NCBI GenBank assembly: GCA_016180855.1
Contig: JACPAL010000018.1
Coordinates: 17,066-81,065, forward strand
Length of the DNA: 64,000 bases
Direction of reading: 5' to 3'
From: Deltaproteobacteria bacterium
Lineage (GTDB): Bacteria > UBA10199 > JACPAL01
Positions 1 to 64,000 of the stretch are shown in pieces (positions within the stretch are counted from its first letter, which is position 1; each line of letters begins with the position of its first letter). The notes beneath the pieces are model-generated. The model saw only the letters and a list, made by a program, of their open reading frames with translations. It was not told the origin of the DNA and searched no databases. The translations under genes were made by a program, and so were the position numbers.

Positions 1-60
1 GTGTCGACTTTCCATGGTCGACGTGGGCAATAATGGAGAAATTGCGGATAAGCTCTAAGG

Positions 61-270
61 TCACATTGGAGACTTCCCATTAGTCCATGGGAATTGATCA
101 AGAAAACTGATCTGGCCGGGAAGGGTCTGATTGTTCTTTTCAAGAACCAGATCGATTCCCTGGCGAATATATTCCGCAATCGGAACCTTCGTCTTCACAT
201 GGAGAAGCTTGAGCTTCTCATTCTGTTCCGGAGTGATATAGATCGTCGTGGTTACTTTCTTACGCGGCAT
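61..270 (-). CDS. ribbon-helix-helix (CopG/antitoxin-like) DNA-binding protein, 69 aa
   Basis: ATG at 270-268 follows directly after the SPOR gene stop (TAA 275-273). The N-terminus KKVTTTIYITPEQNEKLKLL is a typical RHH strand-helix signature. Another minus-strand ORF starts near 17 and runs off the window. Confidence 0.5.
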   Translation of the reverse strand: MPRKKVTTTIYITPEQNEKLKLLHVKTKVPIAEYIRQGIDLVLEKNNQTLPGQISFLDQFPWTNGKSPM

Positions 271-272
271 CT

Positions 273-965
273 TTAAATCCTCGAGGAGACAATCAGCGCA
301 TCCGTCTTTTCCTTGCCTTTGAATTTCTGGAGGAAACCCTGTGCCTCCTCCTTGGTCACAAAACGTCCAATACGAACGCGGTACCAGGTCCCCTTTTTGG
401 GGACCTCCGCGACCATCATAAAGCTCGAATATCCCTTTCCTTTCCATTGGGCAACCGCCTTCATCGCCTCATCGGCAGCACGGTAGGATCCAACCTGGAT
501 CGAAAACTGCCCAACCTCCTCCTGTTTGGCCGGTTCAATCACCCTGGGCCTCTCCGGAGTCGGCATGACAATCGGCTCAACCTTTTCCGGTTTTTCCGGG
601 GCCGGGACGATAATCGGCACAGTCCTCTCATCCGTCATTTCACGAATCTTGTTTTCATACTCCTGAGCCGTCATTCCTGACGGCTTGACCCGAACCGCCC
701 CCCTTTCCTTTTTGGCATCATCAAGGAGCTCCCGGGGGAAGGTATAATCAACCTTCTTTTCGCTATTTTCTCCGGAGGCAGATAACTGTTTTTCCTGGGA
801 GGTCTTGGCAATTTCCCGATTTCCTCCAATGAGGTCGGGACCGTAGCGAGCCCCAAGGTAGAAAACGAAGAAGAGGGTGACCAGTTCAATCAGGATGAGC
901 GTTACAAACTGCCCAAACGTAAATTTGCAAAAATAATCCTCGAGGTCTTTGGAAAACTCAGTCAT
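273..965 (-). CDS. SPOR-domain (septal peptidoglycan-binding) protein with N-terminal TM helix
   Basis: C-terminal FSIQVGSYR...GTWYRVRIGRF...EEAQGFLQKF matches the SPOR fold. It has an N-terminal hydrophobic anchor and lies downstream of argS, as dedD/ftsN-like genes often do. Confidence 0.7.
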   Translation of the reverse strand: MTEFSKDLEDYFCKFTFGQFVTLILIELVTLFFVFYLGARYGPDLIGGNREIAKTSQEKQLSASGENSEKKVDYTFPRELLDDAKKERGAVRVKPSGMTAQEYENKIREMTDERTVPIIVPAPEKPEKVEPIVMPTPERPRVIEPAKQEEVGQFSIQVGSYRAADEAMKAVAQWKGKGYSSFMMVAEVPKKGTWYRVRIGRFVTKEEAQGFLQKFKGKEKTDALIVSSRI

Positions 966-2616
966 GTCTCATCTCGGAGGGAGCTGAAACTCCCATTAAT
1001 TTCAAGCCGTTCGCGATGGTTCGCTTGAGAATGCGGCATAAATACAGTTTCACGCGTGTGGTGTCAATATCGCTTCCGACAACCTGATACCGGAAGTCGA
1101 GCTTCGCTTTGGCGTAATAGGCCTGAAAGGCCTGGGACAGTTCCAGAAGATAGAAAGGAATTCGATGGGGTTCCAGAAGAGAGGCGGCACGAGAGACTTC
1201 GTCTGGAAATTTGTGGAGAAGTCGTATCAGTTCTATCTCTTCCGGAAGATCAAGGTGGGAGAGATCAAGATCTGCGGGAATCTTCCCGATCCCCTTCTCC
1301 TCTGCCTTTCGGAAGAGACTGGCAAGCCGGGCATGGGCATACTGAACATAATAAACGGGATTTTCCTGGCTCTCTTTTTTGGCGAGATCAAGATCGAAGT
1401 CTAGATGGGATTCGGCAGCCCTCATGAGAAGGAAAAATCGGAAGGCGTCTCTGCCAACTTCTTCCAAGACCTCTTCCGCCGTCACAAAAGTACCGCCCCT
1501 CTTGGACATCTTCACCGCCTCGTTCCCTCGCTTGATTCGAACATACTGATAAAGAACGACCTCAATCTTCGTCGCATCATACCCCAGACTCTGTAAGGCC
1601 GCCTTGATGCGTGGCACATGACCATGATGATTAGAGCCCCAAATGTCGATGATTCGGTCGTAACCACGCCCATACTTGCCAGTATGGTAGGCAATATCAT
1701 TGGCAAAATAGGTAGGCCGCCCATCCGAACGGACCAGAACGCACTCACGATCCTCAAGAAATTCGTCCTGCGTCGCAAGCCACAACGCCCCCTCCTTCTC
1801 AACAGTGACCCCTTTTTTCTTGAGATCCTGAAGAATGTTCCCCGTTTTCTCTGAAAGAACCTCCTTTTCATGAACCCAGGAATCAAACTCGATCCCCATC
1901 CCGTCACAGGTCCGTCGGATCTCTTGCAAAAGAAGCTCTATCCCGAGTTTCCCCAAAAGGCCGGCTGCCTCCGTCTCTTTTTTCTCCTGAATTAACCGAT
2001 CGACGGCAGTGCCAATACTTTTTTTTGCCTCATGAGCCAGTTGATCAACATGAACTCCCTGGTATTGCTGTTCACCCAAGGAGACTCCCCACCCGGCCGT
2101 TAAAATGCTGGCGCCGAGCTTGTCAATCTGCCCTCCCACATCGTTGACATAGTATTCGCGAGTCACCTGATAGCCGGTCGCTTCGAACAGTGAGGCAATC
2201 GCATCCCCTAGCGGCCCTCCACGAGCGTTCCCAATATGAACCGGCCCTGTCGGGTTCGCACTCACAAATTCGACAAGAACCTTTTGTCCCTTCCCCACCT
2301 CCGAACAGCCAAACGAATCCCCTCGAGACTCGATCTCTTTTAGTGAATCCCGCCAGGCGTTCTTGAAAAAGGTGAAGTTGATAAATCCGGGGCCGGCCAC
2401 CTCAACCTTTTCGAGAAGATTCCATCCTTTCGCACGAATCATGGCAACAAGTTCGTCCGCAACCGCCTTGGGATTCTTCTTTTCCTGTTTTCCTAAAAGA
2501 AGGGCGAGGTTAGTGGACAGTTCGCCATGCTCTTTGACTTTCGGACTCTCAATCTCAAAAGGGAGCGATGTTTTTGGAAAAACATCTTGAAGAAACCGGC
2601 GAAGCTTCTCTCTCAT
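958..2616 (-). CDS. argS: arginine--tRNA ligase
   Basis: Class I HIGH-like PTGPVHIGNARGG and KMSK (KMSKRGG) motifs; 552 aa. Confidence 0.92.
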   Translation of the reverse strand: MREKLRRFLQDVFPKTSLPFEIESPKVKEHGELSTNLALLLGKQEKKNPKAVADELVAMIRAKGWNLLEKVEVAGPGFINFTFFKNAWRDSLKEIESRGDSFGCSEVGKGQKVLVEFVSANPTGPVHIGNARGGPLGDAIASLFEATGYQVTREYYVNDVGGQIDKLGASILTAGWGVSLGEQQYQGVHVDQLAHEAKKSIGTAVDRLIQEKKETEAAGLLGKLGIELLLQEIRRTCDGMGIEFDSWVHEKEVLSEKTGNILQDLKKKGVTVEKEGALWLATQDEFLEDRECVLVRSDGRPTYFANDIAYHTGKYGRGYDRIIDIWGSNHHGHVPRIKAALQSLGYDATKIEVVLYQYVRIKRGNEAVKMSKRGGTFVTAEEVLEEVGRDAFRFFLLMRAAESHLDFDLDLAKKESQENPVYYVQYAHARLASLFRKAEEKGIGKIPADLDLSHLDLPEEIELIRLLHKFPDEVSRAASLLEPHRIPFYLLELSQAFQAYYAKAKLDFRYQVVGSDIDTTRVKLYLCRILKRTIANGLKLMGVSAPSEMRHD

Positions 2617-3986
2617 TATTTTACCCGCTTGAACGACCCAAACGGCTTGAGTCTTTTCTTAACCGACGGATCCGTAATAACAAAGGTCTTCCTTTCACCG
2701 GAATGAAGATACTTTCGGATGACCCGTTCAAGATCCTCACGGGTGAGAACGCTTATTTTGTGCTGAAACTCTTCGAGGTAGTTCTCCGGATATCCCAGAA
2801 GATCAAGTCGGGCGAGATCCTTGACGAGCTGAAACGACGTTTCATAACTGAAAAAGAAGGAACGAAGAATCGAGCTCTTGGCACGATCCAGCTCCTCTTC
2901 GGTAATCTCCGGCCTTTGTACAAATTGTGTCAGCATCTCATCAAGTAATTGCAATACCTCACCTGTCTGTTCTGCTGCCGTCTGTGTCGCAACGTAGAAC
3001 ATTCCAGGCTCCTTCTCAAAGGTCCATTCGGACCAGATGCCATACGCCTTCCCCTCCTTGACACGAACTCTGTCCCCTAAGCGCGAACTGAGACTCCCAC
3101 TTCCCCCAAGGATATAATTCATGACCATCAGGGCAAAACGATCGGGATCGCTTCGATCCGTTCCCAGATGACCGGTGAGAATTGTCGATTGGGTCAGTCC
3201 TTTTTGAACCAGAAGCCAATTTTCCTTTTTAAACTTTTTTTCAACCGGTGGACAGGAAGGAAGCGGAGAAGAAACGGGCTTCCAGCCTGCCGTTTGCATT
3301 TTTAAAATTCGGGTCAATTCCAACTTCGAAAAATCGCCGCTGGCCGCTACAATCATTCTGTCAGGACCTATCAACTCACGATGAGTGCGGATCAGATCGT
3401 CACGGCGAATCTTTTTAAGAGACCGAACCGTTGGGCGCCGTCCGAACGGATTTTTGGACCCGTAGATTATTTTCGGAAAACGGCGAAAGGCCATCCCCAT
3501 GGGCTTTTCCGCCTCCCGAGACAACGCCTCAATTTTTCTCTTTCGGACGGTTTCCACTTCCTGGGATTCGAAGGCAGGTTCCCTTAACAATTCAAAAAGG
3601 ATGGCCAATCCGTTCTCCAAGTCCTTGCTCAGGAGCTTAAGGGAGATCTGGGCAAACTCCTTTTCAGTCCCCATCTCGAGACTTGCCCCCATGAATTCGA
3701 GCCGCTCCTCTATCTCTTTGGACCTGTTTTTAAGACTACCACTGGCCCGAAGCGCCCCATAAGTCAGTGAGACCAGCCCTTCCTTTCCAGCGGGATCTCC
3801 CAAACTCCCTCCCCTCACATAAATCTGGATCTCAGCGGTCGGCAGCGTCGCATCGGTCATGATAAACAACTTCATCCCGGAAGGAAGGGTCTCTCTTTCG
3901 GGTTTCGGAGGGACGAAGAAAGGAGTTTCAGCAGAGAGATTGGCGGAAAAAAGAAAAAGAAGAATGAGGGAAAGTTGTTTTATCAT
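2616..3986 (-). CDS. M16 family peptidase, probable non-catalytic subunit (no HxxEH), secreted
   Basis: Signal peptide and insulinase-like domain architecture. Start/stop-overlapped with the upstream HxxEH M16 gene. Confidence 0.75.
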   Translation of the reverse strand: MIKQLSLILLFLFSANLSAETPFFVPPKPERETLPSGMKLFIMTDATLPTAEIQIYVRGGSLGDPAGKEGLVSLTYGALRASGSLKNRSKEIEERLEFMGASLEMGTEKEFAQISLKLLSKDLENGLAILFELLREPAFESQEVETVRKRKIEALSREAEKPMGMAFRRFPKIIYGSKNPFGRRPTVRSLKKIRRDDLIRTHRELIGPDRMIVAASGDFSKLELTRILKMQTAGWKPVSSPLPSCPPVEKKFKKENWLLVQKGLTQSTILTGHLGTDRSDPDRFALMVMNYILGGSGSLSSRLGDRVRVKEGKAYGIWSEWTFEKEPGMFYVATQTAAEQTGEVLQLLDEMLTQFVQRPEITEEELDRAKSSILRSFFFSYETSFQLVKDLARLDLLGYPENYLEEFQHKISVLTREDLERVIRKYLHSGERKTFVITDPSVKKRLKPFGSFKRVK

Positions 3987-5296
3987 CTCATGATCCCCAC
4001 AATGCGTGGCGGGCTACAAAGATATTTTTGACTCACACGAACAATTTCCTCACGAGTGATCCCCTGAATAACATCCGTGTAGGTTTTGAGATATTGCCAG
4101 TCACCAGCGGCAATCTCAAAAAAAGAGAGCCGCCAGGCAAGATCCTCATTGGTCTTCAGACCCCAGACCATTTCGACAAGCAGCCGGTTAATCGCCCGCT
4201 GGACCTCCTGCTCTGTCGGCCCCGTCGCACAAAAATTTTTCATCGCTTCATCAAAGAGTTGCAACGCCTTTTCGGGAGAGGTTCCCGTCAGCGGCTCAAT
4301 CTCCACAAAGAAAAGATTCGGCCCACGATTCCCCGGAAACTGGGTTGATGCCTCTACCTCAGAGGCCACTTTCTCATCCAAGATCAGGGATCGATAAAGG
4401 CGTGATCCCCTCCCCTCTCCCAAGATCTGATGGATCAGATCAAACACATAATCATCACGATCGGGCAGTGGGGGCTTCAAGTAACCGATCTGTATCCGCG
4501 ATCCGTTCCCTCCCTCCACTTCAAAAGAGAGACCCTTTTCAAAGGCATGCTTTTTAAACACGGTCTCTTTCTGCAATGGCCTTGATGGAATCTTGCCGAA
4601 GGTCTCTTGAAGGATCTTTTTTGCCTCTTCAAGGGAGAACTTTCCAACGATGACACCCACCGCGTTGGCAGGATGATAGTGACTCTCCCAAAAGGAGCGA
4701 AGATCGTCCAGAGTAATCCTCTTTAAATCCTCGGGATAACCAAGGACAGGCCACTCAAACGGGGTATCGGCAAATGCCTTTTCGACAAATTCCTCCGCCA
4801 GTCTCCCATGAGGATTGTTATCAACCCTCATCCGGCGTTCCTCCAGGATGACATTCCTCTCTCGATCAAAATCACGAAAGACCGGATGAAATATTCTTTG
4901 CGATTCGATCTCCGCCCAAAACCGAAGTTTGTCCGACGGGAAACTGACCATGTAGCTGGTCATGTCCCGAGAGGTGGTTGCATTGAATTCCTTTCCCCCC
5001 TCTCTTTCAATCAACTGGACAAGCCCCTTCTCATCCAAACTCTCGGTTCCCTTAAACGCCATATGCTCCACGAAATGGGCAAGACCTGTCTTTCCTTTCT
5101 CCTCATCCATTCCACCGACACGAAAGCGGATATAGGAGGTGAAAATCGGAGCCTCCCCCCTTGGCAGAAGCAAAAATTTCATTCCATTCCGAAGTTCGAA
5201 TTCAACCACCCGATCGAGATCGGTGGCAGAAAATGAAGAAAGGCTGATGAGACAAAAAATGGCAATGAAAACAGACCGGATCTGCATGAGAATCAA
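3983..5296 (-). CDS. M16 family zinc peptidase (pitrilysin-like), secreted
   Basis: Inverted zinc motif HFVEH (HxxEH) near the N-terminus, followed by a downstream Glu. Signal peptide present. Confidence 0.85.
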   Translation of the reverse strand: MILMQIRSVFIAIFCLISLSSFSATDLDRVVEFELRNGMKFLLLPRGEAPIFTSYIRFRVGGMDEEKGKTGLAHFVEHMAFKGTESLDEKGLVQLIEREGGKEFNATTSRDMTSYMVSFPSDKLRFWAEIESQRIFHPVFRDFDRERNVILEERRMRVDNNPHGRLAEEFVEKAFADTPFEWPVLGYPEDLKRITLDDLRSFWESHYHPANAVGVIVGKFSLEEAKKILQETFGKIPSRPLQKETVFKKHAFEKGLSFEVEGGNGSRIQIGYLKPPLPDRDDYVFDLIHQILGEGRGSRLYRSLILDEKVASEVEASTQFPGNRGPNLFFVEIEPLTGTSPEKALQLFDEAMKNFCATGPTEQEVQRAINRLLVEMVWGLKTNEDLAWRLSFFEIAAGDWQYLKTYTDVIQGITREEIVRVSQKYLCSPPRIVGIMR

Positions 5297-5377
5297 TATC
5301 TTTAATGATTTGTTTCTGATTCTTCAAGGAAAGACAGGGACCTATTTTATATTAAATTATATATAATTATAATTCTC

Positions 5378-5404
5378 TTGACATATTTTATTCATTTTAT
5401 AGCC
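5378..5404 (+). promoter_or_regulatory. candidate sigma70-type promoter in AT-rich region upstream of the small ORF and shc
   Basis: TTGACA at 5378-5383 followed by a TATAGC / TAGCCT -10-like hexamer with 14-16 nt spacing. Imperfect spacing. Confidence 0.25.
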
Positions 5405-5482
5405 TAATTTTACCTAGTCATAGCGATCCAAGGCTATTTCGAAGGTCTTAAGACTCCCTTTCGGGGGAAAAGGAGGCTTCAA

Positions 5483-5680
5483 GTGACCCAAAAAGAGCGC
5501 TGGCTTCGTGACCTCTGTATTGAGATTGCCATCGGCAACATCGGCGGTGATCGCTTTAACGATCTCCTCATGAAGACAGGCATTCTTTTGGACGAACGTG
5601 AGTGGGATACTGCCAACAAAATCCTGGGTCAGTCTGAGATTCTCATGAATCTCGTTGATACACCTCCTCCCCCCTGCTAA
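5483..5680 (+). CDS. hypothetical small protein (65 aa) upstream of shc
   Basis: GTG start preceded by AAGGAGG at 5469-5475 with 7-nt spacing. No recognisable domain. Confidence 0.35.
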   Translation: MTQKERWLRDLCIEIAIGNIGGDRFNDLLMKTGILLDEREWDTANKILGQSEILMNLVDTPPPPC

Positions 5681-5692
5681 AAGCACCATCCG

Positions 5693-7684
5693 GTGAAAAC
5701 GAGTCCCGCTAAAAATCAGGAACCCTTTTCCTTTGAAGAAGCGGTTTTTAAGGCGAGGGAGGCACTGCTTTCGGATCAATCCCCTAAAGGATACTGGTGG
5801 TACACCCTTGAGGCGAATGAGACGATTGGGGCCGGCTTCATCCAGCTGATGCATTTTTTAGGTGATGTCGATGCCGAGGTCGAAAAGGGTCTCGCCAGAA
5901 GAATTCTATCGGAACAGCGGCAAGACGGCTCTTGGGCCATTTTTTACGGAGGGCCAGCGGATCTTTCGACATCGATTGAATGCTATTTTGCCCTCCGTCT
6001 TGCCGGCCATTCTCCGGATGAGCCGGCGCTGGAACGTACAAGACTGTTTATTCTCTCTCACGGTGGGCTTGAGAGGGTTCGGGTTTTCACCAAAATTCAT
6101 CTGGCGCTTTTTGGGTTGATTACATGGGCGAAGTGCCCCTCAATGCCGCTCTGGTTTATCCACCTGCCCCACTGGCTTGGAATTTCAATCTATGAATTCT
6201 CCAGTTGGGCAAGGGCATCGATTGTACCACTGTTAATTATCCTGGATCGAAAACCAGTCAGGCCTCTTTCTTTTGATCTGAAGGAGCTTAAAGTATCCCC
6301 TCCCTTACTCTCTCCCCTTAAAATAAGGGGAGGGATGGGGAGGGGATATCAGTTTCCATGGAGGAACTTTTTCCTTCTTTTAGACAAAATCTTCAAAGCT
6401 ACGGAAAAACTTCCTTTTCATCCCGGTAAACAACATTTTCTAAAGAAATGTGAGGAATGGATCAGACGTCATATCGAAAGGACGGAAGATATCTACCCCG
6501 CAATGGCCTATGCCGCCTTGGCCATGAAGGCGCTTGGGTATCCCAATAGTGATCCAACAATCCAGAAGGCGTTAGCAGGCCTTAGACGATTTCAACAAAG
6601 TCACCGGGGCACTGACTTACCGATGGTAAGTGATAAGTCGGTAGGGGGCGGAGCCCCCTCCGAGTATCTTATCCATCAACAGTGTTGCATCTCCCCCCTA
6701 TGGGATACCCCCTGGGCCTGTCATGCCCTCTTGGAATCGGGCCTTCCGGCCGACGACCCCCATCTGAAAAGGGCCGCAAAATTTCTCATTTCAAAACAGA
6801 TTGTGGACTTTCATGGCGACTGGTCCCTCAAAAACAGCAGCGCCAAACCAGGTGGTTGGGCGTTTGAGTTTCAAAATGACTATTTTCCCGATGTCGACGA
6901 CACGATTGAAATCCTCCGCTTCATGAAAAGGGTCGATCTGCCGGTATCAGAGAAGAAGGGGACAATCGATCGGGGGCTTGAATGGCTCCTCTCCATGCAA
7001 TCAAAAAACGGTGGTTGGGCCGCATTTGACAAGAACAATCTTTCTACCTGGGTCAACAAGATTCCATTCTCCGATCACGGGGCCTGCCTCGACCCGCCAA
7101 CCCCGGATATCACGGGTCGAATGATTGAATTGTTGGTCTTGTTTAATTATTCAAAGGAGGATCCAGTCATCCAAAACAGCTTGAATTTTTTGTTTAAAAC
7201 CCAGGAACCGAATGGATCCTGGAGGGGGCGATGGGGGGTCAATTACCTTTACGGAACCTGGTGTGTCGTTCAGGGACTCGCCATGATCCACGATGAAAAA
7301 ACAGGGCTCGCGATTGGCCGCGCGATACGCTGGCTCCAGTCGGTCCAGAACCCGGATGGCGGTTGGGGAGAATCCTGCCTTTCAGACAAGGAAAATCGGT
7401 ATCTCCCCTTAGAGGTTTCAGTTCCTTCTCAAACCGCCTGGGCCGTCATGACCCTGATCGCCGCCGGCAAAAGAAGTTCCGAGTCGTGTCGCCGCGGAAT
7501 TGATTTTCTTATTGCCTCACAAACAGCCGACGGCCGATGGGAGGAAAGACACTTTACAGGAACGGGATTCCCGGGACATTTCTACATCCGCTATCACGGC
7601 TACCGACAGTATTTTCCGCTGCTCGCGTTGGGGAAATATCGAACGGACAAAAGAGAGCTGAAAACTATCGCTTGTCCGGCTTGA
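5693..7684 (+). CDS. shc: squalene-hopene cyclase
   Basis: DVDDT (DxDDTA) catalytic motif, repeated QW motifs (GGW/GSW) and CxSPLWDT. 663 aa. Confidence 0.9.
   Translation: MKTSPAKNQEPFSFEEAVFKAREALLSDQSPKGYWWYTLEANETIGAGFIQLMHFLGDVDAEVEKGLARRILSEQRQDGSWAIFYGGPADLSTSIECYFALRLAGHSPDEPALERTRLFILSHGGLERVRVFTKIHLALFGLITWAKCPSMPLWFIHLPHWLGISIYEFSSWARASIVPLLIILDRKPVRPLSFDLKELKVSPPLLSPLKIRGGMGRGYQFPWRNFFLLLDKIFKATEKLPFHPGKQHFLKKCEEWIRRHIERTEDIYPAMAYAALAMKALGYPNSDPTIQKALAGLRRFQQSHRGTDLPMVSDKSVGGGAPSEYLIHQQCCISPLWDTPWACHALLESGLPADDPHLKRAAKFLISKQIVDFHGDWSLKNSSAKPGGWAFEFQNDYFPDVDDTIEILRFMKRVDLPVSEKKGTIDRGLEWLLSMQSKNGGWAAFDKNNLSTWVNKIPFSDHGACLDPPTPDITGRMIELLVLFNYSKEDPVIQNSLNFLFKTQEPNGSWRGRWGVNYLYGTWCVVQGLAMIHDEKTGLAIGRAIRWLQSVQNPDGGWGESCLSDKENRYLPLEVSVPSQTAWAVMTLIAAGKRSSESCRRGIDFLIASQTADGRWEERHFTGTGFPGHFYIRYHGYRQYFPLLALGKYRTDKRELKTIACPA
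6294..6348. repeat. GC-palindromic element (TTAA-centred subtype) inserted in-frame in shc
   Basis: atcccctcccttactctctccccttaaaataaggggagggatggggaggggat. Encodes VSPPLLSPLKIRGGMGRG. Confidence 0.65.
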
Positions 7685-7901
7685 TTCGGATCTCAATGGT
7701 TAAACCCTGCAGCGCCTTCCGAATCTCTTTATGGAGATCGACCCGTCGTAAGAAGTTTGAGAATTCTCGGGCAATCCGATTGGCAATCTCCTGCTTTCTC
7801 TGCTGAGCCTGCTTTGAAATGTATCCCTTGATCCCCTCTTCGGTGATCAGGGCGGCCCCTAACCCTGTACGAAGTATCTTTTCAAGCGCACCCATTCTCA
7901 A
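7665..7901 (-). CDS. hypothetical small helical protein (78 aa)
   Basis: ORF in operon position after the SRPBCC gene. Its 3' end overlaps the shc stop by 20 nt. No recognised family. Confidence 0.35.
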   Translation of the reverse strand: MRMGALEKILRTGLGAALITEEGIKGYISKQAQQRKQEIANRIAREFSNFLRRVDLHKEIRKALQGLTIEIRIKPDKR

Positions 7902-8310
7902 TTCTTTCCTTGAAACGTCTGAGCATGCCGGGAAGATTGGAGCCGATGAGTTTAGAGGTAATCATCGAAGGGACAAAAATGCCAAAATCGATATCGACGG
8001 AATAGGTCGCCTCTGTCTTGCCATTCTTCTCCTTGAGAGACCACCCTCCATCATTCTTTTTAAAAAAATCCCCTTTGAGCAAACTCCAGGCCACTTTCTT
8101 CCCAGGGGTGCCGCTAACTTTAAGCGAATAATTAATCTTCTTTATAACCTGGATCTCAAACTCCACCTCAAGTGAGTTCCCTTTCTTAGAAAGGAGGGAG
8201 GCCTCTTTCACGTCCGGCAGAAAATCGGGGTATTTCTCAAAATCCATGATAATGTCGTAAACGGTCTTGGCAGGGGCCTCGATGAAGATTGTTTCAGACG
8301 CTTGCGTCAT
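7882..8310 (-). CDS. SRPBCC (polyketide cyclase/START-like) family protein
   Basis: About 140 aa with the typical N-terminal IEAPAKTVYDII...FEKYPDFLP pattern of this family. Confidence 0.6.
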   Translation of the reverse strand: MTQASETIFIEAPAKTVYDIIMDFEKYPDFLPDVKEASLLSKKGNSLEVEFEIQVIKKINYSLKVSGTPGKKVAWSLLKGDFFKKNDGGWSLKEKNGKTEATYSVDIDFGIFVPSMITSKLIGSNLPGMLRRFKERIENGCA

Positions 8311-9263
8311 TAGAATACCGGCTTGATATCAAAATGATGTTCCGTTTCAATGTAACGAACGGTCCCTGTCTTTGATCGCATGACGATGGAATGCGTCTTG
8401 GCGCCACCTGCACGGAATCGCACCCCTTTTAAGAAGTCACCTGTCGTTACTCCCGTCGCAGCAAACATGACATTGTCTCCGGCCAGTTCATCAATCGTAT
8501 AAACCTTGTTAAAGTCGGAAATCCCCATCTTTCTGGCCCTCTCCATTTCGCTATCATTTCGGAATTTGAGTATCGCCTGGATCTCTCCGCCAACACATTT
8601 TAAGGCAGCGGCTGAAATAACCCCCTCAGGAGCCCCACCGGTCCCCATGAGGACATCAATACCACTTTGACGCCAGCAAGTTGCCAGCGCCGCCGAGACA
8701 TCACCATCAGGGATCAGACGGATCCGTGCCCCCGCCTCTCTCACCCTGCGAATCAGCTCCTCATGACGTGGCCGCTCCAGAATAATAACGGTCAGATCGC
8801 TCACCATGCATTTTTTCTTCTTGGCAATCTCCTTAAGATTCCACTCCGGCGATTGTGTAATGTCGATAACTCCCTTCGCCTCAGGCCCAACGGCCAGTTT
8901 TTCCATGTAGGTATCGGGGGCATGGAGAAAATCACCATGGGACGCCAGGGCAATGACGGAGAGGGCATTGGGTCCTCCCTTGGCGGTCAGGGTGGTTCCC
9001 TCAAGCGGATCAAGGGCAATATCAACATGGGGACCGTTTCCTATCCCGACCTTTTCACCGATGTAGAGCATCGGGGCCTCATCCCGTTCCCCCTCTCCAA
9101 TAACAACCGTTCCCTGAAAGGCAATCGAGTTGAGAGCCCGTCGCATCGCATCGACAGCCGCCTGGTCCGCAGCGTCGTTATCGCCCCTTCCCATAAGACG
9201 CGCCGCCGAGAGGGCGGCCGCTTCCGTTGCCCGAACCACTTCCAATGCAAGATTTCTGTCCAT
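8310..9263 (-). CDS. glpX: class II fructose-1,6-bisphosphatase
   Basis: Full-length similarity to GlpX, including LEVVRATEAAAL...GRGDNDAAD. Confidence 0.85.
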   Translation of the reverse strand: MDRNLALEVVRATEAAALSAARLMGRGDNDAADQAAVDAMRRALNSIAFQGTVVIGEGERDEAPMLYIGEKVGIGNGPHVDIALDPLEGTTLTAKGGPNALSVIALASHGDFLHAPDTYMEKLAVGPEAKGVIDITQSPEWNLKEIAKKKKCMVSDLTVIILERPRHEELIRRVREAGARIRLIPDGDVSAALATCWRQSGIDVLMGTGGAPEGVISAAALKCVGGEIQAILKFRNDSEMERARKMGISDFNKVYTIDELAGDNVMFAATGVTTGDFLKGVRFRAGGAKTHSIVMRSKTGTVRYIETEHHFDIKPVF

Positions 9264-9276
9264 AAATCCTCGCTTG

Positions 9277-9564
9277 CTATTTAGCAGGATGATTAACCTT
9301 CTCTTTTAATTCCTTACCCGCCTTGAAAAAAGGAACCCGCCTCTCCCCTAAAGTGACTTTCGTCCCGAGCTTCGGGTTGCGGCCGAGACGGGGAGGTCGG
9401 ACCCTCACCTCAAAGGTGCCGAATCCCCTCAACTCTACACGATTCCCTTTCCGCAGGGCGCCCGTCATCAGGTCAAAAAATTCGTTCACCACCTTTTCCA
9501 TCTCTTTATAGGATATATTTGGAACCTTTTCCGTCAGACATTGCACCAGATCACTCTTCGTCAT
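9277..9564 (-). CDS. ihfB: integration host factor subunit (HU family), likely beta
   Basis: GFGTFEVRVRPPRLGRNPKLG...VPFFKAGKEL arm motif. Lies downstream of rpsA as in E. coli rpsA-ihfB. Confidence 0.75.
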   Translation of the reverse strand: MTKSDLVQCLTEKVPNISYKEMEKVVNEFFDLMTGALRKGNRVELRGFGTFEVRVRPPRLGRNPKLGTKVTLGERRVPFFKAGKELKEKVNHPAK

Positions 9565-9582
9565 TTCACGCCTCCTTGCCTT

Positions 9583-10419
9583 TCAATAGAGGTAAACAAA
9601 CTGGCCTGTTACCGCCTGCCCACTTTTTCCCAAAGGCGGGATCTTGTCAATCGCTTCTCCAAGGACCTTCTCTATCCAATTCCTGTCATCAATGGAAGGA
9701 TAGAAAACATCGGGCTCCCCTTCAATGCCAGAAAGCCTTGCGGCGACCTCAATCGCCAAGGGGAGGTTGCCTATTTCATCAATCAGTCCCAACTCCTTCG
9801 CCTCTTCTCCCGTGTAAATTCGACCATCGGCAATCTGCTCCACCTTTTGCGCCGGCAATGCTCGGCCCTCGGCCACCGCCTTCATAAATTGGTGATGCAT
9901 CTTTTTTAAGACCTCCTCGAGGTAGGCCTTCTCCTCCGGACTCATCGTCCGAATCGAAGAACCGGCATCTTTGAGCGACCCGCTCTTGAGCGTCATCGGA
10001 TGGATCTTTGCCCAACGGAGCAGCTCCTCCATGTTGACATACTCCATCCGGACTCCAATGCTACCGGTCACGGTTCCCGCATTCGCAAAAATTTTGTGAG
10101 AGGGAAGCGCCAGATAATACCCCCCAGACGCCGCGACACTGCCAAAAGAGGCAACGACCTTTTTGGACTCGCGGAGCTTCTTGACCGCTTCATGAATTTC
10201 CTGGGAAGCGCCTACCGTCCCGCCTGGCGAATCGACCCTGAGGACTACCGCCTTGACCTTCTCCTCTTTCCGCAACAATTCCAATCTTCGCACAACCGGA
10301 TCGGGCTCAAAAATCCCCCCCGTTATTTTCACCACCGCCAAGTTGCCACTGTCAGGGGAATAAATAAGAAAGAAGCCGGCTGCCAACGCCAACAGTAAAA
10401 TCCAGCGTAATCGTTTCAT
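9583..10419 (-). CDS. sppA: signal peptide peptidase SppA (36K type)
   Basis: N-terminal TM helix, catalytic-Ser region VASFGSVAASGGYYLA and ClpP/crotonase fold. Confidence 0.8.
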   Translation of the reverse strand: MKRLRWILLLALAAGFFLIYSPDSGNLAVVKITGGIFEPDPVVRRLELLRKEEKVKAVVLRVDSPGGTVGASQEIHEAVKKLRESKKVVASFGSVAASGGYYLALPSHKIFANAGTVTGSIGVRMEYVNMEELLRWAKIHPMTLKSGSLKDAGSSIRTMSPEEKAYLEEVLKKMHHQFMKAVAEGRALPAQKVEQIADGRIYTGEEAKELGLIDEIGNLPLAIEVAARLSGIEGEPDVFYPSIDDRNWIEKVLGEAIDKIPPLGKSGQAVTGQFVYLY

Positions 10420-11993
10420 CGTTTGGAACGTTTCTCTGACCCCGCAACAACCATCCCCAACAAGATTTTACGATCTCTCTCGTCTAGCGAATGGACAATG
10501 ACAGAAAGTGTATCCCCCAACTGAGGTAATGTCCCCTCATCCGTTGGATCACGTTCAATGAACCCCTCTATTTTTTCCTCAAGCTCCGCCGCAATGCCAC
10601 GGTCACCGACCCAGACGACCTTTCCTTCATGCTTTGTCCCAATCGCATACTGCTCACGAACACGCGGCCAGGGATCTTCAGACAACTGCTTGATCCCGAG
10701 CGACGTCCTTTCCGCCTCCTGATCCATATTCAGAACAACCGCCTCCACCTCCGTCCCCTTGGGATAAAGGTCAGCCAGCGGGCGGGCCGGGCGGACCGAT
10801 CGAATATCCGATATATGGACCAATCCATCCACCTCAGGGGCCAAGCCGACGAAGATACCAAAGTCAGTGATGCTTCGAACCGGCCCCCGGACCGTCGAAC
10901 CAATAGGGTACTTTTCGGCAATAACTTTCCATGGATTTTCGTGGATCTGTTTCATCCCCAGCGAGATCCTTCTGGAAGAGAGATCCATGTCCAAAATAAC
11001 AACCTCCACCGTATCACCAAGGTTAACTATCTTTGAGGGATGCTTCGCCTTACGGCTCCAGCTCATCTCAGAAACATGGATCAGACCTTCCACACCCGGC
11101 TGCAGTTCCGTAAAGGCACCGTAGTCTGTCACATTCACAATCTTTCCCTTGACCCGTGAACCGATCGGATACTTTTCAAAAACATCGGCCCATGGATCGG
11201 GCGTTGTCTGTTTCAACCCGAGTGACACACGGCCGTTGTCAGGATCAATCTTGAGAATTTTGACTGTTATCTCCTGCCCCACCTGAAGCAGTTCCGAGGG
11301 ATGTCCAACCCTTCCCCAGCTCATATCAGTCACATGAAGAAGACCGTCAATCCCGCCTAAGTCGACAAAGGCACCATAATCGGTCAGATTTTTAATAACA
11401 CCTGAGATCGTCTGTCCCTCTTTAAGATTCTGAAGGACGTCCTGCCTGGCAAAATCCTTGTTCTTTTCGAGCAATGTCCGGCGTGAAACAATGACATTCC
11501 CCTTCCTCTTGTTCAATTTAATAATCTTGAATTTGAATTTCTTACCCAGAAGGCGATCCAGGCTTCCGCTCGGCCTTACATCAATCTGGGAGGCCGGGAG
11601 AAACGCCTTCACACCGATATCAACGGAGAGCCCCCCTTTGACCTTGCACAAAACGTTCCCCTCAATCGTTCCATCACTTTCAAATATCTCCTCCAACTGA
11701 TCCCAGATCTTGTAGGAAGCAGCTTTCTCTCTGGAAAGAATGGCAAGACCATCATCCGTATCAAGTTTTTCGAGATAAACCTCAAGCGAATCACCGACCT
11801 GGAATGGGACCACCCCGTTGGAATCCTTCAGTTCATAGAGGGGGACAAGCCCCTCCAGCTTAAAACCAAAGTCAACAATCGCATAATCTTTTGTTAGGCT
11901 GATGATCTGACCCTGAACGATATCTCCCTGAAGTGGAATCTCCTTTTGAAAACTCTTTTCGAGCAGCGAGGCAAAATCTTCTTCTTCAACCAT
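10416..11993 (-). CDS. rpsA: 30S ribosomal protein S1
   Basis: Six S1 RNA-binding repeats. 525 aa. Confidence 0.9.
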   Translation of the reverse strand: MVEEEDFASLLEKSFQKEIPLQGDIVQGQIISLTKDYAIVDFGFKLEGLVPLYELKDSNGVVPFQVGDSLEVYLEKLDTDDGLAILSREKAASYKIWDQLEEIFESDGTIEGNVLCKVKGGLSVDIGVKAFLPASQIDVRPSGSLDRLLGKKFKFKIIKLNKRKGNVIVSRRTLLEKNKDFARQDVLQNLKEGQTISGVIKNLTDYGAFVDLGGIDGLLHVTDMSWGRVGHPSELLQVGQEITVKILKIDPDNGRVSLGLKQTTPDPWADVFEKYPIGSRVKGKIVNVTDYGAFTELQPGVEGLIHVSEMSWSRKAKHPSKIVNLGDTVEVVILDMDLSSRRISLGMKQIHENPWKVIAEKYPIGSTVRGPVRSITDFGIFVGLAPEVDGLVHISDIRSVRPARPLADLYPKGTEVEAVVLNMDQEAERTSLGIKQLSEDPWPRVREQYAIGTKHEGKVVWVGDRGIAAELEEKIEGFIERDPTDEGTLPQLGDTLSVIVHSLDERDRKILLGMVVAGSEKRSKR

Positions 11994-12063
11994 AGGGGTC
12001 GGGGGTGTAGTACATGGCCCCCCTGCTTGTCAAAGAGTTTTTCCCTCTTTTTCAAGAGGTTAA

Positions 12064-13332
12064 TTAACTTGTAAGCTTGATCGAGACCCCTATCGATTTC
12101 ATGAGGGAGAAGAATTCCGGCAACGATGTTTTGATACAGTCCGTATCGTTGACCCTGGTCCTCCCAGGGGCAACCGTTCCCAAGATAGCGAGGGACATCG
12201 CAACCCGGTGATCCCCTAATGAATCTCCCTTGGCTCCATAAAGCCGCCCTTCTCCCTCGATGCTGAACCCCTCTTTATATTCGGTCATCGGAATACCAAA
12301 TTTTGGGAGCTCATGGATCAGTGCCTCAATCCGATCGGTCTCCTTAATCCGGAGCTCCTTCATATCACGAAAAGAGCTTTTCCCTTCGGCGCAGGCAGCC
12401 GCCACGGCCAAGATCGGCACTTCATCAATCAGGCTCGGAACAATCTTCCCCCCAACATGAGTCGCCCGCAATCGACAAGGAGTAACAACAAGATCCGCCA
12501 CCGGTTCGCCACAAAGATATTTCTCGTGATCAATCCGGATCTCCGCCCCCATTTTTTTAAGAACCGTTAAAAATCCGGTACGGGTTGGGTTTAAGCAGAC
12601 TTTCTTAATCGTAAGCCGAGTGAATCGGTCTGGATTGATCAACGCCGCAACGGTAAAAAAGGCGGCTGAAGAGGGATCTCCCGGAATGATCAGGCGCCTC
12701 CGACCAGGTGACCGCTTGAAGAACCGGCTCATTCGTTCCGTATGATCCCTCGTTTTTATCTTCTCTTTAACTGTGACCTTGACCCCCGCCGTCCTTCCCG
12801 CGAGCAGGATGGCAGACTTCACCTGGGCGGAAGGGACCGGTAGGTTATAGTGAATCCCCTTAAGATCTCCCCCCACCACTTCAATATGGCGCTCCCCTTC
12901 AATAAAAAAAGGGTGAAACTTCGCCCCCATCCGCCGGAGAGGCTCTATGACCCTCTCCATCGGCCGTCGGTTTAAAGACCGGTCACCGGTGAGAATGGAA
13001 CGGAACGGTAACGCAGCCAGTACCCCCATCATGAGTCTCATCGTCGTCCCGGAGTTGCCGCAGTAGAGAATCTTGCGTGGCGCACGAAGCTCTTCGCTCC
13101 TCTTTCCTTTGACGATCCAGTCACCACTCTTGAGGCAACGAAGGAAAACACCGAGCTCCTCAAAAATCCGGACAGTTCGTAAAACATCTTCTGATTCGAG
13201 AAGATTCCGGATGACGGTCGTGCCGGGAGTCAGAGAGGCAAAAATGACCGCTCGGTGTGAAATCGATTTGTCTCCCGGCAACCGGATTTGCCCCCGGAGG
13301 GGGCCAGACGGCTTGATGACAAGCAACTCCAT
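12064..13332 (-). CDS. aroA: 3-phosphoshikimate 1-carboxyvinyltransferase (EPSP synthase)
   Basis: LPGDKSISHRAVIFASL N-terminal motif. 422 aa. Confidence 0.9.
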   Translation of the reverse strand: MELLVIKPSGPLRGQIRLPGDKSISHRAVIFASLTPGTTVIRNLLESEDVLRTVRIFEELGVFLRCLKSGDWIVKGKRSEELRAPRKILYCGNSGTTMRLMMGVLAALPFRSILTGDRSLNRRPMERVIEPLRRMGAKFHPFFIEGERHIEVVGGDLKGIHYNLPVPSAQVKSAILLAGRTAGVKVTVKEKIKTRDHTERMSRFFKRSPGRRRLIIPGDPSSAAFFTVAALINPDRFTRLTIKKVCLNPTRTGFLTVLKKMGAEIRIDHEKYLCGEPVADLVVTPCRLRATHVGGKIVPSLIDEVPILAVAAACAEGKSSFRDMKELRIKETDRIEALIHELPKFGIPMTEYKEGFSIEGEGRLYGAKGDSLGDHRVAMSLAILGTVAPGRTRVNDTDCIKTSLPEFFSLMKSIGVSIKLTS

Positions 13333-14178
13333 CTAGTATTTTTTCCTCATCGCCTGTCCCAAAGAAAGCCAGTGAAGAAGCCTTGATCTCTCTCCTCTTT
13401 CGATCATTCCAGCCAATTGATCCAGCTCCTTCTTAAATCTCACCATCGCCTGCCTGATCGATCCGCGGTTGGAGAGGAAAATATCAGCCCACATGACGGG
13501 CGAGCTGGCTGCAATCCTCGTGGTATCCCGAAGACCACCAAAGGCAAACCGGACCGCATCATGAGTTCCACAGAGACGCCCTATCGCCATCACAAGGGCG
13601 TAGGCCGCCACATGGGGAAGATGGGAAAGGTAGGCAAGCCATCGATCATGCTTTCCTGATTCCATCAATTCTACTTCCGCACCTAAAGAACGCCAGAGTT
13701 GTCGAACCGTCTTCCGATCCTCCGGCCTTGTTTCCGGAAGCGGCGTAAGAAGACAGAGACGGTTTTTAAACAACTGAGGATCCCCTGCGATCGCCCCCTC
13801 CTTCTCCCGCCCGGCAATCGGATGGGTACCAATGAATCGTAGATGTCGCCTCCTCGCCACCTTAACAATCGCCCCCTTGGTACTCCCGACATCGATAATG
13901 AGGGGGCCTTGGGGAAGGAGCCTCAGATAACTCTCAACCGACTTGACCGGCGTTGCAAGAATGATGAGATCCTGTGAGGCAAGAGAAAGATGAAGGAGAT
14001 CCCGATCTCTCTTCAGGCGAAAGCCCCTTGAGATCGCCTTGCGCCGAAAGGCAATCTTCAAGTTTTGAGGTTTTATGTCGACCCCCACGATCGGAATCTT
14101 TTTTAGTCTTCGCAACCCCAGGGCGATCGAGGTGCCGATCTGCCCCATGCCGACAATGATGATGCGAGAGCTCTTCAC
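13333..14178 (-). CDS. tyrA: prephenate/arogenate dehydrogenase
   Basis: Rossmann motif IIIVGMGQIGTSIALGL. Start chosen as the GTG at 14178-14176, which forms a GTGA overlap with the pheA stop. The ORF track extends to 14307 but would then overlap pheA by 133 nt. Confidence 0.75.
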   Translation of the reverse strand: MKSSRIIIVGMGQIGTSIALGLRRLKKIPIVGVDIKPQNLKIAFRRKAISRGFRLKRDRDLLHLSLASQDLIILATPVKSVESYLRLLPQGPLIIDVGSTKGAIVKVARRRHLRFIGTHPIAGREKEGAIAGDPQLFKNRLCLLTPLPETRPEDRKTVRQLWRSLGAEVELMESGKHDRWLAYLSHLPHVAAYALVMAIGRLCGTHDAVRFAFGGLRDTTRIAASSPVMWADIFLSNRGSIRQAMVRFKKELDQLAGMIERGERSRLLHWLSLGQAMRKKY

Positions 14179-15251
14179 ACGGTCGCCTTGGGGTAGGAGC
14201 CCAACACTTTTACAAAGAGACAGTACTGATCGAGTTCCTTCAATGCCTTCTGGAGTCGTTTCTCTTCGAGATGCCCGTCCATATCGAGATAGAAGATATA
14301 CTCCCAAACCTTCTTCTTCAGGGGACGCGACTCAATTTTTGTGAGGTTGATCTTGTTCCGATAAAACGGCTCGAGCATCCGGTAAAGAACTCCCACCTGA
14401 TCCTTGACCGAAAAAAGGATCGAGGTTTTGTCGCTCCCGGTCATACCGGGATTCTTACGTCCCAAAACCAGGAAGCGGGTCATGTTGTTCGGATTGTCCT
14501 CAATATGCCGCTCCGCAATCTTCAGACGGTAAACATGGGCCGCCTCCTCGCTCGCAATCGCCCCGGACCTGGAATCCTCGGCGGCCCGGGCCGCGGCGCG
14601 GGCCGTGCTCTCCACCTCAACGATCGGCGTGTTGGAAAATTTGTCTTCGAGCCAGGGACGACATTGGGCAACCGCCTGGGGGTGGGAATAAATTCTTTGA
14701 ACCCCCCGGGTGCCCCCCGTAACAGTCAAAAAGTGGTGGGCAATCGGAAGGACAATCTCAGCACCAATTTTGAGCGAAGAATCCTGAAAACGGTCCAGAG
14801 TGGCACCCACCACCCCCTCCGTCGAGTTCTCAATCGGGACAACGCCACATTCGGTCCGTTTATTTTCCACCTCTTCAAAGACGCGTGAGATAGAGGTCAT
14901 CGGGATCATCTCGCAGGAACGTCCAAAGTGCCGAAGGGCCGCCATATGCGTAAATGTCGCCTCCGGACCGAGGTAGGCGACCTTCATCGGGGCATGGAGG
15001 GAACGGGAGGCGGAAATAATCTCACTGAACACGGAAGGGATCGCACGGGTCGGGAACGGCCCTTTGTTTCTTTTTTTAAGGCGCTCCATGAGCAATTTTT
15101 CGCGGTGGGGGGTATAAAACTCCTCCCGGCTCGTTTTCTTGGCCTTCCCAACCTTCAGAACAATCCCGGCCCTCCGGTTGAGGAGTTTTAAGAATTGAGC
15201 GTCGAGCGCATCAATCTGGCGTCGAAGTCGTTCCAGCTCATTTTTTGGCAC
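14175..15251 (-). CDS. pheA: chorismate mutase / prephenate dehydratase (P-protein)
   Basis: N-terminal chorismate-mutase helices (LRRQIDALDAQFLKLLNRRA), a prephenate dehydratase domain and a C-terminal ACT domain. Confidence 0.85.
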   Translation of the reverse strand: MPKNELERLRRQIDALDAQFLKLLNRRAGIVLKVGKAKKTSREEFYTPHREKLLMERLKKRNKGPFPTRAIPSVFSEIISASRSLHAPMKVAYLGPEATFTHMAALRHFGRSCEMIPMTSISRVFEEVENKRTECGVVPIENSTEGVVGATLDRFQDSSLKIGAEIVLPIAHHFLTVTGGTRGVQRIYSHPQAVAQCRPWLEDKFSNTPIVEVESTARAAARAAEDSRSGAIASEEAAHVYRLKIAERHIEDNPNNMTRFLVLGRKNPGMTGSDKTSILFSVKDQVGVLYRMLEPFYRNKINLTKIESRPLKKKVWEYIFYLDMDGHLEEKRLQKALKELDQYCLFVKVLGSYPKATV

Positions 15252-15354
15252 GGGATCAAACTAGGAGAAACGTCCTGAAAAATCAAAGAAAAATGAACGG
15301 CCCGTGCGCTATCTTTTTAACGAGTTTTGTTGCCATTTCTTTTGAGTCCTCCTA

Positions 15355-16251
15355 ATGAGTCCCATCAAAGTGATGTCACTTAAAGAAGAACTCGAGGAGA
15401 TGCAAAATAACGTCGCCCTCTATAAGGCAAGCGATGAGAGACATCTTCATATGGAAGGGCCTGACGCGACCGATTATCTCCAAAGAATGGTCACAAATGA
15501 GGTCAAGACCCAGCCGATCGGCGAGGGACGTCACAACGCCCTGCTCGATCGAAAAGGTCATCCCCTCTCCCTCTTCTTTTTGATTAGGCTCTCCGAAAAC
15601 TTGTATCATCTGATTACACCACCCCAACTTAAGGAAAAGACCGCAGGGCTCTTGAAGAAATATAAGGTGATTGAGCGGTTTGAGATCAAAGATGTGAGTC
15701 AGGAGTGGGGGATTTATTGGGTAGTGGGATCTCCCGTGCCACCCGCTCTTCTGCCTGCTATTTGGCAAGAAACCATTTACAAAATCCCCGTTCGCAAAAT
15801 TCTCTATCCCAAAAATAACCCCCCTCCACTGGGAGATCTCCCTTCTGTTTCCAGACAGGCAATTGACCTCTTAAGGATGGAGGCGGGGATCCCGGAATAC
15901 GGTGTTGATATCGATGAGACGCATATTCTTCTGGAGGCCAATCTGGAGCATTGCTATAAGCGACAAAAAGGATGCTACCCCGGTCAGGAGGTGATCGAAA
16001 GAATATTGGCTTACGGTAAGGGACAGACACCGAAAAAACTTGTCACCCTGCTTGTAGAAGGAGAACGGGAGATACCCCCTAAGACAGCGATCTGGACGGC
16101 TGATAATCAAAAAGCAGGCGAAACAACCTCGGCCCTCTTTAACCCTTTAAAAAATGAGACCGTCGTCCTTGCCTACTTGGAGAATAAGTATCTTCCCCAA
16201 AGCAAGCTACATTTTGAGGATGGAACCTCTACAAAACTGCCCAGATGCTAG
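15355..16251 (+). CDS. ygfZ: YgfZ/GcvT-like folate-binding protein
   Basis: Signature KGCYPGQE near the C-terminal third, plus an aminomethyltransferase-like fold. Confidence 0.6.
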   Translation: MSPIKVMSLKEELEEMQNNVALYKASDERHLHMEGPDATDYLQRMVTNEVKTQPIGEGRHNALLDRKGHPLSLFFLIRLSENLYHLITPPQLKEKTAGLLKKYKVIERFEIKDVSQEWGIYWVVGSPVPPALLPAIWQETIYKIPVRKILYPKNNPPPLGDLPSVSRQAIDLLRMEAGIPEYGVDIDETHILLEANLEHCYKRQKGCYPGQEVIERILAYGKGQTPKKLVTLLVEGEREIPPKTAIWTADNQKAGETTSALFNPLKNETVVLAYLENKYLPQSKLHFEDGTSTKLPRC

Positions 16252-16347
16252 GCGCCCGCGAGCCAAAGACCGGAGCGTACTTGGCTGGTACGTGAGGATC
16301 TTTGGCGAGAGGGCAACAACGCAGATGGGCAGTTTTTAGAGGTTTTC
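16249..16347. repeat. family-1 related element (core gcgcccgc...ccggagcgtact...ggtacgtgagga...gcgggcaac...cagatgggcagtttttagagg) lacking TIRs
   Basis: Shares about 80 bp of core with 32905-33030 and the reverse complement of 47866-47970. Exactly spans the ygfZ-stop to PLP-enzyme-stop gap. Confidence 0.75.
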
Positions 16348-17633
16348 TAAACCACTTCCAACGCACGCTCTAGATCCATGATAATATCATCGGGATCCTC
16401 CAGACCGACGGAGAGGCGAATCCCGTTTGAATCAACACCACGGCGCCTCTTCTCCTCCTCCGGCAAACCGGAGTGGGTCATCGAAAACGGGTTTTCAGCA
16501 TCCCTGGCGATCTTGTCGATGAATCGCTCTGCCGCATGGTCATCCTTTCCCTTCAGCACAAAATAGATCATGCTGCCGGGGGCAAAGTTCCCGTGAAAGT
16601 CAGTCATCTGGGAGCGGGCCAGATCGGCCTGCGGAAAATCGGAAAGGCCTGGATAGAATACGGACCTGACCTTGGAATGATCTTTGAGGAAGGAGGCGAC
16701 CTTCATCGCCACCTCCTGTTGCTGTTTCATCCGAAGCTCCAGGGTGGAGAGTCCGTAGACCAAAATCGGCCAGGCATTTTTGGGAGAAAGCACACCGCCG
16801 AAATCCTTTCGAAAAAGGAGCAACGCATTTTCATGCTCCTCCGAGCCGACAACCGCCCCTCCCATGTCGGTCCCGAATCCGCCGATATCCTTTGTGAGGC
16901 TATGGGCCACAAGATCAACCCCCAGGGAGAGCGGTCTCTGACAGAAAGGGGTTGCAAAGGTGTTATCGATAATAAGAACGATTTTATGATCCTTCTCCCT
17001 CTTTTGATTGGCCCGATCGGCCACCTTGTGGAGCGCACGAATATCAACAAGACGAAGATTCGGATTGAGAGGACTCTCAAAATAGATCACGCGCGTCTTG
17101 TCGTTGATTGCTGATTCGTACCCCTCGCTTGTCAGATCGACAAACCGGACCTTGATCCCCAATCTTGGAAACCAATTCGTAAAAAGACTGTAAGTGCATC
17201 CATACAGAATATCGTTGGCAAGGATCTCATCCCCCGCCTTCAAATTCACCAAACAGGCGGCCGCCACCGCCGCCATTCCGGAGGCAAACGCCACCGCCAT
17301 TTCCGCCCCCTCGGCAAAGGCAAGATTCTCCTCGAGCATCCCGCGGGTCGGTTCATCAAGGCGGTCATAGATGTAGATCGGCAGATGCCTCTTCTGCGGT
17401 GTCTGATCACAGGCAAATTCAAAAAAGCCCTTGGCCCCCCGCTGTGAGGTGTCAAGCCGGAACGCCGTCGAGGCCGTCAAGGGTGGAATGACATGATGGC
17501 GATACTCCCACTTCTTGGAGTGAAACTTGCCGTGAATAAGATGGGTCGCCTTTTTATAAGGACGCCGATCGGATAGATCCTTCTTCTCCCCCGACATGCA
17601 GCCGGACGTAGCAGGAATCAATTCTTCTGACAA
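16347..17633 (-). CDS. Cys/Met-metabolism PLP-dependent enzyme (O-acetylhomoserine sulfhydrylase / methionine gamma-lyase family)
   Basis: PLP-lysine region VAHSLTKDIGG and trans-sulfuration fold. An N-terminal extension of about 60 aa means the true start may be an internal Met. Confidence 0.7.
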   Translation of the reverse strand: MSEELIPATSGCMSGEKKDLSDRRPYKKATHLIHGKFHSKKWEYRHHVIPPLTASTAFRLDTSQRGAKGFFEFACDQTPQKRHLPIYIYDRLDEPTRGMLEENLAFAEGAEMAVAFASGMAAVAAACLVNLKAGDEILANDILYGCTYSLFTNWFPRLGIKVRFVDLTSEGYESAINDKTRVIYFESPLNPNLRLVDIRALHKVADRANQKREKDHKIVLIIDNTFATPFCQRPLSLGVDLVAHSLTKDIGGFGTDMGGAVVGSEEHENALLLFRKDFGGVLSPKNAWPILVYGLSTLELRMKQQQEVAMKVASFLKDHSKVRSVFYPGLSDFPQADLARSQMTDFHGNFAPGSMIYFVLKGKDDHAAERFIDKIARDAENPFSMTHSGLPEEEKRRRGVDSNGIRLSVGLEDPDDIIMDLERALEVV

Positions 17634-17646
17634 CCCATTTGACAGG

Positions 17647-17804
17647 GTTATGGGGTGTGTTGAAAAATGGCTTTTGTGGACTGTTCAAAAATGCCCAGCT
17701 GCAAGACACCCCGAGGAGCCGCGACGCAGGCGTACTTGAGGGTACGTCGAGGAGCCGGCGACGAGGGGAACGCAGCAGATGGCATTTTTCAACAGTCCCT
17801 TATG
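17647..17804. repeat. family-2 MITE-like element with about 20-bp TIRs (GGGGACTGTTGAAAAATGCC) and TTATG flanks
   Basis: Near-identical to 37496-37626 apart from a 26-bp internal insertion. Fills the gap between the PLP-enzyme start and the recG stop. Confidence 0.8.
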
Positions 17805-17828
17805 CTTGCCGGTGGAGTCGCCCTCTTT

Positions 17829-20063
17829 TCATCCAACATCGGACAGGGCGAGTCTCTCCTTCCATCGTCGAAGGAGTTCCTGCTTAAGCAGGGAATGCGA
17901 CAGAAGCCCCGGGTCGTTGTCGATTAACTGAAACGCCTCTTCGCGGGCGACTTTTAAAATCGGATAGTCCCGAAGCAGATTGGCCACACGAAGATCCGGC
18001 AGCCCTGATTGGCGCGTCCCCAGAAAATCCCCCGCCCCACGGATCTTTAAATCCTCCTCGGCGATCCGGAAACCGTCATTCGTCGCGCACATCACCTCAA
18101 GACGGCGGTAGGCATTCTCTGTCTTGCGGTAGTCGCTCACCAGGAGACAGCTCCCGGCCTTCACCCCCCTCCCAATCCTGCCCCGCAACTGATGAAGCTG
18201 CGATAGCCCGAACCGATCGGCATGTTCGATCACCATGAGTGTTGCGTTGGGGACATCGACACCGACTTCAATGACGGTCGTGGAGACGAGAAGATCGACC
18301 TCTCCGGCACGAAACTTCCTGAAAATAGTCTCCTTCTCATCGGCCACAATCCGTCCATGAAGGAGCGCAATACGGTGTTCCGGAAGGATCTTCTTCAACT
18401 CCTCACACATCTGCGTCGCGTCCTTGAGTGCCAGTTTCTCGCTCTCTTCAATGAGGGGATAGACGACATACCCCTGCTCCTTCCGCTCCAGGGCCTCACG
18501 AATTATACCGTAGAGCATCCCGCGGTTTCGTGACTCAATAATCTGGGTTCTCGTCGGCTGTCGTCCCGGCGGCATCTCATCAATAATGGAGAGATCAAGA
18601 TCCCCATAAACGGTCATCGCAAGCGTGCGGGGGATCGGTGTTGCGGTCATCACAAGCACATCCGGAACAAGCGATCCCTCCTCCCCCTTCTGACGGAGCG
18701 CCATTCGTTGCAACACACCAAAGCGGTGTTGCTCATCAATAATCACGAGACCCAACTTTGCAAACTGCACCCCGTCTGAAATCAGGGCATGAGTCCCGAT
18801 AACGAGTGAAAAGAGGCCACGCCGGATGCGGGAGCGATTCCGTTCCTTCTCCAAGGCGGTCTGCGATCCGAGCAAGAGACCAGCCGGAATCTTGAACGGG
18901 GCGAGAATTTTCTGGGCGGTCCGGCAGTGCTGTTCGGCCAAGATTTCGGTTGGGGCCATCAAGGCAACCTGATAACCGTTTTCAATCGCCGCCACCGCGG
19001 CCAGGAGGGAGACGATCGTTTTGCCGCTGCCGACATCCCCCTGCAGAAGCCGGTTCATCGGGGCACCCCTCCCCATATCAGAGTAAATTTCATTGAGGGC
19101 CTGTCTCTGCGCCTTTGTGAGATCGAACGGCAGCTGGCCTTGCCAATCCGCCCGTCTTGTCTCTTCGATGGTAAAGGGGATCCCCGGCTCGCCTCTCGCC
19201 TGACGTCTCTTCAGGGCGAGTCCCAGTTCCATCAGGAAAAACTCCTCAAAAATTTCGCGGTAATGCCCGGCGGAACGGCCATTGTTCAACTCCTCCACAG
19301 AGGAATCCGGCGCTGGAAAATGAATCCCATAGAGTGCCTCCTTCTTGGGAACAAGCCGACGCCTTGTCCTTAGTTCTTCCGGGAGTGGATCTGAAAAGGA
19401 GGCCCGTTCGAAACAGTTTCGGATCACTTTACGAACTGTTTTTTGTCCCAATCCGGAAATTTGTGAATAGGTCGGGATAATCCCTGGCGCAGCCACCTCG
19501 TCTAGAAGATCCGCCTCCAGCAACTCCACCTGGGGATGCACAAATTGAGGTTCGCCGCGATAAAGGGTCACCTCACCGGAGACGAGTAGCGCTTGTCCCT
19601 TTTGAAACCGCCCCTTCATCTGTTGGGGATAAAAATGAAACCATTTGAGGGAGACCGCCCCCGTCTCGTCCCCCAGAAGAACCTCAAAGAGCCTCCTCTT
19701 GCTTCGGCCAAAGAACAGAAGCCCCGACGACAGGACGCGCCCGACAACGGACGCCTGCCCCACTTTGAGGTTTCGTATCGATTCGAGCCTACTCCGATCC
19801 AGATATTTGTAGGGGAAAAAATAGAGGAGATCCTCTGCCGTCTGGATCCCCTTTTGGAGAAAGAGCTCCGCAATCCTCGGCCCCACACCAGGGATAAACC
19901 GGATTGGAATCTCTGCTATGTTATGGGACGGCCGGCTTGGAGGGAGCGGAACTGGGGCTCGTCCCGGTGAGGGATTGACGTTCAAGGATCTTGAACTCGA
20001 CGCGACGGTTCCGGGCCCTTCCCTCTTCCGTATCATTGGTATCTCTCGGTTCAGATTCACCAT
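17829..20063 (-). CDS. recG: ATP-dependent DNA helicase RecG
   Basis: Walker A GDVGSGKT, DEQH box, TATPIPRT and QLRGRIGRG motifs. The annotated ATG (20063) overlaps the upstream ompA-like gene by 143 nt, so the true start may be internal (ATG 20036 or TTG about 19985). Confidence 0.85.
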   Translation of the reverse strand: MVNLNREIPMIRKREGPGTVASSSRSLNVNPSPGRAPVPLPPSRPSHNIAEIPIRFIPGVGPRIAELFLQKGIQTAEDLLYFFPYKYLDRSRLESIRNLKVGQASVVGRVLSSGLLFFGRSKRRLFEVLLGDETGAVSLKWFHFYPQQMKGRFQKGQALLVSGEVTLYRGEPQFVHPQVELLEADLLDEVAAPGIIPTYSQISGLGQKTVRKVIRNCFERASFSDPLPEELRTRRRLVPKKEALYGIHFPAPDSSVEELNNGRSAGHYREIFEEFFLMELGLALKRRQARGEPGIPFTIEETRRADWQGQLPFDLTKAQRQALNEIYSDMGRGAPMNRLLQGDVGSGKTIVSLLAAVAAIENGYQVALMAPTEILAEQHCRTAQKILAPFKIPAGLLLGSQTALEKERNRSRIRRGLFSLVIGTHALISDGVQFAKLGLVIIDEQHRFGVLQRMALRQKGEEGSLVPDVLVMTATPIPRTLAMTVYGDLDLSIIDEMPPGRQPTRTQIIESRNRGMLYGIIREALERKEQGYVVYPLIEESEKLALKDATQMCEELKKILPEHRIALLHGRIVADEKETIFRKFRAGEVDLLVSTTVIEVGVDVPNATLMVIEHADRFGLSQLHQLRGRIGRGVKAGSCLLVSDYRKTENAYRRLEVMCATNDGFRIAEEDLKIRGAGDFLGTRQSGLPDLRVANLLRDYPILKVAREEAFQLIDNDPGLLSHSLLKQELLRRWKERLALSDVG

Positions 20064-21330
20064 ACCCTTTGGCGGTCAGACGACCCTCTTGAACACCATG
20101 GTCAACGAGAAAGCGCTTCACCGCCTCAGCACGCTTCCCCGACAGTTTAAGGTTGTAAGTCTCATCTCCCTTGTTGTCTGTATGCCCACCGATTTCTACC
20201 TTAAGGATTTCAGGATGGTTCTTCAAGGTCTCAATAATCGCATCGAGGATATCCTGTGAGACCTCGCGAATCGACTCCTTCCCATGTTCAAAGTGGATCT
20301 TCTTCTTGATCTCAATCTCCTTCTCGCCGATCTCAACGAGGGACGATTCCGCAGGGGGAGGTGGGGGGGGCGGAGGTGTCGCCTCCACTTTCGGTTCCTT
20401 TTTTTGGGCGACCTTCTTTTTTCTTGTCTGACCTTGGGTATAGGCAACTCCCCCAATGATTCGATAGAACGGACTGCCATAGCTGTTAATGACACCCGCA
20501 GTGACTCCGGCTGAAAGGGCGAGCCCTGGCAAAGGTGGAATCCTGAAACGGATGCCACCCCCTCCTTCGAGCGGCGACTCCGATTCACGATCATACGGTC
20601 TCTTCAAGAGAAAGGAGCTATTGAGCTCGCCGATGAGATCAATCCAGTCAACGGTCTTGATCTTCAACCCGACTCCGATCGGGATGTAATCGTCCCTCTC
20701 GGTCACGGTACCCGGGAAAATAAATCCACTCCGGGCCATCAGTCCCAGATTGAACGACATCTCAGCCCTGTCAAGAAACTCACCATCCAGAACAAGCAGA
20801 CCGCCTCCCGAGAAGGTTCCATCCGCCGCAAATTGATCCTCATTCCCTGTCGGGATCGAAAGGATCGGCACAATCGCAAAACCGACATCATAATCCTTGA
20901 GGTCCACCAATCGGAATTTCATCTGAATGCGAAGATCCCCCAGACCGCGACTCGTCGTTCGTGTGACGTTGTTACTGTCGGCGGTCAGACGGGTGAGGCT
21001 CGTTGCATCATTAAAGAGGACGACCGGCAGGACAACACTAAACTCCAGCCAATCGGTCAAACCAGCCGCAACGCCGATGTCCGTCATCCAGAGATTGTCG
21101 ACCATCGGGACATTGGTCACCCCTCGAAGGAGCGGCTGATGGGCATAGTTGATCCCGACCCCGCCGTGAAACTGCCACTGTCCAAGCCCGCGCGATGAGA
21201 GAACCGAAAAGTAGGAGCCCGGCCCGATCGATGGTTTGAAATTTTCGACCGAAGCGCCGATATCAGCCCAGGAAAATCGGGCCAGCAAGAGGAGAAGAGG
21301 CAAAGTACGGATCACCCGTCGATGAGGCAT
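19921..21330 (-). CDS. OmpA-family outer-membrane protein (N-terminal beta-barrel, poly-Pro linker, C-terminal OmpA_C peptidoglycan-binding domain)
   Basis: Signal peptide, P8 linker and C-terminal motif NLKLSGKRAEAVKRFL...RRVEF. Confidence 0.75.
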   Translation of the reverse strand: MPHRRVIRTLPLLLLLARFSWADIGASVENFKPSIGPGSYFSVLSSRGLGQWQFHGGVGINYAHQPLLRGVTNVPMVDNLWMTDIGVAAGLTDWLEFSVVLPVVLFNDATSLTRLTADSNNVTRTTSRGLGDLRIQMKFRLVDLKDYDVGFAIVPILSIPTGNEDQFAADGTFSGGGLLVLDGEFLDRAEMSFNLGLMARSGFIFPGTVTERDDYIPIGVGLKIKTVDWIDLIGELNSSFLLKRPYDRESESPLEGGGGIRFRIPPLPGLALSAGVTAGVINSYGSPFYRIIGGVAYTQGQTRKKKVAQKKEPKVEATPPPPPPPPAESSLVEIGEKEIEIKKKIHFEHGKESIREVSQDILDAIIETLKNHPEILKVEIGGHTDNKGDETYNLKLSGKRAEAVKRFLVDHGVQEGRLTAKGYGESEPRDTNDTEEGRARNRRVEFKILERQSLTGTSPSSAPSKPAVP

Positions 21331-21371
21331 GTCGGCCTGTTTCTAGCAGGGGAAAAATAAAAAACAAGAAT

Positions 21372-21716
21372 TTAAAATTCGAAGGCCGGACGTGGCCGAT
21401 GGGCCTTTGTCAGCATCCTGTTAGCCCCTGACTCCTTCCTGTAACAGCTGGAGAGGAACAGCGATGATCTACTGAAGCAGTTCATTGTTATCCGCCTCCG
21501 CCAGAAAACCCTGCCGTCTTGCGGAAGGGAGCTCCATTTTTTGGATCTCTCCCGCTTTTTCTCTTCGATAATCTGCAGCAGATAATTCACATTCTGCTCG
21601 TTTAACGACTTAAGGAGTCGACGCGCCCCTTCAATGATCGGCTCCTCACCTCTGCATCTGGTAACAACCTTCATTTTCATGAACGGTAGGATAAGGGACC
21701 CGTCACTCCAAATCAA
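21372..21716 (-). pseudogene. in-frame-deleted remnant of a second small-protein + nucleotidyltransferase module
   Basis: The N-terminal MKMKVVTRCRGEEPIIEGARRLLKSLNEQ is paralogous to the 75-aa ORF at 22187-22414 (MKIVTKRKGRENPIEDARILQKTLNQ). It is fused directly to NVNYLLQIIEEKKRERSKK, which is paralogous to the C-terminal tail DINYLLRIIEEENREKSKK of the 168-aa NTase. Confidence 0.45.
21395..21424. repeat. solo family-1 terminal repeat (gatgggcctttgtcagcatcctgTTAG)
   Basis: Matches the right end of the 47841-47995 copy. No left partner found. Confidence 0.55.
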
Positions 21717-21737
21717 ACCTTCCTCGCGATCGGGCCC

Positions 21738-22244
21738 CTACTTTTTCGATTTCTCACGATTCTCTTCTTCAATGATCCTGAGGAGGTAGTTGATATCCAT
21801 TTTGTCCGACGGACGGATCGTGTTTTTAGTTCTGATCAATGTCTGTTTTCCAACAACGGGAATCCTCACACCATCAAGCTCTACCCATTGAAGGGACCGT
21901 TTTGCCTCGTCAAAAGTGACCCCGCATGCAGAAGCTAACAAATCAACTACGTACTCGTCTCCAATCCTAACCACTGTGTATCGTTGGACATCATCATCCT
22001 CAATCTCATGTGCGGCATTATCTGGTAAATGACCCATCGCCTCTTTGATTTTTTTTATATTTTCTGTCGAAGGATCAACGAGCAGATCGATATCTTTTGT
22101 GGTGCGAGCAGCACCGTGCAGGATAACGGCAAATCCGCCAATAACGGCGTATTTTGCCCCACGCTCGTTTAGGTATCGGCAAAGATCTACAAGGTCTTCA
22201 AGCTTCGGCGCACGTGAGTTCTTGCGATCATTTTGGTCATCCAT
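21738..22244 (-). CDS. nucleotidyltransferase-fold protein (MNT/AbiEii-like)
   Basis: VIGGFAVILHGAARTTKDIDLLV matches the pol-beta NTase hG[GS]...D[IL]D pattern. 168 aa. Confidence 0.5.
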   Translation of the reverse strand: MDDQNDRKNSRAPKLEDLVDLCRYLNERGAKYAVIGGFAVILHGAARTTKDIDLLVDPSTENIKKIKEAMGHLPDNAAHEIEDDDVQRYTVVRIGDEYVVDLLASACGVTFDEAKRSLQWVELDGVRIPVVGKQTLIRTKNTIRPSDKMDINYLLRIIEEENREKSKK

Positions 22245-22414
22245 TCGTCCGCTTCCTCAAATGTTTTGAATCGATAGACTCCTCTTGGAACAAGGGCATC
22301 ACCACGAATCTGATTCAGTGTTTTCTGCAAGATCCGCGCATCTTCAATCGGGTTTTCACGACCCTTTCGCTTGGTCACAATCTTCATCGTCATGTCCAGA
22401 GAATAAGGTAGCAC
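22187..22414 (-). CDS. small partner protein (75 aa) of the nucleotidyltransferase, possible antitoxin-like component
   Basis: Sits immediately upstream of the NTase and overlaps it by 58 nt. A paralogous N-terminal segment survives in the downstream remnant, which argues that it is a real gene. Confidence 0.4.
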   Translation of the reverse strand: MLPYSLDMTMKIVTKRKGRENPIEDARILQKTLNQIRGDALVPRGVYRFKTFEEADEWMTKMIARTHVRRSLKTL

Positions 22415-22424
22415 CTCTTCGAAG

Positions 22425-24074
22425 TCAAACCTTCCTCGCCATCGGGTGCCTCCGTCCCATTCCGAACGCCTTTGAGGTCACTCGAATGCCAGGCGCTGCC
22501 TGGCGCCGCTTGTATTCATTCTGGTCGACACGACGGATAACCCAACGAACTGTCATTTTTGGGAAACCAAGCGCGACGATTTCATCCTCTGACTTCTGTT
22601 CTTCAACATAAGCCTTCAAAATCGAATCCAAAACCTCATAAGGAGGGAGGGTATCCTGATCGGTCTGATTTGGCCTAAGCTCGGCTGTCGGGGCCTTGGC
22701 AAAAATTCTCTCAGGGATAACCTCCTGCCTTCTGTTGATCCAACGAGAGAGCTGATAGACCATCTGCTTTGGAAGATCGGAAAGTGCGGCCAGTCCGCCA
22801 CTCATATCACCGTAGAGGGTACAATAACCGACCGCCAACTCTGATTTGTTACCCGTCGTCAAGACCAGGTAACCATGACGATTGGAAAGGGTCATGAGGA
22901 GATTACCGCGAATCCGTGCCTGAAGGTTTTCATCCGCAAGATCGGGAGATTTGTCCACACGCCGGAACAGTTGACGATAGGAGCGGTAAACCGAGTTAAT
23001 GGAAATCAGTTGTGATGAAATCCCCAGATTTTTGATCAGTTTTTTTGCATCCTCAAGGCTCTCATGACCGGTATAAGGAGACGGCATGACAACACCGAGG
23101 ACATTCTTTGGCCCCAACGCCTTTGCCGCTAGCGTTGCTGTGAGCGCCGAATCAATCCCTCCGGAAATCCCCAGCGCCACCTTTTTGAAACCACATTTTT
23201 TGGCATAATCCCTGATTCCTAACAGGAGGGCATGAAAGAGCGATTCCAAATCTTCCATCGCCTCCAATTCCCCCTCGCCCCCATTGGGGGGATTTTGCAT
23301 ATCGACAATCACCAGGTCCTCCTGAAACGCCTTCCCGCTGGCGATCACCTCCCCTTGCGCACTGATGGCAAGGGATCTCCCATCAAAAACAAGCTCATCA
23401 TTTCCGCCGACAAGATTTACAAAAAAGAGGGGGAGGCGGTGTCGGACCGCATGGGCACGAAGAAGCTCCTCCCTCATCTTCTCCTTCCCTACGGAATAAG
23501 GGGAGCAGGAGAGATTTAAAAAAAAATCCGCGCCGGATTTGGCCTGTTCTTCCAAAGGGTCTTTGGAATAAAGACGCCTCTGCCAAAGCCGCTCGTCGCT
23601 CCAGTAGTCTTCACAAATGGAGATCCCTATCTTTTGATGCCAAGACCAGAGACCGGTTTCGGTCCCCGGTTCAAAATAGCGGGTCTCGTCAAAGACATCA
23701 TAGCTCGGCAGAAGATTCTTGAAGTAGTGTCCACGAATCTGCCCCCCCTCCAGGAGGGCCGCCGCATTAAAGAGAGATTTTCCACTCCCTCCCCGGTTCC
23801 TCTCCAGATACCCGACAACGACAGCAATCCCGGTGGCTGAGGAGGCTATGAGATCCAACGCCTGGAGATTTTTTTCGATGAACGACGGCCTCTCCAGAAG
23901 ATCACGTGGCGGATAACCGGTCGTTGTCATCTCCGGAAAGGCGATCAGATCAACTTTTTTTTCTTTCGCACGATGGACGAAAGAGACAACCTTCTTAACC
24001 GTGGCCTGAAAATCGCCAATCCTCGTGTTGATCTGGGCCAGTGCTATTTTCACAAAACACCTGATGCCTTCCAA
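22425..24074 (-). CDS. nadE: glutamine-dependent NAD+ synthetase
   Basis: N-terminal nitrilase/CN-hydrolase domain plus NAD synthetase P-loop GISGGIDSALTATLAA. Confidence 0.9.
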   Translation of the reverse strand: MEGIRCFVKIALAQINTRIGDFQATVKKVVSFVHRAKEKKVDLIAFPEMTTTGYPPRDLLERPSFIEKNLQALDLIASSATGIAVVVGYLERNRGGSGKSLFNAAALLEGGQIRGHYFKNLLPSYDVFDETRYFEPGTETGLWSWHQKIGISICEDYWSDERLWQRRLYSKDPLEEQAKSGADFFLNLSCSPYSVGKEKMREELLRAHAVRHRLPLFFVNLVGGNDELVFDGRSLAISAQGEVIASGKAFQEDLVIVDMQNPPNGGEGELEAMEDLESLFHALLLGIRDYAKKCGFKKVALGISGGIDSALTATLAAKALGPKNVLGVVMPSPYTGHESLEDAKKLIKNLGISSQLISINSVYRSYRQLFRRVDKSPDLADENLQARIRGNLLMTLSNRHGYLVLTTGNKSELAVGYCTLYGDMSGGLAALSDLPKQMVYQLSRWINRRQEVIPERIFAKAPTAELRPNQTDQDTLPPYEVLDSILKAYVEEQKSEDEIVALGFPKMTVRWVIRRVDQNEYKRRQAAPGIRVTSKAFGMGRRHPMARKV

Positions 24075-25084
24075 TGCCTGATCTGCCTTGTTCCAAAACC
24101 AAGTGATCTAAGAATTTTAACGTTGTCCCTCCCCATAGTGGGAAGTTTCTTTCTCCTGGAAACCCCGCACGCCTCTCCAACATCAAAAACAGGTGAGAGG
24201 CAAAAATCAAATTTTCTCTCCAAACGCTCCCACTCATTCATTCGCCGGGAACTAAAAATTTTGGCAAGCCCCGTTCCATGTCTCTGCCTCACTCTGTTGA
24301 CTCCCTGACCAATGGCACCCGAAAAATTTCTGATAAATTTGGGCTCCAGGGGGGCAAAGGCGATATGCCGCTGATCTTTGGTTTTATACACACGATAATG
24401 GGGGAGTTTTTTTAGGGGGTTAATAACCCCCTCAGAAGAACAACCGGTTGCCCGGTACAGACACGCCATCTCTTTTCCCGATTCTTCCAGAGAAATGTCC
24501 AACCATTCCCCGCGGCCTGTCCGCTGGCGCCCCAGCAAGGCGGCTAGAATGCTTGAGACCGCCCGATAACCAGCCACCAGATCGGTGATCTGAAAATCGG
24601 GGATCACCGGCTTTCCCTTCGCATCATGAATCAGAGAGAGAAGCCCTGAAAGGGCAAGATAATTCAGGTCATGACCCGCCAGGCGTCTGTTCCGCCCCTT
24701 TTGTCCACTGCCACTAATAGAGCAAAGAATGATCCGCCGATGAGACCGCCGAAGGTTCCGATAAGAAAGATCCAGTTTTGCGAGTATCCCGGGTCGAAAA
24801 TTTTCAATGAGAACATCCGCACGCCGGACCAGTTTCTCAAAGATTTTTTTCCCGCAGGGATGTTTGAGGTTCAGTGTCAAAAACTCCTTTCCCTCGTGAA
24901 GCTCCTGAAAATGCCCCAGATCGACAAATTCCTTTCCCCCGGTCAGGGCACGGTAGTAGTCACCCACATCCGGTTGTTCCACCTTGATGACGCGAGCACC
25001 AAGCCTTTTAAGAAGAAGAGAGGCAAAACCACCCGGAAGGAGGCGGGAGATGTCGATAACCGTAATGCCCTTGAGAGGTTTCAA
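24050..25084 (-). CDS. CoA-transferase family III (CaiB/BaiF-like) protein
   Basis: LKGITVIDISRLLPGGFASLLL...VIKVEQP N-terminal signature. Start set to the TTG at 25084, which forms a TTGA overlap with the SCP2 gene stop. The ORF track runs to 25219. Confidence 0.7.
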   Translation of the reverse strand: MKPLKGITVIDISRLLPGGFASLLLKRLGARVIKVEQPDVGDYYRALTGGKEFVDLGHFQELHEGKEFLTLNLKHPCGKKIFEKLVRRADVLIENFRPGILAKLDLSYRNLRRSHRRIILCSISGSGQKGRNRRLAGHDLNYLALSGLLSLIHDAKGKPVIPDFQITDLVAGYRAVSSILAALLGRQRTGRGEWLDISLEESGKEMACLYRATGCSSEGVINPLKKLPHYRVYKTKDQRHIAFAPLEPKFIRNFSGAIGQGVNRVRQRHGTGLAKIFSSRRMNEWERLERKFDFCLSPVFDVGEACGVSRRKKLPTMGRDNVKILRSLGFGTRQIRHWKASGVL

Positions 25085-25401
25085 AAAATTTTTTGTAGCT
25101 TGAGGGCCTGTCCCATATTCCCCTGGACCTTGAGCTTGCCCGTCATAAAGGCCATTTGGGGGTTGAGCTGACCCGAGATCATTTTTAAAAAGTTTTCGTC
25201 GGAGATCTTGATCGTACACGTCGCCTTGTCAGAGATCCCTGACTGAATCGTTCCCCCCGGCACAGTCAAATCAAGGGTCCAACAACCACCCTGATCTCCC
25301 GAAATATCAAACTGATAGATCGCGTTGATTTGAGAGAGGCTCTCCCTCCTCGTCTCAAGATTTTGGGGGATCTGTTTCTCAAAATATTCCTTTGGTGTCA
25401 T
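25081..25401 (-). CDS. SCP2 sterol-binding-domain protein
   Basis: C-terminal MAFMTGKLKVQGNMGQALKL motif typical of SCP-2. Confidence 0.7.
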   Translation of the reverse strand: MTPKEYFEKQIPQNLETRRESLSQINAIYQFDISGDQGGCWTLDLTVPGGTIQSGISDKATCTIKISDENFLKMISGQLNPQMAFMTGKLKVQGNMGQALKLQKIF

Positions 25402-25418
25402 ACATCCTCCTTAAAAAG

Positions 25419-25799
25419 TCAGGCCAGTCCTGCTTGTTTTTCGGCCATCTCGCCCAAATAGGGGACCTTCCACCGCTCCCCCTGGTACGCCTTGATCATT
25501 GAAATAATCCAGAGGACCATGGCCAGTAGGACAAGAAACGGAATCAAGAGGCCGAACGTCCAACCCAAAAATCCGGCAACCAACCCCATCATCCACGAAA
25601 GAATCGCCAGAAAAAAATAGGAGGCCCAAAAGCAGAGCGACAGAAGAAGGGACTGCCAAACATGAAATTGGATCTCCTTGTTCTCCTTCTCCAGAAACAT
25701 GAAGACGAGACTGGTGAATGGACTAGCAATATAACAAAGCATACCGGCAATATTTGGCGCCAGACCGGTCCCCTTGGTTCCCTCAATCCCACTCGACAT
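25419..25799 (-). CDS. DUF4870-family small membrane protein
   Basis: NIAGMLCYIASPFTSLVFMFLEKENKEIQFHVWQS signature and three TM helices. Confidence 0.55.
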   Translation of the reverse strand: MSSGIEGTKGTGLAPNIAGMLCYIASPFTSLVFMFLEKENKEIQFHVWQSLLLSLCFWASYFFLAILSWMMGLVAGFLGWTFGLLIPFLVLLAMVLWIISMIKAYQGERWKVPYLGEMAEKQAGLA

Positions 25800-25810
25800 A
25801 TAGGTCCACC

Positions 25811-27571
25811 CTATTCCCTGTAAAGTTGCGACAGGACATCCTTGTACTTCTCACTCACAAACCTTCTCTTCACCTTGAGCGTTGGGGTCAACTCTCCCGA
25901 CTCCTGGCTGAAATCTCCCTCCAAAATGGCAAATTTTTTGATCGTTTCAAAACTTGCCAATTTTCTGTTCTTCTCTTCAATTGATTTCTGGATCAAGGCG
26001 TAAATCTTAGGATGCCGGGTCAGTTCACTAAAATCGCCAAATGAAATTCCTGTGGAATGCGCATACTTCTCCACCTGATCACGATTGAGCGTCACGAGGG
26101 CCGAGAGGTACTTCCGTTTGTCCCCATGAACAACGACCTGACTGATGTAAGGAACCATTTTGAGTATGTTCTCAATATTCTGCGGTGCTACATTCTTCCC
26201 GCCAGCCGTTACAATGATATCCTTCTTCCGATCGGTAATTTTTAGGAAGCCATCCATATCAAATTCACCAATATCCCCCGTGTGAAACCAGCCGTCTGGT
26301 GTCAACACCTCACGGGTCGCCTCCGGTTTTTTGTAGTACCCCTGAAAAATCACCGGTCCACGAACCAGAATTTCGCCATCGGGGGCGATCTTCTCCTCAA
26401 CCCCCTCAACCACCGGCCCCACAAAACCAAACTTGAAGCCGTCTGGCCGATTGCAGTTGATCGCTGCCGTTGTCTCCGTAAGACCATACCCTTCGAGGAT
26501 CAGAATCCCGGCCGCGTCGAAAAATTCACCGATCTCCTGGGAGAGCGGTGCTCCTCCTGAAATCGTAAAGAGAACCCTCCCGCCCAACCGGGCCTTGAGC
26601 TTCTTAAAGACAAGGAGAGAGGCAAGCTTATGTTGGAATTGCAAAAGAAGGGGAAGTCGCTTTCTCTGCTGACGACGCTGACTCACGTCACGCCCAACGG
26701 AGGTGGCCCAGTGGAAGATCCACTGCTTGAGCTTGGAGCCTGATTTGACCTGCGCATGAATCCGTTCGTAGACCTTTTCGAAAATCCTTGGCACCGCCAC
26801 AAAGAAGTGCGGCCGAATCTCGGCCAGATTATCAACCAGCTTCTCAATGCTTTCCGCATAGGCCTGAACAAATCCAACCTTCAGATGGAAGAACTGGAGG
26901 GCACGAGCCACAATATGGGCGAGCGGCAAAAAGAGAAGGCTCTCATAATTTTGTTCGATCTTGAGAACCTTTTCCAGAGACCCTACCTCAGCCATAAAAT
27001 TTTTGTGGGTCAGGATCACTCCCTTGGGATTACCGGTCGTCCCGGAGGTATAAACATAAGTGGCCACATCGGTGGACTTGATCTGCTCAACCCCTTTTCT
27101 CCAGGAGGCCTGATCCCCCCTCTGGATCATGATCTCCGACCAGGTCACGACTGATTTTCCTGACGATTGGCCGGAAATGAGCAAGACCGAAACTGTTTTG
27201 TTCTCGGAACGAACCTTCTTCAGGAGATCGAGATTTTCGACAATTACAACCCCCGCCTCCGAATCTTTAATAATATAAGCGGCCTGCTCCACGGTGTTGG
27301 ACTGGTAAATCGGGACCGTAATCGCACCGATGGAGAGGATTCCTAAATCGGATAAGGTCCATTCCACCCGGGTGGAGGAATAAAGGGCAACGGCATCCCC
27401 TTTTTTAACCCCGATCGACTGAAGACCACAGCCAATCTTCATGACCCGCTCTGCAGCCTCAATCCAGGAAAGTGCCTTCCAGACCTCTCCCTCCTTGTAC
27501 CGAAAACAGGGCTTGCTTTTCAACAACTCGGCGGTTTTTAGAAATATCTGGACAAGATTTCGCTCCGACAT
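25811..27571 (-). CDS. long-chain-fatty-acid--CoA ligase (AMP-binding)
   Basis: AMP-binding motif YTSGTTGNPKGV and a FadD-like C-terminus. Confidence 0.8.
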   Translation of the reverse strand: MSERNLVQIFLKTAELLKSKPCFRYKEGEVWKALSWIEAAERVMKIGCGLQSIGVKKGDAVALYSSTRVEWTLSDLGILSIGAITVPIYQSNTVEQAAYIIKDSEAGVVIVENLDLLKKVRSENKTVSVLLISGQSSGKSVVTWSEIMIQRGDQASWRKGVEQIKSTDVATYVYTSGTTGNPKGVILTHKNFMAEVGSLEKVLKIEQNYESLLFLPLAHIVARALQFFHLKVGFVQAYAESIEKLVDNLAEIRPHFFVAVPRIFEKVYERIHAQVKSGSKLKQWIFHWATSVGRDVSQRRQQRKRLPLLLQFQHKLASLLVFKKLKARLGGRVLFTISGGAPLSQEIGEFFDAAGILILEGYGLTETTAAINCNRPDGFKFGFVGPVVEGVEEKIAPDGEILVRGPVIFQGYYKKPEATREVLTPDGWFHTGDIGEFDMDGFLKITDRKKDIIVTAGGKNVAPQNIENILKMVPYISQVVVHGDKRKYLSALVTLNRDQVEKYAHSTGISFGDFSELTRHPKIYALIQKSIEEKNRKLASFETIKKFAILEGDFSQESGELTPTLKVKRRFVSEKYKDVLSQLYRE

Positions 27572-27620
27572 CGGACCAATTTATAGGGTTGTCACACAAG
27601 GTTGTCTAGGGGAATTTAGC

Positions 27621-27690
27621 CCTCTCCCCTTGGCCTGCCCTGAGCGAACCTGTCCTGAGCATCGTCGAAGGAGCCGAAGGGCGGGTGAGG
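27621..27690. repeat. family-3 GC-rich palindromic element (C-rich left arm, G-rich right arm, core cctgagc...gtcctgagc...gtcgaagga), intergenic prototype
   Basis: ccctctccccttggcctgccctgagcgaacctgtcctgagcatcgtcgaaggagccgaagggcgggtgagggg, between the yraN stop and the fadD-like start. Confidence 0.7.
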
Positions 27691-27697
27691 GGAAAAA

Positions 27698-28084
27698 TTA
27701 GTACCCCCACTGCAACAGAAACAGATCCGGGACCCATTCGCAGAAGGGGGGTGTTTTTTCAAAATCGACAATGATCAAGGCAAAGGAACCGGCTTGGTCA
27801 ACAATCTTTTTCGAGGCGTAATACTGCTGGGCAACACGTGAAATATGAAGCTGTTTCGGATACGGTACGAGCTCATAAGGTGAGACCCCTTCAAGAGAGC
27901 GACGACTCTTGACCTCTACAAAATAAAGGGCCTTCTCTTTTTCGGCAATCAAGTCGATCTCGCCTAAACGACATCGATAATTTCGTTCCCTAATCTGAAA
28001 ACCCCGGTTTTTGAGGAACTGAACCGCCTCCTCTTCCCCTTCCCTCCCCAGCTTTTTCTTTAAGAAATCCGGTTGCATGTTCAT
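27698..28084 (-). CDS. yraN: YraN-family (UPF0102) putative endonuclease
   Basis: GEEEAVQFLKNRGFQIRERNYRCRLGEIDLIA...YFVEVKSRR signature. Confidence 0.7.
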   Translation of the reverse strand: MNMQPDFLKKKLGREGEEEAVQFLKNRGFQIRERNYRCRLGEIDLIAEKEKALYFVEVKSRRSLEGVSPYELVPYPKQLHISRVAQQYYASKKIVDQAGSFALIIVDFEKTPPFCEWVPDLFLLQWGY

Positions 28085-28112
28085 TTGATCCTTGCTAGCA
28101 GGACAATCCTCT

Positions 28113-28304
28113 ATGGCAAGGATTTGTCATTACTGCAACAAAAGGCGGCTCGTTGGCAACAACGTCAGCCATGCCAACAACAAGACCAAAAAGGTCTCTT
28201 ATCCCAATCTTCAGCGGGTTCGGGCTCTGATTGAAGGGGCCGTTCGGAAGGTCTATGCCTGTACGCGTTGCATTCGCTCTGGATCTGTTCAGAAGGCAGC
28301 CTGA
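28113..28304 (+). CDS. rpmB: 50S ribosomal protein L28
   Basis: [27 protein letters not shown]. Start taken at the internal ATG 28113 rather than the upstream ORF start 28092. Confidence 0.85.
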
Positions 28305-28698
28305 GCAAGCCAGCTCAATTTAGCATGTGAAAATGAGTGCCGTTGGTGAAATCTCTTTTTGACCGATAACCAGTCAACGGAGTTGTACTCTACCCCTTGG
28401 CGACCGAGTGGAAGGAGCGATACCTCAACCCGTTTCTCTTGGCCAGAATGAAGCGTGAATGTAAACCCAAGAGAAAAACCGGCGGCAGAGAGGTTTTTGG
28501 AATAAGAGAGAACCAAAAGTGCGATAAGGACTGTTAAGAAAACGATCGGTCGACGGGACATGTTCCTTGTAGGAGCAAAGAACATGCCAACAGCCGTTTG
28601 CTAACCGTCCAATAAGTCTCTATTTTTTAAGACAAATTTGAACCACCTCCAAAAAATGGGGAGAAGAGTCCCAAAACAGAGGGCCAGAAGACCTTAGC

Positions 28699-28758
28699 AG
28701 TCTGTTGACAAAGGGGTTTGAAAGAACGAAGTAGATGGGCCTTTGTCAACATCCTGTT
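28699..28758. repeat. internally deleted family-1 mini-element (about 60 bp) with degenerate TIRs and TTAG flanks on both sides
   Basis: ccTTAGcagtctgttgacaaagg ... gtagatgggcctttgtcaacatcctgTTAGg. Confidence 0.6.
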
Positions 28759-28775
28759 AGGAGGAGAGATTATTT

Positions 28776-29153
28776 TTACTCTCCAATAAGCTTCAAACCA
28801 ACACCACTGGCAAGCAAGACGCCGCTGGTGATAAGAGTTGCCTCATTAATACCACTCACACCTTTTCTGTTAATGAAAATGAGCAATCCAGCCGCAGCGA
28901 CCGTAACGACATCTCCCACGATTACCATAACGTTCTTCTTCTTCCGTTCCGGATCTGTCTCCTTCTTGTACTTCCAGACATTGGCGGCCAACCCGACGAC
29001 GGCCGAGGCAATGCCGATGTAACGAGTCCATTTTGCAAGCCGGTCAAGATAAATGGCACTTTGGCCAAAACTTCTGCTCGCTGTTACCTGCGATACGGCT
29101 GAAGTGGCCCACAGGCCTGGTGTCGCCAAGGCGGCAACGTAACCGATATCCAT
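28776..29153 (-). CDS. hypothetical small membrane protein (125 aa)
   Basis: Three or four hydrophobic helices, positioned downstream of rel. Confidence 0.35.
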   Translation of the reverse strand: MDIGYVAALATPGLWATSAVSQVTASRSFGQSAIYLDRLAKWTRYIGIASAVVGLAANVWKYKKETDPERKKKNVMVIVGDVVTVAAAGLLIFINRKGVSGINEATLITSGVLLASGVGLKLIGE

Positions 29154-29252
29154 ATTCCCCCCTTTTGTTGATGGAAACTGCTCTGCAGAGTCCCCCTCTG
29201 CAAATTTTTCACGCGGAGGATCGATTAAAATTTAGGTTGGTTGCTAAAAAAA

Positions 29253-31412
29253 TCAGGATCTCACACGATCGACCGAGATGACACCTCTGACCTTCTCGAG
29301 CGCCTTCATGAGATGATGAAGGTGACCCAAATCCTGGATACCAACCTCAAAGGTGTTCATCGATTTTTGGTCACCAATCGAGTAGCAGGTCGCCTGGGTG
29401 ATGTTAACCCCTTCTGCAGAGATCGATTTGCTGATCTCCGCCAACAATCCCGGTTTGTCGACGCAAACAACACGAATCTTGGTGGAGATCGGAACCTTCT
29501 CCTTCAAGTCCCAGGAGACCGGTATCCGTCGTGCCGGGTCGGTCGCCAAGACCTTGCTACAGGAGATCGAGTGAACCTTCACCCCCTGTCCACGTGTGAT
29601 AAAGCCGACAATGGAATCCCCGGGAATCGGATTGCAACATTTTCCAAGCGAAACAAGGATGTCATCCTGACCATCCACACGAACGACCCCCTTTGACTTG
29701 AGAAAACCTTTTTTGATCAGCTGAAAAAGCCGTGATTCCTTATCCTCTTCCCCCTCCTTGGCCGTTACCAGTTTTTCGGGTGGGACCAACGCTGAGACAA
29801 CTTGGAAAGGGGTGATCCGGCCATAACCGACCATCGTCTGAAGATGTTCCAGATTCTTGTACCCCTTCTCGCAAAGCAGCTTCTCAAAAGCCACCCCCTT
29901 GAAAAAAGGAGGGCTCTCGAGTCCATGCCGCACAAATTCCCTCTCCAGAAGATCACGCCCCAAGCCGCTCACCCTTTCTATCTGCTCTTCACGAATGAAC
30001 TGACGGATCTTCGCCTTGGCCCGTGAGGTTCCAACAAACTTGAGCCAGTCCTTGGAAGGCTTGTGGCCGGAACTCGTCAGGACCTCCACGGTGTCACCAC
30101 TTCGGAGCTGGTAGCGGAGCGGAACGATCCGTCCGTTGACACGCGCCCCGACACATTGATGCCCGACATGCGTGTGGACCGCGTAGGCAAAATCGACGGG
30201 GGTCGAGCCACGAGGGAATTCCTTCAGATCCCCCTTGGGAGTAAAAACATAAACATCATTCTGAAAGAGATCGAGCTTGACGGTGTCCAGGTATTCAGCC
30301 GGATCGGACAACTCCTTCTGCCACTCCATGAAACGACGGATCCAGCGAAACTTCACCTCATCCTTCGTATCAATTTCTCCTCCCTCCTTGTATCTCCAGT
30401 GAGAGGCGATGCCCCATTCCGCTATCTCGTCCATCTCTTTGGTACGAATCTGAAACTCCATCCTCTGACCTTTTGCATCAATCACGGTGGTATGAAGCGA
30501 CTGATAATTGTTGATCTTGGGAATCCCGATATAGTCCTTGAAACGTCCGGGGACAGGCCTCCAGAGATAATGAATGACGCCCAGGGTCTCATAACACTGG
30601 GGGATCGTCTCCACGATAACACGGAACGCAATCACATCATGCATCTGATCAAAGGTAATCGACTGCTGCTCCATCTTTCGATAAATACTATAGAGGTGCT
30701 TGACGCGCCCCTTGATATCGGCATGAATTCCGTACTCGAGCATTTTCTTTGTCAGGAGTTCGTGAATCTCTCCCATGAAAGAGGTGCTCTTCTTCTCCAG
30801 CTCATCAACCCTGTCTTTTAAATCCCCCCAGACATCCGGCTTCAGATAGCGAAGGCTCAAATTTTCAAGCTCGGAACGGACCTCCTGGATCCCCAACCGG
30901 GCCGCAATCGGGGCATAAATGTCGAGCGTTTCCTGGGCGATCTTGATCTGTCTCTCCTCGGAAAGAAAATTGAGCGTCCTCATGTTATGCAATCGGTCCG
31001 CCAATTTGACGAGGATAACACGAATATCCTCCGCCATCGCCATGAACATCTTTCTGAAGTTCTCGGCCTGTTTCTCCTCTTTGGAGACGAAATTGATCTG
31101 GGAGAGTTTTGTGACACCGTCCACAAGGCGGGCGATCGTCTTGCCGAAAAGCTGTCGGACTTCGTCCAGCGTGACAAAGGTATCCTCCACCGTGTCGTGG
31201 AGAAGGCCTGTCGCAATCGACGGGGCGTCCAGACGCATCTTGGCCAGAATCGAGGCTACCTCAAGCGGGTGGATGAGATACGGCTCACCTGACATCCGGA
31301 GCTGCCCCTGATGAACCTTGGCTGAAAAAACGTACGCCTTGCGGATGAGATCCAGGTCCGCTTCGGGGTTATAGGAATGGAGCTCATCCAGGATGTCTTC
31401 CAGACGGATCAT
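29253..31412 (-). CDS. rel: bifunctional (p)ppGpp synthetase/hydrolase
   Basis: N-terminal HD domain (HPLEV), a RelA/SpoT synthetase domain, then TGS and ACT domains. 719 aa. ATGA overlap with gmk. Confidence 0.9.
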   Translation of the reverse strand: MIRLEDILDELHSYNPEADLDLIRKAYVFSAKVHQGQLRMSGEPYLIHPLEVASILAKMRLDAPSIATGLLHDTVEDTFVTLDEVRQLFGKTIARLVDGVTKLSQINFVSKEEKQAENFRKMFMAMAEDIRVILVKLADRLHNMRTLNFLSEERQIKIAQETLDIYAPIAARLGIQEVRSELENLSLRYLKPDVWGDLKDRVDELEKKSTSFMGEIHELLTKKMLEYGIHADIKGRVKHLYSIYRKMEQQSITFDQMHDVIAFRVIVETIPQCYETLGVIHYLWRPVPGRFKDYIGIPKINNYQSLHTTVIDAKGQRMEFQIRTKEMDEIAEWGIASHWRYKEGGEIDTKDEVKFRWIRRFMEWQKELSDPAEYLDTVKLDLFQNDVYVFTPKGDLKEFPRGSTPVDFAYAVHTHVGHQCVGARVNGRIVPLRYQLRSGDTVEVLTSSGHKPSKDWLKFVGTSRAKAKIRQFIREEQIERVSGLGRDLLEREFVRHGLESPPFFKGVAFEKLLCEKGYKNLEHLQTMVGYGRITPFQVVSALVPPEKLVTAKEGEEDKESRLFQLIKKGFLKSKGVVRVDGQDDILVSLGKCCNPIPGDSIVGFITRGQGVKVHSISCSKVLATDPARRIPVSWDLKEKVPISTKIRVVCVDKPGLLAEISKSISAEGVNITQATCYSIGDQKSMNTFEVGIQDLGHLHHLMKALEKVRGVISVDRVRS

Positions 31413-31984
31413 AGTTTGCGGAGCGCCTTTTCAAGCACCTTTTGAGTCTCCCGAAAGGCGTTCTCCAGATCATCGTTGATGATAACACAATCAAACTTTT
31501 CTTTCTCTCTCATTTCAACGGCAGCCGCCTCAAGCCGCCTCTTGAGCGACGCCTCCGGTTCGGTCCGACGACTCCGAAGCCGCCGTTCCAGAACGGCCTG
31601 TGACGGCGGACTCAAAAAAACGAGACAACTCTCCGGGTAGTTCTTTTTAAAGGTCAGTGCCCCGCGTACATCGATATCCAGGACAATAATCTTCCCGTTC
31701 TGTTGGGCCTTTTCCAAAGCGGCTCGGGGCGTTCCATACAGATAACCATGGACCTCCTCTGACTCGAAAAATTCGCGTCGGTCCTTCATCTCCTTGAATT
31801 TTTCTTGGCTCACAAAATAATAATCAACCCCCTCCTTCTCTCCGGGTCGGGGCGGACGGGTTGTCACCGAGATGGAAGGAACGGTATTCGGAATCTCATT
31901 CAGAATTTTACGGACGAGGGTCGTCTTGCCGGTGCCGGAAGGGGCCGAAATAACAAAAAAGAGTCCTGATTTTTCCCTACTCAA
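31409..31984 (-). CDS. gmk: guanylate kinase
   Basis: P-loop SAPSGTGKTT. 191 aa. Confidence 0.9.
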   Translation of the reverse strand: MSREKSGLFFVISAPSGTGKTTLVRKILNEIPNTVPSISVTTRPPRPGEKEGVDYYFVSQEKFKEMKDRREFFESEEVHGYLYGTPRAALEKAQQNGKIIVLDIDVRGALTFKKNYPESCLVFLSPPSQAVLERRLRSRRTEPEASLKRRLEAAAVEMREKEKFDCVIINDDLENAFRETQKVLEKALRKL

Positions 31985-32837
31985 CGTTCTGGACCTGTTC
32001 TTTAATTCTCTCCAGCTCCGTCTTGAAATCGATCACGCGATGAATCAACTTTGGCCCGACCACTTTCGATCCCAGCGTGTTGATCTCGCGTCCCATCTCC
32101 TGCATGAGAAAATCAAGACGCCTCCCCTTCACGCCTGAAGATCGTAGGGCAGATTGAAACTGGGCGAGGTGACTTTCAAGACGTACAATCTCCTCCGTCA
32201 CATCAGCCCGATTCGCAGCGATTGCCGCCCCCTCCGCAATTTTTTCGTCCGGCAACGTGGTGATATCTTTTAATCGCTGAGCGACCTTCATACGATGTCG
32301 ATGCTGGTTGAAGCCGGCCTCTTTCTCGATCGCCGAGAGAGACCGGCGCAGGACCAAAAGTTTAGCAGAAAACCATTTTCGGAGATGCTCCCCTTCCCTC
32401 TTTCTCATCTTTCGAAGACGACCCAACGCCTCATCAACAACCCGGCCAAGAGGGACCCTCAATCGAGCCGTCTCCTCCCCGCCACCGGATGAAAAGGAAG
32501 AGGTTTGCCCATAAAAGGCAACGAGGTCCGCAACCTGAATGGGACCATTCAGGTGTAGCTCCTTCTGAAACCGCTTCAAAAGACGATAGGATCTCTTGAG
32601 CGCCTCAAAAGCCGACCGCTCACGACTGACGATCTCCTCCTTGATATAAAGATCAATCTTCCCCCTCTGAAACCGGCGTTTCACCCTCTCGATAATGTCC
32701 TGCTCCAGAAGGGCAATCTTTCCGGGGAGCCTGATCGACACCTCACAAAACCGGTGATTGACCGACTTCACCTCGACGGAATAAACCGCCTCTCCCGCCG
32801 CTCCTCGTGAGGAACCGTACCCCGTCATTGATTGCAT
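31977..32837 (-). CDS. yicC: YicC-family stress-induced protein
   Basis: N-terminal MQSMTGYG and conserved yicC-gmk-rel arrangement. Confidence 0.8.
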   Translation of the reverse strand: MQSMTGYGSSRGAAGEAVYSVEVKSVNHRFCEVSIRLPGKIALLEQDIIERVKRRFQRGKIDLYIKEEIVSRERSAFEALKRSYRLLKRFQKELHLNGPIQVADLVAFYGQTSSFSSGGGEETARLRVPLGRVVDEALGRLRKMRKREGEHLRKWFSAKLLVLRRSLSAIEKEAGFNQHRHRMKVAQRLKDITTLPDEKIAEGAAIAANRADVTEEIVRLESHLAQFQSALRSSGVKGRRLDFLMQEMGREINTLGSKVVGPKLIHRVIDFKTELERIKEQVQNVE

Positions 32838-32904
32838 AAGGGAACCTCTAATAATTCAAATTTTCGGCACCTCGAAAAACGGCCCAGCGGTTCGACAAGC
32901 TCAC

Positions 32905-33030
32905 CCTCCTGAGCAAAGTCGAAGGAATGCAAGGCGCCCGCAAGGCCGCGACCGGAGCGTACTTTCGTGGTACGTGAGGACGCGGACGAAGCGGGCAACA
33001 CAGCAGATGGGTAGTTTTTAGAGGTGCCCA
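32905..33030. repeat. family-1 related element with 5' cctgagcaaagtcgaagga module
   Basis: Core alignment to 16253-16345 and 47866-47970. Located upstream of yicC. Confidence 0.75.
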
Positions 33031-33033
33031 TAA

Positions 33034-33690
33034 CTACTCCAGTTTGAGTTTGGTCGACCCCAGCAAAACAACATCCCCTTTCTGAAGGAGCCGTGACTCG
33101 ACCTCAGCGCCATTCACAAAGGTTCCATTTTTACTCACCAAATCCAGAATTCCGACTCCAAGGTCATCATAGAAGATCATGGCGTGGAGACGAGAGATCG
33201 AGGAATCGGCGAGTGTTACATCCCCTTTTCGTTCAAACGCCCCCAACTTTTCGCCCTCACCCACTACCGCCCCCCTCTCCTTGTGAAATTGGGTACTGAC
33301 ATAACTCATGACCACCTTTTTGGAGACATCATCAAGACTGATGTTTGGACTTGAACTGAAAACCCGTGTCTTCTCCGTGTCGTTCAGAGATCTCCCCAAC
33401 GCACGACAACACCCTTTTTCAAGGGTAATCACCTCTCCCTTGTTCTTCCCCTCAACGACCTGAAATTGTATCGCAGGCCCGGCTGCTCCAGAGGCCTGAA
33501 ATAACTGTGTCTCTTCAAAACCGGTCGCCAATTGCTGGGATTCCTCAAGAAGAAGTGTCGGGATTCCCTCTCGAACAGGGAAGCTCAACTGACAGCTGCG
33601 ACAGCCAAGCTTCTCAGTCCCCGCCTCAAATTCCAACCGACCCTTGCATCGGGGACAGGCAAGGATGGAAAGGAGCTCCCGTTGAACCAT
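33034..33690 (-). CDS. Trm112-like zinc-ribbon (DUF343) fused to a C-terminal FHA domain
   Basis: N-terminal LSILACPRCKGRL...GCRSC zinc ribbon. C-terminal FHA signature GRS...ISRLHAMI...LDLVSKNGTFVNG. Confidence 0.65.
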   Translation of the reverse strand: MVQRELLSILACPRCKGRLEFEAGTEKLGCRSCQLSFPVREGIPTLLLEESQQLATGFEETQLFQASGAAGPAIQFQVVEGKNKGEVITLEKGCCRALGRSLNDTEKTRVFSSSPNISLDDVSKKVVMSYVSTQFHKERGAVVGEGEKLGAFERKGDVTLADSSISRLHAMIFYDDLGVGILDLVSKNGTFVNGAEVESRLLQKGDVVLLGSTKLKLE

Positions 33691-33699
33691 AAAATAAGA

Positions 33700-34242
33700 C
33701 TATTCTATCTTTAAGGGGCCTTTGTAACGCTTGTTATAATCCTGAATCACTCGGGTCGTTATATCATCCTTCGATTGGGCGTAAAGAACGGCATCCTGAG
33801 AGGTCTCCACAATAAGGTCATACCCCTCCTTCTTCCCGATCTCCTCACACAACACCCTCAGATTTTTTATGATGGAGACGGTCAACTGGGCCTCCTTCTG
33901 CGCAATCTCCTGGCGATAGTTGGCAAAATTCTTCTGTAAATCGATTAGCTTCTGATTAAACTCCTCCTCCTTGGTCTTGAGGGTCTCGGGGGAGAGAACA
34001 ATTCTCTGTTTGGAAAGACTATCCTGCATTTTTTTAAGCTCATCCTGCTGAAGATCGAGCTTTTTCTGTTTCGCATCAAACTCTCTCTTTAAATCCTCCT
34101 TGGCCTTCTTTCCCTGTTCCACCTTGTTCAACGCCTCCTGGATGCTGACTGTCGCAATCTTCACAGCCCCCGCCGAATGAACCGGCACCGCCATGAGAAA
34201 GGCCAACAAGAGAGCCGTCACACCCGACACCTTAACTGACAT
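33700..34242 (-). CDS. skp: periplasmic chaperone Skp (OmpH family)
   Basis: Signal peptide plus long coiled-coil arms rich in K/E/Q. RBS AGGAGG upstream. Confidence 0.75.
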   Translation of the reverse strand: MSVKVSGVTALLLAFLMAVPVHSAGAVKIATVSIQEALNKVEQGKKAKEDLKREFDAKQKKLDLQQDELKKMQDSLSKQRIVLSPETLKTKEEEFNQKLIDLQKNFANYRQEIAQKEAQLTVSIIKNLRVLCEEIGKKEGYDLIVETSQDAVLYAQSKDDITTRVIQDYNKRYKGPLKIE

Positions 34243-34317
34243 ATCCCGCCTCCTTTTTTTAAATAATAGGGGGTTATACGGCGTTCGTTTTCAAGATGAC
34301 AAGGGGAATGTTTGAAA

Positions 34318-34360
34318 AATCAGGCGTGCTCGTCAGGGATGTTCTATTAAATCAGCACGA
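34318..34360 (-). terminator. possible intrinsic terminator downstream of the 584-aa gene
   Basis: Minus-strand stem cgtgct / agcacg spanning the stop codon, followed by cctgaTTTTT. The loop is large (about 22 nt), so this is weak. Confidence 0.3.
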
Positions 34361-36087
34361 TCAACCAGCATCGTAGCAAAAACGTCACCCGTTTGAGGCC
34401 CTTCTCTTGTCGCAATACCGGACAGATAGGCAATAATTTTTCTTGTATTCCAACCACGCTGACGGAGAGAAGTAACGATTGCTGGAAGATTTTCATAGGC
34501 CAAATAGGTCCGCCAGAGTGAATGGGTCGCCAAATAAGACAAAAAAGAGACCCTCTCTTGCTCAGGGGGGAAGTCCCATCGGAGGGAGGCAACCGCCTCG
34601 GGAAGGACCTTACAGGCCTCTGCGGCCATTCTTCCGCTAAACCGAATGAGGTGGGCCAGAAGGGATGCGGATCCCTGTGCGGTCAATCCACCGGCCTTCA
34701 ATCCAGGAATAGTTTCCGGCAAGACCTTCAAGACCCTCCCCCGATCCTCGGCCGCCTGTCCCTCAAGGCTCGTCATAACGGCCTCGATTTCTTTCGGTCT
34801 CCACCCGACCTGCCTCATCACAAACATGAGGCTTGGAATCCTTTCGATCGTATTGATCTCGGCATTCGCCCGACGATACGCCTCTACAACGGATCTGGCC
34901 CTCTCCGGCCTCACACCCGCGACCACCATGGAGAGCCCATAAAAATCGAGCCCCATCGCTTCTGAAGATCTCGTGGCAAGAACCTGTTCAGCGTGGGGAG
35001 CAATCTGGTCCGGATGGAGTCCTTTCTCCATCAACCAGGGTGCCGCTGAAAGTACCTCATCCGCATCCTTCCCGAACTTTTTCAAAATGCGATTGGTCAG
35101 GTTCCAGGCCTGTCTCCTCAAGACCCATTGTTCTTTTGCCGTAAACGGATTGGCCACCTTGAAATCATAGCCTTTCTCACGCCGCTTTCTGTTTTCGAGC
35201 TGGTGGATCAGAAACGGAACGGCCCGATAATACCGCTCCAACGAGAATCCGTCCCGGCCTAAAACAGAAAGAAGGAGACCCCTATTTTCATCACGCGAAA
35301 AACCCCTTCGCACCAGAACAGAGGCAGCTAATTTCAACTCCTCAATCGCCTGCGGCTCATTTTTGAGGAGAAGGGTCAGGACCCGGATCATCTCCTCATC
35401 AGAGAGTCCGGCTCGTACCAAATCCGGCACAACCTCAAACGCGATCCCTCGTTGGTCCTTCAGATCATTTGAGAGCCGGAGGAGGGTGTTTTCAACCGCC
35501 ACGGGTGAAAGGCCCGCCCCACGCAGAGAGGCAGGGGCCCCACTGAGGGTAAGCGATGTCGAATCCAGGGGAGGGGTCAGTCCCTGAACTAACTTTTCCA
35601 GCACTACCGTGATACGGAGCGGCTCCAATCCACCCTGATGAAGCTCCAGCGCCGCCCGAAGCGCCAATTGATAGAGCTCCTCCCGATCATGACCGACCGC
35701 CTTTTGATCAACAATTTCACGAAAGCGATCAATGTTGACAACTGAAAATCCGGCATCGTCAATAAGGGAACGGGCAATCTCCCTTTTCATACCTCCAAAA
35801 CTTGCATCGAGATTTTCACCCGCTGGATCAAGGCGATGGAATCTTTTTAAGTGTTCAATCCGTTTTGGGTCAAAAAGCGGCTTTTTCCCGAACGTCTCAC
35901 GCGCCTTATTGACCTGCGACATGAGCTCCCACATCTCGAGAGAGGAGGATGCATCGAGATCATAGTGGGCAACAACCTCTCCTCCCTCCGCCTCCCGGAT
36001 AGACCCATCGTGGTCTTTGTCGATGCCATTAAAATCAGAAAGTAGTTCACTAAAACCCTGAATCTTATGAAGATCTCGAATGGCCAT
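34333..36087 (-). CDS. hypothetical 584-aa protein with N-terminal canonical EF-hand loop and degenerate helical repeats
   Basis: DKDHDGSIREAE fits the 12-residue EF-hand loop exactly (D1, D3, D5, G6, I8, E12). Later modules of the form L..G[FW]s..E.. recur about every 20-40 aa (e.g. GLSDEEMIRVL, GFSRDENRGLL, GFSLERYYRAV, GWRPKEIEAV, GWNTRKIIAY). No signal peptide. Confidence 0.6.
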   Translation of the reverse strand: MAIRDLHKIQGFSELLSDFNGIDKDHDGSIREAEGGEVVAHYDLDASSSLEMWELMSQVNKARETFGKKPLFDPKRIEHLKRFHRLDPAGENLDASFGGMKREIARSLIDDAGFSVVNIDRFREIVDQKAVGHDREELYQLALRAALELHQGGLEPLRITVVLEKLVQGLTPPLDSTSLTLSGAPASLRGAGLSPVAVENTLLRLSNDLKDQRGIAFEVVPDLVRAGLSDEEMIRVLTLLLKNEPQAIEELKLAASVLVRRGFSRDENRGLLLSVLGRDGFSLERYYRAVPFLIHQLENRKRREKGYDFKVANPFTAKEQWVLRRQAWNLTNRILKKFGKDADEVLSAAPWLMEKGLHPDQIAPHAEQVLATRSSEAMGLDFYGLSMVVAGVRPERARSVVEAYRRANAEINTIERIPSLMFVMRQVGWRPKEIEAVMTSLEGQAAEDRGRVLKVLPETIPGLKAGGLTAQGSASLLAHLIRFSGRMAAEACKVLPEAVASLRWDFPPEQERVSFLSYLATHSLWRTYLAYENLPAIVTSLRQRGWNTRKIIAYLSGIATREGPQTGDVFATMLVDRADLIEHP

Positions 36088-36112
36088 ATTTTTACCCTCT
36101 CTGGACTACTAT

Positions 36113-36165
36113 AGTATTTCCACTTTTAGCGGATACGACTGTACCCGCTAAAAGTTAGAAATACT
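36113..36165. promoter_or_regulatory. 20-bp imperfect palindrome (core perfect 11-bp IR acttttagcgg-N12-ccgctaaaagt) in AT-rich divergent promoter region
   Basis: agtatttccacttttagcgg atacgactgtac ccgctaaaagttagaaatact. Lies 26-78 nt upstream of the 584-aa gene start and about 150 nt upstream of the 380-aa gene. Confidence 0.45.
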
Positions 36166-36316
36166 TATGGTTTATCAACAAAAATGTACTAACCGAAAGC
36201 TGATCAATCATACATACGTTATCGTCTGGATCACACGCAAGGTTTCCTTAAATTTTGCTTATTTTGGTTATTCCTAAACCGAAACTTTTTAAGTCAACCA
36301 CCGATAATCCCTAAGG

Positions 36317-43106: not shown

Positions 43107-45766
43107 AGGTTCCGATAGGTTTCCGAGAGGCGTTCTACCTTCTCGACGTTGGTTCTCTGTTTTTGCCGCTCCTCCGCCACAAGTTCAGGGTCAGCATGAT
43201 TCAAAAAACCAGGGTCGGATAATTTTTTATGGAGTCGATCTCCAAGCTCGTTCAGCTTCTGAATCTCCTTTTCAAGGCGCTTCTTCTCCGTTTCAAGATC
43301 GACAAGTCCTTCCAGTGGGAGATAGAGATCCAACCGGCCGAGTGAATAGTGGGCCATTTTTTTTGAAACTGGTTTTGCGGAGACAAACTGGAGACTGCAG
43401 GAACGCGTCATCTTTTCTATCATCCCCTTTTCCCCTTCCAGCCAATGCCTCTCCTCCCTCTCCTCAACAGACAGGATCGGCTGAATCTCCTGGGCAGCCT
43501 GAATCCCATTCTCACCACGCAATGTCCGAAGTGCCGTCACAATCTCCATCAATCTTTCAACACGCCTTGGCTCTCCCTCAAAGTCCCATTGTTTGGGAGT
43601 CGGAAAAGATTCTATTCCGATCGATAGCCCTTCTTTCTGATTTAAAAACTGACAGATCTCCTCCGTGATAAACGGCATGAATGGATGAAGGGCCCGGAGG
43701 GTTTCATCCAGAATCTCGGAGAAGACCGACTGATTCAACCGAACCTTGGAGAACTCCAGATACCAGTCACACAAGGTGTGCCAAAAAAAGTCATAAAGTT
43801 CCTTCGCCGCCTCATCAAAACGATACCCCTCGATTCCCCTTGTTATTTTTGCGAGTGAAGAGGCCCACTTCTGCAAAATCCATTGATCATAGTCGCTTAA
43901 GATCTCGCGAGAGATCTCCTGAGGCGGCAGGCTCACAAAAAAACGCGCCGCGTTCCAGATCTTGTTACAGAAGTTCCGATACCCCTCAATCACGGGCTCG
44001 GAGAGCTTCACATCACGACCGGGCACCGCCAGGACCGCCAACGTAAAACGAAAGGCATCCGTACCAAATTGATCCATGATCGTGAGCGGATCAATGACAT
44101 TTCCCTTCGACTTGCTCATCTTCTGTCCCTGCGCGTCACGCACGAGGGCATGGATATAAATATCCTTAAAAGGAACCTCCCCCATAAACTCAAGCCCCAT
44201 CATCATCATCCGGGCGACCCAGAAAAAAATGATATCGAAGCCCGTAATCAGAACCGATGTGGGGTAAAAGGTCTTAAGCTCCTCTGTCTGGTCCGGCCAA
44301 CCGAGTGTAGAAAAGGGCCAGAGGGCGGAGGAGAACCAGGTATCGAGAACATCGGAATCTTGCTCAAGTTCGGTCGAGCCGCAGGTGGGACATTTTTTAG
44401 GTATATCACGGGAAACAATAGGAGGACATATCCCCCCCTTCCCCCCCCTTAATTTAAGGGAGGGGATACAGTACCACGCCGGAATCCGATGCCCCCACCA
44501 GATCTGACGTGAAACACACCAATCTTTAATCTCACCCATCCAGTTCGCGTAGGTCTTTGTCCAATTGTCCGGAAAGAATCGTGCCTTTCCATCCTGAACC
44601 GCTTGAAGCGCCTTTTCCGCGAGTGGCTTTGTTTTTACAAACCACTGCATCGAAAGATACGGTTCCACAACAGTTCGACAGCGATAACAATGGCCAACCG
44701 AGAGCTTGTGCGGTTCAACCTTTTCAAGAAACCCTTGCTGCTCCAGCTCTTCGACAATCTTTTTTCGGCATTCGAAACGATCCAACCCCTGAAAGGAGAC
44801 CGCGTTTTCGTTCATCCTCCCTTCATCCGTAAAAATATTAATACGAGGGAGCTTATGGTCGTTTCCAAAAATGAAATCGTTGAAGTCATGGGCCGGGGTT
44901 ACTTTAACCGCACCCGTCCCAAACTCCTTGTCAACACGAGGGTCAGAAATAATAGGGATCTCCCGATTGACTAAAGGCAATAATAGTTTTTTACCAATAA
45001 GACCTTTATACCGTTCATCTTCAGGGTGAACCGCAACGGCGGTATCTCCAAGCATCGTTTCAGGACGCGTGGTGGCCACCCTCACCCCCACCCCCTCTCC
45101 CGCCCTTCGGCATGGCTCAGGGAAGGCCAAGGGGAGAGGAGAGGCAAATGGGTAGCGAACAAACCACAAATGCCCATTCGTCTCATGATGCTCTACCTCC
45201 AGATCGGAAAGCGCCGTCTTGCAACGAGGACACCAGTTGATGAGATAGAGATCACGGTAGATCAGCCCCTTGTTGTAAAGACGGACAAACGCCTCACGCA
45301 CGGCGCGCGAGAGCCCCTCATCCATCGTAAACCGTTCGCGCTTCCAGTCACAGGAGGCCCCCAATCTTTTTAGTTGATGAATGATCTGTCCACCCGACTG
45401 CCCCTTCCATTCCCAAACCTTTTCAATGAAGCGTTCCCTTCCCAAATCCTGTCGTTTCTTCCCCTCCTTGGCTATGTCACGCTCTACAACGTTCTGCGTC
45501 GCAATGCCGGCATGATCAGTCCCCGGCATCCAGAGGACATTGAACCCTTTCATCCGTTTGTAGCGGGCAAGGATGTCCTGGAGGGTGTTGTTCAGGGCAT
45601 GCCCCATATGAAGCGAGCCCGTGACGTTCGGTGGCGGGATCACCATACAAAATGGGGGTTTGGATGATTTTGGCTCTGCATGGAAGTAGCCTTCCTTGAG
45701 CCAGACTTCTGACCATCGTCTCTCAACTTCATGCGGCTCGTACGCCTTGGGGAGTTCCCTCTTCAT
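43103..45766 (-). CDS. valS: valine--tRNA ligase
   Basis: HMGH and KMSKS motifs, plus a C-terminal coiled coil. 887 aa. Contains two in-frame palindromic element insertions (see repeats). Confidence 0.95.
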   Translation of the reverse strand: MKRELPKAYEPHEVERRWSEVWLKEGYFHAEPKSSKPPFCMVIPPPNVTGSLHMGHALNNTLQDILARYKRMKGFNVLWMPGTDHAGIATQNVVERDIAKEGKKRQDLGRERFIEKVWEWKGQSGGQIIHQLKRLGASCDWKRERFTMDEGLSRAVREAFVRLYNKGLIYRDLYLINWCPRCKTALSDLEVEHHETNGHLWFVRYPFASPLPLAFPEPCRRAGEGVGVRVATTRPETMLGDTAVAVHPEDERYKGLIGKKLLLPLVNREIPIISDPRVDKEFGTGAVKVTPAHDFNDFIFGNDHKLPRINIFTDEGRMNENAVSFQGLDRFECRKKIVEELEQQGFLEKVEPHKLSVGHCYRCRTVVEPYLSMQWFVKTKPLAEKALQAVQDGKARFFPDNWTKTYANWMGEIKDWCVSRQIWWGHRIPAWYCIPSLKLRGGKGGICPPIVSRDIPKKCPTCGSTELEQDSDVLDTWFSSALWPFSTLGWPDQTEELKTFYPTSVLITGFDIIFFWVARMMMMGLEFMGEVPFKDIYIHALVRDAQGQKMSKSKGNVIDPLTIMDQFGTDAFRFTLAVLAVPGRDVKLSEPVIEGYRNFCNKIWNAARFFVSLPPQEISREILSDYDQWILQKWASSLAKITRGIEGYRFDEAAKELYDFFWHTLCDWYLEFSKVRLNQSVFSEILDETLRALHPFMPFITEEICQFLNQKEGLSIGIESFPTPKQWDFEGEPRRVERLMEIVTALRTLRGENGIQAAQEIQPILSVEEREERHWLEGEKGMIEKMTRSCSLQFVSAKPVSKKMAHYSLGRLDLYLPLEGLVDLETEKKRLEKEIQKLNELGDRLHKKLSDPGFLNHADPELVAEERQKQRTNVEKVERLSETYRNL
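44431..44470. repeat. GC-palindromic element (TTAA-centred subtype) inserted in-frame in valS
   Basis: atccccccccttccccccccccttaatttaagggaggggat. Encodes PSLKLRGGKGG, the same SLK[IL]RGG peptide as the shc copy. Confidence 0.65.
45066..45134. repeat. family-3 palindromic element (short form) inserted in-frame in valS
   Basis: The reverse complement cctctcctctccccttggccttccctgagc..ccgaagggcgggagaggggg aligns with 27621-27690. Encodes PLPLAFPEPCRRAGEGVGV in a variable ValS loop. Confidence 0.65.
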
Positions 45767-45793
45767 GAGAATCAGGACTTAGAAAAAAATGGA

Positions 45794-46615
45794 CTAAATT
45801 GCACGAAACTTTTTATCAGCAACGATCCTGAGCCCCTTCAAGGTCAGAAACGGCTCCAGCTTTTGAATGGTCCGACACTCCTTGGCAATCAAGGTGGCGA
45901 ATCCACCAGTCGCTATCACTGCCGTTTTCATACCAAGCTCCTTCTGAATGAGCCCTACCAGCCGATCGACGAGACCGGCGTATCCATAATAAACGCCTCC
46001 CTGGATACACTCCCTCGTCTGCCTCCCAATAACCCGCTTCGGTTTTGCAATTGAAACGAGCGGTAGCTTGGCTGTCTTCTCATGTAACGCCTCAAGGCAG
46101 ATTCGTAAGCCAGGAACGATCGGTCCACCAAGGTATTCCCCCTGCGCTGAAACGACATCCAAGGTCGTCGCAGTCCCGAAATCAATGATGATAATGGGAA
46201 CGGTCTTTAAATCCCCCCTCGCCCCCCTTTGACTTGTCCTGAGCCCTGTCGAAGGACAAAGGGGGGTTGGGGGGATTTTCCATGCCGCAACTGCATTCGC
46301 AATCCGATCGGCCCCCACTTCTGACGGTTTTTTTGTCTTAAACCTGATCGGCAGTTTTGTCCTGGATGTCACAAACAGAGGCTCAACTCCAAATTTCTTT
46401 CTGAGAAGAAGACGGAACGGTTTATCCAGTCGGGGGACAACACTTGCCACGACAACGCAATTAACTTGCGAGATCCAAAGTTTCCGCAAAAGGGAGAGCC
46501 CCTTGTGGGTCTCAAAACGACGATGCCACCGGAGCCGCTCCCCCTCAAATAGGCCGACGACAATATTTGTATTGCCTACATCAATGGCGAGAATCTTTCT
46601 CTTCCCCTCACCCAC
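45794..46615 (-). CDS. coaX: type III pantothenate kinase
   Basis: ILAIDVGNTN and IIIIDFGTATT phosphate motifs. About 20-25 aa longer than typical because of a palindromic in-frame insertion. Confidence 0.85.
   Translation of the reverse strand: MGEGKRKILAIDVGNTNIVVGLFEGERLRWHRRFETHKGLSLLRKLWISQVNCVVVASVVPRLDKPFRLLLRKKFGVEPLFVTSRTKLPIRFKTKKPSEVGADRIANAVAAWKIPPTPLCPSTGLRTSQRGARGDLKTVPIIIIDFGTATTLDVVSAQGEYLGGPIVPGLRICLEALHEKTAKLPLVSIAKPKRVIGRQTRECIQGGVYYGYAGLVDRLVGLIQKELGMKTAVIATGGFATLIAKECRTIQKLEPFLTLKGLRIVADKKFRAI
46211..46277. repeat. family-3 palindromic element inserted in-frame in coaX
   Basis: atcccccctcgccccccttt-gacttgtcctgagccctgtcgaaggacaa-aggggggttggggggat. Encodes IPPTPLCPSTGLRTSQRGARGD between conserved CoaX segments. 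Confidence 0.7.
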
Positions 46616-47183
46616 AAAGGTCTCCTTGAAGGGCCATCATCTTTTCCAGCAGCTTATCCAAGATTTTTTCCCGATCAAAGGTCTTCCCCGTTTCTATCTT
46701 GAGCGATGTCGCAGTGTTACGCACCTCTGGTGAAAAATCGTCCAGATCGGTATTCACATTAATTCCAACCCCGCAGACAACCCATCGTATCCTCTCTCCC
46801 TCCGAACTCATTTCGCAGAGGATCCCTGCCACTTTCTTGTCATGAATTAAAAGATCATTAGGCGCTTTGATCCGGAGCCCATCAGCAATATACTGCCGTA
46901 AAAGATCCTCAACAACAAAGGCGATCTTGGGGGTGATCTTTACGGCATCGGAGGGTGGACGATTGGGGCGAAGCAAAAAAGAGAGATACAGATTTTTCCC
47001 GGCAGGTGATTCCCATTTCCTCCCTTCACGACCCCGTCCCACCGTCTGATGATCCGCCATGACAACGAGCCGTTCCGCCTCTCCTGCCCTCGCCCGGCGG
47101 ATCACCTCTTCGTTTGTGGAATCGATTGAGGAGAACCGGAGCACCCTAAAGTTCCACTTGTTTTCTGTTTTCATCTGATCCAC
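46608..47183 (-). CDS. birA: biotin--[acetyl-CoA-carboxylase] ligase (no N-terminal HTH)
   Basis: ADHQTVGRGREGRKWESPAGKNLYLS biotin-binding loop. 8-nt overlap with coaX. Confidence 0.8.
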   Translation of the reverse strand: MDQMKTENKWNFRVLRFSSIDSTNEEVIRRARAGEAERLVVMADHQTVGRGREGRKWESPAGKNLYLSFLLRPNRPPSDAVKITPKIAFVVEDLLRQYIADGLRIKAPNDLLIHDKKVAGILCEMSSEGERIRWVVCGVGINVNTDLDDFSPEVRNTATSLKIETGKTFDREKILDKLLEKMMALQGDLCG

Positions 47184-47185
47184 AA

Positions 47186-47842
47186 TTGCCCTTACTTATG
47201 ACAAGTCATCCTTCTCGTAAAGTGTTCCTGCTGTTGGGTGCATTGTATCTAGTCGTCGGTTTTTCGCTCGGGCAGACCTCAATCCCCTCCTCCTGCGGAA
47301 CCGATACGACAAGTCAGGCAGGAAGCGGTACCTCCTCTTCGAACTCGGGAGGAAGTTCAGGGAGTTCACTAACACTCACAAGTGATGACATTACAAGCGG
47401 CGGAACAATCGCCTCCACCTTTGCAATGACCGATTGCATGGGAGGCAACCAGTCTCCCCATCTCGCCTGGTCAGGTACCCTCCCCTCCGGAACCTTGAGT
47501 CTTGCCGTGACCGTAATTGACACAAGCTTTAACAACGCCGTTCACTGGCTCCTTTACAACATCCCAACCACGTCAACGACGCTTTCGAGAAACAGTTCTC
47601 CGAGTGAAATCTCAAATACAACCCGCGAGGTGCAGAATGTCTACGGGGATATCGATTACGGCGGCCCTTGCCCGCCGACCGGCGAGAGCCATACCTACCA
47701 GTTTACAGTTTGGGCGCTTGATGTTGCCGACCTCATGAACGTCTCCGGTTTCAACGCCAACAGCGGCTCCTCCGCCTACTCGCTGCTCCAGGAGCATGAC
47801 TTGGCATCGGCCAGTTTCAACGCCACTTTCGTTGGCCCTTAA
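47186..47842 (+). CDS. YbhB/YbcL (PEBP-family) protein with N-terminal signal/lipoprotein-like anchor and Ser/Thr-rich linker
   Basis: GGNQSPHLAW, HWLLYNIP and YGGPCPP...HTYQFTVWAL PEBP motifs. Confidence 0.75.
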   Translation: MPLLMTSHPSRKVFLLLGALYLVVGFSLGQTSIPSSCGTDTTSQAGSGTSSSNSGGSSGSSLTLTSDDITSGGTIASTFAMTDCMGGNQSPHLAWSGTLPSGTLSLAVTVIDTSFNNAVHWLLYNIPTTSTTLSRNSSPSEISNTTREVQNVYGDIDYGGPCPPTGESHTYQFTVWALDVADLMNVSGFNANSGSSAYSLLQEHDLASASFNATFVGP

Positions 47843-47995
47843 CAGGATAGCGACAAAGGCCCATCTACTGCGGGCTTCGACTGAGCTCAGCCGAAGTCTT
47901 GCCCGCTTCAACCGCAATCCTCACGTACCGGTAAAGTACGCTCCGGTTGCGGCCTTGCGGGCGCCTTGCATCTGGACCTTTGTCGCTATCCTGTT
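47841..47995. repeat. family-1 MITE-like element, full copy with 17-bp perfect TIRs CAGGATAGCGACAAAGG and TTAA/TTAT flanks
   Basis: aacaggatagcgacaaaggcc at the left end and ggacctttgtcgctatcctgtt at the right. Fills the convergent PEBP / Na-Pi transporter gap exactly and supplies part of both stop codons. Confidence 0.8.
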
Positions 47996-49637
47996 ATTCG
48001 ATTTCTTTTCCCGGCATCGAGGACTTCACAATCATCATAAGCTTCGTATTGACCCGGCGAAAATTAGAGAGAAGATCAAGGTGGATCGAACTCGTTTCAA
48101 ACGCCTCCTTGATCCCCCTGTGCAATCTCTGGAGATGGCCCTCGCGATAACGGCTCTCCAATTCCTCCAGATGTTTTTCGTGACGCACAATTTTGCGCGC
48201 CAGAGATTCATCCTCCGTCGTCAGGGTCGAGAGGGCGAGTTGAAAGTTTTCCAGGACCTTGCTGTGTAAATCCTGGATCTCTTTCCAACCCTCGCCTGAG
48301 AAAACTCGTCCCTTATGGATCTTCTTCTGGGCCAGCTCCAGAATATTCTTGTTGATGATATCACCGATCTCTTCAAAATCACTCGTCATCGCGACCAGGC
48401 TGAGTTCCAGGCGTCCCTGCTCGGGATTGATTGCCTCCTGTGAAATTTTTGCAAGATAGAATTTAATCTCCCGATCCAGGATATCCACCTTATCGTCCTT
48501 CTCCTCGATCATTTCGATCAGCAACGGATCATCCTTCTCAAAGACTTCGATCAGGTCACGAAACATCTCACAGGCAATCTCTCCCATCCGAAGAATTTCG
48601 CGTTTTACATTGGCAAACGCCAGAGCGGGAGAGTCAGTGGCATCCTCCGAAAGATACTTCGGCCCAAAAAGGTCCTCGCCGGGAGGTGGAATCGGAACCA
48701 CCTTCCGGATTATCCAGGCACCCTGACGGATGAAAGGAAGAAAAAAGACAGAAAGGGCGAGGTTAAAACAGACATGGGATAAGGCAATCTGACCAGCCAC
48801 ATTTCCTGACAAGGAGAGAAGCGAGGATAACCACTCAACCCCCTTGACTGTATTGGCAAGAAAAACAAGGGCAACAGAGGCACCACTCAATTTAAAAAAC
48901 AGATGGGCAAGTGCCACCTGCCTCGCCGGAGCCCCACCACGCGCCCCGTGTAGAAAGGTCATGGCACACGTCCCAACATTCGCCCCCAAGACAAGAGGAA
49001 CGGCATGGGACATATCAATGACCTGGGAGAGCGCCATCGCAATCGTGAGTCCCAGGGTTGTCGCACTATTTTGAACCAGGGCCGTGAATCCAATTGCCAA
49101 AAGAAAACTGTAGGAAGGTTTTTCCGATAAGAGATTAAAAATTTCGACCAAAAAGTGATTTTCACGAAGGGGAGTCGTGATCTGAACCATCAACTGCATC
49201 CCCAAAAAAACAAAGCCAAAGCCCATCACAATCATACTGAGGTAGCGGATTTTTTTACTCTTAAAAAAAATCTCGATAAAGATTCCCGTCACAAGCATGA
49301 GGAGGGCATACTCCGCCACCTGCCGGATCGAAAGCAGGATGACGACGAACGCAGTCCCAATATCCGCCCCGAGGATCACCCCCATCGCCTGCTGGAGAGA
49401 AAGGACACCGCTTGTTGCAAATCCGATCAGCATAACGGTTGTCGCAACGGAGCTTTGCAGAATGAGGGTCACAAGAACACCGGTCAAGAGGGCCGAAAAT
49501 CGGTTCTCGGTGAGCGCTGAAACAAGCCGCCTCAACCGATTACCTGCCAGGAGCTGGATTCCGATGCGCGATTGGCGAATTCCATAAATGAAAATGGCAA
49601 TCGCCCCCAGAAAAGAAATAAGCGAGAAGGATGTCAA
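47994..49637 (-). CDS. Na/Pi-cotransporter II-related protein with C-terminal PhoU domains
   Basis: Duplicated NptA membrane repeats plus C-terminal PhoU-like helices. Confidence 0.8.
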   Translation of the reverse strand: MTSFSLISFLGAIAIFIYGIRQSRIGIQLLAGNRLRRLVSALTENRFSALLTGVLVTLILQSSVATTVMLIGFATSGVLSLQQAMGVILGADIGTAFVVILLSIRQVAEYALLMLVTGIFIEIFFKSKKIRYLSMIVMGFGFVFLGMQLMVQITTPLRENHFLVEIFNLLSEKPSYSFLLAIGFTALVQNSATTLGLTIAMALSQVIDMSHAVPLVLGANVGTCAMTFLHGARGGAPARQVALAHLFFKLSGASVALVFLANTVKGVEWLSSLLSLSGNVAGQIALSHVCFNLALSVFFLPFIRQGAWIIRKVVPIPPPGEDLFGPKYLSEDATDSPALAFANVKREILRMGEIACEMFRDLIEVFEKDDPLLIEMIEEKDDKVDILDREIKFYLAKISQEAINPEQGRLELSLVAMTSDFEEIGDIINKNILELAQKKIHKGRVFSGEGWKEIQDLHSKVLENFQLALSTLTTEDESLARKIVRHEKHLEELESRYREGHLQRLHRGIKEAFETSSIHLDLLSNFRRVNTKLMMIVKSSMPGKEIE

Positions 49638-49650
49638 AGAGATCTCCTCT

Positions 49651-52614
49651 TTAGGAAGCTAAAGGTAGTGCCTCAGCCAACCTCACAGAAACAATCTTTG
49701 AAATGCCCGCCTCCTCCATCGTGACGCCATAAAGGCGGTGGCATTGCTCCATGGTCCTCCGGTTGTGCGTAATCAGGATGAACTGGGAGCGCGGAAGAAT
49801 CTCGGAGAGAAGTTTATGAAAGCGTTCCACATTGGTATCATCCAGAGGGGCATCCACTTCATCCAGAATACAAAAGGGTGATGGTTTAACTAAAAATATT
49901 GAGAAAATAAACGCAACGGCCGACATCGCCTTCTCTCCTCCCGACAAGAGACCGATGTGGGAGAGTTTTTTACCCGGCGGCTGGACAAAAAGATCCATCC
50001 CCTGGGAGGCTCCATCCTCCGACTCCGTTAAGCGGAGTTCGGCCGAACCACCACGGAAAAGCCTCGGGAAAAGCGCCTTGAACTTTTCATTGACCAAGAC
50101 AAACGTCTCCTCAAATCGCTTTCGGGTCATCTGGTTGATCTTCTGTATCGCCTTCTCAAGGGCGAGAAGAGACTGTTCGAGGTCTTCCGTCTGCCGCCCC
50201 AAAAATTCCTGGCGTTCCCGAAGCGCCTCATATTCCGGGATGGCCCCCAGATTGACATCCCCAAGCTTTTCAAGACGTGCCTTAAGTTCCGACAGGTTTT
50301 TCTCTTCCAGAGAACGATCGATCGGCACTGCCTCCTCCCCAAAAGCAACTTCCGTTAGCGAGGTGTTATATTTTTCAAAAATCTGTTCACCCATGTGGCG
50401 AAGATCTCCCTCCAGACGTGACAACGTAACACGCAAGTCCCCTGTATGACTCCTGGCGAGATCGTACTCTTTTCGGAGAGTGCGAGTCCTGGCCTCCTCC
50501 TCTTCCAATGTACGGGAAATCGCCTGATGCTCCTTGCGGATCTGATCGGCAGAAAGGGTTAAGGCCTCTACTTTTCCCTGCAAAACAGCCCTCTCCGCCT
50601 GCTCGCTCTCTTTCTCTTCCTGTAGTCTGTTGATTTTTTCTTCGGCGCGCCGGAGGGCCTCTTCCACTTCCTGTAACCTTTTCAGTTCTTTGGTGAGATG
50701 CTCTCCCTCCTTGTCCAGAGAGATTTTTTTGATATCCTCTTCATGTTTCCTCCGGTTTAAATCCTCCAAGTCAAGCGAGAGCTCCGAAAGGGTTCCTTCA
50801 AACTGGCTCACGCTATCCTCCTTCAAACTGATCTCCTCTTCCAGGCGGGCGACCTCGATTCGAAGCTCCCGGATCTCCCTCTTCTTTTCCAAAAGCATCT
50901 TACCTGGCAATCCGGCGGATCCCCCGCTCACAACACCGAACGGATCGACCACCTCTCCCTCTAAAGTAACAAGCGTTTTGTGGTGACCATTCGACCGCCA
51001 AAGATCGATCGCCTTATCAAGATTTTGAACAAGAATGACATCTCCCAAAAGATACTGACCTACCTTCAAGGTATCGGCTTTCAACTTCACCAGGTCCAGC
51101 AGTGGGCCAATGACACCCGACTCCTGGTAGGGAAACGGATTTTCCTCTTTCTCACGGATATCAAGCGCAATGAAGGTGCTCCGTCCCGAGGCCTGTGACT
51201 TCAGGAAAGAGACCGCCTCCAAACCTTCTTCATGGCTTTTGACAATAACATACTGAAGTTTTTCCCCTAGCGCCGCGCTGACGGCCATCTCATACTCCTG
51301 GGGCGAATCAACGTAATCCGCAACAACCCCAAGGACCCCGGACGATGTGCTCCCCTCCCTCTTGGCCCTAAGGATGTTACGCACCCCTTCCTGATAACCT
51401 TCAAAATTTCTTTCAAGATCAACAAGAGATTTGAAGCGTGACCTTTTCAGGCTGATCTCTTCACGACGAATCGCCAACTCCTTTTCGAGAACCTCTTTCC
51501 TCTCTTTTCCGGAGGCAATCCTCGCCCGAAGCTCCTCCATCTCATGATGCACGGAAGAGGAATCGCTTCTCAAAATCTCGAGCTGCTGAGCGATACGGCC
51601 TACCTCTTGCCTGATTTTCTCTCCCTCCTGCAGAATCTGGGTCGACGAGGCCTTCTCCTCCTCGAGGCGTTTCTTCTCACGAAGCTGAAACTCCTCCTTC
51701 GCCTGTAAAAGTTTCAGGCGACTTGTTGCCTCGAAAAGGGCCTCTTGTCTGCGGTTCAGCTCCCGATCTTTCTCCAAAAGCTGAAGACGTGCCGACTCCT
51801 GGCTGGCGTCAAGTGCGGAGATCCTGGTCTGCGATTCCAGCTCACGCCGGTTCCAATCAGAGAGCAAACTTTCCAACTCCCCTTTCTCCGTATTCGCCTC
51901 CCGGTAACGAAGACTCGCTAATTTCAAATCAAGACTTTTGACCTCCTCCTTGAGCTGCCGATATTTTTCCGCCTTCTTGACCTGCCGATCGAGCGAGCCA
52001 ATCTGGCGTTGCACTTCCACCAGAATATCCTTCAGACGGGCAAGATTCTGGCGTGTGGCCTCCATTTTCCGGACTGCCGCCTCCTTACGCGCCTTGAATT
52101 TTGAGACACCAGCCGCCTCTTCAATGAGCAGACGACGATCCTCCGGCTTGGCATTAATTGCAAAATCGATTCTGCCCTGCTCGATGACGGAATAGGCGCG
52201 ATGCCCAACGCCGGTTCCAAGAAAAAGGTTGATGATATCCCGAAGCCGGCAGGGGATCTTGTTGATCAAATACTCGCTCTCTCCATCGCGAAAGAGACGC
52301 CGGGTAATCGTAATTTCTGAAAATTCCGTGTAGGGAGCTGGTGCAATCCCATCTTCTGTCGAAAAGGTGAGTGAAACCTCCGCCATGTTAATCGGCGGCC
52401 GGGTTTGAGATCCGTTAAAGATGACATCTTCCATACCGCGACCACGCAGACTCTTGGCGCTCATCTCCCCCATCACCCACCGGATCGCATCAACAATGTT
52501 TGATTTTCCGCAGCCGTTCGGCCCGACAATCCCGATCAATGGGGAATCGAAGTCAATAATCGTAGGGTCGACAAAAGACTTAAACCCTACCATTTCTAAT
52601 TTCTTAATCTGCAT
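49651..52614 (-). CDS. smc: chromosome segregation protein SMC
   Basis: Walker A GPNGCGKSN, long coiled coils, a hinge, and C-terminal LSGGEKAMSAVAFIFSIF...ILDEVDAPLD. Confidence 0.9.
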   Translation of the reverse strand: MQIKKLEMVGFKSFVDPTIIDFDSPLIGIVGPNGCGKSNIVDAIRWVMGEMSAKSLRGRGMEDVIFNGSQTRPPINMAEVSLTFSTEDGIAPAPYTEFSEITITRRLFRDGESEYLINKIPCRLRDIINLFLGTGVGHRAYSVIEQGRIDFAINAKPEDRRLLIEEAAGVSKFKARKEAAVRKMEATRQNLARLKDILVEVQRQIGSLDRQVKKAEKYRQLKEEVKSLDLKLASLRYREANTEKGELESLLSDWNRRELESQTRISALDASQESARLQLLEKDRELNRRQEALFEATSRLKLLQAKEEFQLREKKRLEEEKASSTQILQEGEKIRQEVGRIAQQLEILRSDSSSVHHEMEELRARIASGKERKEVLEKELAIRREEISLKRSRFKSLVDLERNFEGYQEGVRNILRAKREGSTSSGVLGVVADYVDSPQEYEMAVSAALGEKLQYVIVKSHEEGLEAVSFLKSQASGRSTFIALDIREKEENPFPYQESGVIGPLLDLVKLKADTLKVGQYLLGDVILVQNLDKAIDLWRSNGHHKTLVTLEGEVVDPFGVVSGGSAGLPGKMLLEKKREIRELRIEVARLEEEISLKEDSVSQFEGTLSELSLDLEDLNRRKHEEDIKKISLDKEGEHLTKELKRLQEVEEALRRAEEKINRLQEEKESEQAERAVLQGKVEALTLSADQIRKEHQAISRTLEEEEARTRTLRKEYDLARSHTGDLRVTLSRLEGDLRHMGEQIFEKYNTSLTEVAFGEEAVPIDRSLEEKNLSELKARLEKLGDVNLGAIPEYEALRERQEFLGRQTEDLEQSLLALEKAIQKINQMTRKRFEETFVLVNEKFKALFPRLFRGGSAELRLTESEDGASQGMDLFVQPPGKKLSHIGLLSGGEKAMSAVAFIFSIFLVKPSPFCILDEVDAPLDDTNVERFHKLLSEILPRSQFILITHNRRTMEQCHRLYGVTMEEAGISKIVSVRLAEALPLAS

Positions 52615-52713
52615 CTTTCGATATGCCCAATAGCCCTAAATTTTCAAGCACTTAGGATGGTAACATAGGCCATTAGGGGTGTAAAGGTGAAATTGTATGG
52701 TCACGACAATATG

Positions 52714-55350
52714 TCAGTTTGCCTTCTCCTTGAGTGACGCGTGTGCCGCGGCAAGACGGGCAATCGGGACACGGTAGGGAGAGCAACTGACATAATGAAG
52801 CCCCACCTCGTGAAAAAACTGGATTGAGTCGGGATCACCACCATGCTCTCCGCAAATGCCGATCTTGAGGCCTGGACGTGCCTTCCTCCCCTTCTCGATC
52901 GCAATCCGGACAAGTTCACCGACCCCCTGAACATCGATCGATACAAACGGATTTTTTGGAAAAACCCCATGGTCGACATAGAACGGCAGGAAGCCAGCCG
53001 CATCATCGCGCGAAATACCAAAAGTCGTTTGTGTCAGATCATTCGTCCCGAAGGAAAAGAAATCGGCAACCGTGGCAATCTCATCCGCGGTCAACGCCGC
53101 ACGCGGGAGCTCAATCATCGTTCCGACCAGATAGGGACATTTGATCTTTCTGCGATTTAAGACATCCTGGCAGACCTGTTCCGCCTCTTCCCTCATCCGC
53201 TTGAGCTCTTCCACATGACCCACTAACGGAATCATAATCTCGGGATAGACAGTAACCCCTTCACAAGTAAGGTCGGCTGCCGCCTCCATGATCGCCTCCA
53301 CCTGCATCCGGTAGATCTCGGGATAGGTGACACCGAGTCGGCAACCACGGTGCCCCAGCATCGGATTCGCCTCATGCAACACCTCGGCCTGAACCTTGAT
53401 TTTGGAAACAGAGACCCCAATTCGACGGGCCAGATCTTCCAATTCCCGATCGGTCTTCGGAATAAACTCGTGCAGAGGCGGATCAAGCAAGCGGATCGTT
53501 ACCGGAAAACCCTCCATCGCCTTTAAAATGCCCTTGAAGTCCGCGCGCTGGATCGGAAGCAGTTTGGCAAGCGCCTTCTCGCGCTCTCCCCTCTCCTGCG
53601 CAAGAATCATCTCACGCACAATATCAATACGGTCCGGATCAAAAAACATATGCTCTGTCCGGCACAGGCCGATTCCTTCAGCACCAAAGGAACGTGCCAC
53701 CGCAGAGTCATGCGGCGTATCGGCATTGGTCCGTATCTTAAGCCTTCGGTATTTGTCAGCCCACTTCATCAAGATTCCGAAATCACCGGAAAGATCCGGC
53801 TTGGTGGTCGGGACCCGTCCCCAAATCACCTCTCCGGTTGAACCATTCAAGGTAAGCCAGTCTCCCTTTCGAACCTGACGATTCCCGATCTGAACCTGAT
53901 CCGCCAAAAACTCGATTTCGGTGCAACCGGAGACACAGCATTTTCCCATTCCCCGAGCGACAACGGCGGCATGGGAGGTCATCCCACCCCGCGCCGTCAA
54001 GATTCCTTCTGCGACATGCATCCCGTGAATATCCTCCGGTGACGTCTCCTGACGGACCAGGATCACCTTTTCCCCCCTGCCAACCCATTCCTGCGCCTCA
54101 TCCGCAGTCAGGACCACGCGCCCTACGGCAGCTCCCGGTGAGGCGGGCAAACCGTTGGCCAAAACCTCCTTGGGGGCGTTCGGATCCAGCGTGGGATGAA
54201 GGAGCTGATCCAATTGGGCGGGCGCGACACGCAAAATCGCCTCCGGTTCCGTAATCAAACCTTCCGAAACCATCTCGACCGCTATCCGGACAGCCGCATG
54301 AGCCGTTCTTTTTCCGGATCGGGTTTGAAGCATCCAGACCTTGCCGTTCTGGATTGTAAATTCAATATCCTGCATCTCACGATAATGCCTCTCCAGCCGC
54401 TCCTGAATCTGGAACAATTCACGATAGGCAGCCGGCATCACCTTCTCAAGGGAGTTCGCCGTCCCGTTAATAGAATGCGGCGTACGAATCCCGGCAACAA
54501 CATCTTCCCCTTGCGCATTCACAAGGTACTCACCAAAAAACTTTTTCTCACCGGTCGCGGGATCGCGTGTAAAGGCAACACCGGTGGCACAATCGTTCCC
54601 CCTATTTCCGAAAACCATCGCCTGAACATTGACCGCAGTCCCCCAATGTTCGGGGTATTGATGAATTCTGCGATATTCAATCGCACGACGGCTGTTCCAC
54701 GACTTAAAGACGGCACCGACCGCTCCCCATAACTGGAGCCACGGATCGGACGGAAATTCCTGCTTCAGTTCCTTTTTTACAAGGGAGAGAAAAGAGCCGG
54801 TCAGCTCTTCCAGATCGTTCAGGTCGAGCTCCGTATCAAGTCGGACCCCCTTCTTCTTCTTTTTGGCATCGAGAAGCGCCTCAAAATGCTCGTGACCGAG
54901 ACCAAGGACCACATCCGAATACATCTCGATAAAGCGGCGATAGCTGTCAAAAGCGAACCGGCGATTCTTTGTCCTCCGTGCAAGTCCCTCAACGGTCCTC
55001 TCGTTTAGGCCCAGATTGAGAATCGTGTCCATCATGCCTGGCATACTGACACGAGCACCGGAACGAACCGACAATAATAGAGGATTTTCAACAGAGCCAA
55101 ACTGACCTCCCATCACCTCCTCAACTCGTGAAAGGCCCCTCTTGACCTCCTTTTCCAGGCTGTCGGGAAATCTCCCGCCGTTACGGAAGTATTCCGTACA
55201 AAGCTCCGTCGTAATCGTAAAACCGGCCGGGACAGGAATTCCCAAATTGACCATCTCGGCCAGACCTGCCCCCTTGCCTCCCAGAAGCTCCTTCTGTTTG
55301 CCGTCTCCATCGGCATGGCCAGCACCAAAAAAATAGACCTCTTTTGCCAT
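52714..55350 (-). CDS. ppdK: pyruvate, phosphate dikinase
   Basis: PEP-utilizer and PPDK domains. Start at ATG 55350 (MAKEVYFF), which is preceded by GGGGG. The ORF track begins 13 codons upstream. Confidence 0.9.
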   Translation of the reverse strand: MAKEVYFFGAGHADGDGKQKELLGGKGAGLAEMVNLGIPVPAGFTITTELCTEYFRNGGRFPDSLEKEVKRGLSRVEEVMGGQFGSVENPLLLSVRSGARVSMPGMMDTILNLGLNERTVEGLARRTKNRRFAFDSYRRFIEMYSDVVLGLGHEHFEALLDAKKKKKGVRLDTELDLNDLEELTGSFLSLVKKELKQEFPSDPWLQLWGAVGAVFKSWNSRRAIEYRRIHQYPEHWGTAVNVQAMVFGNRGNDCATGVAFTRDPATGEKKFFGEYLVNAQGEDVVAGIRTPHSINGTANSLEKVMPAAYRELFQIQERLERHYREMQDIEFTIQNGKVWMLQTRSGKRTAHAAVRIAVEMVSEGLITEPEAILRVAPAQLDQLLHPTLDPNAPKEVLANGLPASPGAAVGRVVLTADEAQEWVGRGEKVILVRQETSPEDIHGMHVAEGILTARGGMTSHAAVVARGMGKCCVSGCTEIEFLADQVQIGNRQVRKGDWLTLNGSTGEVIWGRVPTTKPDLSGDFGILMKWADKYRRLKIRTNADTPHDSAVARSFGAEGIGLCRTEHMFFDPDRIDIVREMILAQERGEREKALAKLLPIQRADFKGILKAMEGFPVTIRLLDPPLHEFIPKTDRELEDLARRIGVSVSKIKVQAEVLHEANPMLGHRGCRLGVTYPEIYRMQVEAIMEAAADLTCEGVTVYPEIMIPLVGHVEELKRMREEAEQVCQDVLNRRKIKCPYLVGTMIELPRAALTADEIATVADFFSFGTNDLTQTTFGISRDDAAGFLPFYVDHGVFPKNPFVSIDVQGVGELVRIAIEKGRKARPGLKIGICGEHGGDPDSIQFFHEVGLHYVSCSPYRVPIARLAAAHASLKEKAN

Positions 55351-55406
55351 AACACCCCCCCTTTTTTTTGAAATTCGTCCTCTCTTCAATCAAAACCTCT
55401 CAAGAA

Positions 55407-56810
55407 TTACAACGGCTTTTTAAACCGTTCCTGCAGGTAGCAATCAACCTGATCAATTGCAATCCGGTCCTGCCCCATCGAGTCCCGATCCCGTACCGTC
55501 ACCTTGTGATCCGTCTCGGAGTCAAAATCACAGGTGACACAAAACGGGGTGCCAACCTCATCCTGTCTTCGGTAGCGTTTACCGATAGAACCGGTGTCAT
55601 CATACTGGACACGCCATCTTCCAGACAGCTCCCGGGTTATTTCACGCGACCTTTGCATGAGGGAATCTTTGCGGGACAGTGGCAACACAGCAACCTGAAT
55701 CGGGGCCAGGTGATAGGGAATACGAAGCAACATCTCGGTCTCCTTCACACTTTCGGTCGTCGTGGTTCTTCCCCCTTGAATCTCCTCATAGGCGTTCAAA
55801 AGACAAATCAGGACCGTCCGGGTTAACCCAAAAGTCGGCTCAACAACATGCGGAAAAAACCGCTCTTGTGTCACCGTATCGGTGTACTTCAAGTCCTTGC
55901 CTGATTTCTCAGAGTGATTCTTGAGATCGAAATCAGTCCGATAGGCAAGGCCGAAGAGCTCCTTCCATCCCATCGGGGTTTCATACTCAATATCAACCGT
56001 GCGGCTCGAATAATGGGACAATTCGTCTTTGGTGTGCTCACGCACCCTGAGCTTACCAGGATTCAATCCCAATTCACGCGTCCAGGCCCACATCTCCTCC
56101 AGCCAGTATTCAAACCACTTCTGCCATTCCTGGGGAGGAACAAAATATTCAAACTCCTGCAGATCAAATTCGAGTGTCCGAAAGGTAAAATTTCCCGGAG
56201 TGATCTCATTTCGAAAAACCTTGCCGGAGGCGGCAATTCCAAAAGGGAGCCGCATCCGCATCGACTCGGCAATCGTCCGAAAATTGACAAACATCCCCTG
56301 AGCCAGCTCTCCCCGCAGATAAACGGCTGACTGCTCCCCTTCGAGGACTCCCAAAGAGGTTTTAAACAACAGGTTAAAAATCCGGGCCGGTGTAAACTGG
56401 CGCATCCCACAATGAGGACAGGCGATTTTGAGTTCCAAAATCAGCTGGTCCAACTCCTGAATCGATTTCCCCTCGACCTTGACCGAAGGATTCTTCTCCT
56501 CAATGAGATGGTCGGCTCGATAGCGCTTTTTGCACTGCTTGCAGTCAACCTGGGCATCATTGAAATTGGCAACATGACCGGAAGCGACCCAGACATTGGG
56601 ATTCATGAGAATAGCAGGATCAATGCCAACCATATCGGACCGGCTCTCAACAAAACGTCTCCACCAGGCCTGCTCGATGTTCCTTTTCAGCTGAATACCG
56701 AGGGGACCGTAATCCCAGGAGTTGGCTAGCCCCCCATAAATCTCTGATCCCGGGAAGATGAATCCGCGACGCTTGGAGAGTGAAACCAGCTTTTCCAGTG
56801 TAACGGCCAT
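55407..56810 (-). CDS. glyQS: glycine--tRNA ligase (alpha2 dimeric type)
   Basis: RRGFIFPGSEIYGGLANSWDYGPLG...LKRNIEQAWW N-terminal signature. 467 aa. Confidence 0.88.
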   Translation of the reverse strand: MAVTLEKLVSLSKRRGFIFPGSEIYGGLANSWDYGPLGIQLKRNIEQAWWRRFVESRSDMVGIDPAILMNPNVWVASGHVANFNDAQVDCKQCKKRYRADHLIEEKNPSVKVEGKSIQELDQLILELKIACPHCGMRQFTPARIFNLLFKTSLGVLEGEQSAVYLRGELAQGMFVNFRTIAESMRMRLPFGIAASGKVFRNEITPGNFTFRTLEFDLQEFEYFVPPQEWQKWFEYWLEEMWAWTRELGLNPGKLRVREHTKDELSHYSSRTVDIEYETPMGWKELFGLAYRTDFDLKNHSEKSGKDLKYTDTVTQERFFPHVVEPTFGLTRTVLICLLNAYEEIQGGRTTTTESVKETEMLLRIPYHLAPIQVAVLPLSRKDSLMQRSREITRELSGRWRVQYDDTGSIGKRYRRQDEVGTPFCVTCDFDSETDHKVTVRDRDSMGQDRIAIDQVDCYLQERFKKPL

Positions 56811-56893
56811 ACCCTTCCTTCTTACAAAGCCGGTTTATTCTTGGCAATCAGATTACTTATTGCTTTTTAAGGGCCCCTCCTTATAATTTTTAC

Positions 56894-57997
56894 GTGCCAC
56901 TGATTCGGGGGACTCTTTCAGCGCTAATCATATGCCTTGTTCTCGTCTCCTGTGGAGGCGCTGTAAAGGATGAGCGAGGCAAGAAGGGTTCACTTTTTCA
57001 GAGGAGGGAAAAGAAACCTATTTCGGTTGCTACCCTCCGGGTGGCCGCCAAGGAGATCCCGTTTGTCTTGAAGGCAAAGGGCAAGACAGAGGTCTCGGAC
57101 AAATTCCAGGTCAAGGCGCCTGAAGTGACGAGTCGTGTTGCGGAGATTTACGTTGAAGAGGGACAAAGCGTGGAAAAGGAGTCCCCCCTCCTCCGGTTCG
57201 ATGATGAACCGCTTCGCGAAAAACTGGAGCTCCTCCGAACGGAACAGGAGGAGGCGGAGAAAGGACTCGAAGATGCACGTTACCTCGATAAAAACAAGGA
57301 GCGGTTGCTAGCCGCCGAAAAAATGATTCAAGAAGAAGCGGACGGGCTCGATGAAAGGATCCAAAAATATGAATCAACCCTCGAAAGGGTCAAAGCGGAA
57401 ATCACCTCTTACGAGAAACAGATCACCTTGACGGAGGTTAAAGCGCCTATTGCCGGGCTCATCACGAAGAGGGATGTTTCCGTCGGAGAAAAAACGGAGA
57501 AAGACAAGTTGATCCTTGAAGTCGTACTGATTGAGCCGTTGCGTTTCATTTTTGATGCCCCCCTGGAGGTTGTCACCTCAATGAAAATCGGAGACCCGAT
57601 CCCGGTTGTCTTTTCCTCACTCAAGAAGAAAGAGTTTGTCGGCGCGATTACCACTGTTGGAGCAGAGGCGGGGGCGGGAGGCGACGTGCAGGTCAAACTC
57701 CTCCTCCCCAACCAAACCCAGGAATTGAAGGGTGAGGTTGAGGGCGAGATCAACTACCCCACATCGATCAAGGAGAAGGTCATTCTGATTCCCTCACAAG
57801 CGTTGCTCAAGACAGAACGCTCCACCTATGTTTTCAAAATAGTGGATAAAAAGGCAAAGCGTGTTCCGATCGGAACCGCCGGAGAGCATGGAGGGGAAGT
57901 GATCGTCACGCGAGGTCTTGAGGAGGGGGATGTTGTAATCACCTCTCCAATTCAAAATCTGAAGGACGGTTCGCTTGTCGAGATGCAATCATCATAG
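56894..57997 (+). CDS. efflux membrane-fusion (HlyD/RND adaptor) lipoprotein, orphan
   Basis: GTG start with lipobox LVLVSCGG. Biotin-lipoyl, coiled-coil and beta-barrel MFP layout. No pump gene adjacent. Confidence 0.7.
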   Translation: MPLIRGTLSALIICLVLVSCGGAVKDERGKKGSLFQRREKKPISVATLRVAAKEIPFVLKAKGKTEVSDKFQVKAPEVTSRVAEIYVEEGQSVEKESPLLRFDDEPLREKLELLRTEQEEAEKGLEDARYLDKNKERLLAAEKMIQEEADGLDERIQKYESTLERVKAEITSYEKQITLTEVKAPIAGLITKRDVSVGEKTEKDKLILEVVLIEPLRFIFDAPLEVVTSMKIGDPIPVVFSSLKKKEFVGAITTVGAEAGAGGDVQVKLLLPNQTQELKGEVEGEINYPTSIKEKVILIPSQALLKTERSTYVFKIVDKKAKRVPIGTAGEHGGEVIVTRGLEEGDVVITSPIQNLKDGSLVEMQSS

Positions 57998-58700
57998 AAC
58001 ATTCCTCCTAATACTGGCGATCTGCCTCTCCTGGGTCCCTCCGCTTTTAGGGGAGTGGAAAGAGATCGGACCAACCCTTAACTATCAGCTTGTCCAAAAA
58101 GATTTCCCCATTCATCTTTTCAAAATTGATCCTAAACAATGGTCGCTCGACATCCTTGTCGCCTCCCATTATGGGATGACGACCCTGACTGCCAAGGAAT
58201 TCCGCGAAAAAAGCCGTGCCACCCTCGTTATTAACGGCGGCTTCTTCAATGAACATTTTAAATCACTTGGGCTTCTGGTTCGAAAAAGTGAGATTATTAA
58301 TCCACTGCGAAAGGCCGACTGGGGAATTTTTCAGGTTCAGGAGAAGACCGCTTCCATTATCCACCGCAAGGAATGGACCGGGCTTGGTGTCATCACGGCG
58401 ATTCAGGTTGGTCCACGCCTTTTGATCAGCGGGAAAATTCCTTTTTTCAAACCGGAGCAAAATCCCCATCGACGCTCCGCCGTTGGAATAACAGAAACAG
58501 GAGAAATCGTCATCGCCCTCTCCGAGAGCCCCCTCTATCTGAGTTCGTGGGCCAAGATCCTGCAACAATGGGCGGTCTCTGCCTTGAGCCTTGATGGCGG
58601 AGGCTCGTCTCAACTATCAGCAACGCTCCCTGGATTTTCACTGGAAGTTTCGGGAACGACGGGGGTTCCCAACGTTGTAGCGATATTCCAAAAAAACTAA
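57975..58700 (+). CDS. phosphodiester glycosidase (DUF2233) family protein
   Basis: LDGGGSSQL signature and an N-terminal signal peptide. Confidence 0.65.
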   Translation: MSRCNHHRTFLLILAICLSWVPPLLGEWKEIGPTLNYQLVQKDFPIHLFKIDPKQWSLDILVASHYGMTTLTAKEFREKSRATLVINGGFFNEHFKSLGLLVRKSEIINPLRKADWGIFQVQEKTASIIHRKEWTGLGVITAIQVGPRLLISGKIPFFKPEQNPHRRSAVGITETGEIVIALSESPLYLSSWAKILQQWAVSALSLDGGGSSQLSATLPGFSLEVSGTTGVPNVVAIFQKN

Positions 58701-59734
58701 ATTCCGGCAATCCTATCAGGCCTCCCGCCTGGCATAGGTAGCGTGTTGTCTCTTAAAAATTCTAAGAATGCCCTATATCCTCTCCTAAGAATACGTTCTG
58801 TAGTGAAATCATAGGGACCCTCTACTCGTGGCTGCCCCGGGAAATATTTCGCCCACCCAGGAGCACCTCTACAGACAGTCCTCCCTCTATCAACAACAGG
58901 AAAAAGATGACTCGGCCTGACGGTGCCATAAAGAAGTGCTTCGCCCAATCCCCAAGCATAAACGGCAGCAGCATCATTTTGTGGACTGATCCCTGTTCCA
59001 CAGCCAGAGCACGCATCCGCATAAGCTCTATTTCCACGAACAAGGATCTCAGCCTTTGCCGGAATAACGGGAAACTCCCTTCTAGGAAATTTCCTCTTAA
59101 TAATTCGATCGAGTGCCACTTCAGCATCGGCGGTAGTCCTAAACCTCTTCTCCATGATCGCAAGTGCCATCTCACGACCAGTCATCGGAGCTCTCTTTTC
59201 CGCCAACTCGCGGAGCCTTGTCTCTAAATAGATTGCGTTGAGACGGGAGCTATCGTTGAATTGGATGATCGCCCGAACTTCATCCGGCACGCCGCCAATA
59301 CCCTTCAAATATCTTTCGGCAATCATCGTCAGGCGGGCCGTTCGGCTCATCCTTCGACCTTCCCCTTTGACAATCTGAGAAGCGCTCCTCACTGGTACTG
59401 ACCGTGTAATAGCCGGTGCCGTGTACCTCACTCCTAGGTTGCGTTCAGTCATCCGTTTTATCGGCATCGGTACAGCTGCCACTCGGCTAGACCTGACGTA
59501 GGCATCTGGGTCAAAATCGACCCGTGGCCTAAAGGCCGATCGTATAAGCCTTCCAGCAGCCACACCTGCCAGTGCATAGAACCCTGATACGATTGATGTC
59601 CTAATAAAATGGTTGTCCCAATTGTATCCACTAAAGACATTGAAGGCACTCGGTTCAGGTGCAGGAGGAGGTTCACTAAATAATGGCCCTTTAAGGTGTA
59701 AATAATTAGGGGGTGATATGAATGGTGTTATCAT
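58697..59734 (-). CDS. hypothetical 345-aa protein adjacent to islet
   Basis: No confident family. Weak DACSG...H pattern reminiscent of NlpC/P60-type Cys peptidases. Confidence 0.4.
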   Translation of the reverse strand: MITPFISPPNYLHLKGPLFSEPPPAPEPSAFNVFSGYNWDNHFIRTSIVSGFYALAGVAAGRLIRSAFRPRVDFDPDAYVRSSRVAAVPMPIKRMTERNLGVRYTAPAITRSVPVRSASQIVKGEGRRMSRTARLTMIAERYLKGIGGVPDEVRAIIQFNDSSRLNAIYLETRLRELAEKRAPMTGREMALAIMEKRFRTTADAEVALDRIIKRKFPRREFPVIPAKAEILVRGNRAYADACSGCGTGISPQNDAAAVYAWGLGEALLYGTVRPSHLFPVVDRGRTVCRGAPGWAKYFPGQPRVEGPYDFTTERILRRGYRAFLEFLRDNTLPMPGGRPDRIAGI

Positions 59735-59846
59735 TTTGTTCTCCTCGCTGTTTTGCTTATCGGCTTTGTCACTTAAAAGTTGCTTAAGCCTATGTTCCTT
59801 TTTTAAATGGTCTTTAATCGGTTGGGAGGGGACTATAACTAGAGCT

Positions 59847-59946
59847 AACCACTCATCGAATCGAGAAATTCCTTGTTGGTCTTTGCGTTCTGCATCTTGT
59901 CGGTCAAGAACTCCATCGCATCGACCACGTTAAGCGGTTGCAGGAC
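59847..59946 (-). pseudogene. displaced duplicate of the last 33 codons of rho
   Basis: 100 bp identical to 62825-62924, encoding [33 protein letters not shown]. About 12 nt of residual similarity (HLNR versus HLDRK) continue upstream, then the sequence is unrelated. Confidence 0.65.
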
Positions 59947-62824
59947 ACGATTCAAATGAGTAACCGTTCTACTCAGAGAGCCCACAATAACCAGGGATCG
60001 GACCGCTGTTTCCGTCAGGATCAATACAGGTTTCCGTCGGAAGACAGTCAATATCGCTCGAATCAATTCTGCCTGCCCTTGTTGGATCGCAGATGTACTC
60101 CTGCACGGAATAAATAGTACGGCCATAACTTAATCTCGAGTGACAAGAATCAGCATAAATAAATGATTGATCTAGACTATCATGTACTGTCAACGTCACG
60201 GAACCTCCAATCCCTGGCATCATTCCACCATCGCTATCATCACAGCTAAAGGTAATACCTTCGTCAATTTCCTCATTGCAGTTGTCATCCCGGCCATCCA
60301 GCCGTTCGAGTTCTATACCGGGGTTTGTAGAAGCTCTATTATCGTCACAATCCCCACCCCCAAAGGAACAAATAGAAAGTATCCCATCCGAGACCATAGC
60401 CATATTCAGGTCGCAATAGTTATCACGATCATCATCACAACCCTCATCAACTCTCCCATTACAATCATTATCAGTATTGTCGCAGATTTCAGGGGCATAA
60501 ACACAATCTGGTTCACCTAAATCAATCTGTACCACGGCTACCCTCTCCGAAGAAGTCGATGGCCCGACAAAGCGGACCTGCCATCCAAGACCTGTCGTAC
60601 ATGTTTCGCCAGGAAGGATAAAACCATCAAAAAGGTCATCCCTCCAATCCTCGCGAGAGTTGGGGCTACAATCAAGCAAATAGGTATGGCGGCCATTCTC
60701 GTCTGTTGTACATCTCAAGAAAAGAACGCCGATCGTTGCAAAATCAAAAGAATACAGATTTTCGAGACGAGATTGATCTGCAGAAAGGATGGCATCCATA
60801 ATTATCATGCGATCATAACCAAGGGGCTCCCTGTATTCAACGGATAGGGTGTCACAAGGTTCCGTGACGAAGCGTTCTGCCCGGTAATCGTGAACGACGC
60901 CACTGGTCAGGGCATTATCTACTTCAAGCTGGATACATTGAGGATCGGTACTACCAGCTTCAACGGCCCCCAAGAGATCGGGGAGAGCAGAAGATAAACC
61001 AGCCTCCATCTCCAACCACCCCAATTTTTCCTTATAAGCACAGTTAAAATGGCCATGGCCAGGGTAGGCAGCCATCGTATCAAAGGGGTCCCCATAATCC
61101 GACCTCTCAAGACAACTCCCCCCAAAGACCGACTCGCCACAATCGAGGTCATGCGCATGATTCAAACCTAAGACATGCCCCCCTTCATGAAGGATAGTTT
61201 CATCATCAAAATGGTTACGCCCCATCGTGATGGTGTGCAAGGCAACCAACCCATCATCCGTGGGCCACTCATGCCTCCCTAAATATCTGCCATTGCCTGC
61301 AGCGGTAGGATACAAAAGAAGCCAATCATAATTGGCAAAGTTCACCTGATCCTCACAGAGACGGATCATAGTTGGAATGATAAGACCAGAAGAGATCGAC
61401 GGTCGCGTGCTATCTGCATAGGCCTCACAAACATCAAATCCTATGGAAAACTGACCAAAGGAAAGTTCTCTGAAGCTCTCTTCGGCCGATCTTGTCTCAC
61501 GATCAACCGTCGCCCGATCACTGATCGCCGCCTCATAAGGATCATTTTGCCAATGAACATACAAAACAATCCCTCTGGCGCCAGGACCCACTGATAAATT
61601 CACTAAGCTCCGAAATTCGTCTGGAAGAGTTTCATCGCTCAAGATAGTGGGATCGTTTAAATCCACTAAAGAATAACTCTGCAACACAGCCCCCATTTCC
61701 AATAACATTACAGCAAGGGAATTCATCTCAACAAAATTCATATCGGCGAGGAAGGTCGTGTCGAGATGAGCAAAGGCTACCGGGTCGCTAAATTGACTCT
61801 TAAAACTTTCATAGAAAGCAGTGGCTGCTTTGCCCACCTCAGAACACCAATTTTCCCCTTCAAGTTGCCTGAAAAACGCCATCTGATCTGAAATCAGATC
61901 AAGTAATTTCCCCTCCCCGATGAACTTTTCATAAAGCGCAGGACTTAAGTTCCCAACCCTTAAGATCGCTTGCTCAAGTTGCTCGAGTCTTTGGGGCCAT
62001 ACCAGCTTGAACTCCTCACGAAACAGTTGATTAACAAGACGAGGCGCCCGATGACTAAAATTCGCAATCGCTATTTTGGCCAAATCAGACTCGCTTTCTT
62101 TAATCAAATCCCCTTTCAGAACAGAAAGAATCTTGGCTATTTCATTGATCTTCGATACTTCCGGGGTACATTGAACTGATCCAAACTCAATAAGATCTTT
62201 TGATAGAAGTTGCTCCAGTTCCGCTGCCTCACAAAGGGCAATTTCTCTGGATAGACCAACGCTGTCCATCTCCTCTTCCAACGATTTTCGGGATTCACGA
62301 AGAACGGTGAGAAAATTTTCCATCGCCAGTTTTCCGCCCATTAACTTTTTCATCTCTTCCTCAATTCTTCTCCCCTCAATAATAAAAAGAAGAATCATCT
62401 CATTATCGAGAATCGCTCCTTCTTCCATCAGTCGCATCATCTCTGACTCTTTTTCCAGTAATCCCTGGATTCCTGACTCGACCTCTACCAGTCTCTTTTC
62501 AACTTCATCTTGTTTGAAGCGGACGGTTTCAAGGCGGGAGGATATCAGAGAGAGGGGGGGGGTACCCTCCGGCGGAAAGGGGCAGCTAAACGCCCAAAGT
62601 TGGTTTGGCAGGGAGAAAACAAACAGGAGAACAACCAGGATCGGTATGTTGCGTGGCATAATCACCTCCCGTGAATGGTAGATATGCCATATTCATGCCA
62701 AATTCTGATTGTATAAAACTAGGTGATCAACTTTATGAAACTATTGTTAAATCTGAGTGTGGTCTTGTCTCTTTGTGAAGAGTAAAACGAGAAATGAAGT
62801 TCTGGTGAAAGAAAGTCTATTCTC
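59947..62824 (-). mobile_element. AT-rich single-gene islet inserted at the 3' end of rho, bounded by 100-bp direct repeats; no integrase present
   Basis: Perfect direct repeats at 59847-59946 and 62825-62924. The interior GC is about 44% against about 53% in the flanks. It carries only the metalloprotease gene and its AT-rich promoter. Confidence 0.5.
59969..62665 (-). CDS. secreted metzincin-like zinc metalloprotease with N-terminal coiled-coil region and C-terminal MopE-like Cys/Asp-rich repeats
   Basis: Signal peptide, HEGGHVLGLNHAHD (HExxHxxGxxH) and repeats such as CDDNRASTNPGIELERLDGRDDNCNEEIDEG. RBS GGGAGGTGA upstream. AT-rich (about 44% GC) relative to the flanks. Confidence 0.75.
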   Translation of the reverse strand: MIMPRNIPILVVLLFVFSLPNQLWAFSCPFPPEGTPPLSLISSRLETVRFKQDEVEKRLVEVESGIQGLLEKESEMMRLMEEGAILDNEMILLFIIEGRRIEEEMKKLMGGKLAMENFLTVLRESRKSLEEEMDSVGLSREIALCEAAELEQLLSKDLIEFGSVQCTPEVSKINEIAKILSVLKGDLIKESESDLAKIAIANFSHRAPRLVNQLFREEFKLVWPQRLEQLEQAILRVGNLSPALYEKFIGEGKLLDLISDQMAFFRQLEGENWCSEVGKAATAFYESFKSQFSDPVAFAHLDTTFLADMNFVEMNSLAVMLLEMGAVLQSYSLVDLNDPTILSDETLPDEFRSLVNLSVGPGARGIVLYVHWQNDPYEAAISDRATVDRETRSAEESFRELSFGQFSIGFDVCEAYADSTRPSISSGLIIPTMIRLCEDQVNFANYDWLLLYPTAAGNGRYLGRHEWPTDDGLVALHTITMGRNHFDDETILHEGGHVLGLNHAHDLDCGESVFGGSCLERSDYGDPFDTMAAYPGHGHFNCAYKEKLGWLEMEAGLSSALPDLLGAVEAGSTDPQCIQLEVDNALTSGVVHDYRAERFVTEPCDTLSVEYREPLGYDRMIIMDAILSADQSRLENLYSFDFATIGVLFLRCTTDENGRHTYLLDCSPNSREDWRDDLFDGFILPGETCTTGLGWQVRFVGPSTSSERVAVVQIDLGEPDCVYAPEICDNTDNDCNGRVDEGCDDDRDNYCDLNMAMVSDGILSICSFGGGDCDDNRASTNPGIELERLDGRDDNCNEEIDEGITFSCDDSDGGMMPGIGGSVTLTVHDSLDQSFIYADSCHSRLSYGRTIYSVQEYICDPTRAGRIDSSDIDCLPTETCIDPDGNSGPIPGYCGLSE

Positions 62825-64000: not shown

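What the first reader, a model, noticed from the sequence alone, without database searches (positions are those of the whole stretch)
47841..47995. Family-1 MITE-like element with perfect 17-bp TIRs and TTAN flanks filling a convergent gene gap exactly
The full copy carries CAGGATAGCGACAAAGG inverted at both ends and is flanked by TTAA and TTAT. The TAA of the PEBP gene and the stop of the Na/Pi transporter are formed at the element edges. Related copies are: a mini version at 28699-28758 (TTAG flanks on both sides), a solo end at 21395-21424, and TIR-less core copies at 16249-16347 and 32905-33030. The core is GC-rich and internally palindromic (cgactgagctcagtcg; ggagcgtac...gtacgtgagg), so it could act as a bidirectional terminator or be an expressed small RNA. 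TTAN target duplication suggests IS630/Tc1-like or piggyBac-like mobilisation.
Basis: seen in the sequence. Interest (0 to 1): 0.55.

Follow-up and report, generated by a model that had tools for sequence, protein, structure and literature searches.

The report
New bacterial MITE wedged between stop codons
A 151-bp hairpin-forming miniature transposon lies exactly between the stop codons of two convergent genes in an uncultured groundwater bacterium, and it belongs to a recently mobile repeat family that duplicates 4 bp on insertion and tends to land on stop codons, so it is a well-supported new example of a known kind of element.

Summary
Window 47843-47993 is a 151-bp element with perfect 17-bp terminal inverted repeats (TIRs). 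It fills the whole gap between the PEBP stop (TAA) and the Na/Pi-PhoU stop.

It is a non-autonomous transposon (MITE) from a superfamily with at least 7 copies or fragments in this 64-kb window. More copies occur in two other MAGs and about 27 metagenome loci. The family makes 4-bp direct target duplications, mostly YTAR (CTAA, CTAG, TTAA, TTAG, also GTAG and TTAT).

A sibling copy (32840-33029) has a clean empty site, TAG-TTAT-GCA, in a 99.5%-identical strain. The same strain lacks the reported copy, but not cleanly: 11 unrelated bases sit there instead. The reported copy also lacks the family's outer terminal module, so its borders were probably reshaped later.

A 4-bp YTAR duplication fits IS5-type transposases. 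It does not fit IS630/Tc1 (2-bp TA) or piggyBac (TTAA only). No transposase was found.

YTAR holds stop codons on both strands. In 11 of 17 independent insertions a long ORF's stop lies inside the duplication. This accounts for the "exact fill".

The "TIR-less" copies have their own, different TIRs. The core is a covarying hairpin. Nothing supports a terminator or a known RNA family.

The parts
47843..47993 (.). The reported MITE copy ('A'), 151 bp. Its S-type end is on the left on the plus strand. It lacks the outer terminal module of the canonical family.
   Evidence: (I12); identical in L048 and L001; absent in L005
47843..47859 (+). Left TIR, CAGGATAGCGACAAAGG.
47977..47993 (-). Right TIR, a perfect inverted copy of the left TIR.
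47839..47842 (.). Left 4-bp flank TTAA. It contains the PEBP stop codon TAA.
47994..47997 (.). Right 4-bp flank TTAT. TTA is the stop codon (TAA) of the Na/Pi-PhoU gene on the minus strand.
47917..47971 (-). Conserved core hairpin (GCCCGC..CCGCA..GGAGCGTAC-loop-GTACGTGAGG..TGCGG..GCGGGC), shared with the other subfamilies.
   Evidence: I1, I2
47875..47896 (.). Accessory hairpin cttcgactgagctcagccgaag, an optional module. Copy C has a similar module on the other side of its core.
47222..47842 (+). PEBP/PBP-family gene. The called product is 206 aa; the longest ORF starts at 47186.
   Evidence: PF01161
47994..49637 (-). Na/Pi cotransporter-PhoU gene.
   Evidence: PF02690, PF01895
28698..28756 (+). 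59-bp internally deleted mini copy. It keeps the outer TIR and the S end. TSD is TTAG/TTAG (28694-97 and 28757-60).
21398..21420 (+). Solo S-end fragment followed by TTAG.
   Evidence: (D5)
32840..33029 (+). Sibling copy 'C' (190 bp, second TIR subtype, double TIR on the left). TSD is ATAA on the plus strand (TTAT on the minus strand) at 32836-39 and 33030-33. A clean empty site exists in another strain.
16224..16346 (+). Sibling copy 'B' (second TIR subtype, no outer module). It encodes the last 9 codons and the stop of the gene 15355..16251.
17652..17799 (+). Sibling copy 'D2a' (third TIR subtype, GGGACTGTTGAAAAATGCC, double TIR on the left). TSD is TTAT/TTAT (17648-51 and 17800-03).
   Evidence: (D2)
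37500..37622 (+). Sibling copy 'D2b'. TSD is TTAT/TTAT (37496-99 and 37623-26). The right TSD copy holds the stop of the BacA gene 37623..38429 (minus strand).
   Evidence: (D2)
37468..37495 (+). Solo right end of the second subtype, lying directly against the left TSD copy of D2b.
   Evidence: (D3)
40167..40192 (+). Solo end of the third subtype.
   Evidence: (I7, I14)

Best explanation
The feature is one copy of a miniature inverted-repeat transposable element. This is a non-coding, non-autonomous derivative of a DDE-type insertion sequence, and it moves when a transposase encoded elsewhere acts on its terminal repeats.

The canonical family member is about 150 bp. It has one about 17-bp terminal repeat at one end (the S end) and two direct copies of that repeat (inner and outer, 9 nt apart) at the other end. 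The middle is a GC-rich hairpin core.

Insertion duplicates 4 bp of target, usually YTAR. This is the behaviour documented for IS5-type transposases. YTAR contains a stop codon on each strand, and the duplication restores the flanking sequence. An insertion at a gene's stop codon therefore changes no protein, and such insertions survive preferentially. Where two convergent genes end close together, the element ends up filling the gap exactly.

Shown: mobility (presence/absence between strains that are 99-99.6% identical), the 4-bp duplication with a clean empty site for a sibling copy, the multi-genome distribution, the stop-codon association, and the covarying hairpin.

Inferred: the IS5-type nature of the mobilising enzyme, and the history of this particular copy. 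The copy lacks the outer terminal module, and its empty allele differs by an 11-bp block. It probably inserted at or near the PEBP stop and was then trimmed by one or two small deletions. Those deletions brought the inner repeat up against the Na/Pi stop.
For: - TIRs and the exact fill of the gap.
- The same TIR plus core architecture occurs in two other MAGs (sequences) and in about 27 of 32 metagenome loci.
- At least 14 independent insertions have identical 4-bp flanks on both sides: CTAA, CTAG, TTAA, TTAG, GTAG. The two mismatching cases, L028 and L044, share one flank with other loci and look like chimeric assemblies.
- Clean empty site for copy C. L049 (GCA_016202325.1) and L050 read GAGTAG-TTAT-GCAATC. 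The window reads TTAT-[190 bp]-TTAT.
- Copy A is absent from L005, whose flanks are 99.0-99.6% identical. It is present and identical in L048 and L001.
- Short-read contigs end inside the copies, as expected for a multi-copy repeat.
- IS5 produces 4-bp YTAR duplications (PMC5009759).
- In 11 of 17 unique insertions, an open frame of at least 70 codons has its stop inside the duplication. The figure is 20.5% for background YTAR sites (p about 1e-4). On crude gene calls, 15% of non-coding plus stop-codon YTAR sites are stop-codon sites.
- The hairpin is conserved by covariation. 92.9% of cells are paired and 16 of 36 pairs have compensatory changes; 0 of 500 shuffles reached this, and slid controls gave 3-7.
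Against: - No transposase with matching ends was found. There are no inverted TIR pairs 0.5-3.5 kb apart in any locus. tblastn with E. coli InsH gave no hit in the window or the loci. blastn against plasmids gave nothing.
- The flanks of copy A match at only 3 of 4 positions (TTAA/TTAT). Its empty allele (ccctTGAgcggtcatCTAttc) is not the simple pre-insertion state, so its own insertion event cannot be reconstructed in one step.
- The F1 TIR starts with CAGG, not the GG/GA typical of IS5-group ends (my knowledge of ISfinder conventions). The only similarity to the E. coli IS5 inverted repeat is 10 of 13 bases in the inner part. That was read post hoc and is a lead, not a test.
- Three TIR subtypes share one core, which is unusual for MITEs that arise independently from different parent IS elements.
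Confidence: 0.82

Rival explanations
1. The element is an IS630/Tc1-mariner-type MITE that duplicates only TA inside an NTAN target.
For: All flanks contain a central TA. The outer TIR starts with CAGT, as Tc1-like ends do (my knowledge). The right junction of copy A (CCTG-T-TA-ttc, against CTAttc in the empty allele) could be read as a TA duplication with an element-borne T.
Against: Positions 1 and 4 of the 4-bp flank vary between insertions, but they match on the two sides of each insertion: GTAG/GTAG, CTAA/CTAA, CTAG/CTAG, TTAA/TTAA, TTAG/TTAG. The empty site of copy C holds a single TTAT that is present twice in the filled site. Under a TA-only model the element termini would be T...T and would not be inverted.
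Confidence: 0.04
2. Primarily a host-functional structured element, such as an RNA hairpin acting as a bidirectional terminator, an mRNA stabiliser or processing site, or a small RNA. Transposon-like spread would be secondary.
For: - Folding is very stable: -82.4 and -97.5 kcal/mol on the two strands, z = -10 and -12.
- The stems covary and the hairpin tip GCGTAC...GTACG is nearly invariant across subfamilies with different TIRs.
- One strand folds better in all 11 family members, by 3-19 kcal/mol, because of G-U pairs.
- Known MITE transcripts (Correia, ERIC) do affect the mRNA of adjacent genes (review PMC2229807).
Against: - There is no U-tract after the stem, and the terminator scan does not flag the element.
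- Rfam gives no match.
- Crude ORF calls show no orientation bias relative to flanking genes: 7 co-directional one way, 7 the other, 5 convergent, 3 divergent.
- Copy C sits in a 2-nt gap inside an operon upstream of yicC-gmk-relA. A strong terminator there would be polar (inference).
- A nearly identical strain does without copies A and C.
Confidence: 0.12
3. A REP/REPIN-type palindromic repeat spread by a RAYT (IS200/IS605-like tyrosine transposase), or a chance palindrome.
For: The elements are GC-rich, imperfect, intergenic palindromes, they contain a GTAG motif near the stem (GCAGTAGATGG), and they are built in a mosaic, modular way.
Against: There are defined TIR termini with 4-bp target duplications and a clean empty site. 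REPs do not produce these (my knowledge; REP/RAYT background in PMC2817692, listed). Chance is excluded by the shuffles and by copies in many other genomes.
Confidence: 0.02

Closest known systems
IS5-group insertion sequences (IS5 family) and MITEs derived from them
   Same: They make a 4-bp direct target duplication with consensus YTAR (PMC5009759; here). The ends are short TIRs. Insertions are biased to non-coding DNA.
   Different: No transposase gene was found. The TIRs start with CAGG, GGCACC or GGGAC, and they resemble the E. coli IS5 inverted repeat only weakly (10 of 13 in the inner part, post hoc). One end carries two direct copies of the terminal repeat.
IS711 / IS427-group elements
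   Same: They also choose YTAR as the target (PMC2266754).
   Different: IS711 is reported to duplicate only the TA. Here all four bases are duplicated.
Correia/NEMIS elements of Neisseria, and ERIC, RUP and YPAL repeats (bacterial MITEs reviewed in PMC2229807)
   Same: They are 100-170 bp, have TIRs, produce target duplications, are mostly intergenic and often lie right next to genes. The whole element folds into a long hairpin. Filled and empty sites occur between close relatives. Some supply open reading frame ends to host genes.
   Different: Most of these are A+T-rich with a TA duplication. This family is GC-rich (0.60 against 0.51 for the window), makes a 4-bp YTAR duplication, has an asymmetric double terminal repeat, and shares a covarying core among subfamilies with different TIRs.
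Eukaryotic piggyBac and PIF/Harbinger-Tourist MITEs
   Same: Their targets are centred on TTAA or TAA, and they are MITE-sized derivatives.
   Different: piggyBac uses TTAA strictly and PIF/Harbinger duplicates 3 bp (my knowledge). Here CTAG, CTAA, GTAG and TTAT also occur and 4 bp are duplicated.

Membership tests
Bacterial MITE (non-autonomous DDE-transposon derivative) | Small (under about 300 bp), with no coding capacity of its own | tested here: met
   The element is 151 bp. Only spurious ORFs that run in from the flanks overlap it.
Bacterial MITE (non-autonomous DDE-transposon derivative) | Terminal inverted repeats | tested here: met
   The TIR is perfect over 17 bp. The same ends occur in other genomes.
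Bacterial MITE (non-autonomous DDE-transposon derivative) | Target-site duplication of fixed length (tested for the family) | tested here: met
   At least 14 insertions have identical 4-bp flanks. Copy C has a clean empty site with a single TTAT.
Bacterial MITE (non-autonomous DDE-transposon derivative) | Target-site duplication at this particular copy | tested here: inconclusive
   The flanks are TTAA/TTAT, matching at 3 of 4. The empty allele L005 has 11 other bases (GAGCGGTCATC) in place of the element, so it is not a simple precursor.
Bacterial MITE (non-autonomous DDE-transposon derivative) | Multiple dispersed copies, and presence/absence polymorphism between close relatives | tested here: met
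   nhmmer finds 7 matches in the window, and repeat search adds 2 solo ends. Copies occur in other MAGs and metagenomes. Copies A and C are absent from GCA_016202325.1, which is 99-99.6% identical.
Bacterial MITE (non-autonomous DDE-transposon derivative) | A cognate autonomous IS with the same TIRs | tested here: inconclusive
   None was found in the window or in the 57 related loci fetched, or in plasmids. Whole genomes of the hosts could not be scanned.
IS5 family, IS5 group (as the mobilising enzyme) | 4-bp duplication at YTAR | tested here: met
   compared with PMC5009759. Some TSDs are GTAG or TTAT, which fall outside strict YTAR.
IS5 family, IS5 group (as the mobilising enzyme) | TIRs similar to those of a family member, and a DDE_Tnp_1-type transposase in the host | tested here: inconclusive
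   The only similarity is a post-hoc 10 of 13 match to the inner part of the E. coli IS5 inverted repeat. tblastn with InsH gave no hit in the available DNA.
IS630 / Tc1-mariner | 2-bp TA duplication | tested here: not met
   All four bases are duplicated, including the variable first and fourth positions.
piggyBac | Strict TTAA target | tested here: not met
   CTAA, CTAG, TTAG, GTAG and TTAT duplications are seen.
REP/REPIN (RAYT-mobilised) | Short palindromes inserted without target duplication | tested here: not met
   4-bp duplications and defined TIR ends are present.
Intrinsic (Rho-independent) terminator | A GC-rich hairpin immediately followed by a U-tract | tested here: not met
   The terminator scan does not flag the element. 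The bases after the stem are coding sequence of the facing gene.
Any curated RNA family (Rfam 15) | A covariance-model match | tested here: not met
   No hit at gathering score in the window, and none at E<=5 in 47700-48150.

The most novel reading that the evidence does not exclude
The three-way hairpin core is kept by compensatory changes, has a nearly invariant GCGTAC-loop-GTACG tip, and folds consistently better on one strand. It is shared by subfamilies whose terminal repeats differ. It could therefore be a functional module in its own right, for example a binding or processing site needed for transposition or used by the host. The strong excess of insertions exactly at stop codons could reflect active targeting of gene ends rather than mere survival of harmless insertions.
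Probability: 0.15. Interest if true: 0.6.

Novelty: new member of a known kind. Interest (0 to 1): 0.33.

Why it matters
It documents a recently active, previously unannotated MITE superfamily in an uncultured groundwater lineage labelled 'Deltaproteobacteria bacterium'.

It gives a simple mechanistic reason why such elements can sit flush between genes. A 4-bp YTAR duplication regenerates stop codons, and in one case a start-codon context.

It is also a practical warning. These repeats break short-read contigs, create chimeric joins, and can add spurious ORFs or altered C-termini to gene calls in MAGs.

It is not a new kind of system.

Tried and rejected
- Rfam, at gathering score on the whole window and at E<=5 on the region: nothing.
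- Search for an autonomous parent:
  - Inverted TIR pairs 0.5-3.5 kb apart in all loci gave only neighbouring MITEs.
  - tblastn with E. coli IS5 InsH against the window and all loci gave nothing below E = 0.3.
  - blastn of a canonical element against 72,556 plasmids gave only a 25-nt chance match.
  - The viral-contig scan gave two chance matches without the element architecture.
- TA-only duplication model. I considered it first because every right flank in the first sample began with T. I rejected it once more copies and the empty site were seen.
- Orientation bias relative to the upstream gene. A first count of ORFs ending in the duplication suggested a bias. Classifying both neighbours gave 7 against 7, so I dropped it.
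- The 11-bp filler of the empty allele (TGAGCGGTCATCTA) has no other copy in the window, so there is no sign of templated repair. SNPs do not cluster near the junction, so there is no sign of an imported recombinant block.
- Look-ups of the PLP-enzyme gene between copies B and D2a, to find their empty sites, failed because there was no exact protein match. Look-ups next to the mini copy and D2b returned only contigs that end inside the element.

Full report
**Observation**

The sequence at 47839-47997 reads TTAA-CAGGATAGCGACAAAGG...CCTTTGTCGCTATCCTG-TTAT.
- The PEBP-family ORF ends with TAA at 47840-47842.
- The Na/Pi cotransporter-PhoU ORF on the minus strand ends at 47994-47996 (Pfam domains).
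- The 151-bp element (47843-47993) is therefore the whole convergent gap.
- The inverted repeat is perfect over 17 bp, over 20 bp with the flanking TAA/TTA, and over 24 bp with one mismatch (I12).
- The TIR 17-mer has 4 matches with up to 3 mismatches in the window, against 0.15 expected.

**The family inside the window**

nhmmer with a family profile finds seven copies or fragments:
- A: 47843-47993, minus orientation.
- D2a: 17652-17799.
- C: 32840-33029.
- B: 16224-16346.
- D2b: 37500-37622.
- Mini copy: 28698-28756.
- Solo end: 21398-21420.

The repeat finder adds solo ends at 37468-37495 and 40167-40192.

All subtypes share three things: an A-rich stretch, the inner motif CCCATCTGC, and a GC-rich hairpin core with the tip GCGTAC-loop-GTACG.

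**The family outside the window**

A TIR pattern scan of one genome per species found seven true copies in two other MAGs, plus one chance hit in Ferruginibacter. The two MAGs are 'Deltaproteobacteria bacterium RIFCSPLOWO2_02_FULL_50_16' and 'uncultured Pseudomonadota bacterium binchicken_co21_281'.

A metagenome scan found 32 loci, and about 27 of them carry the full architecture.

The canonical element is about 150 bp and is built as follows:
- An S end: CAGGATGTTGACAAAGGCCCATCT.
- The core.
- An inner inverted copy of the terminal repeat.
- A 9-nt spacer.
- An outer copy of the terminal repeat.

Longer variants (175-227 bp) carry extra internal hairpin modules. The window's mini copy is an internal deletion of an L006-like element. 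Copy A lacks the outer module.

**Target duplication**

In at least 14 independent insertions the four bases on the two sides are identical direct repeats: CTAA, CTAG, TTAA, TTAG or GTAG. The window's D2a and D2b have TTAT/TTAT. Two mismatching cases (L028, L044) share one flank with another locus and are best read as chimeric assemblies.

The decisive case is copy C. L049 (GCA_016202325.1) and L050 (a Logan assembly of SRR12113385) read ...CTGGAGTAG-TTAT-GCAATCAATG.... The window reads ...GAGTAG-TTAT-[190 bp]-TTAT-GCAATCAATG.... The family therefore transposes with a 4-bp duplication.

A 4-bp duplication at YTAR is the documented signature of IS5 (PMC5009759). IS711 uses YTAR but is reported to duplicate only TA (PMC2266754). 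A TA-only (IS630/Tc1) model and a strict TTAA (piggyBac) model are both contradicted.

**The reported copy**

- L005 (GCA_016202325.1, JACQOW010000029.1) is 99.6% identical over 6774 bp on the Na/Pi side and 99.0% identical over 1089 bp on the PEBP side. SNPs are evenly spread.
- L005 lacks the element. It reads ggccctTGAgcggtcatCTAttc where the window reads ggccctTAA[151 bp]TTAttc. Both proteins end identically in the two alleles (...FVGP and ...GKEIE).
- L048 (GCA_016187815.1) and L001 (Logan assembly of SRR12113431) carry the identical element.
- The copy is therefore a strain-level polymorphism, but the empty allele is not its simple precursor. Eleven bases (GAGCGGTCATC) are replaced, and both stop codons differ (TGA and TAG in L005, TAA and TAA in the window).
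- The copy also lacks the outer terminal module. The most economical reading is inference: insertion at or beside the PEBP stop, followed by one or two small deletions. Those deletions removed the outer module, one duplication copy and the 8-bp spacer, and a stop-codon SNP or two occurred as well.
- The resemblance TTAA/TTAT may therefore be only partly a duplication.
- The filler has no other copy in the window.

**Why the fit is exact**

YTAR contains TAA or TAG on the plus strand and TAA or TAG on the minus strand. Because 4 bp are duplicated, an insertion into the stop codon of a gene leaves that gene unchanged.
- In 11 of 17 unique F1-subtype (CAGGATGTTGACAAAGG-type TIR) insertions, an open frame of at least 70 codons has its stop inside the duplication. 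L031 has this on both sides, like the window copy.
- The background for YTAR sites in the same DNA is 20.5% (binomial p about 1e-4).
- With crude gene calls, stop-codon sites make up only 15% of the YTAR sites that do not interrupt a gene (p about 6e-6). The gene calls are rough, so I treat the excess as real but its size as approximate.
- D2b's right duplication copy holds the stop of the BacA gene.
- Copy C lies in the 2-nt gap between a stop and the next ATG. Its duplication rebuilds TTATG.

**Structure**

Both strands of the copy fold far better than shuffles. The minimum free energies are -82.4 kcal/mol (z = -10) and -97.5 kcal/mol (z = -12). The predicted shape is a 24-bp terminal stem closing a junction with the core hairpin and an accessory hairpin.

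I aligned 11 distinct family members from three TIR subtypes.
- The consensus structure has 36 pairs, 92.9% of cells are paired, and 16 pairs have changes on both sides.
- 0 of 500 shuffles reach these values, and slid controls give 3-7 such pairs.
- The tip helix is conserved in sequence rather than by covariation.
- In all 11 sequences the same strand folds better, by 3-19 kcal/mol. The sequences are related, so this is not 11 independent observations.

Crude classification of neighbouring ORFs shows no orientation bias: 7, 7, 5 and 3 for the four arrangements. Nothing matches Rfam, and the element is not terminator-like by the simple scan.

The hairpin may matter for transposition, for DNA or RNA stability, or for RNA processing, as reported for other bacterial MITEs (PMC2229807). 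None of this is testable here.

**Transposase**

None was found.
- No inverted TIR pairs 0.5-3.5 kb apart occur, other than neighbouring MITEs.
- tblastn with E. coli InsH gave no hit in the window or any locus.
- blastn against plasmids gave no match.
- The viral-contig matches are chance.

The inner 13 bases of copy A's TIR (GCGACAAAGGCCC) match the E. coli IS5 inverted repeat (GCGAACAAGTCCC) at 10 of 13 positions. This was noticed post hoc and is only a lead. Other families that make 4-bp duplications (IS701, IS1380, ISAzo13; my knowledge of ISfinder tables) are not excluded.

**Host**

The proteins are annotated 'MAG: Deltaproteobacteria bacterium'. The nearest other Na/Pi homologue is only 68% identical. 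The source assemblies come from one set of groundwater-type runs (SRR121134xx; GCA_0161-0162 series).

**Verdict**

The finding is a real and well-supported MITE of a new family, in a known category. The mechanism should be corrected to an IS5-like 4-bp YTAR duplication. The terminator or small-RNA idea has no support.

Noticed in passing
window 16224-16346 with gene 15355..16251 (+): Copy B has no outer module and no recognisable duplication on its left. The YgfZ-like ORF runs into it, so the element encodes the last 9 residues (GTSTKLPRC) and the TAG stop of that protein.
   Followed up: partly
window 32836-33033 (minus-strand operon: FHA-domain gene, then yicC-gmk-relA): Copy C moved the native GGAG Shine-Dalgarno of the yicC-like gene 194 bp further from the start codon. 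The element's own terminal sequence AGAGGTTCCC now places GAGG 7 nt before the ATG. This subtype's end may therefore supply a ribosome-binding site.
   Followed up: partly
window 37468-37499: A solo end of the second subtype lies directly against the TTAT duplication of D2b. Two family members appear to have used the same target.
   Followed up: no
L001, L051-L057 (Logan contigs); L028, L044: Short-read contigs end 27-116 nt into the elements. Two metagenome contigs join the left flank of one insertion to the right flank of another. The repeat fragments and mis-joins assemblies.
   Followed up: partly
L028, L031, L039 (JGI contigs Ga0209212_1153648, Ga0155208_1045, Ga0156191_1003): These are longer variants (199-227 bp). 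They carry an extra internal module with its own palindrome (GTACGTGTACACACGTCCCTTTAGGGA) and a CCCCATAAAGAGGGG hairpin, so the family is modular.
   Followed up: no
All 11 sequences of alignment A1: The same strand always folds better as RNA, by 3-19 kcal/mol, because of G-U pairs such as the conserved one in the tip helix. This is unexplained, because orientation relative to transcription is unbiased.
   Followed up: partly
window 47843-47859 and 47977-47993: Both arms of copy A carry AGC where the family consensus has GTT (CAGGAT-AGC-GAC against CAGGAT-GTT-GAC). That is three adjacent changes mirrored in both arms. No other copy of this variant was seen, so it is unclear whether the arms are homogenised or the variant is a subfamily.
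   Followed up: partly
L003 5650-5835 (GCA_016180845.1, 63% aa relative): In this relative the same PEBP-Na/Pi convergent gap holds a called 61-aa ORF with no Pfam hit, rather than a MITE.
   Followed up: no
window 59847-59946 and 62825-62924: A 100-nt perfect direct repeat lies 2978 bp apart, inside or next to two long minus-strand ORFs (59969..62665 and 62823..63968) (D1, 10). It is unrelated to the MITE family.
   Followed up: no
L048 (GCA_016187815.1, JACPIZ010000042.1): In this assembly the Na/Pi and SMC genes are each split into several called fragments, and its alignment to the window is broken into four blocks (99.7-99.9% identical) with 50-250-bp stretches of the window skipped between them. 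It looks like a lower-quality assembly of nearly the same strain.
   Followed up: no

Follow-up and report, generated by a model that had tools for sequence, protein, structure and literature searches.

Does a run of nine identical bases near the start of a predicted protease gene act as a phase-variation switch, or is it what codon choice happens to leave behind in ordinary coding sequence? The question is raised by a C9 homopolymer (G9 on the plus strand) at positions 62554–62562 on the minus strand of the window, by which we mean the whole 64-kb stretch of DNA analysed here (64,000 nucleotides). The run lies in the gene for an 896-residue metzincin-like protein (59969–62659, minus strand; NCBI MBI2068191.1, 'hypothetical protein') and is the only G/C run of at least 9 nucleotides in the window. 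If it were a genuine contingency locus, slipped-strand mispairing as the DNA replicates would frequently produce C8 and C10 alleles, the protease would be reversibly OFF (a peptide of 37–43 residues) or ON, and the population would be mixed. As set out below, we give this possibility a real but small chance.

The C9 tract and its reading frame

The run itself is as the sequence-only reading described it: the plus strand at 62554–62562 reads GGGGGGGGG, and the coding (minus) strand across the tract reads acC CCC CCC Ctc tct ctc, with (TC)3 directly after C9. Its place in the gene had to be corrected. The tract had been assigned to codons 35–38 of 898, counted from a GTG (62665–62663) that overlaps the GGAGG Shine-Dalgarno sequence. 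This ribosome-binding site, at 62665–62669 on the minus strand, stands 5 nt upstream of an ATG at 62659, which is the likely start codon, and the NCBI record likewise has 896 residues. Counted from this ATG, the tract covers nucleotides 98–106 of a 2691-nt ORF, 3.6% into it, and contributes to codons T33-P34-P35-L36 (aCC CCC CCC Ctc) of 896.

The tract had also been placed within the signal-peptide coding region. The predicted signal peptide, read by eye as MPRNIPILVVLLFVFSLPNQLWA-FS-C, occupies codons 1–26 (62582–62659, minus strand), and its cleavage candidates, likewise chosen by eye, are an AXA-like site after A23 and a lipobox-like WAFS immediately before C26. The tract starts 7 codons after Cys26 and reaches 10 codons past the predicted cleavage site, in the proline-rich linker (CPFPPEGTPPLSL) that joins the signal peptide to a coiled-coil stalk. 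In the AlphaFold (AF2) model, the N-terminus forms a helix over residues 5–21 and then an unstructured stretch, with residues 22–37, the tract residues among them, modelled as a low-confidence (low-pLDDT) linker. Judging by this model, Pro-Pro is unremarkable in the linker and in-frame changes in length would be harmless there.

Computed tract-length variants give 896 residues for C9, and C6 and C12 are also in frame; C8 and C11 lead to a stop after 37 and 38 codons, and C7 and C10 after 42 and 43. The mechanical premise of switching off by slippage therefore holds, and the proposal that a slip of one base in either direction would cause an early frameshift was confirmed, C8 yielding 37 residues and C10 yielding 43. 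Both the position of the tract near the 5' end, where a change of +/-1 brings an immediate stop, and its length favour a contingency locus, the latter falling within the range known to be phase-variable, at least as given for Campylobacter jejuni in PMC4965091, where poly-G/C tracts of at least 7 are counted.

We also considered an action of the run on RNA or translation, by transcriptional slippage or programmed frameshifting, that would yield a second product or tuned expression. Long homopolymers can make RNA polymerase slip. Both alternative frames, however, close within 1–7 codons of the tract, so that no second product is available, and an Rfam search of positions 56000–64000 returned no element. 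Programmed frameshifting was rejected on the grounds that the alternative frames close at once, and we regard an RNA-level role in general as extremely improbable. Scanning for promoters and terminators gave no more than the shuffles predict, and the 163-nt spacer that precedes the gene showed no promoter-like site. Among other candidates, a G-quadruplex was discarded because there is a single long G run only, and the opposite-strand ORFs at 62307–62681 and 62510–62674 were rejected as functional because both overlap the well-supported protease gene.

A metzincin-like protease gene on an accessory islet

The gene, carried on an accessory islet, plausibly codes for a zinc protease that is either secreted or lipid-anchored. 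The domains of the product are arranged as signal peptide, coiled coil of ~300 residues, catalytic domain, Cys-rich MopE-like repeats and C-terminal beta domain, and the AF2 model has a pLDDT of 73 overall, mostly 75–92 over residues 361–711. The HExxHxxGxxH zinc-binding motif is present as HEGGHVLGLNH (residues 491–501). In an alignment of 17 sequences (16 homologues and the window protein), E492, G494, H495 and H501 are invariant and H491 is nearly so, and M529, downstream of the zinc motif in GDPFDTM, is invariant as well and is the candidate residue for the conserved Met-turn of metzincins. Foldseek matched the catalytic domain to InhA2 (4yu6, E=3e-6), fragilysin and ADAMTS4, and at E<=0.01 Peptidase_M11 was matched by 7 of the 17 aligned family members, including the window protein, with Reprolysin_3 matched by 4 and Reprolysin_5 by 3. 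The protein resembles the metzincins (M6 InhA, M10 fragilysin, M11 gametolysin and M12 adamalysins) in its HExxHxxGxxH motif and the fold of its catalytic domain, and perhaps in its invariant downstream Met. It differs from them in its long N-terminal coiled coil, an unusual feature, in its MopE-like Cys repeats towards the C-terminus, and in its sub-threshold protease scores: Cu-binding_MopE was the only Pfam model whose threshold the window protein reached, with no curated protease family among them, and it fell far below the cut-offs of the NCBIfam protease models. A word-indexed protein search returned no match, whether the query was the full protein or its first 476 residues. Viral contigs contained weak relatives of the catalytic domain only.

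The islet, consisting of the protease gene and the 163-nt spacer upstream of it (59947–62824, minus strand), is ~3 kb long and lies just downstream of rho (62823–64000, minus strand, cut by the end of the window; 432 residues in the deposited record). It is flanked by a perfect 100-nt direct repeat, whose right copy (62825–62924, minus strand) comprises the last 33 rho codons and the first base of the stop codon, and whose left copy (59847–59946, minus strand) is an orphan 3' fragment of rho downstream of the protease gene. An integrative element would leave such direct repeats of the 3' end of its target gene on both sides of the insert; no integrase or recombinase was found in the insert, which holds the protease ORF only. 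Neither of the two closest relatives examined has the islet between rho and the NAGPA gene: one (L092) has the NAGPA gene directly after rho, an empty site, and the other (L091) carries different cargo there. The window's own species is not in the collection of GTDB representatives, where a Rho-based scan gave a best match of 73% identity. The GC content of the protease gene is 46.7%, versus 51% for the window. An accessory gene of lower GC, whose product combines a predicted signal peptide or lipobox with a metzincin fold, is in keeping with a contingency locus.

The run is neither longer nor commoner than chance predicts

The sequence-only reading had rested its case in part on the claim that runs of nine or more identical bases are rare in coding DNA. 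Locally this claim fails. In 100 dinucleotide-preserving shuffles of the window, G9/C9 was matched 2.2 times on average and at least once in 80 of the 100. Shuffling synonymous codons inside each of the 45 ORFs of the window led to the same result, with 1.02 +/- 0.94 G/C runs of at least 9 expected versus 1 observed (P = 0.66) and 3.25 of at least 8 expected versus 3 observed. The tract needs no rare codons, since CCC makes up 27% of the Pro codons in the window (11 of 39 in the protease gene) and ACC 39% of the Thr codons. In short, the tract does not exceed the expectation from composition and codon usage, the property by which Gogol et al. (2007) screened for candidate loci, and this lack of excess counts against a contingency locus.

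Comparable runs occur in the middle of housekeeping genes, namely an A9/T9 inside the NAD synthase ORF (23518–23526) and a G7 and a G8 inside valS (44432–44448, the G8 at 44441–44448); a C8 lies inside an OmpA-family ORF (20363–20370). Long runs are therefore not restricted to accessory or surface genes, and the presence of equally long ones in essential genes also speaks against a dedicated switch. Elsewhere in the 64-kb window there are no arrays of short-unit repeats or other contingency-type repeats, and within these 64 kb no set of tract loci concentrated in surface or accessory genes was found, so that the sign of a tract-rich 'phasome' is missing from this stretch. In favour of a switch, on the other hand, with about one run expected in the whole window, the chance of its falling in the first 4% of a gene is only a few percent, a figure obtained post hoc and with n = 1.

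Tract length across assemblies and homologues

The deposited MAG and a Logan contig (L001) seen in two samples both have C9, in frame; the Logan contig is 100% identical to the window over 2911 nt, tract included. The contig of a second strain (L083) starts at codon 477, downstream of the tract. The available assemblies show no length polymorphism, a further point against a contingency locus; they are consensus sequences from one population at one agricultural groundwater site, and minority tract lengths would therefore be invisible in them. At the protein level, the 90% cluster has two members, the full-length protein and a C-terminal fragment, which is the cluster representative. No OFF-type ORF was present in this cluster, and the collection has no entry for the 823-residue ORF that a C8 allele would give. 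When genome and metagenome contigs were scanned for the flanking pattern with tract lengths of 4–16 allowed, no match was returned, nor did a scan of the metagenome contigs with the upstream flank alone return one. All three homologous genes inspected (L084, L085 and L086) lack a 5' G/C run of at least 6, which again counts against a contingency locus, and the N-terminal region as a whole is not conserved within the protease family.

The same assemblies bear on whether the C9 length might be an assembly or sequencing miscall, the true gene being a pseudogene or having a different N-terminus. The local assembly is imperfect. In the window, ~35 internal residues are missing from rho right at the repeat boundary, a loss of 105 nt when compared with other assemblies, and the left repeat, which is 126 nt long in two other assemblies (L001 and L083), is missing 18 nt at 59943/59944; moreover, a related MAG, whose name ends in _51_6, has low coverage. 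Users of the record should know that the deposited scaffold is locally unreliable near the islet, with an apparent 105-nt gap in rho. Against a miscall of the tract stands the uninterrupted 896-codon ORF that C9 provides, with a good ribosome-binding site and a predicted signal peptide. In two samples, a different assembler (Logan unitigs and contigs) also arrived at exactly this sequence through the tract, and the source study describes the trimming of Illumina adapters and contaminants from its reads. Illumina reads are not strongly homopolymer-biased at 9 nt. A miscall is thus very unlikely.

Discussion

Taken together, the run is expected by chance and its length is uniform in the few assemblies at hand, and for these reasons it is most likely ordinary coding sequence; we consider it probable that C9 arose incidentally from the choice of codons. 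The tract consists of two CCC Pro codons and the adjoining C's of the ACC (Thr) and CTC (Leu) codons on either side. Like any 9-nt G/C run, C9 would be the most slippage-prone site in the protease gene, and frameshift null alleles would be expected to arise there more often than elsewhere, going by general knowledge of replication slippage. Nothing indicates that selection has favoured the run as a reversible ON/OFF switch or that it works as one, a role that is unproven, and the in-frame allele is the one found in every available assembly. What speaks against an incidental origin is that the 5' position, the predicted exported protein and the horizontally acquired islet fit the classic pattern of a contingency locus.

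The nature of the host weighs in the other direction. Contingency loci cluster in host-adapted organisms, whereas the window comes from a deltaproteobacterium-like MAG of a free-living groundwater bacterium. Were the tract to work as a switch, simple-repeat contingency loci, familiar from host-adapted pathogens, would gain an example in a free-living subsurface bacterium, and stochastic ON/OFF control would be tied to a protease that is secreted. This would widen a well-known mechanism to a modest degree. A more elaborate proposal, to which we assign a smaller chance still, is that C9 is a working slippage switch of an exported metzincin in an uncultivated free-living groundwater host, carried on a single-gene islet that could also be lost by recombination between the 126-nt repeats of the rho 3' end. 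In that event, two layers of stochastic control would operate on a possibly costly secreted 'public good'. More generally, finding a 9-nt G/C run at the 5' end of an exported protein's gene is not in itself evidence of phase variation in a genome of ~51% GC, where codon usage by itself leads one to expect about one such run in every 60 kb of coding DNA.

Comparison with characterised systems shows how far the likeness extends. In Neisseria, pilC carries a poly-G tract within its signal-peptide codons, and experiments have shown that it varies between ON and OFF. Like pilC, the protease gene has a G/C run at its extreme 5' end and codes for an exported protein, in its case a predicted one, but the pilC run lies inside the signal-peptide codons, whereas the candidate C9 tract follows the predicted cleavage site. 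C. jejuni is not known to possess MutS/MutL-type repair. As listed in PMC4965091, strain NCTC11168 has 29 loci with tracts in the size range cited above, and its resemblance to the window consists of a G/C homopolymer of similar length in a reading frame, where a change of +/-1 toggles between full-length and truncated product. C. jejuni, however, has dozens of tracts per 1.6 Mb, which are polymorphic within cultures, whereas here a single tract occurs at chance frequency and no polymorphism was observed.

In Bordetella pertussis, a moderately to highly GC-rich proteobacterium, poly-G/C tracts are likewise found in genes for exported proteins, including the surface-protein genes tcfA and bapC (Gogol et al. 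2007, PMC1891110). The Bordetella tracts were chosen as longer than chance, 74% of them are polymorphic among species, and variation was seen inside single cultures (PMC1891110); the window C9 differs from them in being no longer than chance predicts. Finally, a general role in inactivating prokaryotic genes has been proposed for homopolymers at 5' ends (PMC2831843), a proposal that lends some weight to a contingency locus, and the 5' poly(A) tract of Listeria monocytogenes inlA was described together with a general 5'-end bias of homopolymers (Orsi et al. 2010, PMC2831843). That bias was documented for poly(A)/poly(T) runs no longer than 7 bases, and the switching rate of inlA was obtained from reporter fusions (PMC2831843), whereas the tract considered here is a poly-C run. 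The inlA product and, by prediction, the protease are nevertheless both surface or secreted proteins, and each gene has its tract close to the 5' end, where a frameshift leads to a very short peptide.

Results

The tract, C9 on the coding minus strand and G9 on the plus strand, lies at 62554-62562, exactly where the sequence-only reading had placed it, and is read as ggt acC CCC CCC Ctc tct ctc. It is the only G/C run of at least 9 nt in the 64-kb window. The other 9-mer is an A9 (23518-23526; T9 inside the NAD synthase/CN-hydrolase gene), and G/C 8-mers occur within an OmpA-family gene (C8, 20363-20370) and, as part of a G7-AA-G8 stretch (44432-44448; 8-mer 44441-44448), within valS. The long open reading frame holding the tract spans 59969-62665 on the minus strand and, judging from the sequence, probably starts at ATG 62659, with GGAGG (62669-62665) standing 5 nt ahead. 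A GTG at 62665 had been proposed as the start, but it falls within this ribosome-binding site, and the exact protein is on public record with 896 aa (MBI2068191.1, a "hypothetical protein" from an 87,810-nt contig of a Deltaproteobacteria bacterium MAG). With the start at ATG 62659, the tract would correspond to nt 98-106, codons T33-P34-P35-L36. Its assignment to the signal-peptide coding region was thus slightly off, the tract lying 7-10 codons beyond the predicted cleavage site.

By eye, the N-terminus MPRNIPILVVLLFVFSLPNQLWAFSC displays a basic n-region, a hydrophobic core and an AXA-like site after A23, and WAFS|C26 is compatible with a lipobox pattern. Scanned in full with HMMER, 1.84 billion representatives yielded 2242 hits, most of them to the C-terminal Cys-rich MopE-like repeats alone; about twenty, P0013 (918 aa, 39% identical) among them, matched the central domain. 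When 16 homologues were aligned with the window protein, E492, G494, H495, H501 and M529 were invariant and H491 nearly so, tracing an HExGHxxxxxH motif with a downstream Met. Among these 17 sequences, Peptidase_M11 matches 7, Reprolysin_3 4 and Reprolysin_5 3; the window protein alone stayed below every protease-family threshold tried. An AlphaFold2 model built from the homologue alignment (mean pLDDT 73) comprises a helix (residues 5-21), an unstructured, low-confidence segment that includes the tract residues (22-37), a long helical stalk (38-330), an alpha/beta domain (361-711), a Cys-rich region (~720-800) and a beta domain (803-894). Foldseek matched the catalytic domain to Bacillus InhA2 (E = 3e-6), fragilysin and ADAMTS4 in the PDB. 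Collectively, the motif, the family and fold matches, the model and the N-terminus support the earlier description of the product as an exported metalloprotease, predicted here to be metzincin-like.

Translation of altered tract lengths bears out the frameshift logic put forward for the tract, with every ±1 length yielding a stop within 43 codons. C8 and C11 lead to stops after 37 and 38 codons, C7 and C10 after 42 and 43, respectively, and C6 and C12 keep the frame with one proline lost or gained. No second product is available from either alternative frame, and a product starting at the next in-frame ATG, codon 74, would be without the signal peptide. Mechanically the ON/OFF logic holds, as it would wherever a long run occurs near the beginning of a gene. 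In its length, its position and the consequence of a frameshift, the tract resembles known phase-variable systems, as a genuine contingency locus at the C9 would, but the frequency of such runs in the window is at chance level. Dinucleotide-preserving shuffles gave a mean of 2.2 G9/C9 matches, with at least one in 80 of 100 shuffles. Under a stricter null, in which synonymous codons were permuted within each of 45 ORFs, keeping the proteins and per-gene codon usage, 1.02 ± 0.94 G/C runs of at least 9 nt were expected versus 1 observed (P = 0.66), and 3.25 of at least 8 nt versus 3. CCC accounts for 27% of the window's proline codons and for 11 of the 39 in the protease gene, and ACC is the commonest threonine codon. 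The tract is therefore not beyond chance expectation and is ordinary by composition. The remaining long homopolymers sit mid-gene in ordinary genes; those in valS and in the NAD synthase/CN-hydrolase and OmpA-family ORFs all lie in intact genes and are usable as internal slippage controls. Tandem Repeats Finder detected no short-unit arrays of contingency type anywhere in the window, the rest of which is core housekeeping (argS, rpsA, aroA, pheA, recG, relA/spoT, valS, smc, ppdK, glyS and rho).

The available consensus sequences, essentially from one population and with minority alleles invisible in them, contain C9 (ON) alone, which also speaks against a contingency locus. Logan contig L001 (SRR12113425_55750, 2930 nt, recorded in two samples) encodes the exact 896-aa protein and shares 2911 nt with the window at 100% identity, C9 included, so that the tract itself is confirmed by an independent assembly. 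The 90%-identity cluster holds, besides this protein, a single 420-aa C-terminal fragment from a second MAG (NC_groundwater_454_Ag_B-0.1um_51_6; contig JACPIZ010000143.1, L083), sampled from agricultural groundwater in Modesto, California (BioProject PRJNA640378). This MAG belongs to a separate strain: over ~5.4 kb it differs by 14 SNPs, and no indels occur in homopolymers. Its contig starts at codon 477, leaving the tract uncovered. No record of the ORF expected from a C8 allele was found, and pattern scans of genome and metagenome collections for the tract flanks with any length of 4-16 between them gave no match. The tract is invariant in the little data at hand.

Nor is the tract found in three homologue genes, a further point against a contingency locus: their 5' regions contain no G/C runs of at least 6 nt. 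Two of them (L085 and L086) come from the same groundwater project but from a different organism. Across the family, conservation of the N-terminal 350 residues is poor, and the tract is not a family trait. The third gene (40% GC), on Logan contig L084 (SRR22388050_1128966, 2898 nt), encodes P0013, the closest full-length homologue. It is alone on its ~2.9-kb contig, resembling L001, and could, going by this, also be repeat-bounded; no rho-like sequence was found at the L084 ends.

Perfect direct repeats of 100 nt (59847-59946 and 62825-62924) flank the protease gene, and both correspond to the final 33 codons of rho. Synteny from argininosuccinate lyase through rho to NAGPA, RND adaptor, glyS, ppdK and smc is kept in the two closest relatives with retrieved context. 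One has the NAGPA gene directly after rho, the spot being empty (L092, 9245-9248), and the other carries different cargo, a 290-aa ORF and a nucleotidyltransferase pair (L091, 9356-11397); the window has the protease islet (59847-62924), plus a 345-aa orphan ORF. The protease is thus accessory and lies after rho, in a spot that varies in this lineage. Its gene has 46.7% GC versus 51% in the window. The islet carries repeats and lacks a recombinase. Between L083 and the window (55754-61231), the protease 3' half and repeat region differ by 1 SNP in 1877 nt, where ~6.8 would be expected from the adjacent core genes (13 SNPs in 3592 nt); this lower divergence is consistent with recent acquisition or a sweep. 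Immediately downstream of the islet lies the 345-aa ORF (58697-59734), for which neither Pfam nor NCBIfam gave a match. L092 does not have it in the rho-NAGPA interval, and a run of N interrupts this region in the second MAG. One arm of a perfect 14-nt inverted repeat (CGGAAAGGGGCAGC / GCTGCCCCTTTCCG) is inside the protease gene, 11 nt off the C9 tract (62573-62586), and the other is inside rho (63458-63471); chance would give ~0.1 such pairs in 8 kb.

In the window, as in the deposited rho (P0152), 35 residues are missing that an 81%-identical relative (P0154) has; they are equivalent to E. coli Rho ~350-387, and the edge of this gap coincides exactly with the repeat boundary (62924/62925). 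The left repeat copy lacks, at 59943/59944, 18 nt (GTCTGGATCCTCCGCAAG, encoding VWILRK) that are present in both L001 (2912-2930) and L083 (~1285-1302), so that a length of 126 nt rather than 100 nt is probable for the true flanking repeat. Two Logan contigs, L001 and L082, each end 30 nt inside the repeat, at positions that fit a 126-nt repeat; the Logan k-mer size, which we take to be 31, predicts such ends. The project built its MAGs by MEGAHIT assembly followed by the IDBA-UD scaffolder (PMC7906910), and L083 contains runs of N. We infer that scaffolding probably created both the rho gap and the repeat length of exactly 100 nt; otherwise the gap would reflect a crippled rho.

Discussion

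Our results suggest that the tract probably consists of incidental proline codons in a linker, slippage-prone by nature but neither demonstrated nor selected as a switch; a genuine contingency locus at this site is unlikely. Among known systems, translational phase variation through poly-G/C tracts comes nearest. C. jejuni has 29 loci with tracts of at least 7 (PMC4965091). Tracts of B. pertussis were picked for exceeding chance, and 74% proved polymorphic (PMC1891110), and at the inlA tract frameshifting is elevated ~1000-fold, as described by Orsi et al. 2010 in their work on 5'-end homopolymers (PMC2831843). Since the present tract does not exceed chance and the data bearing on its polymorphism are sparse, we do not file it among translational phase-variation loci. 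Length, position and frameshift consequence are common to this tract and those of C. jejuni, B. pertussis and inlA; unlike the B. pertussis set, it is no longer than chance would produce.

Follow-up and report, generated by a model that had tools for sequence, protein, structure and literature searches.

An exported gametolysin-like metzincin as the single cargo of a probably recent insert at the rho 3' end

What kind of protein is encoded by a gene that lies alone between two copies of the end of rho, and how did the gene come to be there? We considered this question in a 64,000-nucleotide stretch of a contig from a Deltaproteobacteria bacterium (GCA_016180855.1; hereafter the window), in which perfect 100-nt direct repeats, each equal to the last 33 codons of rho, are found at 59847-59946 and 62825-62924. 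The segment between the repeats comprises 2,978 bp (~3 kb), and its only content is a gene for a putative protease, which is also the only ORF with homologues between the two rho 3' repeats. In this respect the initial annotation, which had described a protease as the only payload of an islet, was correct. All of the features described below are on the minus strand. The rest of the window consists of housekeeping genes.

The segment contains an unbroken ORF of 898 codons (59969-62665). Its mechanical start is a GTG at 62665, two codons ahead of an ATG at 62659, and inspection of the sequence revealed a strong Shine-Dalgarno sequence, GGGAGGTGA, upstream of the ATG, which makes a product of 896 aa more likely. 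The exact 896-aa product is encoded by Logan contig L004, which corresponds to the inter-repeat segment, and NCBI annotates the same 896-aa protein as MBI2068191.1, from a groundwater "Deltaproteobacteria" metagenome-assembled genome (MAG). The ATG at 62659 is thus probably the true start, giving a coding sequence at 59969..62659 (896 aa plus a TAG stop at 59971-59969). The best homologue, P0002, has the same full-length architecture and aligns collinearly from end to end. The gene is intact, and its product is predicted to be an exported multidomain zinc endopeptidase of an ordinary enzyme type.

Reading the N terminus by eye, we found a predicted Sec signal peptide, MPRNIPILVVLLFVFSLPNQLWA (62591..62659), with likely cleavage after LWA and no canonical lipobox on inspection, and the homologues P0002, P0003, P0005 and P0007 also have a hydrophobic N-terminal segment. 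Export, implied when the protein was first called a secreted protease, is therefore borne out as far as the signal peptide can be judged by inspection. Next comes a Leu/Glu-rich region (61676..62575; residues 31-330 in the 898-aa numbering; Leu 14%, Glu 14%), predicted to be helical, at low confidence, only by a single-sequence AlphaFold (AF2) model, which had a pLDDT of 33 for the protease and was unusable. Heptad-like periodicity is patchy, and the "coiled-coil rich" character previously ascribed to the N-terminal 300 aa was not established. Alignment showed that Cys145, Cys166 and Cys274 are conserved with P0002, a pattern more suggestive of a folded helical domain than of an uninterrupted coiled coil. 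No Pfam family was found for the region even at E<=5.

The metzincin-type catalytic domain, together with a conserved beta-rich subdomain that comes after the catalytic core, occupies 60515..61588 (residues 360-717), as supported by HMMER, conserved motifs (alignment A1), AF2, Foldseek and hhalign. A regex scan located the sole HExxH of the whole protein within HEGGHVLGLNH (61157..61189; residues 493-503), a match to HExxHxxGxxH for which the chance expectation is ~4e-5. In alignments of 20 and 46 sequences (A1 and A3), His493, Glu494, His497 and His503 are invariant or nearly so, and Gly500 varies among the relatives. The zinc site noted at the outset is therefore present and conserved, and from this pattern His493, His497 and His503 are the predicted zinc ligands and Glu494 is the predicted general base. 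A methionine in the sequence YGDxFDxMG, Met531 (61073..61075), stands 28 residues downstream of the zinc motif and shows 90% or higher conservation across the same two alignments; this candidate is likely to be the Met-turn methionine.

To which family does this domain belong? A phmmer search with residues 330-720 against 1.84 billion representatives identified 1,543 relatives at E<=1e-3, among them the PF05548-bearing protein P0085 (E 3e-11), and the proteins returned by a profile search nearly all bear PF05548. When the close subfamily was compared with the PF05548 group by hhalign, the two aligned with a probability of 100% (E 3.4e-44, 307 columns). PF05548 itself (gathering threshold, 21 bits) was not reported for the full protein, nor for the domain on its own, at any E up to 5, making the link to it transitive; the closest homologues score 15-20 bits with this model. 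Indeed, no curated peptidase model, from Pfam or elsewhere, reached its own threshold on the protease. The M6 model TIGR03296 scored 11.7 bits, short of its cutoff of 110.8, the resemblance to M6 seen with Foldseek being structural only. The weak sub-threshold profile matches were to metzincin families only, and a profile run against PDB sequences matched only adamalysins, ADAMTS, serralysins and MMPs (E 3e-4 to 4e-2), where the single protease sequence had returned only noise. PHROGs had no match for the protease or for the neighbouring ORF345. A word-indexed search with the full-length protease gave zero matches, missing the identical database entry too; because of low-complexity words this is a false negative, domain and profile queries having succeeded.

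The MSA-based AF2 model recovered a metzincin fold, with a pLDDT of ~90 for the catalytic part. The PDB matches that Foldseek found significant at E<=1e-3 were metzincins without exception, with a probability of 1.00 down to rank 26. The best of them was InhA2 (E 1e-6, 328 columns), followed by fragilysin, ADAM-8, snake-venom metalloproteinases and PAPP-A. Of the checks proposed with the initial annotation, structure prediction thus recovered a metzincin fold, and the profile search yielded weak metzincin matches and, at its cutoff, PF11617 (see below), with no peptidase model above threshold. The zinc motif, the conserved Met, the metzincin-only Foldseek matches, the weak profile matches and the homology to PF05548 proteins all uphold the description of the protein as a metzincin-like protease. 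Judged from sequence comparison and the structure model, it is a predicted member of the metzincin clan, in a divergent uncurated subfamily of bacterial gametolysin-like (PF05548/MEROPS M11-annotated) peptidases.

Bacterial proteins with PF05548 (Peptidase_M11, gametolysin), which are often named "Ig-like domain-containing" or "NEW3 domain-containing," are homologous to the protease over the ~307 columns of the catalytic domain and following beta subdomain and share with it HExGHxxGLxH, YGDxFDxMG, N..K..GW, EYR and LLDxTP (A1). However, identity is only 20-27%; they carry C-terminal Ig/NEW3/MG2 domains where the protease has MopE repeats and a six-Cys module, and they have no counterpart of its long helical N-terminal region. 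InhA2 (immune inhibitor A of Bacillus; M6; PDB 4yu6), the best solved structural match (Foldseek probability, 1.00), is a multidomain secreted metzincin crystallized as a zymogen, whereas its sequence identity to the protease is 10-12% and its TM-score is low (0.30/0.25), Foldseek TM-scores here being depressed by extra domains. The third ligand arrangement of M6 differs (HEXXHXXGXXD). The catalytic domains of the adamalysin/ADAM, fragilysin, serralysin and MMP families (M12B, M10) share zinc motif and fold class with the protease, but the likeness is confined to the surroundings of the active-site helix and every match is below curated thresholds. M11 and M12 peptidases are subclan MA(M) metzincins with HEXXHXXXXXH that are made as proenzymes, and the M11-annotated O-glycopeptidase OgpA of Akkermansia muciniphila has three His ligands and a Met-turn (PMC7518263). 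The Met of OgpA lies 16 residues after the third His, compared with 28 in the protease, and OgpA was absent from the top 50 Foldseek PDB matches. Since M11/M12 peptidases and InhA2 are zymogens, the ~300-aa helical N-terminal region may, by analogy, be a prodomain that keeps the enzyme latent, or it may be a stalk.

Downstream of the catalytic domain lies a Cys/Asp-rich linker (60257..60505) in which Pfam and a regex scan identified two MopE-type (PF11617) cores, CDNTDNDCNGRVDEG and CDDNRASTNPGIELERLDGRDDNCNEEIDEG, the DxDCNxxxDEG matches being at residues 732 and 793. The MopE-type motif of the initial annotation is present, and CDDNRASTNPGIELERLDGRDDNC was found at residues 773-796, but "at least three" repeats is an overcount, as three "CDD" starts do not amount to three full MopE units. 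PF11617 covers two stretches in the protease, a marginal pass at 27.2 bits against a gathering cutoff of 27.0; in the homologues P0002 and P0005 it scores 49.5 and 40.1 bits, respectively. The pLDDT of the AF2 model is <50 across this region. In the algae Volvox and Chlamydomonas, gametolysins are likewise found together with this type of motif (PMC3278476). We infer that the two acidic, disulfide-rich repeats are putative metal-binding units, for which Ca2+ is a likelier ligand than Cu. The last 94 aa (59972..60253) form a module with six invariant Cys that ends in CIDPDG..YCG (alignment A4) and is common to bacterial and archaeal homologues. It belongs to no curated family and gave no match to Pfam or to PDB sequences, even as a profile query; AF2 models it as beta strands with a pLDDT of 60-75, and it plausibly binds substrate or a surface.

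These accessory regions raise the question of whether the protein is chiefly a metal-binding (copper-binding) or adhesive surface protein whose peptidase domain is inactive. The presence of PF11617, named "Cu-binding_MopE," the many Cys and Asp residues and the large noncatalytic regions are what such a reading would draw on. We consider it extremely unlikely, given that the catalytic residues are all intact and conserved across the family and that the PF11617 score is so marginal. Furthermore, the copper site of MopE, described as two His plus kynurenine (PMC3423442), is not made by this repeat.

We then asked where the gene came from. The protease has a GC content of 0.466 and a GC3 of 0.444, compared with 0.516±0.018 and 0.573±0.047 for the other ORFs, and is the lowest in both among the 35 ORFs of the window. 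In a related strain (L089), ~96% identical in rho, rho is intact and no islet lies downstream; L089 also lacks ORF345 save for its last 42 nt and is therefore not a clean empty site. The nearest homologue, from a foreign low-GC genome, is 43% identical to the protease, versus 38% for a paralogue with host-typical composition elsewhere in the same genome (P0003). Taken together, these observations lend reasonable support to the horizontal acquisition originally proposed, and, being both strain variable and compositionally foreign, the insert was probably acquired recently; a recent acquisition of the islet is plausible. The initial annotation had also specified that homologues found as core genes in related genomes would speak against this proposal. 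This is partly what we found: at another locus, both this genome and sister MAGs carry paralogues of host-typical composition, implying that the family is also native to the lineage. Homologues were present in other groundwater "Deltaproteobacteria" MAGs as well. A GTDB scan with Rho found nothing closer than 72-73% identity, so that GTDB offers no same-species empty site. The contig around P0002 (L006) has no rho-like flanks, and among 87 loci with protease relatives rho was met at only one (L095), where it lies two genes upstream; that contig breaks off inside the gene and shows no duplicated rho, so that this case is compatible with chance.

At the locus itself, repeat copy 1 (62825..62924) forms the end of the rho gene in use, covering its final 33 codons as far as the first base of the TGA stop, and is separated from the protease by a 157-nt spacer (62666..62822, from the rho stop to the protease start). 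A promoter and terminator scan of the spacer found no sigma-70-like promoter and no intrinsic terminator, nothing scoring above shuffled expectation, and read-through from rho is therefore possible. Repeat copy 2 (59847..59946), which starts 22 nt past the protease stop and is followed by a TAG stop at 59847-59845, is a displaced rho 3' fragment; in sister assemblies this fragment is 18 nt longer (~136 nt in total). Beyond it lies ORF345 (58697..59734), which has no family match and a GC3 as atypical as that of the protease, and which may belong to the same variable region. Neither the islet nor ORF345 yielded a recombinase or integrase, and the same holds for the other ORFs scanned in the window, so the earlier term "rho-targeted," which implies a site-specific mechanism, is not supported, and we infer rather than observe how insertion took place. 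An integron-like reading was rejected, there being neither attC-like sites nor IntI.

The arrangement resembles genomic islands that have integrated at a gene's 3' end, and their integrase-less derivatives (CIMEs), in its replacement 3' end, displaced native end, direct repeats and lack of integration or transfer genes, the last of which is part of the CIME definition (PMC5704250). It differs in the length of its repeats, 100-136 nt compared with the usual 8-60 bp (PMC5704250), and in consisting of a single gene in 3 kb with rho as its target, for which our literature search found no precedent. An unrelated MAG (L031) carries three small islets whose cargo consists of VapBC, glyoxalase and MacB/PadR modules, with fragments of the rho 3' end lying between them; no integrase, cognate or otherwise, was found in this array either, and its displaced rho fragments also have internal deletions.

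On balance, we think it likely that an exported gametolysin-like metzincin is the single cargo of a probably recent ~3-kb insert at the rho 3' end. The incoming DNA would have carried its own copy of the last codons of rho, as a consequence of which the resident 3' fragment would have been displaced downstream. Entry would likely have been by recombination at the rho 3' end, through either a recombinase supplied in trans or Campbell-type homologous recombination of a circle with rho homology, and the islet could be lost again through recombination between the repeats. It is also possible to read the present locus and L031 together as a sign that the rho 3' end is the att site of an undescribed form of gene capture, in which integrase-less islets of one to three genes bring replacement rho ends and pile up in tandem. 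This broader idea is speculative and unlikely to be right; under it, the mobility of the islets would depend on a recombinase in trans or on RecA acting on ~100-136 nt of homology, and imprecise events could damage rho, which might explain the deletion of 35 codons described next.

The rho gene (62823..64000, extending beyond the window end; annotated as 432 aa) lacks 35 conserved codons, in frame, and the right edge of the deletion is the repeat boundary 62924/62925 (alignment A2; P0198 compared with the intact P0318). The missing codons were not found elsewhere in the window. The 18 nt absent from the displaced fragment stop at the same boundary. These anomalous deletions at a repeat boundary of the deposited contig leave room for a local assembly error at the left junction, a junction for which JGI metagenomes gave no match. 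Could the locus then be an artefact in whole or in part, a separate molecule (such as a small circle with a rho fragment) or DNA of another organism having been misthreaded through the repeat, with the rho deletion as a symptom? Short-read unitigs break at repeats and would fit a circle plus an empty site equally well. However, in a contig from an independent assembly (L005; GCA_016187815.1) the protease is followed by the 136-nt rho fragment and then by the same downstream genes, with 99-99.6% identity; both junction types are found in Logan assemblies of three runs, and displaced fragments with internal deletions are known from L031 as well. We therefore regard this possibility as very unlikely. 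Unlikely, too, is that this lineage inherited the protease vertically as one of its own accessory genes, the rho 3' duplication being a one-off local rearrangement and the other strain having lost the gene by deletion. The host-typical paralogue, the homologues in other groundwater MAGs, the lack of a nearby integrase and the larger, untidy difference in L089, which removes ORF345 too, would all suit such a history. It accounts less well for a GC content and a GC3 below those of every other ORF in the window and for a nearest homologue that is foreign, low GC and collinear over its full length; moreover, an insert-supplied target 3' end with the native end displaced is the classic footprint of integration, and L031 shows the same geometry with different cargo.

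What might the enzyme do? By default, it would serve in general extracellular or cell-surface proteolysis. The initial annotation had suggested a virulence or predation factor, directed against host or prey cells, and several observations could be marshalled for this: the protein is predicted to be exported with putative binding modules, its structural neighbours InhA2, fragilysin and the snake-venom metalloproteinases act as toxins or in virulence, its close homologues extend to an archaeon and to low-GC bacteria that are possibly episymbiotic, and the nearest Rho proteins in GTDB representative genomes include one from a Bdellovibrionaceae MAG (72%). However, metzincins of this kind serve just as often in nutrition or in the processing of cell surfaces, the source is an uncultured groundwater MAG in which the rest of the window is housekeeping, and nothing about substrate, host or lifestyle points toward virulence or predation. 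We find that role quite unlikely and the original claim unsupported, in that nothing identifies a substrate or host.

Taken together, these results bring into view more than 1,500 exported metallopeptidases of uncultured groundwater bacteria and archaea that go by the label "hypothetical," since the close subfamily escapes every curated model. Profile and model tie this subfamily to the gametolysin-like metzincins and also define two accessory modules that lack curation, one being the helical N-terminal region and the other the six-Cys module at the C terminus. A real rho deletion would leave this strain with a Rho devoid of its arginine-finger segment, a remarkable situation; an assembly error would provide a useful warning about the deposited contig. 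The locus itself, in which a recombinase-free insert of one gene restores the end of the gene for an essential transcription factor, illustrates on a small, natural scale how accessory genes come to lie behind core genes, and L031 provides a second instance in another lineage.

The minus-strand interval 59969-62665 holds an open frame of 898 codons without interruption. Translation from the ATG at 62659, which is preceded by a strong ribosome-binding site (GGGAGGTGA), gives a product of 896 amino acids that is exactly the protein on Logan contig L004 and also NCBI entry MBI2068191.1, recorded as "hypothetical protein HYT77_09295" from a "Deltaproteobacteria bacterium" MAG, for which the accession series, matching that of groundwater MAGs, suggests a groundwater habitat. 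A word-indexed homology search with the full-length protein returned zero matches; as the collection does contain the identical protein, that result was a false negative.

The gene is intact and conserved and encodes a zinc peptidase of metzincin type that looks exported. The HExxHxxGxxH zinc site claimed in the initial annotation is HEGGHVLGLNH at residues 493-503 (window 61157-61189), the sole HExxH in the whole protease; the chance expectation for such a motif is ~4e-5. No curated peptidase model matched at threshold, and the subthreshold matches were all to metzincin families (Reprolysin_5, M10, M43, M66, M54, astacin, serralysin, and the M6 domain model, each at 10 to 15 bits). An exhaustive phmmer search of 1.84 billion representatives, with residues 330-720 as the query, yielded 1,543 relatives at E ≤ 1e-3; of these, 103 reached E ≤ 1e-10 and 8 reached E ≤ 1e-30. 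When 20 catalytic regions were aligned, they showed the family-wide motifs HExGHxxGLxH(A/S), a Cys, YGDxFDxMG, N..K..GW, EYR, and LLDxTP. The profile built from this alignment matched 46 proteins in an annotated database, nearly all with a precomputed PF05548 (Peptidase_M11, gametolysin) assignment and with names such as "Ig-like domain-containing," "NEW3 domain-containing," and "M6 family metalloprotease-like." When we compared a profile of the close subfamily (the window protein and eight relatives) with one of 26 PF05548-bearing proteins, homology to the gametolysin-like group was clear (probability 100%, E 3.4e-44, 307 columns aligned).

AlphaFold2, run with a 46-sequence alignment, modeled the catalytic region at a pLDDT of ~90 (75.9 overall), and the top Foldseek match in the PDB was the Bacillus anthracis immune inhibitor A2 zymogen (E 1e-6, 328 columns), followed by fragilysin, ADAM-8, snake-venom metalloproteinases, ADAMTS-4, and PAPP-A. 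Searched against PDB sequences, the catalytic profile matched only adamalysins, ADAMTS, serralysins, and MMPs. Families M11 and M12 both belong to metzincin subclan MA(M); their peptidases have HEXXHXXXXXH in common and are as a rule proenzymes (PMC7518263). Met531, which lies 28 residues past the third His and is conserved at ≥90% in the alignments, is the candidate Met-turn residue. The zinc motif, the gametolysin-group homology, and the Foldseek and profile matches bear out the earlier call of a metzincin-like protease; because of these and the conserved Met531, we assign the enzyme to the metzincins, within an uncurated subfamily that is related to gametolysin-like peptidases. It scores below the PF05548 threshold and so is no threshold-passing member of that family.

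For the regions on either side of the catalytic domain, two points of the initial annotation call for correction. The MopE-type motif itself was recovered, with PF11617 matching two stretches at 27.2 bits (cutoff, 27.0) and CDDNRASTNPGIELERLDGRDDNC found at residues 773-796, but the repeats number two cores rather than the three or more claimed. They may bind Ca2+ or another metal. The pairing of MopE-type motifs with gametolysin domains has a precedent in Volvox and Chlamydomonas (PMC3278476). The N-terminal 300 residues, described as coiled-coil rich, are Leu/Glu-rich; that description is not established, because helices are predicted only at low confidence, a heptad pattern occurs only in patches, and the best homologue has conserved three of the Cys. 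This region may have a zymogen or stalk role.

That best homologue, a 918-amino-acid protein (P0002) on a Logan contig from a genome with a GC content of ~0.40, aligns over residues 52-893 with 28% identity overall and 43% in the catalytic region, and has in common with the protease the three N-terminal Cys, the MopE repeats, and a C-terminal module ending in CIDPDG..YCG. This 94-amino-acid module, which may serve in binding, has six invariant Cys in 5/5 bacterial and archaeal sequences and no match among Pfam or PDB sequences. Another close homologue, P0006 (825 amino acids; L092:8001-17840, GCA_053535375.1), comes from an archaeon, as its neighboring genes for GatD/GatE, RpoL, aIF2-gamma, an ADP-dependent kinase, and class-I LysRS show; ~4 kb away is a gene for a 1,063-amino-acid protein with weak Kazal-type inhibitor domain matches. 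A paralogue (P0003, HYT77_07610; 735 amino acids, 38% identical) is encoded in the same MAG and in sister bins, far from rho and with a host-typical GC content of 0.514; a Fic-domain/MarR-like gene lies immediately upstream of it and an amino-acid permease gene downstream (L007:3008-6311). Its layout is that of the protease, but with one MopE core.

The protease gene lies between perfect direct repeats of 100 nt (59847-59946 and 62825-62924), which correspond to the last 33 rho codons through the first stop base, and it is their only cargo, as had been proposed; the accompanying suggestion of a virulence or predation factor found no support. The minus-strand order is rho (stop TGA), a 157-nt spacer, the protease gene, 22 nt, the rho 3' fragment (stop TAG), and ORF345 (58697-59734). 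Neither a sigma-70-like promoter nor a terminator is conspicuous at the islet, so cotranscription with rho, by read-through, is possible. The protease gene has the lowest GC content of 35 long ORFs (0.466; GC3, 0.444), the other ORFs averaging 0.516 ± 0.018 and 0.573 ± 0.047, respectively. The GC3 of ORF345 (0.436), which has no match in Pfam or PHROG, is as atypical as that of the protease gene.

This is the footprint of integration into a gene 3' end, in which the insert supplies a replacement end and the native end is displaced, and the protease gene was probably acquired recently, through recombination at the 3' end of rho. We found no recombinase in the islet, in ORF345, or among the scanned window ORFs, which are housekeeping genes. 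The islet thereby resembles CIMEs, elements that retain att sites and have lost the integrase (PMC5704250), although its repeats exceed the usual 8 to 60 bp and just one gene is inserted.

Logan assemblies of three runs break at the repeats, with both repeat exits present. In the independent assembly GCA_016187815.1, contig L005 runs at 99 to 99.6% identity from the protease gene through a ~136-nt rho fragment to ORF345, the NAGPA gene, an RND adaptor gene, and the GlyRS gene; because it joins the protease gene, the rho fragment, and ORF345, the right junction is real. Compared with window positions 58275-59373, L005 has several small indels that split ORF345 (209 amino acids called) and the NAGPA gene (141 and 103 amino acids), which suggests strain microheterogeneity or locally faulty assembly of these MAGs. 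A second contig of that bin, L089, carries an intact 467-amino-acid rho (~96% identical) and lacks the protease gene; after its rho come TAG, 8 nt, the final 42 nt of ORF345, and then a dispersed repeat. L089 shows that the islet varies among strains, though it offers no clean empty site. ORF345, absent there save for those 42 nt, may be part of one variable region with the protease gene.

The rho gene in the window (62823-64000) carries an in-frame deletion of 35 codons at 62924/62925, where HLDRKLM is fused straight to VLQPL. All relatives aligned have the missing segment, EKRIFPxxDxNxSGTRKEELLLxxxxLNRxWILRK, in highly conserved form; by comparison with Escherichia coli Rho, it contains the arginine finger. 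The NCBI record (MBI2068192.1) has the same gap, a sister bin encodes an intact 467-amino-acid Rho, and the missing codons were not found elsewhere in the window. The displaced fragment in turn lacks 18 nt, TGGATCCTCCGCAAGGTC (WILRKV), at 59946/59947; these are present in two independent assemblies, the natural repeat being ~136 nt (L005:1278-1413) and L004:2901-2930 also carrying the 18 nt. The two deletions share an endpoint to the base, namely, the left edge of the 100-nt repeat. Each may be genuine or an assembly error; in the case of rho, the alternatives are a loss-of-function allele and a local misassembly at the repeat.

Among 79 related rho loci with a locatable Rho C terminus (from 80 fetched), each compared with its own rho 3' end, one, from an unrelated MAG, had extra copies (L031, BTVE01000048.1). 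This array (L031:7845-14650) comprises rho and three partial copies at 9788, 11387, and 14604, and the three small islets that these delimit hold a 67-amino-acid ORF with a PIN remnant, a glyoxalase gene with an RHH/PIN (VapBC-type) pair, and a MacB/FtsX permease gene with a PadR gene. What follows the distal copy is the native downstream sequence, which includes a terminator-like hairpin. One intermediate copy is internally deleted, and there is no integrase in the array. Because the left edge of the first extra copy coincides with homologous codons (V-L-N-P-L versus V-L-Q-P-L in the window), a recurrent, site-directed process at the rho 3' end is plausible, though two cases do not establish it. 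In 1 of 87 loci, a protease relative had rho nearby: on a metagenome contig with a GC content of 0.39 (L095:2322-5931, Ga0209515_10005145), rho is two genes upstream on the same strand. This contig, which stops within the protease gene, shows no duplicated rho 3' end, and the proximity is compatible with chance.

Dispersed intergenic repeats also occur in the window, namely, a 99-nt pair with 98% identity (17653-17751 and 37500-37598) and a ~110-nt family with 80 to 90% identity (16245-16356, 32927-33038, and near 28.7 and 47.9 kb) that recurs directly after rho in L089 and at the end of contig L001. These repeats resemble REP/MITE-type elements and lie at contig breaks.

The enzyme adds a member to an already known type and is of modest interest. 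The part worth following up is the occurrence of rho 3' islets without a recombinase, together with the damaged rho in the deposited contig.
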